A DNA stretch of 32,000 bases from Candidatus Omnitrophota bacterium (lineage in GTDB: Bacteria > Omnitrophota > Gorgyraeia > 2-01-FULL-45-10): the NCBI GenBank assembly GCA_023818895.1, contig JAMWCX010000001.1:1-32000 (forward strand). The letters are read 5' to 3'. Below the pieces are notes generated by a model that was not told the DNA's origin, did no database searches, and was given only the letters and a program-made list of their open reading frames with translations. A program made the position numbers and the translations under genes. Shown piece after piece: positions 1 to 32,000 of the stretch (within the stretch, counting starts at the first letter, position 1; every line of letters begins with the position of its first letter).

Positions 1-3000
1 GAATCCACAGCCGAAAAACTCCTGCCTTCACCCCGGGATAAGGAACAGTCGTACAAGTTCGCTCCCGGCTATCTCATGAACCAGCAGGAAAAACACGAGG
101 ACATAATCAAACAGAGGCAGGCGACCGATGATCTTCAGTGGGCGGTAGATCAGGATCTGCGAAAAAAGACGCGCGGCGAAGGTGAGGACGACGAGTGGAA
201 ACTGCAACGCAAGCGAGGCGGCGGCCAGGAGCGTGGTGGCGGGGAGGGCGCCATACAGTATACCTTGAGCAATTTTGACGAAAATGGCAAGCCGGGACAA
301 CTTAATGTGTATGAATATAACAGCGATCGTTCGCTACGCGCTATCGTAAGTTATGACATAGCTGACATGGATCCGGCGAAATGGCTTGCCGGCACGACAG
401 AACTGAAGACTGAGGACGGTTCAAAGCTTCTTGGCTCATATGCAAGCAAAGCCGACATCTCGACCCTGGGCGACAGAGATATTCTGACAATGACGTTTTA
501 TATCGGATCGAAAGGTTTCGAGGTCGCTGACTATGCCCTTTCCGGATATGACGAGGAGCTCGAGGCCTTTACGGAGCTGACGATGTACGAATACGGAGGC
601 GGCGGCGTGCTCGCGAAGACGGTGATGTATGATGTCTCCGGCATAACCGAAAAGCTGGAACCGGAGAACAAGGGGGCGTGGAAGGACCTTCTTGTGCCGA
701 CCCTTGTAAAGCGCGCGACGGTCTTCGAGGGCGAGAAATCTAAAGAGAGGATACGCTATGTGCTCGACAACTATTTTATCAGCGGAGAAGGCGCCAACAA
801 TCCGTCGCGGATAAGCATCTATGATTATAGCAAAGTAAGTGGCGACCAGCTTGATGAAGTAAGGACGTATGACATATCGAGCATGCGTGAAACCGTCCCT
901 GTTATGCTGCCCGGCGGCGTGCAGCTGCCTGCGGTGCCGGTTTCGGAAGAGGATCTGCTGGCGGAAGACCGCGACAGGCTCAGGGCTGTTGCGGTATATC
1001 AGGGAGAAAAGAATAAGGAGAAGGTCAATTATAGCCTGCGGTTTGGCGAAAGCGGTGTCCAGCTCTCGCGGTCAGATTACATCTACGATGAGGATGAGTC
1101 TGGCGACCTTGACATGGTTGTCACTTATCGCGGCGAGACAGAGGAGATCATATCGCGGCAGATGTATACGGGCAGGGAAGGAAAAGAAAAAGTGGAGCGG
1201 GCGATAAGCTACAGGACGAACGGCGAGATTACCTCGATAAGTAAGTATGTCTACGATCTTCCGGCATCTGAGTTCGGAGGCGACGCAAGCGCAAAGACGC
1301 TCGACCGGGTAATTACCTTCAGGAGCGGGGAGGACACCGATGATGCGGAAGTGTTTCTTGAGGATGGCTACATATCGAAGATATCTTACTATGAGGGGAG
1401 AGTGTCGGAAGAGAATCTGACCCACGTCTTCTCGCTGAACAGAGACGGATATCCGATTGAGAGGAGTGATTACATCTATGATATAGACCGGAACAAGGGG
1501 CTTGACCAGACGCGGACGTACCAGCTTGATGAAGGTGACGAGTATGATCTTGCGAAAGGTAAACTGCGGTCAGTATCGGATTATTCGGGTCTGACCGGTG
1601 AGGAGAAGATCCGGCACACCCAGACATACCGGCTGAACGAGGACGGAGCTCTCGAAGAGGATGATTACACGTGTTATATATACCAGAACGGCGTGCTTGT
1701 GCAGCACGAGACGTATTATGATAATGCCTCCTCTGCCCGCCTGAAACAGCTGGCCGTCTACCGCGGGACCGAGAGCGAGGAACGGCTTGCCAGCACGACC
1801 GATATGTACCGCTCGGGAGGCGTGAAGGCGTATTCCGAATATTCATACACCGGTAGGTCGCTCAGGGCGGTCGATACGTGGGACGGCATCGACAAGAAGG
1901 GGCTCAGGTCGCACTCGGTATTCGATGGTTTCGAAGGCGAGGAGAAGATCAGGTCGACGCAGGCCTACCACAAGAACGATGCGGGAGCCATTGAACCGAA
2001 CGATTACACCGTCTATAACTACGTGAACGCTGTCATGACCTCCCATACGGTCTACTATGGCGAGGGCGTTTCCGGACAGGTCAAGCAATACGCCGCCTAT
2101 ACCGGGGCCGAAGGCGAGGAGCGGCTCCACACCACGATCGATTACCGGCGCGACGGAAGCATAAGGAGTAATTCCCTGCACACCTATAATGCAGTTACCG
2201 GCGCCCTTGTCAGTGTGGCGGTATGGGACGGCCTGCAACAGATCAATATCCTGAGCGAATCGACCTTCTTCGGTTTTAAGGGAGAGGAAAAGACTCTTTT
2301 TACACAGACCTACCGTCTTAACGAAGCCGGTATTGTTGAGCCAAAGGACTATACTATCTACAAATATGAGAACGGCCGCCTTGCAAGCCATAGCACATAT
2401 TACGGGAATGAGGCCTCGACGCAGGTCAAGCAGCGGGCTTTCTACCAGAACGAGGAAGGTGAGGAGAAGCTCAAGACCACCACCGATTATTACCGCTCAG
2501 GAGCCGTGAGGAGTTATTCCGAATTCGATTACGACGCCAATAATACCCTCGCGTGCGTCAGTACTTGGACTGATGAAACCAAGGCGGTCTTGAAGAGCGT
2601 GTCGGCCTTCTTTGGCTTTGAAGGGGATGAGAATATCCTCAACACCCAGACCTACGTACTTACTTCTAATGGGAGCGTGGTTGCTAACGATTATACCGTG
2701 TATCGATACGAGAAAAGCGTTCTTGCAAGCCACCTCACCGTCTACGGTGATTCGTCTTCGACGGCACTGAAGCAAGAAGCGACCTATACAGGCCATGAGG
2801 GATCGGAGAAGATATCGACTACAACCGATTATTTCAGGCCGTCCAGCGGCACAGCGTCCTTGACGGATGGCTTCGCAAGGGGCGGTGTCAAGTCGTATTC
2901 GGAATACAGATATGACACTGTCTCGAAGGCGTTGAGAGGTGTATCCACATGGGAAGACAGCGCGAAGTCTGTACTCCTGAACGAGTCGATGTATGCGGGA

Positions 3001-3681
3001 TTTGACGGCGAGGAGAAGGTCCAGACCTCACAGTCATATTACCGGGATCATACGCCGAAAGAATTCACCAGGTATATATATGTTAACGGCGTCATTAGGG
3101 CTCATATCTCCTATTACGGGAACGGAAGTTCAGGCGCCGTCAGGCAGACGGCCACCTATACCGGCGAAGAGGGCGAGGAGGTCATAGACAATACGACAGA
3201 CTATGAGTACCCATTTGATGAAGGAGAGCAAGAGGGTGAGGAAGAGGCGGTAGCTGGGCAGGCTCCCGAGGATGAGAGCTCATACTCAGAATATACCTAT
3301 GACCCCGTATCGGGAGCTATGACGATGATGACGACCTGGTACGATTCTTCCAAGGTGCGGCTGAAGAGCGTAAGCACATTTTCAGGCAACAGGGGAGGCG
3401 AAAAGATACAAAGCACTCAGACCTATAACACGGACGGGTCATTCAAGGATTATACTGTCTATGCTTACGACGGACCCGCCCTTGTGTCGCACGCAACCTA
3501 CTACGGTGGGCCGTCGTCGGTGATTGTAAAGCAGGCCGCGATATATACCGGCACTGAAGGCTCAGAGAAAATATGGAAGACTACCGATTACCGGAGAGAT
3601 GGGACGATATCCTCGTATTCGGAATATACGTACGATAACAGGGCCCTGGAGAGGATAGATACCTGGGGTGAAAGAGGCTGA
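1..3681 (+). CDS. Giant YD/RHS-like beta-hairpin repeat protein, 5'-partial (frame open to the window edge)
   Basis: Frame 1 has no stop from nt 1 to TGA 3679-3681, so the ATG at 76 is probably internal. The translation is a continuous series of Y-x-Y-D...L..V.T(W/Y) hairpin-like motifs (e.g. YSEYTYDPVSGAMTMMTTWYD, YSEYRYDTVSKALRGVSTWED) resembling YD/RHS repeats. No signal peptide, TM segment, RHS core (DPxGL) or distinct C-terminal domain is visible. Confidence 0.8.
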   Translation, partial: ESTAEKLLPSPRDKEQSYKFAPGYLMNQQEKHEDIIKQRQATDDLQWAVDQDLRKKTRGEGEDDEWKLQRKRGGGQERGGGEGAIQYTLSNFDENGKPGQLNVYEYNSDRSLRAIVSYDIADMDPAKWLAGTTELKTEDGSKLLGSYASKADISTLGDRDILTMTFYIGSKGFEVADYALSGYDEELEAFTELTMYEYGGGGVLAKTVMYDVSGITEKLEPENKGAWKDLLVPTLVKRATVFEGEKSKERIRYVLDNYFISGEGANNPSRISIYDYSKVSGDQLDEVRTYDISSMRETVPVMLPGGVQLPAVPVSEEDLLAEDRDRLRAVAVYQGEKNKEKVNYSLRFGESGVQLSRSDYIYDEDESGDLDMVVTYRGETEEIISRQMYTGREGKEKVERAISYRTNGEITSISKYVYDLPASEFGGDASAKTLDRVITFRSGEDTDDAEVFLEDGYISKISYYEGRVSEENLTHVFSLNRDGYPIERSDYIYDIDRNKGLDQTRTYQLDEGDEYDLAKGKLRSVSDYSGLTGEEKIRHTQTYRLNEDGALEEDDYTCYIYQNGVLVQHETYYDNASSARLKQLAVYRGTESEERLASTTDMYRSGGVKAYSEYSYTGRSLRAVDTWDGIDKKGLRSHSVFDGFEGEEKIRSTQAYHKNDAGAIEPNDYTVYNYVNAVMTSHTVYYGEGVSGQVKQYAAYTGAEGEERLHTTIDYRRDGSIRSNSLHTYNAVTGALVSVAVWDGLQQINILSESTFFGFKGEEKTLFTQTYRLNEAGIVEPKDYTIYKYENGRLASHSTYYGNEASTQVKQRAFYQNEEGEEKLKTTTDYYRSGAVRSYSEFDYDANNTLACVSTWTDETKAVLKSVSAFFGFEGDENILNTQTYVLTSNGSVVANDYTVYRYEKSVLASHLTVYGDSSSTALKQEATYTGHEGSEKISTTTDYFRPSSGTASLTDGFARGGVKSYSEYRYDTVSKALRGVSTWEDSAKSVLLNESMYAGFDGEEKVQTSQSYYRDHTPKEFTRYIYVNGVIRAHISYYGNGSSGAVRQTATYTGEEGEEVIDNTTDYEYPFDEGEQEGEEEAVAGQAPEDESSYSEYTYDPVSGAMTMMTTWYDSSKVRLKSVSTFSGNRGGEKIQSTQTYNTDGSFKDYTVYAYDGPALVSHATYYGGPSSVIVKQAAIYTGTEGSEKIWKTTDYRRDGTISSYSEYTYDNRALERIDTWGERG
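1588..3678 (+). repeat. Six in-frame tandem super-repeats (113, 115, 114, 128, 129 and a truncated 98 codons) within the repeat-protein gene
   Basis: Unit heads: 1588 GLTGEEKIRHTQTY, 1927 GFEGEEKIRSTQAY, 2272 GFKGEEKTLFTQTY, 2614 GFEGDENILNTQTY, 2998 GFDGEEKVQTSQSY, 3385 GNRGGEKIQSTQTY. All are in frame 1. Units are conserved at protein level but clearly diverged at DNA level. More degenerate copies of the same motifs occur upstream (about 700-1587). Confidence 0.9.
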
Positions 3682-5245
3682 TCTTAACAGGCAGAGCATC
3701 AGGGCGGCCGCAGGCGAGGTGCGAAGCGGCATGGAAGGCACCATCACCAGGAGTCAGACTATAGTGATCGATGACGAGAGAACAGGTGTCCATGTCGTAC
3801 GAGGCGCCGATCACGAGGGCAGAAAACTTGCCGATGTCGCAAGGCAGCTCGGCGTATCTGCGGAAGGGATCGCCGGATACGAGGTTGGCGTCAAGTTCGT
3901 GCGCACGACCGCTTCTGACGGAAAAGTCGAGATTAGGGCAGTGACGAGCGAGCGTTCCGGACTTGAGCTTAAGGACGGGTTCGTCATACCGAGCGTTACC
4001 AGGACTTTCAAGGAGAGCGAGGATCTCGTGGCGAGCATGCATTCACACCTCGACAGGATAGAGTCGATCGAGTCTGTCGTCGTCGATATGGCGGCCTCGG
4101 CCGCGATCGCGCGGATAACCGGCAAGCGGATATCAGAGCACATCATACAGCCATCCGCCGATGGCATGGATATAGTTGTGAACGAGGTGAAAGAGGAGGA
4201 GCCGGGCCTCTTCAGATTGGTGGGAAGAGAGGATCTTGGTTCCGTGGCGCTTCCCGAGTCTCAGCATGTCGGATTCCGCGCATGGCAGGAAGTACGCACC
4301 AGCCGGTCTACTAGGGTGCCTATATACGGCGGGGCCGAGATGGAGCGCACCGATGAGCCTGACATATTCGCGATCATATTGAGGGAGACAGCGACCAGTT
4401 CGGAGGCACATGAGGCGAAACTTGAGGCGTCAATACACAGGATGGCCGAGGAGATGATGCCCCCTGCCGTCGAACAGCCATTTGCCTTGATAGGTGTCGA
4501 AGCGACTGCTGGGGCGATGCTCGCGCCTCCCGCCAGGCAGATCAGAGCTATCGACGTTATTCTCGATATGATAGCCGCCGGCAAATATGATTTCACCGAA
4601 CGGGACGCTTTCAGCGCGCTCCGGAAACTGGCTACAAGCGGCGTCATCACCCAGCCGGTGGCTATCGCGTTCGACGCCACAAGCGTTGTCGACGCAAACG
4701 GTAAGATCACGAACGCGTCCTTCGGAGAGACGGTCTTAAGTGCGCGTGCCAATGACGATATAGCCAAGGTTGTCCTCATCGCCAGGAGCGAGGATCAGAA
4801 GCGCTCGCTTGAAGGCAAGATCGAAGGTGTAAGTGTTGTCGTCGTAAACGAAAATACGGACAATCCGTCGAATGTCATAAGGGTGGCATTCGAGAACAGG
4901 GTCGGCAATATCGCTATCTTCCTAGAGGATAGCGGCACCGAGCTCGCTCTCGTCGAGAGAGATGTCGCGGCGGTGCAGCATACGCCAAGGGCCGGGACCA
5001 TTGCCTACGCCGTTTTGAATAAGCAGGCACCTGCAGCTGAAGTGCCTGCTGGCAAGATAAACCTCGCAAACCTCCTTACATCCATCGCGATGAAGGGCGC
5101 GTTCGTCGGGATGGGCTACGACGAGCGCGACGAGCGCGTGCAGAGCCTGGCCCGGTTCTTCGGCTTCCACAGGATAATCGCCAACATCGCCAAGGCCCTC
5201 GAGGACTTCATGAGGGCCGTGGAGCTCGCCGCAAAGAGCGTGTAA
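3668..5245 (+). CDS. Hypothetical 525-aa acidic soluble protein, no recognisable domain; possibly the displaced C-terminal part of the upstream repeat protein
   Basis: Long ORF in frame 2, GTG 3668 to TAA 5243-5245, overlapping the upstream stop by 14 nt. SD-like GAGGAT at 3651-3656. Alternative ATG at 3731, preceded by GAGGTG. No Cys, a single Trp, no hydrophobic segment, no motif I can assign. Confidence 0.7.
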   Translation: MKEADLNRQSIRAAAGEVRSGMEGTITRSQTIVIDDERTGVHVVRGADHEGRKLADVARQLGVSAEGIAGYEVGVKFVRTTASDGKVEIRAVTSERSGLELKDGFVIPSVTRTFKESEDLVASMHSHLDRIESIESVVVDMAASAAIARITGKRISEHIIQPSADGMDIVVNEVKEEEPGLFRLVGREDLGSVALPESQHVGFRAWQEVRTSRSTRVPIYGGAEMERTDEPDIFAIILRETATSSEAHEAKLEASIHRMAEEMMPPAVEQPFALIGVEATAGAMLAPPARQIRAIDVILDMIAAGKYDFTERDAFSALRKLATSGVITQPVAIAFDATSVVDANGKITNASFGETVLSARANDDIAKVVLIARSEDQKRSLEGKIEGVSVVVVNENTDNPSNVIRVAFENRVGNIAIFLEDSGTELALVERDVAAVQHTPRAGTIAYAVLNKQAPAAEVPAGKINLANLLTSIAMKGAFVGMGYDERDERVQSLARFFGFHRIIANIAKALEDFMRAVELAAKSV

Positions 5246-5263
5246 AAAACGCGCAAAAATCCC

Positions 5264-5292
5264 TTGACACCCGCCTTTTTATCAGATATACT
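5264..5292 (+). promoter_or_regulatory. Sigma70-type promoter for the AbiE pair
   Basis: TTGACA (5264-5269), 17-bp spacer, TATACT (5287-5292), preceded by an A-tract. The 15-nt core AAAAATCCCTTGACA matches 14/15 with the promoter at 15774-15788. Confidence 0.6.
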
Positions 5293-5325
5293 TAATTAGC
5301 AATAGTGTTAACTAAGTATACTTAT

Positions 5326-5919
5326 ATGAAATACGCCAAACTGACAGCGATAGATAAACTTTATTTCGGGTACGAAGAGATAGGCCGCGCATTGGGCATC
5401 AGCGATAAGTCCGCCAGGGTGTCGGCTAACAGGTATGTAAGGCAGGGCTTTCTCATCAGGATAAAGCGCAATCTCTACGTATTGAAAGAGCGTTGGTCTG
5501 CGTTTGGCAGGGAGGAGAAGTTTATCCTCGCTAATATCGCCCAGGTGCCCTCTTATATATCGCTTATGACGGCGCTCGATTATTATGAGGTGACGACACA
5601 GGTCCAGCGCAACTTAATCGAGTCTGTCGCGCTGAAAAGGACAAAGTCGATAGAAGCGGGCGACGACATATTCAATTATTCCAAGATAGACGCCAGGCTC
5701 TATTTCGGGTTTTCGAGAAAGAACGGTTTCTTTATCGCGGCGCCGGAAAAGGCGTTTCTCGACGCCGTCTATCTCCTGTCGTTAAAAAGGTACCGTTTCG
5801 ATCTGGCATCGATAGATCCGGACAGGCTGGACAAGGCCGTCTTGTGCTCCATGGCCCGAAAGTATCCCCGAAAAACCAAGAAGGCGCTCGAATCGTATGG
5901 ATATTTTAAAAACACATGA
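5326..5919 (+). CDS. abiEi: AbiEi-family antitoxin / wHTH transcriptional regulator (type IV TA)
   Basis: N-terminal pattern ...EEIGRALGISDKSARVSANRYVRQGFLIRIKRNLYVL... fits the AbiEi wHTH signature (G-hydrophobic-R-hydrophobic-xRGxY-like). It sits directly upstream of, and overlaps by 23 nt, an AbiEii-type gene. The ORF track starts at GTG 5305. ATG 5326 is preferred because the predicted transcription start is around 5299. Confidence 0.7.
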   Translation: MKYAKLTAIDKLYFGYEEIGRALGISDKSARVSANRYVRQGFLIRIKRNLYVLKERWSAFGREEKFILANIAQVPSYISLMTALDYYEVTTQVQRNLIESVALKRTKSIEAGDDIFNYSKIDARLYFGFSRKNGFFIAAPEKAFLDAVYLLSLKRYRFDLASIDPDRLDKAVLCSMARKYPRKTKKALESYGYFKNT

Positions 5920-6550
5920 GATATTTGAGATAGATACGCTCGACGGGTTGAAGAGCGCGGGGCTCGTTGAGCCGCTGGTCTTCGGCGGCGGAACGATGCT
6001 TCGGCTGTGCTATGAACTGAACCGCTATTCCGTGGACATTGACTTCTGGTTCATTAAAAAAGTCGACGCAAAATCGTATTTCGACAGGATGCGCCGATAT
6101 CTGGAGATGAATTTTGACCTGACCGACGCGCAGATAAAATTCTATATGCTCCTTTTCGAGATCCGTTCAAAGGATTATCCGAAACGGCTCAAGATAGAGA
6201 TAAGAAAAGAGGCGCGGCAGTGCGATTTCCAGGAAAAGATCGCCTTCTCGAAGTTCAGCACGAAGCAGGTGATCCTTAGGGTTCACACGCTTGAGCAGAC
6301 GATGAAGAACAAGGTCGAGGCGGCGTTGGAAAGGAAAGAGATTCGCGATTTCTTTGATATAGAATTTATGCTTCGCCGGGGGATAAAGATGACACTTAGC
6401 GGTAAGAAAAGGGAGGAGCTTTCGAAGGTCGCCGTTTCCTTCAAGGATAACGACTTCAAGGTCACGCTGGGTTCTATCATCGACGCCGATACAAGGCGCT
6501 TCTATATCGCGAATAAATTCTCATACCTGCTCTCCAGCCTGCGTGGATAG
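5897..6550 (+). CDS. abiEii: AbiEii/AbiGii-family nucleotidyltransferase toxin (short form, 217 aa)
   Basis: Nucleotidyltransferase-fold signature FGGGTMLRLCYELNRYSVDIDFWF (GGTxL ... RxSxDxDF), typical of the AbiEii toxin family. Translationally coupled to the upstream AbiEi-like gene. Confidence 0.75.
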   Translation: MDILKTHEIFEIDTLDGLKSAGLVEPLVFGGGTMLRLCYELNRYSVDIDFWFIKKVDAKSYFDRMRRYLEMNFDLTDAQIKFYMLLFEIRSKDYPKRLKIEIRKEARQCDFQEKIAFSKFSTKQVILRVHTLEQTMKNKVEAALERKEIRDFFDIEFMLRRGIKMTLSGKKREELSKVAVSFKDNDFKVTLGSIIDADTRRFYIANKFSYLLSSLRG

Positions 6551-6570
6551 CGCGCCTCATTTGTTTTATA

Positions 6571-6599
6571 TTGACTCGCCAGCCTCTTTATATTACAAT
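6571..6599 (+). promoter_or_regulatory. Sigma70-type promoter for the fhs operon
   Basis: TTGACT (6571-6576), 17-bp spacer, TACAAT (6594-6599). This gives a ~60-nt AT-rich leader to the fhs ATG at 6663, which has no obvious Shine-Dalgarno (…acaacactccacATG). Confidence 0.55.
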
Positions 6600-6662
6600 T
6601 ATTTCCTCGCAGTACGCTATTTATAAGTATGTAATTCTCTTAATATAATTACAACACTCCAC

Positions 6663-8351
6663 ATGACTGACCTGGAAATAGCCCGCAAGGCAAAGCCAAA
6701 GCCCATCACGGAAATAGCTGCGCGGTTGGGTATACAACGTAAATATCTTGAGGCCTACGGTGACTTCAAGGCGAAAGTCTCTCTCGATATTCTAAGCAAG
6801 ACAGGCCGCGGTCGCGGTAAATATATCGTAGTTACCGGAATTACGCCCACCCATCTGGGCGAAGGGAAGACCGTTACGACGATAGGTCTTTCCATGGCTA
6901 TTAACAGGGCCGGCAAAAAGAGCGTTGCTTGCCTCAGGCAGCCTTCGATAGGGCCTTTCTTCGGCATAAAGGGCGGCGGCGTGGGCGGCGGCTACTCGCA
7001 GGTTATACCGACGCTCGATATTAATCTGCATCTCACTGGCGACATCCATGCCGTCTCTCAGGCGCATAATCTTTGTGCCTCATTTCTCGATAACCACATC
7101 TTCAGGGGCAACCGCCTCGGTCTGGACAAGAATAAGATTCATTGGAATCGTGTTGTGGATGTAAACGATCGTGCCCTGAGGAAGGTCAGAATAGGCCTCG
7201 ACTGCCCGGCGTGCGCGGAACGCTCAAGTGGTTTCAACATCACTGCCGCAAGCGAGGTCATGGCGATACTTGCGCTTGCCGATTCGGTCAAGGATATGCG
7301 TGAGCGTTTAGGCAGGATAGTGGTGGGTTTCACCAAGAATGACAAACCCGTTACCGCCGAGGACATTAAAGTCGCAGGCTCAATGGCGCTTCTCTTAAAG
7401 GATGCGATAAAACCCACGCTGGTGCAGACGATAGAAAACACGCCCGCCTTCATACATACAGGACCTTTTGCCAACATCACGCACGGCAATTCATCCATAA
7501 TAGCCGACAGGATGGCTCTTGGGTTGGCGGATTATGTGGTGACGGAGTCCGGCTTCGGCGCAGACTGCGGCCTTGAGAAGTTCGTCAATATAAAATGCCG
7601 GGTAAGCGGCCTTAAGCCCGACGCCGTTGTCCTTGTGTGTTCGGTGCGGGCGCTTAAAGTACATTCAGGAATGTTCAGGATGACAGTCGGCCGTCCTCTT
7701 GGAATAGATATAGAAAAAGAGAATATTGACGCTGTTGAGCAAGGGTGTGTGAACCTTGAAAGACAGATAGAGAATTCGAGGCTCTATGGAGTTCCGTGTG
7801 TCGTAGCCATCAACAAATTCAGGACTGACACCCAAAAAGAAATTAACATCATAAGGCGCAGAGCCCTTGAGTGCGGCGCGTTTGATTGCGTGGTAAGTCA
7901 ATTTTACAAGTGCGGATCAAAGGGCGGTATGCCGCTTGCGCTTGCCGTTATGGGGGCGTGTGAGGCTAGGTCTAAGTTCCATTTTCTGTATCCGGCCGAA
8001 GCTTCGATAAAGTCGAAGATCGAGACGATAGCCCGCTTGGTCTACGGTGCCAGGGGCGTACACTATGACAGGTGCGCCGAAGGAAATATTTCGCTTTTTC
8101 AGAAACTTGGCTACGGACATCTTCCTGTATGCATGGCCAAGACGCATCTTTCGCTTTCCCATGATCCGGCGCTCAAAGGCGCGCCGAAGGATTTCATTCT
8201 GCCTGTCCGGGACGTCCAACCGTCGATCGGCGCTGGGTTCTTGTACGCGCTCTGCGGAAATATTCAAACGATGCCGGCTCTGCCGGCTCATCCTCACGGC
8301 GAGAACATAGATATAGATTCAAAAGGGAGAATGAGATATGTATCTCGATAA
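6663..8351 (+). CDS. fhs: Formate-tetrahydrofolate ligase (formyl-THF synthetase)
   Basis: 562 aa. Hallmarks present: GEGKTVTTIGL P-loop-like motif, PSIGPFFGIKGGGVGGGYSQV, INLHLTGDIHAV. Confidence 0.95.
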   Translation: MTDLEIARKAKPKPITEIAARLGIQRKYLEAYGDFKAKVSLDILSKTGRGRGKYIVVTGITPTHLGEGKTVTTIGLSMAINRAGKKSVACLRQPSIGPFFGIKGGGVGGGYSQVIPTLDINLHLTGDIHAVSQAHNLCASFLDNHIFRGNRLGLDKNKIHWNRVVDVNDRALRKVRIGLDCPACAERSSGFNITAASEVMAILALADSVKDMRERLGRIVVGFTKNDKPVTAEDIKVAGSMALLLKDAIKPTLVQTIENTPAFIHTGPFANITHGNSSIIADRMALGLADYVVTESGFGADCGLEKFVNIKCRVSGLKPDAVVLVCSVRALKVHSGMFRMTVGRPLGIDIEKENIDAVEQGCVNLERQIENSRLYGVPCVVAINKFRTDTQKEINIIRRRALECGAFDCVVSQFYKCGSKGGMPLALAVMGACEARSKFHFLYPAEASIKSKIETIARLVYGARGVHYDRCAEGNISLFQKLGYGHLPVCMAKTHLSLSHDPALKGAPKDFILPVRDVQPSIGAGFLYALCGNIQTMPALPAHPHGENIDIDSKGRMRYVSR

Positions 8352-8958
8352 GCCGCTACGGCAATACCTTGACGACCTCGCGGCCAAAAAACCCGCCCCC
8401 GGCGGCGGATCCGCCGCCGCGCTCGCCGCCGCGATAGGCACGAGCCTCATGTCGATGGTGGCTAATTACACCGTCGGAAAGCCCAAATACAAAGACGTCG
8501 AAGCTAAGGTGGCCGATATCCTTCTTAGGGTCCAGAATTTCGACAGCGAGCTTCGATCTCTCGTAGACGACGACGTTGCCGCCTATAAAAAACTTTCGGA
8601 GGGATTGAAGGCCGCCTGCGACGATAAGGCGAAGAAAGAGGCGCTTTACAAGGCCGCCTGCGAGGTTCCGTTCAAGGTCTGCGAGATATCGGCCAAGTGC
8701 TTAAAACTCTGCAAGGAGCTGGCGGAATCCGGCAACAGGAACCTCGTTACCGACACGGCGATCGCGGCGATACTTCTCGAAGGGGCTTTCTTCTCGGCGA
8801 AGTACAACGTTTACATAAATCTTGAGTGCATCGAAGATATGGATTATATCGGCAAGGTCCACCAGGTCCTTGCGCCGCTCGAGGAGAGCATACCGGAACT
8901 TAAGGAAGAGATACTCGAGATATGCGAGGACGTGATCGATACAATGGAGTGTAAATAA
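8338..8958 (+). CDS. fchA: Methenyl-THF cyclohydrolase (cyclodeaminase/cyclohydrolase family, FchA-like)
   Basis: 206 aa. N-terminus ...LDDLAAKKPAPGGGSAAALAAAIGTSLMSMVANYT... is the signature of the formiminotransferase-cyclodeaminase/FchA family. Overlaps fhs by 14 nt. SD GGGAGA at 8325-8330. Confidence 0.85.
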   Translation: MYLDKPLRQYLDDLAAKKPAPGGGSAAALAAAIGTSLMSMVANYTVGKPKYKDVEAKVADILLRVQNFDSELRSLVDDDVAAYKKLSEGLKAACDDKAKKEALYKAACEVPFKVCEISAKCLKLCKELAESGNRNLVTDTAIAAILLEGAFFSAKYNVYINLECIEDMDYIGKVHQVLAPLEESIPELKEEILEICEDVIDTMECK

Positions 8959-8996
8959 TACGGAAGAAAGAGACGAAAATGGAAGGAGTCACCCAG

Positions 8997-9860
8997 ATGG
9001 CAGGGAAATTGCTCGAGGGAAAGCCTCTGGCGGAAAAGATAAAGGCCGCTATCACCGCCGAGGTCGCAGTTTTAAAAAATAAGTGCGGAAAGCCGCCGAG
9101 GCTCATCGCCGTACAGATAGGCGACAATGCATCATCGGCCGTTTACATAAAAAATCAGAAGAAGGCAGCAGAGGCTTTGGGCATAGAATACGATCTCAAG
9201 ACGTTGCCGGCCGCATTGACTCAGGCCGAGGCCGAGAAACTGATAAATGAGCTTAATGCGGACAAGGGTGTTACCGCGATCATCCTTCAGCTTCCCGTGC
9301 CGTCCCAGATAGACGCCAAGAAACTTGTGAGCATGGTATCGCCTGACAAGGACGCCGAGGGCATGCATCCGCAGAATATCGGCAAGATCCTTCTCGGTAA
9401 ATATTCTATCGGACCGTGCACGCCAATGGCCATAATGGAGCTTCTGGACTCGACAGGCGAGAATCTTTATGGCAAAGAAGCGGTGGTGGTCGGTCACTCC
9501 GAGATAGTGGGAAAGCCTATTTCGTTGATGCTGCTCAACAGGTTCGTTACCACAACAGTCTGCCATATAGCAACGGGCGAGCGGGGGGTATTGCCAGACC
9601 ACGTGAAGCGCGCTGAGATTCTTATCGTCGCCGTTGGTAAGGCCGGCATAGTGAAGGGTGACTGGATCAAGCCGGGCTCTATAGTCATAGACGTCGGCAT
9701 AAACAGGGTGGCTGACAAGATAGTCGGGGATGTCGAGTTCGAGCCCGCCGCGGCAAAGGCCGCGTTTATTACGCCGGTTCCCGGCGGAGTGGGACCATTG
9801 ACGACAACGATACTCATGCGCAATACGGTGGAATTATTCAAGTCTCAGGTGAGCAAATGA
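8997..9860 (+). CDS. folD: Bifunctional methylene-THF dehydrogenase / methenyl-THF cyclohydrolase
   Basis: FolD pattern: LLEGKPLAEKI..., SSAVYIKNQKKAAEALGI, DAEGMHPQNIGKI, PCTPMAIMELL, VVVGHSEIVGKP, PVPGGVGPLTTTILM. ATG 8997 is preferred over ORF-track ATG 8979 because AAGGAG (8983-8988) lies 8 nt upstream of it. Confidence 0.93.
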   Translation: MAGKLLEGKPLAEKIKAAITAEVAVLKNKCGKPPRLIAVQIGDNASSAVYIKNQKKAAEALGIEYDLKTLPAALTQAEAEKLINELNADKGVTAIILQLPVPSQIDAKKLVSMVSPDKDAEGMHPQNIGKILLGKYSIGPCTPMAIMELLDSTGENLYGKEAVVVGHSEIVGKPISLMLLNRFVTTTVCHIATGERGVLPDHVKRAEILIVAVGKAGIVKGDWIKPGSIVIDVGINRVADKIVGDVEFEPAAAKAAFITPVPGGVGPLTTTILMRNTVELFKSQVSK

Positions 9861-10723
9861 GTTTTTGCGACAAGATAAGGTCCGGTAAATTCGTGGTGAC
9901 AAGCGAGATAGGTCCTCCGAAGGGAACGGACATAAAGGAGATGCTCGACGACGCCGATCTCGTCAAGGGCAAGGTAGACGCCATAAACGTTACTGACCTG
10001 CAAAGCTCGGTGATGAGGGTCGGTTCGCTTGCCATATGCCGCCTTTTGAAAGAGCGCGGCATCGAACCTATATTCCAGCTGACATGCCGCGACCGTAACC
10101 GTCTGGCGCTCCAGAGCGACCTTCTGTCCGCCAGCGTCCTTGGCATAGAAAACGTTCTTCTTCTCACCGGAGATTACCCCACCCTTGGCGACCATCCCGA
10201 GGCCAAACCGGTCTTTGATATAGGATCGGTCCAGCTTATAGAGATCGCCAGGACGTTGCAGGAAGGCAAGGACATGAAGGGAAACACCCTTAAGGGCGCG
10301 CCGAAATTCTGCATAGGCGCTGTTGTTAATCCCGGCGCAGATCCGCTAGAGCCTGAAATCATCAAGATGGAAAAAAAGATCGAGGCCGGCGCCGAATTCT
10401 TCCAGACACAGGCGGTGTATGATATTGATCAGTACAAGAGATTTCTGGACGCGATCAGGCATCTTAAAACGACAATCCTTGCCGGCATAGTGCTGTTGAA
10501 ATCAGCCGGTATGGCTAAGTTCATGAACAAAAACGTCGCCGGCGTGTTTGTTCCCGAAAATCTGATAAAGCAGATGGAAGAAGCAAAGGACAAATCCGCC
10601 ACCTCGATCGAAATCGCGGCGCGACTCATAAAGGAGCTAAAGCCATTGAGTCAGGGCATACATATAATGCCGATAGGATGGGATAAGAAAGTGCCGGCAG
10701 TGTTGGAGGCGGCGGGATTATAG
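9857..10723 (+). CDS. metF: Methylenetetrahydrofolate reductase (MetF, small acetogen/anaerobe-like form)
   Basis: 288 aa. MetF-like motifs present: ...FVVTSEIGPPKG..., AINVTD, LLLTGD, FFQTQAVYD. ATGA overlap with the folD stop (9857-9860). Confidence 0.88.
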   Translation: MSFCDKIRSGKFVVTSEIGPPKGTDIKEMLDDADLVKGKVDAINVTDLQSSVMRVGSLAICRLLKERGIEPIFQLTCRDRNRLALQSDLLSASVLGIENVLLLTGDYPTLGDHPEAKPVFDIGSVQLIEIARTLQEGKDMKGNTLKGAPKFCIGAVVNPGADPLEPEIIKMEKKIEAGAEFFQTQAVYDIDQYKRFLDAIRHLKTTILAGIVLLKSAGMAKFMNKNVAGVFVPENLIKQMEEAKDKSATSIEIAARLIKELKPLSQGIHIMPIGWDKKVPAVLEAAGL

Positions 10724-10741
10724 CGGCAATCTATGAACTAA

Positions 10742-10764
10742 ACAATTTTGAATTTCAAAATTGT
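10742..10764. promoter_or_regulatory. Perfect 23-bp palindrome (candidate operator, or weak AU-rich terminator) in the metF-acsB spacer
   Basis: ACAATTTTGAA-T-TTCAAAATTGT: 11-bp arms with a 1-nt centre. It overlaps a possible promoter: TTGTAA (10761-10766), 17 bp, TGtGATATT (10781-10789). It is followed by aatttgttt. Confidence 0.45.
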
Positions 10765-10815
10765 AATTTGTTTAACTCTCTGTGATATTGGAAGTTAGAG
10801 ATTACTGGAGATTAT

Positions 10816-13035
10816 ATGAAAGGAAAAGCTATGGCTAAAGTTACGGCAGAGATCACCGCAAAAGACGTTGCATCACTTATAGTTAAAGGCGCCGGTACTG
10901 TGGCGTCACTTACAGAGGGGTATTTGGCTAAAGCGATCAAGGAGAAAGGCGAGAGTTCAAAAGTGGGTTTCCCGGACACGGCCTTTTATTTGCCGCTTGC
11001 CAACGCGCTTTTAGGCGCGGAAGTGAAGACGCTTGCCGACGCAAAGAAGGTGTTTGAGACGGCGAAATCGTTTCTCCCAAAGATTGTCGACGAGTCAAAG
11101 TGGGACAAATTTCTTAAAGACGCCCTTAATGCCGGCGTCGCGACAATACTTTCCGCGGAGATACTGCAGGCCCTGCGCTACCTTTACGGAGAAGAGCCTC
11201 AGGCCGATTGCCCCGGTTTCTTTTCGGACACGCTTCTTCGCGCGCTTGGAATACAGCTGGTCGATGGCAGGATATCGGGAATAGCCGTTGTATTGGGCAA
11301 GGCGCCTGACGCGAAGACCGCCGTTGAGATCATCCGCGACCTCCAGAAACGCAATATACTTACTCTTGTGGGCGATTCGGTAGGAGGTGTAAGCATAATA
11401 GAACAGCTCAAAGAAGGCGGCCTCCATATGGGACTTGAGAGTTACGTCGTCCCGTTCGGTCGTGATACGGCCTCAGTTGTTTATGTCCTGAATTTCGCCA
11501 TACGTGCCGCGCTCACATTCGGCGGCATAAAGGCCGGAAACACCGCCGCGTGCGTCGATTATGTCAGAAACAGGGTGCCGGCGTTCGTGCTTCTCCTAGG
11601 TGGGGTCGATGAGATAAAGGCCGCTGCCGGCGGCGGAGCGCTGGCCGCCGGAGTTCCCATAATAACCGATCTCGATCTTCCCGAGATTAAGGTACCGGGT
11701 GTCTGCGCGCACGAAGAATGCCTCGTCGTCGAAAAAGATTATAAAAAGATAGTGCAGAAGGCGATCGAGAGCAGGGGCATCAAAGTAAAGGTGTCCCAGA
11801 TACCGGTGCCGGTTCCCTTCTCGGCCGCATTTGAGGGAGAAAGGGTCAGACGGGCCGACATGTTCGTGCAATTCGGCGGCAAGTACTCAACGGCGTTCGA
11901 ATACTTGAGGATGAGGAAGATGGACGAGATAGAGAACGGCAGGGTCACGGTCGTGGGGCCGGAGATTGACGCTATGCAGGAGGGCGGGAGCTATCCGCTC
12001 GGTATCGTTGTTGATGTGGCGGGCCGCAAGATGTCGGCGGATTTCGAGCCTATACTAGAGAGGCAGATACACAAGTTCCTCAATTACGCTATGGGCGTAT
12101 TCCACATGGGCCAGCGTGACATGAACTGGATAAGGATCTCAAAGGACGCCGTAAAGAGCGGTTTCAAAATCCGCCATTTTGGGGATATTCTAGTTGCTAA
12201 GCTCCACGATGAGTACGGCGCGATCGTTGACAAGGTTCAGGTCGCTATCTATACGAATGAGGCGGACGTAAGCAGGCTATTGCCCGAGGCAAAGAAGGTG
12301 TTCGAGGCCAGGGACAACCGCATAGCGGGCATGACCGACGAATCGGTCGATACGTTCTATAGCTGCACTCTATGCCAGAGCTTCGCGCCGGACCATGTCT
12401 GCGTAGTGAGTCCAGAAAGGCTTGGGCTGTGCGGCGCTTATTCGTGGCTTGACGCGAAGGCCGCCCACGAGATAACGCCGACCGGTGGAAATCAGCCCAT
12501 AAAGAAAGGCAGGGCCATAGACGCTGATAAGGGGATTTGGGAGGGCGTCAATGCCTTCGTGTCCGAAAAATCACACCAGCACACGACGCGCATGGCCGCC
12601 TATTCTATTATGGATTCTCCGATGACCTCCTGCGGATGTTTCGAGTGCATAGTGGCCATCGTGCCGGAAGCTAACGGTGTAATGGTGGTAAACCGCGAAT
12701 ACACGGGAGAGACACCGGCCGGCATGAAGTTCACGACCCTTGCCTCATCGGTTGGTGGTGGCGCGCAGACACCGGGTTTTCTCGGTGTCGGGAGGCTTTA
12801 TGTAGTCTCGAAGAAGTTCATATCGGCCGAAGGAGGATTGAAGAGGGTGGTATGGATGCCGAAGGAGCTTAAAGACGCCCTTTCAGACAGACTTAAGGCG
12901 CGTTGTAGCGAGATAGGCATGCCGGATCTTTTCGACAAGATTGCCGATGAGACGGTCGCCACGGATGCGGCTACTCTTTTCGCGCATCTCGAGAAAGTTG
13001 GCCATCCGGCCCTGTCTATGCCTCCTATGATGTAG
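10816..13035 (+). CDS. acsB: Acetyl-CoA synthase catalytic subunit (bacterial AcsB / CODH-ACS alpha)
   Basis: 739 aa, recognisably collinear with Moorella-type AcsB as I remember it. A-cluster ligand motifs present: FYSCTLCQSFAPDHVCVVSPERLGLCGAYSWLDAKA and PMTSCGCFEC. The C-terminal ...GHPALSMPPMM is also typical. Alternative start ATG 10831 (MAKV...); both candidates have SD-like sequences. Confidence 0.92.
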   Translation: MKGKAMAKVTAEITAKDVASLIVKGAGTVASLTEGYLAKAIKEKGESSKVGFPDTAFYLPLANALLGAEVKTLADAKKVFETAKSFLPKIVDESKWDKFLKDALNAGVATILSAEILQALRYLYGEEPQADCPGFFSDTLLRALGIQLVDGRISGIAVVLGKAPDAKTAVEIIRDLQKRNILTLVGDSVGGVSIIEQLKEGGLHMGLESYVVPFGRDTASVVYVLNFAIRAALTFGGIKAGNTAACVDYVRNRVPAFVLLLGGVDEIKAAAGGGALAAGVPIITDLDLPEIKVPGVCAHEECLVVEKDYKKIVQKAIESRGIKVKVSQIPVPVPFSAAFEGERVRRADMFVQFGGKYSTAFEYLRMRKMDEIENGRVTVVGPEIDAMQEGGSYPLGIVVDVAGRKMSADFEPILERQIHKFLNYAMGVFHMGQRDMNWIRISKDAVKSGFKIRHFGDILVAKLHDEYGAIVDKVQVAIYTNEADVSRLLPEAKKVFEARDNRIAGMTDESVDTFYSCTLCQSFAPDHVCVVSPERLGLCGAYSWLDAKAAHEITPTGGNQPIKKGRAIDADKGIWEGVNAFVSEKSHQHTTRMAAYSIMDSPMTSCGCFECIVAIVPEANGVMVVNREYTGETPAGMKFTTLASSVGGGAQTPGFLGVGRLYVVSKKFISAEGGLKRVVWMPKELKDALSDRLKARCSEIGMPDLFDKIADETVATDAATLFAHLEKVGHPALSMPPMM

Positions 13036-13040
13036 CGTGG

Positions 13041-13082
13041 GTAATTAGTAATTAGTAACGCGTAAAGAGTGAAGAGTAATTC
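13041..13082 (+). repeat. Array of six phased GTAAnnn heptads immediately after the acsB stop
   Basis: GTAATTA GTAATTA GTAACGC GTAAAGA GTGAAGA GTAATTC. Carries stop codons in all three frames. Related arrays occur at 19101-19139 and 20884-20934. Confidence 0.7.
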
Positions 13083-13143
13083 TTGCGCTATTCGGGAACC
13101 GTTCCTTACTGATCGCTTACTTTCGATAATGAGTATTTACAAA

Positions 13144-14994
13144 ATGAAAATATCGTTACGCTTGATAATTCTTGGCTGTCTCATCACCGCCGCTATCGCG
13201 GCTGCGATCACGCATCCTGCGCTAGCCGCCGAGAAGAAGTTCGAGGTCTCGCTTGACAAGGCGAAGATAGCAATCGGGGAGAAGGCGCAGATGGGGCTGT
13301 CATTCTACGGCACGCAGTCTATGCCGGCGCCCGACCTGGGCAATATAGATGGCCTCGACATACGATATGCCGGACCATCGACGATGATGACCGTCATAAA
13401 TGGACAGGTCTCGAGCTCTATAACTCACATGTATTATGTCCAGCCGCTTAAAGTCGGCAAATTTCAGCTCGGGCCTTTAACGTTCAAATACAAAGGCGAT
13501 AATTACACGTCGAATATGGTATTTCTCGAGGCAGTGGAGGAGAGGGTCATGGCGAGGGCGCCTGTTGCGGCTCCCGAGTCGGCTGAGCAGTTGGGTCTGG
13601 GCGATAGGCTATTTCTTACTCTTAATGTCGACAAACAGGCCGCTTATGTAAACGAATTGATACCCGTCACCGTCAAGCTCTATGTCAACCGCCTCAACGT
13701 TAGCGATATCCAGCTTCCGACTTTTGCGCAGGAGGGTTTCTCTAAGGTCGAGTTTAAGGAACCGAAGCAGTACCGTGAGCGGCTAGGCGGCCTTCTTTAC
13801 GATGTACTTGAATTCAAGACGAGCATATTCGGAATTCGTCCCGGTGATTACAGGCTTGGGCCTGCAAAGATCAGATGTAACGTCATGATGCCTAAGAGGA
13901 TGCCGGTAGCGCGCGGCATCAGGGATGATTTCTTCGGTGCCGATTCCTTTCAGGACTCGTTCTATGACGATTTCTTTACGCGCTACGAGCGTTATCCGAT
14001 GGAGATACAGTCAAAAGACGTACAGCTCGGTATATTGCCGCTTCCCGCCGATGGTAAGCCATCCGATTTCACCGGTGCTGTGGGGGATTACCAGTTCATA
14101 TTCAGCGCAAGCCCCACAAAGCTTAAGACAGGCGACCCCATAACGGTAAGAATGGATATAAACGGCACCGGAAATTTCAATACAGTTCTCATACCCAAGC
14201 TTGGCGATACTACCGGTTTCAAGATGTATGAACCGCAGGTCAAGACTGAGGAGAACCGCAAGTCGTTCACGCAGGTCCTTATTCCCGAGACGGATAAAGT
14301 TACTCAGATTCCGAAGACGACATTCAGTTATTTCGATCCAAACGCGCGGCAGTATAAGACGATAACCCAAGGGCCTATATCTATACAGGTGGAGAAGGCC
14401 AAGGAGGAGGCGCCATCACAGGTTATCAGCGCCCCCGCTGGCGTCCAGCTTCCGGCAAAAGCTGAAAGCGAGCTCGGTCGCGACATCATATATATTAAGG
14501 AAAGTCCCGGCCCGTGGCTTAAAAAAGGTCACGCGCTCTACAGGAGCGGAATATTCTACACGCTCATCATAGTGCCATTTATTTTCATCGTCTCCTTATA
14601 TCTTTTTGAGCGACGGCGGATGCGCTTTGAGCGCGACATGACATACGCGGGTAGGATACTGGCCACCAAGGCTGCTGGAAAAGGGCTTAAGGCTCTCAAG
14701 CGCCGTATAGGCGAAAAGGACCCAAGAGTTTTTTATGAGGAGCTATTCAAAACACTTCAGAATTATCTGGGATATAGGCTTGGCATTCCTCCCGCTGGCA
14801 TGACAGTCGCTACGGCAGAGGTTAATCTGGCCAGCAGAGATGTGGACATGGAGATCGTAAGGAAGGTGAAGAGTCTGTTTGAAACCTGTGACAAGGCCCG
14901 TTTTGCGTACATGAACGTGGACGATTTCAAGAAGAAGGACGACTTCAAGGATCTGGAAGAGATTATTAAGAAACTGGAGCGCAAGAGGCTATGA
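13144..14994 (+). CDS. BatD-like (aerotolerance-operon family) exported/membrane protein
   Basis: Signal peptide MKISLRLIILGCLITAAIAAAITHPALA-AEKK. BatD-like N-terminal region (FEVSLDKAKIAIGEKAQMGLSF...KVGKFQLGPLTFKY). One C-terminal TM segment (IFYTLIIVPFIFIVSLYLF). Followed by a batE-like gene. The ORF-track GTG 13069 lies inside the heptad array, so ATG 13144 (or 13129) is preferred. Confidence 0.7.
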   Translation: MKISLRLIILGCLITAAIAAAITHPALAAEKKFEVSLDKAKIAIGEKAQMGLSFYGTQSMPAPDLGNIDGLDIRYAGPSTMMTVINGQVSSSITHMYYVQPLKVGKFQLGPLTFKYKGDNYTSNMVFLEAVEERVMARAPVAAPESAEQLGLGDRLFLTLNVDKQAAYVNELIPVTVKLYVNRLNVSDIQLPTFAQEGFSKVEFKEPKQYRERLGGLLYDVLEFKTSIFGIRPGDYRLGPAKIRCNVMMPKRMPVARGIRDDFFGADSFQDSFYDDFFTRYERYPMEIQSKDVQLGILPLPADGKPSDFTGAVGDYQFIFSASPTKLKTGDPITVRMDINGTGNFNTVLIPKLGDTTGFKMYEPQVKTEENRKSFTQVLIPETDKVTQIPKTTFSYFDPNARQYKTITQGPISIQVEKAKEEAPSQVISAPAGVQLPAKAESELGRDIIYIKESPGPWLKKGHALYRSGIFYTLIIVPFIFIVSLYLFERRRMRFERDMTYAGRILATKAAGKGLKALKRRIGEKDPRVFYEELFKTLQNYLGYRLGIPPAGMTVATAEVNLASRDVDMEIVRKVKSLFETCDKARFAYMNVDDFKKKDDFKDLEEIIKKLERKRL

Positions 14995-15764
14995 AGACTT
15001 TAGTCGGCATATCTATATTATTAGCGGTGATTCTGATGGGCCATGCGGTTCTTGCGGCTGATCAGAAAAAAGCGGGTCCAGATCAACTTTTTTATAACGC
15101 AAACCAGGCATATGCGAAAAGAGATTACGTAAAAGCCGTTGAAGACTATGCCGCAATACTCGATATGGGCCTCGAGAACGGTAACCTCTATTATAATATA
15201 GGTAATGGATTCTTAAAATTAGGCAAGGTTGGTTACGCCGTATTGTGTTACGAGAAGGCGAAACGCCTTATACCGCAGGACAGCGATCTCAAAGCCAACC
15301 TCGCTTACGCGATGTCCCTTTCAGAAGCTACCTATATGAACATTCCCGAAGAGAATTTTATCCTGAAAGGCATAAAAAAAGTTTTTGGGGATTTAAGCCT
15401 TAGCATGATAGCGTTGTCGGCGCTGATACTTTATCTGAGTGTTATAGTTATAGGGTCGTTCTTGATGTTGAGCCCGGCTGTAAGAAGGTTTAAGATTATA
15501 TATTATCTGGTTATCCTGGCTTTTCTTACAACCTTGATCGGATTTGGCGTAAGGTATTATGACGAGGTGATATTGAAGCACGGCATAGTGGTGCAGAAAG
15601 ATGTCGAATGCAAATATGAGCCAATCGATAAGTCTACGACTTATTATAAGCTGAACGAAGCGGAGAAAGTTCTTATCCTAAAGACGCGGGACGGATGGCG
15701 CCAGATTAAAAGGCCGGATGGCAAGATAGGCTGGGTCAAGAAAGAGGCGGTAGAGGAGATATAA
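14991..15764 (+). CDS. BatE-like protein: signal peptide + TPR repeats + TM segments + C-terminal SH3-like domain
   Basis: N-terminal signal (MKTLVGISILLAVILMGHAVLA). TPR-like YNANQAYAKRDYVKAVEDYAAIL / YYNIGNGFLKLGKVGYAVLCYEKAKRL. Two or three hydrophobic helices. C-terminal ...DGWRQIKRPDGKIGWVKKEAV, typical of bacterial SH3. ATGA overlap with batD. Confidence 0.7.
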   Translation: MKTLVGISILLAVILMGHAVLAADQKKAGPDQLFYNANQAYAKRDYVKAVEDYAAILDMGLENGNLYYNIGNGFLKLGKVGYAVLCYEKAKRLIPQDSDLKANLAYAMSLSEATYMNIPEENFILKGIKKVFGDLSLSMIALSALILYLSVIVIGSFLMLSPAVRRFKIIYYLVILAFLTTLIGFGVRYYDEVILKHGIVVQKDVECKYEPIDKSTTYYKLNEAEKVLILKTRDGWRQIKRPDGKIGWVKKEAVEEI

Positions 15765-15782
15765 ACTTTTTTTAAAAAACCC

Positions 15783-15810
15783 TTGACATAGATTAGATTT
15801 TTGTTATAAT
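15783..15810 (+). promoter_or_regulatory. Strong sigma70-type promoter with extended -10, upstream of tRNA-Thr/tuf
   Basis: TTGACA (15783-15788), 16-bp spacer, TGtTATAAT (15802-15810), preceded by T7A6 and the shared AAAAAACCCTTGACA core. Confidence 0.65.
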
Positions 15811-15991
15811 TAAACACCTAAATTTTCCTAACACTAATTTAGAATATATAAATAGAAAAAAGAGAGTTATAAGGTAATAACTCTAAATTGGATAGTTTTT
15901 GTCTTTAGCTGTCTGCCAATTGTTAGAAATAAAATTCAGCAGACAGATTTGACACAGGTTGGACAGCCGCTAACGCTAAAATGCTAAAGCG

Positions 15992-16067
15992 GCTGCAGTA
16001 GCTCAGTCGGTAGAGCACGTCCTTGGTAAGGACGAGGTCATCGGTTCAATCCCGATCTGCAGCTCCA
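15992..16067 (+). tRNA. tRNA-Thr (anticodon GGU), CCA encoded
   Basis: Manual cloverleaf. Acceptor GCTGCAG/CTGCAGC. D arm GCTC-AGTCGGTA-GAGC. Anticodon arm CGTCC-TTGGTAA-GGACG. Variable loop AGGTC. T arm ATCGG-TTCAATC-CCGAT. Discriminator T, then CCA. Position upstream of tuf is the classical thrT-tufB arrangement. Confidence 0.93.
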
Positions 16068-16212
16068 TCCGCCTTTCTGCATCAGGCCTTATTGGGAAAA
16101 GATAGCGTACGGCGGATGTGTCCGCCTAGGGCTATCCGCGACGATCGGCCTGTTACACGGTGGCGGACCAAATAGCATATTAAAAAATGCATTATTAATT
16201 AGGGGAGGATTT

Positions 16213-17409
16213 ATGGCAAAGGAAACGTTTGTAAGGTCAAAGCCTCACGTAAACGTAGGAACGATAGGCCACATCGACCACGGCAAGACAACGCTCACCG
16301 CGGCCATACTTGCGGTCCTTGCCAAAAAGGGCAAGGCACAGGTTAAAAGCTATGCCGATATAGCCAAGGGCGGCACCGTCCGCGATGAGACCAAGACCGT
16401 CACAATAGCGGTTGCCCACGTCGAGTACGAGACCGACAATCGCCACTATGCCCACATCGACTGCCCCGGACACGCTGACTACATCAAGAACATGATAACA
16501 GGAGCCGCCCAGATGGACGGCGCGATCCTGGTCGTCTCTGCCGTAGATGGACCTATGCCCCAGACAAGAGAACATATACTCCTTGCCAGGCAGGTCAACG
16601 TCCCATCCATAGTTGTCTACTTAAACAAGGTAGACCTTGTGGAGGATAAGGAGCTGGTAGACCTGGTGGAACTGGAGGTAAGAGAGCTTCTTACCAAGTA
16701 CGGCTTTCCGGGAGACAAGACCCCTGTTATCAAAGGAAGCGCCCTTAAAGCCATGACGAACCCAGATGACGCCGAGGCCACCAAGTCCATACATGAGCTC
16801 ATGGCGGCCGTTGACTCCTTCATCCCTGAGCCCAAAAGAGACATAGATAAACCATTCCTCATGCCCATAGAAGACGTATTCTCCATAACAGGAAGGGGTA
16901 CTGTAGGAACTGGAAGAGTTGAAAGAGGCCAGATAAAGGTAGGAGAGGAAGTTGAAATAGTCGGCATAAGGCCGACCAAGAAGTCCGTTGTGACCGGCGT
17001 AGAGATGTTCAGAAAACTGCTGGACGTCGGCCAGGCCGGAGATAATATAGGAGTTCTCTTAAGGGGTATAGAGAAAAATGACCTGGAAAGAGGCCAGGTC
17101 CTCGCTAAGCCGGGCTCCATCACTCCCCATACAAAGTTCAAAGCAGAAGTATATATACTCAGTAAAGAGGAGGGCGGCCGCCATACGCCGTTTTTCAACG
17201 GATATCGGCCGCAGTTCTACTTCCGGACCACCGATGTTACCGGAGTCGTCACCCTCCCCAAGGGCGTCGAAATGGTCATGCCGGGAGATAACGTACAGTT
17301 TGAAGTATCGCTCATAACGCCGATCGCCATGGAGAAGGAGCTGCGCTTCGCTATTCGTGAAGGCGGCCATACCGTAGGCGCGGGTGTCGTGACGGAAGTG
17401 ATAGAGTAA
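16213..17409 (+). CDS. tuf: Elongation factor Tu (copy 1)
   Basis: 398 aa. [21 protein letters not shown] and SALK G-motifs present. SD GGGGAGGA upstream. Confidence 0.98.
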
Positions 17410-17415
17410 GTAAAG

Positions 17416-17565
17416 ATGCAAGAGCTTATCACCCTCGAATGCACTAAATGCAAGAACAGGAACTATTCTTCTACCAAGAATAAAAAGAAAAATCCTGATA
17501 AGCTCGAATTGAACAAGTTTTGCAATACTTGCAGAAAGCATACACCACATAAGGAGATAAAATAA
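17416..17565 (+). CDS. rpmG: Ribosomal protein L33 (Zn-ribbon C4 form), 49 aa; below the ORF-track size cut-off
   Basis: Manual translation: [49 protein letters not shown]. It has the L33 pattern with CxxC...CxxC. It sits between tuf and secE, as in many bacteria. Confidence 0.9.
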
Positions 17566-17655
17566 ATTCAAGTGACCTGCCATGGCGGCAGGCAGTGGCT
17601 CTCGGTTTAAGGCACAGTCTTTAATCTTGCCGGGTAGAGTCAGGAGGAGATGGAG

Positions 17656-17732
17656 AGGCCAGTAGCTCCAATTGGTAGAGCGGCGGTCTCCAAAACCGCG
17701 TGTTGGGGGTTCGAGTCCCTCCTGGCCTGCCA
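17656..17732 (+). tRNA. tRNA-Trp (anticodon CCA), CCA encoded
   Basis: Manual cloverleaf. Acceptor AGGCCAG/CTGGCCT. D arm GCTC-CAATTGGTA-GAGC. Anticodon arm GCGGT-CTCCAAA-ACCGC. T arm GGGGG-TTCGAGT-CCCTC (one G-U pair). Discriminator G, then CCA. Classical position upstream of secE-nusG. Confidence 0.92.
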
Positions 17733-17826
17733 AATTCGCCGGCCCTGAAAATGTGGTCCCAGGCCGCAACGTAAAGGACCGGCGCAAAGTAGCAAATCCC
17801 GCAGTAAGACTGATTTTAAGTGATAC

Positions 17827-17855
17827 TTGACCGGATCGGCCGAAAAATAAAATAT
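17827..17855 (+). promoter_or_regulatory. Possible internal promoter for secE-nusG
   Basis: TTGACC (17827-17832), then either TAAAAT (17848-17853, 15-bp spacer) or AAATAT (17850-17855, 17-bp spacer). Spacing and -10 quality are imperfect. Confidence 0.3.
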
Positions 17856-17887
17856 TTTCCGGGCACGAGGAGAGTTTTTCTAATATT

Positions 17888-18079
17888 ATGGCAAATAAGC
17901 TGGCGATATTTTTCAAAGACGTTAAGGTTGAGATGACGAAAGTCTCCTGGCCGAATAAGGACGAGCTCATAGGCTCCACGGTGATAGTCCTGATTTCGCT
18001 AGCGATCCTCTCGCTTTTTATAGGGGTCTGTGACGTTATACTGTCCAAGACCGTTAATATAATTATGTCGAGGCTTTAG
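17888..18079 (+). CDS. secE: Preprotein translocase subunit SecE (single-TM form)
   Basis: 63 aa. Conserved ...FFKDVKVEMTKVSWPNKDEL... followed by one TM helix. Located between tRNA-Trp and nusG. Confidence 0.88.
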   Translation: MANKLAIFFKDVKVEMTKVSWPNKDELIGSTVIVLISLAILSLFIGVCDVILSKTVNIIMSRL

Positions 18080-18098
18080 TATAAGGCGATAGGGGCCG

Positions 18099-18629
18099 AT
18101 GGCGAAACGCTGGTACGTTATACACACGCAGACAGGATATGAGGACAGGGTCAAGAAGGCCCTTGAGAGCAAGGTAAAGGCGGGGCTTGCGGGTGATAAC
18201 ATATCTCAGGTGCTTGTTCCGATAGAGCAGGTGTCAGAAGTAAAGGCTGGTAAAAAAAGGATATCGCAACGCAAGTTTTTCCCGGGCTACATCCTCGTCG
18301 AAATGGAACTTACCGACGAGACATGGTATCTAATAAAGAGCATTACCGGCGTTACCGGATTTGTCGGGGCGGGATCCAAGCCGCTCCCTCTTAAAGACGA
18401 AGAGGTGGAAACTATATTAAAGCAGGCGAAGGACGCCAAAGAAAAGCCCACGCCGAAGGTTATATTTGAAAAGGGAGAAAACGTCAGGGTGAACGACGGA
18501 CCTTTTACTAATTTCAACGGCTCCATAGAAGAAGTAAACCTCGCCAAGGGAAAGATTAAGGTAATGATATCGATATTTGGCAGGGCGACGCCGGTCGAAC
18601 TGGAGACATGGCAGGTGGAGAAGATTTAG
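18099..18629 (+). CDS. nusG: Transcription termination/antitermination factor NusG
   Basis: 176 aa. NGN domain (KRWYVIHTQTGYEDRVKKAL...FPGYILVEM) and KOW motif (GENVRVNDGPFTNFNGSIEEV). Confidence 0.95.
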   Translation: MAKRWYVIHTQTGYEDRVKKALESKVKAGLAGDNISQVLVPIEQVSEVKAGKKRISQRKFFPGYILVEMELTDETWYLIKSITGVTGFVGAGSKPLPLKDEEVETILKQAKDAKEKPTPKVIFEKGENVRVNDGPFTNFNGSIEEVNLAKGKIKVMISIFGRATPVELETWQVEKI

Positions 18630-18678
18630 CCTATAGCAGGCGGTTAATAATCGGTATTTTATAGAAAGAGCGTTAAAG

Positions 18679-19104
18679 ATGGCAAAAAAGGTAAAAGCGA
18701 TAATAAAATTGTATTGTCCGGCGGGAAGCGCTAACCCAGCACCTCCTGTAGGGCCGGCGCTTGGCCAGCATGGCCTAAATATAATGGAATTCTGCAAACA
18801 ATTCAATGCCAAGACCCAAAACCAGGAAGGTCTCACGCTACCGGTCGTCATAACAGCTTACGAGGACAGGACCTTTACCTTTATTATAAAGAGCCCGCCT
18901 TGCTCTGTGCTTCTCAAGAGGGCATGCGGTGTTGCCAAGGCAAGTGGGGCGCCCAATAAGGAAAAGGCCGGTAAAGTGACGATGGATCAGGTTAGGGAGA
19001 TCGCCAAGACCAAATTGAAAGACCTTAACACCGAAGATATAGAGAAGGCCGTAGAGATAGTTAAAGGTACGGCAAGGAGCATGGGGATAGAGGTCGAGGG
19101 GTAA
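18679..19104 (+). CDS. rplK: Ribosomal protein L11
   Basis: 141 aa. ...[31 protein letters not shown]... is the L11 signature. Confidence 0.97.
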
Positions 19105-19139
19105 GTTGGCAATTAGTAAATAGTAAAAAGAAGTAGAAG
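19101..19139 (+). repeat. Degenerate GTAAnnn/GCAATTA heptad array after the rplK stop
   Basis: GTAAGTT g GCAATTA GTAAATA GTAAAAA gaa GTAGAAG. This is the weakest of the three related arrays. Confidence 0.45.
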
Positions 19140-19149
19140 GCAACGATAT

Positions 19150-19848
19150 ATGAAGAAGCTGACGAAGAGAATGAAAACAGCGAATGCGCTGGTCGATAAG
19201 ACCAAGGCCTACAGCCTGAAGGACGCGATAGCGATACTTAAAAAATCGCCGAAACCCAAGTTTGACGAAACCGTCGAGATATCGGCGAGACTGAGCGTCG
19301 ATCCCAAGCAGAGCCAGAGCGCCTCAATCAGGGGAACGGTCGCGCTTCCGCATGGTACTGGGAAAAAGGTGCGAGTGGCGGTCTTCTGTAAGGGCGAGGA
19401 GGAGAAAAAAGCCAGGGATGCAGGCGCTGACTTCGTGGGCGCTGAAGACCTGATAACGAAAGTACAGGGCGGATGGGCCGATTTTGACGTGGCGATAGCA
19501 ACGCCTGAGATGATGAAGGATATGGCCAAGCTTGGTAAGATACTGGGGCCGCGGGGGCTCATGCCCAACCCTAAATCAGGAACGGTCACTATGGATACCG
19601 CAAAGACAGTAAAAGAGGTCAAGGCGGGCAAAATAGAGTTCAAGATGGATAAGCAGGCGGGTATACACGCCCCGCTTGGCAAGATCTCCTTTAGCGAGGA
19701 TGCGCTTTATGCGAACGCCATGTCTCTAATAGACGCTATAATGTCCTCAAACCCTAGCGGGCCTAAGGGACAACATGTGAAATCGTTGTATATATCAACT
19801 ACCATGGGGCCGGGGGTAAAACTTGACCTGGCCGAGTTCAGGAAGTAA
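19150..19848 (+). CDS. rplA: Ribosomal protein L1
   Basis: 232 aa. L1 pattern (...FDETVEISARLSVDPKQSQSASIRGTVALPHGTGK...). Confidence 0.97.
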   Translation: MKKLTKRMKTANALVDKTKAYSLKDAIAILKKSPKPKFDETVEISARLSVDPKQSQSASIRGTVALPHGTGKKVRVAVFCKGEEEKKARDAGADFVGAEDLITKVQGGWADFDVAIATPEMMKDMAKLGKILGPRGLMPNPKSGTVTMDTAKTVKEVKAGKIEFKMDKQAGIHAPLGKISFSEDALYANAMSLIDAIMSSNPSGPKGQHVKSLYISTTMGPGVKLDLAEFRK

Positions 19849-19852
19849 TAAA

Positions 19853-20440
19853 ATGGCTAAACAGCAAAAGTACTCAAAGTTGTGCAAAGAGAAGATGGTG
19901 GAGGAGATAATCTCCCGCATCAACAAGCATCCGAACTTTGTAATAACAAGCTATATGGGTTCCACTGTGTCGGAGCTCGAAAGTCTTAGAAAGAGCCTGA
20001 AGAGAGCCTCGTCTGACTACCTTGTGGTCAAGAACTCCATATTGAAAGTGGTATTTGATAAGCTTAAGTTGAGTGAGGAGTCGGCCAAGATAGAGAGCGG
20101 GATGGGTATTTCATTCAGCGGTGATGATATAATCGCGACATGTAAGGCGCTCTCCACCTTCGCTACCGCCAACTCCAAGTTCAAGATAAAAGGAGCGGTC
20201 GTTGACGGAAAATCGATAGCTCCGGAGAAGGTGAATGCTCTGGCGAGCCTTCCGACGAAAGAGGTGCTCCTTGCCCAGCTATTGGCCGGGATGAAGTCGC
20301 CAATAACAGGTTTTGCCAATGTGCTTGGCGGAGTTTTGAGGAAGTTCGTATATACCATTGATGCTATAAAACGCAACAAGGAAAGTTCGAGTCAGGCGCC
20401 GGAACAAGCGCCGGTTGCCGGGCAAGAAGCCAAGAGTTGA
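19853..20440 (+). CDS. rplJ: Ribosomal protein L10
   Basis: L10-like sequence located between rplA and rplL. ATG 19853 (MAKQQK...), 4 nt after the rplA TAA, is preferred to ORF-track ATG 19823, which overlaps rplA. SD AGGAAG at 19840-19845. Confidence 0.9.
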   Translation: MAKQQKYSKLCKEKMVEEIISRINKHPNFVITSYMGSTVSELESLRKSLKRASSDYLVVKNSILKVVFDKLKLSEESAKIESGMGISFSGDDIIATCKALSTFATANSKFKIKGAVVDGKSIAPEKVNALASLPTKEVLLAQLLAGMKSPITGFANVLGGVLRKFVYTIDAIKRNKESSSQAPEQAPVAGQEAKS

Positions 20441-20473
20441 TCAAAAACTAAACAAGAGAGGAGAGGACTAGAA

Positions 20474-20881
20474 ATGGAAGCGAAAGTAGAGTTGACGGAA
20501 AAAATGAAGAGCGTAATGGATTCTATAGAGAAGATGACCGTTATGGAGCTGGCGGACCTTGTTAAGGCGCTTGAGGATAAGTTCGGTGTTACCGCGGCTG
20601 CGCCGGTGGCTGTTGCCGCTGTCGGAGGGGCTGCGGGAGGTGCGGCTCCTGCCGCGGCATCCGAAGAGAAGTCAACCTTCAACGTGGTTCTCGCAGGCGC
20701 AGGTTCAAACAAGATACAGGTCATAAAGGAGCTTCGAGCGCTTACTAACCTCGGTCTTAAAGAGGCAAAGGATCTCGTTGATGGCGCTCCGAAGACGATC
20801 AAGGAAGGCGCGACTAAGGACGAGGCCGAGAAGATAAAGAAGACTCTGGAAGCGGCCGGTGCCAAGATAGAGCTTAAGTAA
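20474..20881 (+). CDS. rplL: Ribosomal protein L7/L12
   Basis: 135 aa. Ala/Gly-rich hinge and conserved C-terminal domain ([33 protein letters not shown]). Confidence 0.97.
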
Positions 20882-20883
20882 AA

Positions 20884-20934
20884 GTAATTAGTAATTCGTA
20901 ATTAGTAACGAGCGATTTTGGTAAAGAGTAAAAA
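20884..20934 (+). repeat. GTAAnnn heptad array (4 + 2 units) after the rplL stop, in the rplL-rpoB spacer
   Basis: GTAATTA GTAATTC GTAATTA GTAACGA, then a 9-nt spacer (gcgattttg), then GTAAAGA GTAAAAA. Shares GTAATTAGTAATT, AGTAACG and GTAAAGAGT with the array at 13041-13082. Confidence 0.7.
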
Positions 20935-20980
20935 TGCTGCCTTGGTTCTGTAATCCGGTGTTCTTATATAAGGAAACAAG

Positions 20981-23900
20981 ATGGCCAAACGCAAAAGCTA
21001 CGCTAAGATAGAGGAATGCTATAGGCTTCCAAACCTGTTGGATGTGCAGCTTAAATCCTATCAGGAATTTCTGCAGGCGGATGTGCCTAAGACCAAACGT
21101 GAGAACAAGGGTCTTGAGTCGGCGTTCAGGGAAGTATTTCCGATAGAGTCTCCGGACGGCGAATACAAGCTCGAATACCTCAGCTATTCCATAGGCAAGC
21201 CCAAATATGACATCATAGAGTGCAAGAAGCGCGGCGTAAGCTATGCGGGCTCGCTGAGAGCCATGATAAGGCTAAAGTCCAAAAAGGAGACCAAGGAACA
21301 AGAAGTTTATCTGGGCGAAATGCCTCTCATGACCGATACCGGCACATTTATCATTAACGGCGATGAGCGTGTCGTTGTCAGTCAGTTGCATCGTTCGCCC
21401 GGCATCTCGTTCGAATCCGAGCCGCACCCTACAGGGAAAAATATTTTTTCAGCAAGGATAATACCTTATCGCGGCGCATGGGTGGAATTCGAATTTGATA
21501 TAAACGACCTTCTCTATGTTTATGTTGACAGGCGGCGAAAATTTTTGGCGACAGAACTTCTGCGGGTTTTTGGCTACGAAACGGATGAATCGATACTGAA
21601 GGCCTTATGCGGGGTGGAGTCACACGAGCTTTCACGGTCCGCTCAGCTCGAAAAGCTTATAGGTATGATTCTGGCGAAGGATGTGGTGGACAAAGAGACG
21701 AACGTAACAATAGCCGAGAAACTCGAGAAAATAACACAGGAGATCGCCGATAAAATATGGGCTTCATCAGTGAGGCGCGTGGATGTTCTTGTAAATCCTA
21801 TTCCGGAGATTATCAACACTCTTAAGAAGGATAATACGCGCAATAAAGTTGAGGCTATGATAGATATTTGTCGTAAGCTCAGGCCCGGAGACCCTCCAAC
21901 GCCAGAGTCTGCGGCGAACCTAATCGAAAGGCTTTTCTTCGACACAAAGCGCTATGACCTTGGGGATGTCGGCCGCTATATATTGAACCGCAAGCTCGAT
22001 ATGAAAGTCTCGTTGGATGAAAGGTTGATAACGCCTGCGACCCTTGTGCGGGTTATTCAAAGGCTTGTAGAAGTAAAGAACGGCCGTGGAAATACTGACG
22101 ATATAGACCATCTCGGCAATAGGCGAGTACGCTGTTCGGGAGAGCTCCTCTTAAACCAGATCAGGATAGGGCTTGCCAGAATGGAACGCTCGTGCAGGGA
22201 AAGGATGAATATTTACGATCTTTCAAACGTTATGCCTCACAATCTGATAAATGCTAAGCTTATTTCAGGGGTTATCAGAGATTTCTTCGGGCGTTCACAA
22301 CTTTCGCAGTTTCTTGACCAGACCAATCCGCTGGCGGAGATGACTCATAAAAGGCGCGTGAGCGCTCTCGGGCCGGGAGGCCTTAACAGGGAGAGGGCTG
22401 GATTTGAGGTCCGCGATGTTCACTATTCTCATTATGGAAGACTCTGTCCTATAGAGACGCCAGAAGGGCCGAATATTGGCCTTATCGCATCTTTAAGCAC
22501 ATATTCGAGGATAAACGAGTTTGGATTTATAGAGACGCCGTATCGGAAGGTAGAGAATGGTAAGGTGACGGACAAGATAGAATATCTTTCGGCCGATATC
22601 GAAGATCTTTATACCATAGCGCAGGCAAATGCTAAGATAGATTCGAAAGGCAATTTTATAGAGGATAAGGTATTTTGCCGGTTCAAAGACGATTTCATCA
22701 AGGCAAGCCCTAAGGATGTTCAGTATATGGACGTTTCTCCCCGACAGCTTGTCAGCGTTGCGGCAAGCCTAATCCCCTTCCTCGAGCACGATGACGCAAA
22801 CCGTGCGCTTATGGGCTCGAACATGCAGCGCCAAGCCGTTCCACTTCTGTATACTGAAGCCCCGCTCATCGGAACCGGTATGGAATACAGGACGGCAAAA
22901 GACTCAGGCGCGGTAGTTATCGCTCATAATGAGGGAACTGTCACAAGCGTTGATTCTAGCGAGATATTAATAAGCGGAAAGACTTATAAATTGAAGAAGT
23001 TCGAGAGGTCTAATGCAAATACCTGTGTTAACCAGAGACCGTTGGTGAGACTCGGCGACAAGGTGAAGGAGGGGCAGGTAATCGCTGACGGGCCGGCTAC
23101 CAAGGATGGCGAACTCGCTTTAGGCAAGAATGTTCTGGTGGCTTTTATGCCATGGAGAGGTTATAATTTCGAAGACGCCATCCTGATAAACGAGAAGCTG
23201 GTGGCGGAGGATGTCTACACGTCCGTGCATATAGAGGAGTTTGAAATCGAAGCGCGTGACACGCGGCTTGGCAACGAAGAGATAACTCGTGATATACCGA
23301 ATGTTGGCGAAGAGGCTCTTAAGGATCTTGACGAAGAGGGCATTATAAGGGTAGGGGCGCAAGTCGAACCGGGAGACATTCTAGTGGGCAAGGTGACTCC
23401 TAAGTCAGAGACAGAGCTTTCACCTGAGGAGAAGCTTCTTCGGGCGATATTCGGCGAAAAGGCCGGCGATGTCAGGGATTCTTCGCTCATAGCGCCTCCC
23501 GGTGTCGAAGGTATAGTAGTTGACGTGAGGATATTCTCCAGGCGCGACGCGCGGTCGAAGACCAAGGAGGAGCGCACCAAGGAGAACAAAGAGATAAAGG
23601 CGCTTGAGGAGAGCTTTGGCGCCCAGATAGATAAGATAAAGGAAGAGAAATACCGCAAGCTTCACAAGCTTCTTGCGGGACAGCGCCTGGCGGCGGGCAT
23701 ACTTGACCAGGAATCGGGCCGCGCGCTCATGTCGCAGGGCAGGACGATTCGCATAAAGGATATAAAGAGGATAGTAGAAAAAGGCGATCTTGATACCATA
23801 AAGCTCAATAACCCCGAAGTTGAGCAGGAAATAGGAAGGATAGCGAGACTCCTCGACAGCCAGATAGAGGAGCTGAGCTTTGAGCTTGAAAGAGAGATAG

Positions 23901-24688
23901 AGCGCGTTAAGCGCGGCGATGAGCTTCCGCCAGGAGTGCTTAAGAAGGTAAAGGTATATGTGGCCTCTAAGAAGAAGATATCAGTGGGCGATAAGATGGC
24001 CGGTCGTCACGGCAATAAGGGAGTGATAGCGAAGATACTGCCAGAAGAGGATATGCCGTATCTGGATGACGGCACGCCTGTGGAAATAGTGTTGAACCCC
24101 CTTGGAGTCCCCAGCCGAATGAACGTCGGTCAGATACTCGAAACGCATCTTGGTTGGGCTGCCAAAGTGCTTGGTTTTCAGGTGTCCAGCCCTGTGTTTG
24201 ACGGCGCGACTGAGAAGGAGATCAAGGAAGAGATGAAGAAGGCCGGTCTCCCAGTCGAAGGGAAGGTTACAGTTCGCGATGGTTTTACCGGCAAGCCGTT
24301 TGATCAGAAGGTAACGGTTGGCTACATCTATATGATGAAGCTCGCTCATCTGGTAGATGACAAAATACATGCCAGGTCCATAGGACCGTATTCGCTTGTG
24401 ACTCAGCAGCCGCTCGGTGGAAAGGCCCAGTTCGGCGGCCAGAGGTTCGGCGAGATGGAGGTTTGGGCTCTTGAAGCCTATGGTGCGGCATTTACTCTGC
24501 AGGAGCTTCTCACCGTAAAGTCAGATGACGTTCTCGGCAGGACAAAGATATATGAAGCGATAGTTAAGGGCGATAATAAACTGCAACCAGGCACGCCAGA
24601 ATCGTTTAACGTTCTCGTGAAGGAGTTGCAGTCGCTCGGCCTGGAGATAAAGATGGAGAAGAGAGCCATTGAAGAGAAGGGAAAGTAG
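20981..24688 (+). CDS. rpoB: DNA-directed RNA polymerase beta subunit
   Basis: 1235 aa. Conserved rif-cluster region (...[34 protein letters not shown]...) and C-terminal [13 protein letters not shown]. Confidence 0.98.
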
Positions 24689-24692
24689 ATAG

Positions 24693-27600
24693 ATGATAGA
24701 CGAGGTAACCCCATTTAACGCTATAACGATCAAGATCGCCTCACCGCAGATTATACGCGGCTGGTCTAAGGGCGAGGTAAAGAAACCGGAGACTATCAAC
24801 TACCGAACTTTGAAGCCCGAGAAGGATGGCTTATTCTGCGAGCGGATATTTGGGCCCACCAAGGATTACGAGTGCAACTGCGGAAAATATAAAAGGATAA
24901 AGCACAAGGGTATAGTATGCGATCGCTGCGGTGTTGAGGTGACTCGCTCAAGTGTCAGGCGTGAGCGTATGGGTCACATAGAGCTTGCCTGTCCGGTCTC
25001 GCATGTATGGTTCTTCAAAGTCATGCCATCACGTATGGGGGCATTGCTCGGCATAACCAGCAGGGATCTTGAGAAGGTGCTTTACTACGAGGAGTATATT
25101 GTCATAGATCCGGGTGAGACAGCTCTTAAGAAGCTGGATCTTCTTTCGGAAGAGCGATATAGGGAATTCAGGGAGAAATTCGGGCAGAAATTCACGGCGA
25201 AGATGGGAGCCGAAGCGATAAAGGAGCTTCTCAAGGACATAGATCTTGACAAGATGGCCTCAAGGCTTAAGAAGGAGATAAAGGATTCTAAGTCCGAGAA
25301 TTCACAGAAGAAGGCTGCGAAGCTGCTTAGGATAGTCGAGGCGTTCAAGGGCTCTGGTAACAAACCCGAATGGATGATTCTGGATGTGTTGCCGGTTATA
25401 CCTCCTGATTTGAGACCACTTGTGCCCCTTGACGGCGGAAGATTCGCCACATCCGATCTTAATGACCTATACAGACGCGTCATCAACAGGAATAACAGGT
25501 TGAAGAAGCTCATAGAGCTCAAGGCGCCGGAGATAATCATACGAAACGAAAAACGTATGCTTCAGGAGGCGGTAGACGCCCTATTTGATAATGGCCGCCA
25601 TGGCAAGTCTGTGCTTGGTCCAGGCAATAGACCGCTTAAGTCGCTGTCAGATATGTTGAAAGGCAAGCAGGGTCGTTTCCGCCAGAATCTTCTAGGTAAG
25701 AGGGTTGACTATTCCGGCAGAAGCGTTATTGTCGTGGGACCGGAGCTTAAGCTTAATGAGTGCGGCCTTCCGAAAAAGATGGCTCTTGAGCTTTACGAAC
25801 CGTTCATAATAAAGAAGCTCAAGGAGAAAGGGTTTGTTCACACGATAAAGAGCGCCAAGAAGATGGTCGAAAAAGCCAAGCTTGAAGTATGGGACATACT
25901 GGACGATGTTATCAAGGACCATCCGGTAATGCTGAACCGCGCTCCTACGCTGCACAGGCTCGGCATACAGGCTTTCCAGCCGGTCCTTATAGAAGGCAAT
26001 GCCATAAGGATACATCCGCTGGTTTGCACCGCTTTTAACGCGGACTTCGATGGGGATCAGATGGCTGTGCACGTTCCTCTTTCTATAGAGGCACAAATGG
26101 AGTGCAAGCTTCTTATGTTGTCGACCAACAATATCTTTTCTCCGGCTGATGGCCGCCCAATAACAAGCCCTACTCAGGACATAGTTCTTGGGTGCTACTA
26201 CATCACAAAGGAGAAGCCTGGCGATAAGGGAGAGGGGAAGTATTTCTCATCTCCCGAAGAGGTCGTCATAGCTTACGATGACGAAGAGGTGGGGTTGCAC
26301 GCTAAGATAAAGGTCAATGTGGAAGGAAAGATTATAGAGACAACCGTGGGTAGGGTCCTTTTTAACCTTCAACTGCCGGAAGGCGTTGGATTTTTCAACA
26401 ACACTATGTCTAAGTCTAAACTTTCACAGACGATTCACGCTTGCTACAAACTCAAAGGGCACCAGAGCGTTGTGAAGCTACTGGACAACCTCAAGAGGCT
26501 CGGTTTTGAAGAGGCGACAAAAGCGGGTCTCTCCATATCTATAGATGACCTGCAGATACCGGCGAAGAAGGATGAATATCTGAAACGCACAAAAGAAGAT
26601 GTTGAACACATTGAGGACCAGTATAAGAAAGGTCTTATTACCGACAGAGAAAGATACAACAAGATCATTGACCTATGGACACATACTACTGAAGATGTCT
26701 CCGATCTGATATTCCAGGAATTAGATCCTTTTAATCCAATATTCATGATGGCCGATTCCGGCGCGAGGGGTTCCAAGCTACAGATAAGGCAGCTGGCTGG
26801 CATGAGAGGTCTTATGGCCAAACCTTCCGGAGAAATCCTAGAGACGCCGATTACCGCCAACTTCCGTGAGGGTCTTACTGTTCTTGAATACTTCATATCA
26901 ACGCACGGCGCCAGAAAGGGCCTTGCCGATACCGCGCTAAAAACTGCCGATTCCGGTTATCTTACCAGAAGGCTTGTCGATGTGGCGCAGGACGTCATTA
27001 TTACGGAAGAGGATTGCGGGACGGTTAATGGCATACTTATAGGTGCTATCATAGAGGGCGATGAGACTGTCGTAAAGCTTTCAGAGAGGATAATAGGAAG
27101 AGTTGCCCTGGATAACATAGCCGATGTCATAACTGACACAGTACTTGTGGAGGCCGGAACCGAGATAACAGAGGAGAAAGCCCAGCGGATCGAAGAAGCG
27201 GGTATCGAGAAGATAAAGATACGAAGCGTTCTGACATGCGAATCAGAGCATGGCGTCTGCGCCAAATGCTACGGACGCAACTTAGCTACGGGCAGGATGG
27301 TTGAACTTGGCGAGGCGGTCGGAATCATAGCAGCACAATCAATAGGCGAGCCGGGAACACAGCTTACCATGCGGACGTTCCATATCGGCGGAACAGCATC
27401 AAGAATAGTGGAGCAGTCTTTTATAGAATCCAAATATAAAGGTGTGGTCAAATATCATAACCTGAAAGTAGTTGAGACCAAGAAGGAAGGCGAGCTGGTA
27501 GTGTTGAATCGTAATGGCCAGATAAGCATAAACGACAGCCAGGGAAGAGAGCTTGAGCGCCATAATGTTCCGCATGGAGCTATCCTGAGGTGTAAAGATG

Positions 27601-28727
27601 GCGACGTAATCGAGGCCGGATCGATATTTGTCAAGTGGGATCCTTATACCGTTCCCATACTTACCGAAGTAACCGGCAAGGTAAAGTTTGAGGATATCAA
27701 GGAAGGCGTTACGATGAAAGAGGAGCTTGACCCTGAAACGAAACTCAAGAATAGGGTCATAGTTGAGCACAAAGGCGACTACCATCCCGAGATATTAATA
27801 CTCGACAAAGAAGACGCGGTGCTCGCTATATATCCAATACCAGCGGGGGCACACATAGTTGTCCACGACGGCAAGTCTGTTATGGCCGGAGAGATACTTG
27901 CGAAGACGCCGAGGGTTATTACCAAAACCAAGGATATCACAGGAGGTCTTCCCAGGGTCGCAGAGCTTTTTGAGGCCCGCAGACCGAAAGACCCAGCTAT
28001 TATAAGCGAGATAGACGGCATAGTCGAGTTTGGGGAGTCAAAGAAGGGGCAGAAGAGGGTAATAATCAAATCGGCTACCGGAATGAAAAAGGAATACCTT
28101 ATACCGCATGGCAAGCATCTCAATGTCTACAAAGGGGACAAGGTATATTCTGGTCAGCAGCTGGTAGACGGACCTGTGGTCCTGCAAGATATCTTGCGGG
28201 TTTCCGGAGACAAGAAACTTCAGGAGTATCTCGTTAATGAAGTCCAGGAAGTCTACAGGCTTCAGGGCGTCAATATAAACGACAAGCATATAGAGGTAAT
28301 AGTAAGGCAAATGCTTCGCAAGGTGAAGATAAAAGACCCCGGCGATACGATATTTCTTGTAGGCCAACAGGTAGATAAGAGTGTCTATCTTGAGGAAAAC
28401 AAGAGGGTTGTAAAGAAGAAGGGCAAGCCCGCAAGCGCTGATCCGGTACTATTGGGTATAACTAAAGCCTCTTTGAGCACGGAAAGCTTTATATCTGCGG
28501 CAAGCTTCCAGGAGACAACCAGGGTTCTTACGGATGCCGCGACGAGCGGGAGAACCGATTTTTTAAGGGGTCTTAAAGAGAATATAATAATGGGTCATCT
28601 GATACCTGCAGGCACAGGTTTTTCAGAGCACAGAAATATATCTATTGTAAAGCATGTTCTGGAATCATCGAGCAAGGAAAGCGCTGAGAAGCGTGAAAAA
28701 GCTGAAACTGTGGAGGAGAAAAAATAA
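24693..28727 (+). CDS. rpoC: DNA-directed RNA polymerase beta' subunit
   Basis: 1344 aa. Zn finger [23 protein letters not shown] and catalytic [12 protein letters not shown]. Starts 4 nt after the rpoB stop. Confidence 0.98.
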
Positions 28728-28743
28728 TTAAGGAAAATACACG

Positions 28744-29142
28744 ATGCCGACTATAAGTCAGATCATAAGATTAGGAAGAGAGAGGTTTAAGAACAGGTCC
28801 AAGTCGCCGGCCCTAAGAGGATGTCCGCAGAGACGCGGTGTATGTCTGCAGGTCAGGACACAGACACCGAAAAAACCAAACTCCGCGTTGAGAAAAGTGG
28901 CAAGGGTCAGGCTCACCAACGGCATCGAGGTAACTTCCTATATCCCAGGCGTCGGTCACAATCTTCAGGAACACTCAATAGTTCTTGTTAGAGGCGGTAG
29001 GGTCAAAGACCTGCCGGGTGTCAGATATCATATAGTTAGAGGTGTGCTCGATACGGCCGGAGTTGCGGACAGGAAGAAGTCCCGTTCAAAATACGGAGCT
29101 AAGCGGCCCAAAGAAAAGGCGGCGGGAGCGAAAGGAGCTTAA
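28744..29142 (+). CDS. rpsL: Ribosomal protein S12
   Basis: 132 aa. ...[38 protein letters not shown]... with a short Lys/Ala-rich C-terminal extension. Confidence 0.97.
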
Positions 29143-29153
29143 GGCGAAAGGTT

Positions 29154-29621
29154 ATGAGAAGAAGAAGGGCTGAAAAAAGAGAAGTTATACCGGACCCCAA
29201 ATACAAGAATGTTATGGTGGCCCGCTTTATAAATACCATAATGGCACAAGGCAAAAAGTCCATCGCCGAAAAGATAGTATACAAGTCGTTCGACATACTG
29301 GCACAGAAGACCGGTAAGCCCCCTGTTGAGGTTTTTCAAAAGGCCCTTGATAATACCAGGCCGCTTTTAGAGATAAAGCCAAGAAGAATAGGCGGCGCAA
29401 CATACCAAGTGCCTATAGATGTTAAAAGCGAACGCGGAATAGCGATAGCTATGAGGTGGATAAGAAATTTCGCCCGCGCCAAGAAGGGTAAACCCATGGA
29501 AGTGAAGCTTGCCGATGAGCTTTTGGATGCGTATAACGGGCAGGGCTCCGCCGTAAAAAAGAGAGACGATACGCACAAGATGGCCGAGGCAAATAAGGCC
29601 TTCGCGCATTATAGATGGTAA
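29154..29621 (+). CDS. rpsG: Ribosomal protein S7
   Basis: 155 aa. S7 pattern (...[31 protein letters not shown]...). Confidence 0.97.
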
Positions 29622-29629
29622 TAGGATTA

Positions 29630-29689
29630 ATTTCAAAATAATGATGCAAATATCAAAATTATATATAAAAATTCAGAATTGGACAGATG
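29630..29689 (+). promoter_or_regulatory. Three direct copies of an AAWWTCARAAT motif phased at exactly 20 bp in the rpsG-fusA spacer
   Basis: AATTTCAAAAT (29630-29640), AATATCAAAAT (29650-29660), AAATTCAGAAT (29670-29680). The first copy is identical to the right arm of the acsB-upstream palindrome (10751-10761). Confidence 0.45.
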
Positions 29690-29719
29690 GAACAACTTCT
29701 CGCAGCAGATAAGATTAAA

Positions 29720-31810
29720 ATGGCTAAAGACGCGCGCCTGGAAAATATAAGGAATATCGGTATAATAGCGCATATCGATGCCGGTAAGACGACTACTACC
29801 GAGAGGATGCTTTATTTCACCGGTAAGGTCTACAAGATCGGAACCGTTGATGAGGGCACTGCCGTAATGGATTGGATGGTGCAGGAGCAGGAGCGCGGTA
29901 TTACAATCACAAGCGCCGCTACCACCTGTTTCTGGAAGCAAAAGAATATCAATATCATAGATACTCCCGGCCATGTCGATTTTACGGTTGAGGTCGAAAG
30001 GTCCCTTAAGGTGCTGGATGGCGCGGTGATAGTATTGTGCGCTGTAGGCGGCGTTCAGCCACAATCTGAGACGGTGTGGCGCCAGGCGGACAAGTACCGC
30101 GTGCCGAGGATAGCGTTCGTTAACAAGATGGACAGGACAGGAGCGGACTTCTTCAAAGTTGTTGAACAGATGCGGGAGCGGCTCGGCGCTAATCCAATAC
30201 CACTGCAGATACCGATAGGGTCGGAAAACGCTTTTCTGGGGATGATAGACCTTATAACTATGAAGGCTATCATTTACAAAGGCGATGAGGGCACTTCTGG
30301 TTACGACGTTACGGAAATACCGGGAGACCTAAAGAAACAGGCAAGCCATTACCGTCATAATCTGATAGAAAAGCTTGGAGAAATCGATGAGACGGTTCTT
30401 GAAAAGTATATACATGATCAAGGGATATACCCGAGCGAGATACGCGAATGCATAAGAAAGGCGACTATTAACGGCAAGATGATACCTGTCCTGTGCGGAG
30501 CGTCAGCCAAGAACAAAGGTATTCAACCACTGCTGGACGGAATAACTGACTACCTGCCTTCCCCTCTCGATATTCCGCCGGTAAAAGGCACCAATCCCCG
30601 GACGGGCGGGGAAATAACGAGACAGACATCTTCGGAGGAGAAGCTATGCGGTCTTGTATTCAAGATAAAATCCGATCCTTTTGTAGGTAAACTTGCTTAC
30701 GCAAGGATATACTCTGGTGTCTTGAGACCGGGCGAATATGCTTACAATTCCACCAAAGATATCAAGGAGAGGGTTGGGAAGATACTTAGGATGCACGCCA
30801 ATAAGCAGGAGATAGTTGATAAGGCCGAGGCTGGCGACATCGTTGCTCTGGTGGGGCTTAAAGAGACGACTACAGGCGAGACGATATGTGATGAGGATAA
30901 TCCGATCATCCTTGAATCGATGCATTTCCCGGAACCTGTTATATCGATGGCGATAGAGCCCAAGACTAAGGCTGATCAGGAGAAGCTGGGCATAGCCCTC
31001 AACAAGCTTTGTGACGAGGATCCTACTTTCAGGGTAAGGTATGATAAAGAGACCGGACAGACTATCATAAGTGGCATGGGCGAGCTTCATCTCGAGATAA
31101 TAATAGACAGGATGCTCCGGGAGTTCAATGTGGCAGCGAGTGTCGACAAGCCGCAAGTTGCGTATAAGGAAACTATAACAAGGCAGGTGAGGGCCGTTGG
31201 CAAATTTATACAGCAAACAGGCGGTAGGGGCCAATATGGACACGTCGTGCTTGATATAATGCCGGGGCGGAAAGGCAGCGGCATATCTTTCGAGTCAAAG
31301 ATAATAGGTGGCGCGGTTCCGAAGGAATACATACCCGCCGTGAAGGAGGGCGTCATCGAGGCCGCGCAGAGCGGCTCTCTGGCGGGTTATCCGGTTACCG
31401 ATGTTGAGGTCAAGCTCGTTGATGGCTCTTTTCATGAGGTTGATTCTTCTGATTTGGCGTTCCATATGGCCGGTGTAATAGCTTTTAACGAAGGACTGAA
31501 AAATGGCGGCTCTATACTTCTTGAGCCGATAATGAGCCTCGAGGTTGTTACGCCAGAAAATTACATGGGAGATGTCATAGGGGACCTGAGTTCCCGACGA
31601 GTTAAAATAGATTCCATAACCGACAGGGCAAATACTAAGATAATAAAAGGTTTTGCCCCGCTTGGCGAGATGTTCGGATATGCCACAAGCTTAAGAAGCT
31701 TGACTCAAGGGCGGGCATCGTATACAATGGAGCCTTCGTTTTATCAGGAAGTACCGCGGAATTTAGCGGATAAAATAATAGAGTTGAGCGGAAGGGTTAA
31801 GAGAGGATGA
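29720..31810 (+). CDS. fusA: Elongation factor G
   Basis: G-domain motifs [17 protein letters not shown] and NKMD. ATG 29720 ([25 protein letters not shown]) puts the P-loop at the canonical distance from the N-terminus. The ORF track starts 11 codons earlier at 29687, which remains possible. Confidence 0.95.
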
Positions 31811-31873
31811 GCCCCTTCACGTCACGGCCTTAAGGTTTTGTGTATGAGAAGGGCATAATTAAAAGGAGAGATT

Positions 31874-32000
31874 TATGGCAAAGGAAACGTTTGTAAGGTC
31901 AAAGCCTCACGTAAACGTAGGAACGATAGGCCACATCGACCACGGCAAGACAACGCTCACCGCGGCCATACTTGCGGTCCTTGCCAAAAAGGGCAAGGCA
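31874..32000 (+). CDS. tuf: Elongation factor Tu (copy 2), 3'-truncated by the window edge
   Basis: ATG 31874. All 127 visible nt, plus 5 nt upstream, are identical to 16208-16339 of copy 1. SD AAAGGAGAG. This is the classical str-operon position after fusA. Confidence 0.93.

Follow-up and report, generated by a model that had tools for sequence, protein, structure and literature searches.

Rhs/YD-repeat proteins contain long arrays of Tyr-rich antiparallel beta-hairpins, and this scaffold is followed by a non-repeat C-terminal module. Their N-termini carry PAAR, VgrG or plug domains, their core includes an autoproteolytic motif (PxxxxDPxGL), and their C-terminal modules are polymorphic and accompanied by a cognate immunity gene. 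A second group of relevant proteins, described in two preprints on Omnitrophota, comprises large to giant proteins with SecA-like domains and many transmembrane (TM) helices (10.1101/2023.11.21.568195; 10.64898/2026.06.07.730766). Draft and metagenome-assembled genomes also contain genes split by frameshifts at homopolymers, either as pseudogenes or as indels in the consensus. Two same-strand ORFs in different frames then meet at the homopolymer, and the second of them codes for a domain found in relatives solely inside a longer protein.

The locus analysed here resembles each of these to some extent. It lies within the first 32 kb of a 732,676-bp Omnitrophota contig (hereafter the window), where the partial gene NC938_00005 (gene 1) overlaps the gene NC938_00010 (ORF2) by 14 nt on the same strand and in a different frame (Table 1). 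With a probability of roughly 60%, we consider gene 1 and ORF2 to be, or to have been until very recently, a single gene.

Table 1. Positions of the features discussed, numbered from the first nucleotide of the window.
Feature	Position (nt)	Strand	Description and basis
Gene 1 (NC938_00005)	1..3681	+	Tyr-rich all-beta repeat protein, 5' end incomplete; translation and 100% match to P0003
Six super-repeats of 113-129 codons	1588..3666	+	Unit HMM, i-Evalues 1e-41 to 1e-53
Overlap of the open stretches of frame 1 (gene 1) and frame 2 (ORF2), sole place for a join	3659..3678	+	Delimited by frame-2 TAG and frame-1 TGA
GGGG run, likeliest indel site	3665..3668	+	1-nt surplus (G3 to G4) or 2-nt deficit (G6 to G4); the indel itself is putative
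Gene 1 tail "GERG" and TGA	3667..3681	+	Probable out-of-frame reading of the start of the module
ORF2 (NC938_00010), 525 aa	3668..5245	+	Conserved C-terminal module; no possible start codon of its own other than GTG 3668
Module N-terminal domain, residues 1-190	3668..4237	+	Family alignment; AF2 pLDDT 70-92
Variable linker, predicted disordered, residues 197-287	4256..4528	+	pLDDT <50; poorly aligned columns
Module C-terminal alpha/beta domain, residues 290-525	4535..5242	+	pLDDT ~90; family alignment
Promoter-like site TTGACA-17-TATACT	5264..5292	+	11/12 consensus match only, 3' of ORF2

Gene 1 and its repeat scaffold

Gene 1 is annotated by NCBI as a partial gene of 1226 aa whose 5' part is cut off by the contig start. 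An N-terminal alignment with the relatives P0004 and P0005 suggests that about 75 residues are absent, probably including a membrane anchor, as P0004 has a TM-like segment at residues 12-34. Gene 1 has relatives that are long and repetitive and interrupt assemblies. The closest shares 39% identity (over the N-terminal third), and relatives reach far greater lengths (at least 2903, at least 2217 and at least 3087 aa). Among GTDB genomes we found 18 loci with relatives, 15 of which run into contig ends, and N runs interrupt the other three. Only one relative, P0006, is complete, and it has a tail of about 55 aa. P0004 and P0005 lose their 3' ends, and no orthologue showing a fused ORF was found. 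The present contig end, 3.7 kb from the locus, was likewise created by the repeat gene, and consensus quality near it is plausibly lower. Used alone as a query, the super-repeat region returned no matches and missed even the product of gene 1 itself.

The six super-repeats have heads starting at 1588, 1927, 2272, 2614, 2998 and 3385, and the distance from each head to the TW motif is 96-98 residues in units 1-3, 111-112 in units 4-5 and 92 in unit 6. An AlphaFold2 (AF2) model of two units consists entirely of beta-hairpins (pLDDT 91.1). The strand ending in TW closes one hairpin in this model and the "LxSxSxF" strand opens the next. The best Foldseek matches of the repeat model are Rhs effectors, the BC components of Tc toxins and teneurins (E 3e-7 to 1e-4, probability up to 1.0), at TM-scores of only 0.15-0.29 and alongside single-layer sheets such as OspA. 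The RHS-type layout proposed in the initial annotation is thus half supported: the scaffold may have an RHS-like fold, but searches of gene 1 against Pfam gave no family, RHS_repeat (PF05593) included, at E cut-offs of 0.01 and of 10. The motif YSEYTYDNRAL in gene 1 recalls the Y-x-Y-D-x-x-G-R-L pattern of YD repeats, although the gene 1 units are super-repeats of 113-129 aa. The absence of the canonical core motif was confirmed by regular-expression searches of gene 1 and ORF2, which found neither DPxG[LWIV] nor PxxxxDPxG. Gene 1 further differs from Rhs proteins in that its N-terminus would be a membrane anchor instead of a PAAR, VgrG or plug domain.

The initial annotation had held that gene 1 stops 16 codons short of a full unit and that the +1 frame supplies the missing part. 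Structurally, nothing is missing, since the TW strand closes its hairpin: the last super-repeat ends at the W codon (3664-3666), which is a hairpin boundary in the AF2 model, and four residues follow before the stop. We built an HMM from the five true junctions between TW and the next unit, which score 31-63 bits in leave-one-out tests, and the N-terminal 48 residues of ORF2 reach only 0.2-0.6 bits. Scores as good or better were obtained for 7.8% of 5000 shuffles and for 8.8% of 992 unrelated real 48-mers, so that ORF2 resembles the unit consensus no better than shuffled sequence does, an outcome that the initial annotation had itself named as a refutation. The next head follows TW after 17 residues in all five real junctions, as against 22 in the proposed one. 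A GGC codon does lie at 3728, 343 nt after the unit 6 head at 3385, as had been reported, but it is the shorter interior of unit 6 alone that produces this agreement with a period of 114 codons plus 1 nt. The "GMEG...TRSQT" stretch that it opens aligns with "G-I-L-R-e-G-Q" of the module family and not with a repeat head. On the near-zero HMM scores and the 22-residue spacing, continuation of the repeat into ORF2 is rejected.

A rare C-terminal module in ORF2

An exhaustive profile search recovered 21 relatives of the ORF2 product, a rare family with a length of about 500 aa. Its closest relative, at 34% identity, was the sole homologue found by word-index search. A family HMM built without the window sequence scores ORF2 at 308 bits and aligns co-linearly and with high posterior probability from nt 3683 to the end of ORF2 (HMM positions 16-527), and the BLASTP alignment with P0002 begins at ORF2 residue 6. 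Family homology from nt 3683 onwards places the start of the module coding region upstream of ATG 3731 and GTG 3719, at the end of gene 1, and rules out both codons as starts. Residues 1-24 alone score 3.4 bits against the family, a value matched by 4.3% of shuffles, in a short-segment test that is weak by itself. All 525 codons of ORF2 are open. The family alignment shows three invariant residues in the N-terminal domain of the module, E72 (3881-3883), H125 (4040-4042) and H127 (4046-4048), together with a mostly conserved D140 (4085-4087), and the extreme C-terminus is conserved as well (...A-(V/I/K)-S-(A/V/L)).

This E, HxH and D pattern makes the N-terminal domain a tentative candidate for a JAB/MPN (JAMM) metalloenzyme, a class marked by an E...HxH...S..D motif on a JAB fold. 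The module gave no Pfam or NCBIfam match and no PDB sequence match, and whole-model Foldseek results are dominated by its C-terminal domain. Profile searches of Pfam, NCBIfam and PDB gave nothing significant that would indicate a function for the module, and Foldseek returned only generic Rossmann-like matches for the ORF2 model, with TM-scores of 0.13-0.18 when normalised by query length.

All 14 relatives with visible upstream sequence, counted as proteins or loci, carry the module at the C-terminus of a longer chain, and none of these 14 has it as a stand-alone protein. The upstream part ranges from 165 aa (P0016), ~165 aa (P0009), ~250 aa (P0007), 285 aa (P0013) and 347 aa (P0002) through ~460 aa (P0011), ~545 aa (P0020) and ~1190 aa (P0015) to 3322 aa (P0010), ~3800 aa (P0008) and 7281 aa (P0018). 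In metagenome loci, found by scanning with a four-sequence module alignment, it amounts to at least 757 aa (L022), at least 73 aa (L023) and at least 3200 aa (L027). P0014, the one member that looks short, has a reading frame that stays open up to the edge of its contig. TM-like segments occur upstream of the module in 7 of 11 module proteins, and three proteins with SecA-DEAD-like motifs ("ATGEGKT") and TM bundles, 3870, 4255 and 7816 aa long, end in the module. The N-terminal partners are many and unrelated. ORF2-type modules thus end SecA-domain giants of the kind known from Omnitrophota, and the relatives of gene 1 are likewise long, yet the window protein would be far smaller, at ~1.8 kaa even when fused, and has no SecA-like domain. 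Term searches in the accessible portions of West-Roberts et al. 2023 (10.1101/2023.11.21.568195) and the 2026 preprint (10.64898/2026.06.07.730766) found no description of a C-terminal module of this type.

The Tyr-rich repeat and the module do not occur together in any relative: the unit HMM matches none of the module proteins, and the module HMM matches none of the 18 loci with gene 1 relatives. The fused architecture would therefore be without precedent.

Two frames meeting at a GGGG run

The coordinates, stops and frames in the initial annotation are correct. Gene 1 runs in frame 1 to a C-terminus of ...YDNRALERIDTWGERG* with its TGA at 3679-3681, and frame 2 has a TAG at 3656-3658 and the GTG at 3668, the last base of the GGGG run at 3665-3668. 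As it had also pointed out, the two frames can be joined solely within 3659-3678, where both are open. Between the last repeat residue and GTG 3668 there is no homopolymer of at least three bases other than GGGG. Removing one G gives ...IDTW-VKEADL..., and adding two gives ...IDTWG-VKEADL.... Neither a spacer nor a promoter-like or terminator-like site separates the two ORFs, which are thus apparently transcribed together.

The inference of a frameshift is based on a contrast: in the window the module has an ORF to itself in the +1 frame, whereas in all informative relatives it is C-terminal to other sequence. Module homology begins within a few codons of the repeat end, and these abutting boundaries support the view that the two ORFs belong together. 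Fusion to the probably membrane-anchored product of gene 1 would also fit the TM tethering seen among module proteins. The much greater length of gene 1 relatives, the tail of only four residues after the last repeat and the lack of start signals for ORF2 point the same way. The earlier conclusion that the ORFs belong together and were parted at GGGG is thus retained, on the evidence of module relatives and homology boundaries and not on the repeat-continuation argument by which it had been reached.

We propose that the intact gene would encode a product of about 1,820 aa, with a membrane anchor (lost at the contig start), a scaffold in the form of a long Tyr-rich antiparallel beta-sheet with an RHS/YD-like fold, and, at the C-terminus, the module with its roughly 520 aa. 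The frame was probably broken in or next to the GGGG run, with one base in surplus or two missing. Frame 1 would then read four junk codons (GERG) to the TGA, leaving the module in frame 2. The indel may be present in the cells, as a recent or strain-level mutation, or in the consensus sequence alone; in the former case, some module might still be made through re-initiation at GTG 3668. As all codons of ORF2 are open and E72, H125 and H127 are kept, the break should be recent or artefactual. The pair resembles frameshift-split genes in the same-strand overlap and frame switch at a homopolymer, and in a downstream domain that relatives carry only inside longer proteins. It differs from them in a run of only four bases, in the absence of other broken genes in the window and in the lack of a fused orthologue showing the ancestral state. 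Several observations speak against the fusion. Its architecture would be unprecedented, no close orthologue shows a fused ORF, no other conserved gene in the window is broken, and the first 24 residues of ORF2 are by themselves only marginally family-like. In addition, a run of four Gs is short for slippage, the GTG start coincides with the first residue that can be aligned, and fhs/fchA in the window likewise overlap by 14 nt.

Alternative readings and significance

An established two-gene arrangement is the strongest competitor, possible though distinctly less probable than a single interrupted gene. Gene 1 would end after its last hairpin, and a separate 525-aa module would be translated from GTG 3668 by translational coupling, with termination at TGA 3679 and re-initiation 11 nt upstream. 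This agrees with the PGAP annotation of two genes, with the clean structural boundary at which gene 1 stops, and with GTG 3668 being the sole start codon and coinciding with the first residue alignable to the family. An SD-like GGAGAGGA is also present upstream, although it ends 12 nt 5' of the GTG, outside the 4-10 nt spacing of the other genes in the window, and the start is GTG and not ATG. Overlapping pairs are common in the window, fhs/fchA among them, and ORF2 is intact with its invariant residues. No further frameshift is evident either: a search of all 32 kb for other broken conserved genes found none despite ~350 homopolymers of at least 4 nt, which indicates a low assembly indel rate. 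Against two genes stands the record of the relatives, none of the ~14 informative cases being stand-alone; a separate module would also be without the upstream tether common to most of them. The "GERG" tail of gene 1, moreover, is probably just a frame-shifted reading of the first codons of the module. Since a two-gene split would itself stem from the same indel, it differs from a single interrupted gene mainly in its age and in the expression of ORF2.

It is unlikely that ORF2 is instead a displaced "orphan" C-terminal cassette, recombined out of frame behind the scaffold and silent unless recombined again, in the manner of the orphan toxin tips downstream of rhs and cdiA genes. The variety of N-terminal partners implies that the module moves as a cassette, the scaffold is RHS-like in fold, and toxin-antitoxin genes after ORF2 (an AbiEi/AbiEii pair behind its own promoter-like site) and after P0002 (HTH and Fic) suggest variable loci. 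Orphans of rhs genes, however, are preceded by repeat- or core-derived sequence, which is missing here. The module occurs as a single copy in the window, and the stretch between it and the promoter-like site at 5264 contains no cognate small ORF of immunity type. It is also large and conserved through its extreme C-terminus, unlike hypervariable toxin tips. The same contrast holds with Rhs proteins in general, as the module is a conserved two-domain unit in 21 proteins and not polymorphic, and no cognate immunity gene follows it.

Programmed +1 ribosomal frameshifting, which the initial annotation had listed as an option, is very improbable. In prfB, a programmed +1 frameshift takes place at an in-frame UGA preceded by an SD-like stretch, and bacterial sites of this kind are very rare. 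A shift at GAA-AGA, or at GGC-UGA after the SD-like AAGAGG, would yield a short scaffold and a scaffold-module fusion at a set ratio. The geometry permits this, since a +1 shift anywhere in 3659-3678 produces the fusion, and the in-frame UGA right after an SD-like purine stretch recalls prfB. Unlike prfB, the interval offers no slippery codon at which a P-site tRNA could re-pair (UGG to GGG, GGU to GUG and GGC to GCU give at most two of three pairs). Codon usage and RNA structure provide no supporting feature: AGA is not rare here, at 9.3 per 1000, and no stable RNA structure follows (z = 0.33). There are also no orthologues in which conservation of the site could appear. Read-through or selenocysteine insertion at TGA 3679 is ruled out by the different frame of ORF2 and a second frame-1 stop two codons on, and transcriptional slippage is ruled out because a G4 run is too short for it.

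Most likely, then, the combination of an RHS-like beta-sheet scaffold with this tail module is a new pairing, while the junction itself is an ordinary frameshift event. A more far-reaching interpretation is improbable, namely that the fused product would be a new RHS-like device of host-dependent Omnitrophota, an anchored, core-less scaffold tipped by the E/HxH module of SecA giants, in which the G run or +1 recoding would set the amounts of scaffold alone and of scaffold plus module. For annotation, NC938_00005 and NC938_00010 are probably to be treated as one interrupted gene and not as a repeat protein followed by an orphan hypothetical protein. The case brings together two pieces of Omnitrophota "dark matter", an RHS-like Tyr-rich scaffold that routinely breaks assemblies and a rare, uncharacterised E/HxH module. 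Should the module turn out to serve widely as the functional tip of such surface or giant proteins, the small version found here would lend itself to expression and structure determination.

The repeat scaffold of gene 1 and its relatives

Spanning 32 kb, the window lies at the very start of a 732,676-bp contig in a MAG of 'Candidatus Omnitrophica', and all coordinates in the initial annotation proved correct when checked directly in the sequence. Frame 1 is identical from base 1 to an ORF annotated as partial (NC938_00005), so gene 1 is truncated by the contig start. Alignment with its relatives P0004 and P0005 indicates that only ~75 N-terminal residues are missing, a hydrophobic anchor among them. 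The protein ends in ...YDNRALERIDTWGERG*. Tandem Repeats Finder detected no DNA-level repeat for the six super-repeats, and the units have therefore diverged. In units 4 and 5 the same loop holds an insertion of 13-15 residues; the unit 5 insertion (EYPFDEGEQEGEEEAVAGQAPEDESS) is strongly acidic and is encoded by DNA that contains a short tandem repeat.

Features of the window and their coordinates
Feature	Position (nt)	Strand	Remarks
Gene 1 (NC938_00005)	1-3681	+	Frame 1; 1226 aa, exact match to base 3678
Super-repeat heads	1588, 1927, 2272, 2614, 2998, 3385	+	Six units
Units 4 and 5	2791-3384	+	Loop insertions
9-nt tandem repeat	3163-3181	+	In unit 5 insertion
Frame 2 stop TAG	3656-3658	+	
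GGGG run	3665-3668	+	
Gene 1 stop TGA	3679-3681	+	
ORF2 (NC938_00010)	3668-5245	+	Frame 2, GTG start at 3668; 525 aa, exact match
'GMEG' stretch	from 3728	+	In ORF2
Conserved module C-terminus	5200-5242	+	
Promoter-like site	5264-5292		11/12, near-consensus; downstream of ORF2, in front of the AbiEi-like/AbiEii pair
AbiEi-like antitoxin and AbiEii nucleotidyltransferase toxin	5305-6550		Directly 3' of ORF2; PF13338 25.6 bits, barely over cut-off; PF08843 E 4e-19; 23-nt mutual overlap
Wood-Ljungdahl cluster	6663-13035	+	fhs, fchA (FTCD_C-type cyclodeaminase), folD, metF, acsB (CODH/ACS beta subunit)
BatD-like gene; TPR/SH3 gene			
tRNA-Thr, tuf, tRNA-Trp	tRNA-Trp 17656-17732		
rpoB, rpoC			
Putative nusG, rplKAJL, rpsLG, fusA			Flank rpoB/rpoC; assigned from ORF size and order alone
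329-aa ORF	17059-18048	-	Antisense to tuf-tRNA-Trp-nusG interval, overlapping tRNA-Trp; no Pfam match; probably spurious

Structurally, the scaffold model best matches Rhs effectors, Tc toxin BC components and teneurins, with E-values of 3e-7 to 1e-4 and probabilities of up to 1.0 yet TM-scores of only 0.15-0.29. Unlike Rhs proteins, gene 1 has no match to Pfam RHS_repeat even at E up to 10, and the canonical Rhs core motif is absent, as had been recognised from the start. For these reasons the scaffold appears to resemble a YD-repeat sheet and is not classed as an Rhs protein; the RHS-type layout first suggested thus agrees with the best structural matches but not with the profile search or the low TM-scores.

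The conserved N-terminal region of gene 1 recurs at 18 loci in GTDB Omnitrophota genomes, some labelled Planctomycetia. Fifteen of these are still open at the contig end (up to at least 2903 aa) and three are interrupted by N runs; the window contig itself begins within gene 1. The family consists of long Tyr-rich repeat genes that systematically break short-read assemblies, so that their true lengths and C-termini are largely hidden. Only one relative is complete: P0006, of 1759 aa, which contains an inserted S8 peptidase and a ~55-aa tail past the last repeat.

The boundary between repeat and ORF2

It had been proposed that the start of ORF2 supplies a missing part of unit 6. An HMM was built from the five genuine junctions between the TW that ends a repeat unit and the next unit. 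Genuine junctions score 31-63 bits (leave-one-out) vs 0.2-0.6 bits for the first 48 residues of ORF2, a score equalled by 7.8% of 5000 shuffles and by 8.8% of 992 48-mers from unrelated proteins. Exactly 17 residues separate TW from the next head in each of the five genuine junctions vs 22 in the proposed one. On the near-zero score and the deviating spacing, continuation of the repeat into the ORF2 N-terminus is rejected. The 343-nt distance between the last head and 'GMEG' is real, but its value of 114 codons plus 1 nt results from the shorter interior of unit 6. Nor does gene 1 end ~16 codons short. Two units modelled with AlphaFold2 (pLDDT 91.1, pTM 0.80) form an unbroken beta-hairpin array in which the strand that ends in TW completes one hairpin and the 'LxSxSxF' strand starts the next; gene 1 therefore stops at a clean structural boundary.

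A module family HMM made without the window sequence aligns frame 2 from L (nt 3683) through to the end, scoring 308 bits, and the posterior probability is high over SIRAAAGEVRSGMEGTITRSQ. 'GMEG..TRSQT' thus belongs to the module itself, as its 'G-I-L-R-e-G-Q-x-V-T' stretch. Several relatives show 'GV(D/K)xxx(L/I/V)P' in the corresponding position, where frame 2 from 3665 reads GVKEADLN without a gap; the first 24 residues of ORF2 alone score 3.4 bits against the family, a score matched by 4.3% of shuffles. An extension of the module homology back to 3665 is therefore suggestive only. The repeat consensus thus stops at 3666 in frame 1, and module homology begins in frame 2 at 3683 at the latest, possibly at 3665. 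GGGG is the sole homopolymer between the two; one G fewer yields ...IDTW-VKEADL... and two more yield ...IDTWG-VKEADL.... GERG, the four-residue tail of gene 1 that follows W, is the module's first codons read out of frame.

A family of C-terminal modules

ORF2 matched no Pfam or NCBIfam family. A word-index search returned one homologue, P0002 (859 aa, 34% identity), whose residues 350-859 align with ORF2 residues 6-525, and a profile search run exhaustively over 1.84 billion representatives gave 21 relatives. In all of these, the match reaches the protein C-terminus and, wherever visible, the polypeptide extends 165 to 7,281 residues upstream. P0010 (3870 aa), P0008 (4255 aa) and P0018 (7816 aa) all end with the module and carry SecA-DEAD-like motifs and TM bundles. 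Six metagenome loci agree, with upstream extensions of at least 757 aa in L022, 73 in L023 and 3200 in L027. P0014, the one seemingly short module protein, is open up to the contig edge. The N-terminal partners all differ, and gene 1's repeat is absent from every one of them.

The module comprises an N-terminal domain in which E72, H125 and H127 are invariant, a variable linker with predicted disorder, and an alpha/beta C-terminal domain whose extreme end is conserved. As to function, nothing specific emerged from Foldseek or from profile searches of the PDB. The conserved ...A-(V/I/K)-S-(A/V/L) immediately precedes the stop in nearly all members (P0002-P0021), which suggests that function depends on a free C-terminus, perhaps one that serves as a signal for sorting or docking.

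The N-terminal partner in P0002 has no Pfam match; its residues 170-235 contain a Cys...His...Asp pattern (ACYGNS...HFWVE...VIDAF) that we take to resemble transglutaminase-like cysteine peptidases. An HTH_3 and Fic pair lies downstream of P0002, the sole close homologue of ORF2, as the AbiEi-like/AbiEii pair does of ORF2. P0024 (184 aa) matches the module N-terminal domain to residue ~118 and thereafter shares 65% identity with RpoC (residues 824-911 of the window protein), with the switch at an 'RSV' common to both; a chimera of assembly or gene calling seems likelier than a real fusion. On metagenome contig L026 (1-881), a frameshift within the C-terminal domain splits a module relative into two ORFs that overlap (1-702 and 546-881), so such breaks do occur in assemblies of this family.

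One gene or two

We favour, with a probability of roughly 0.6, a single gene broken at the G run, because the module is invariably C-terminal in its relatives, the repeat and module homology boundaries abut, ORF2 is intact, and signals for its independent expression are missing. No promoter-like or terminator-like site was found between gene 1 and ORF2, and the SD-like GGAGAGGA ends 12 nt upstream of the GTG vs 4-10 nt for other window genes. The initial annotation was thus probably right about the split but wrong in deriving it from repeat continuation. Against a single gene, the G run is short, and the window has no other broken gene even though it contains ~350 homopolymer runs of 4 nt or longer, its remaining genes being intact, ordinary chromosomal content. 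No fused precedent was found among the relatives, and the module occurs in none of the 18 gene 1-related loci, all of which are cut by contig ends or N runs.

A natural 14-nt overlap at fhs/fchA, equal to that of gene 1 and ORF2, would fit a working two-gene arrangement in which ORF2 is re-initiated at its GTG; we consider this the less likely reading but a serious rival, and it would itself derive from the same indel. That ORF2 is an orphan cassette is highly improbable, as the usual hallmarks are lacking. Least probable of all is programmed +1 frameshifting joining the two frames, against which stand the lack of a codon able to re-pair, an AGA that is not rare and the absence of downstream structure.

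A split at a G run in one gene would be an ordinary finding. Of modest further interest would be the combination of an RHS-like scaffold with a rare C-terminal module also found at the end of giant proteins in Omnitrophota.
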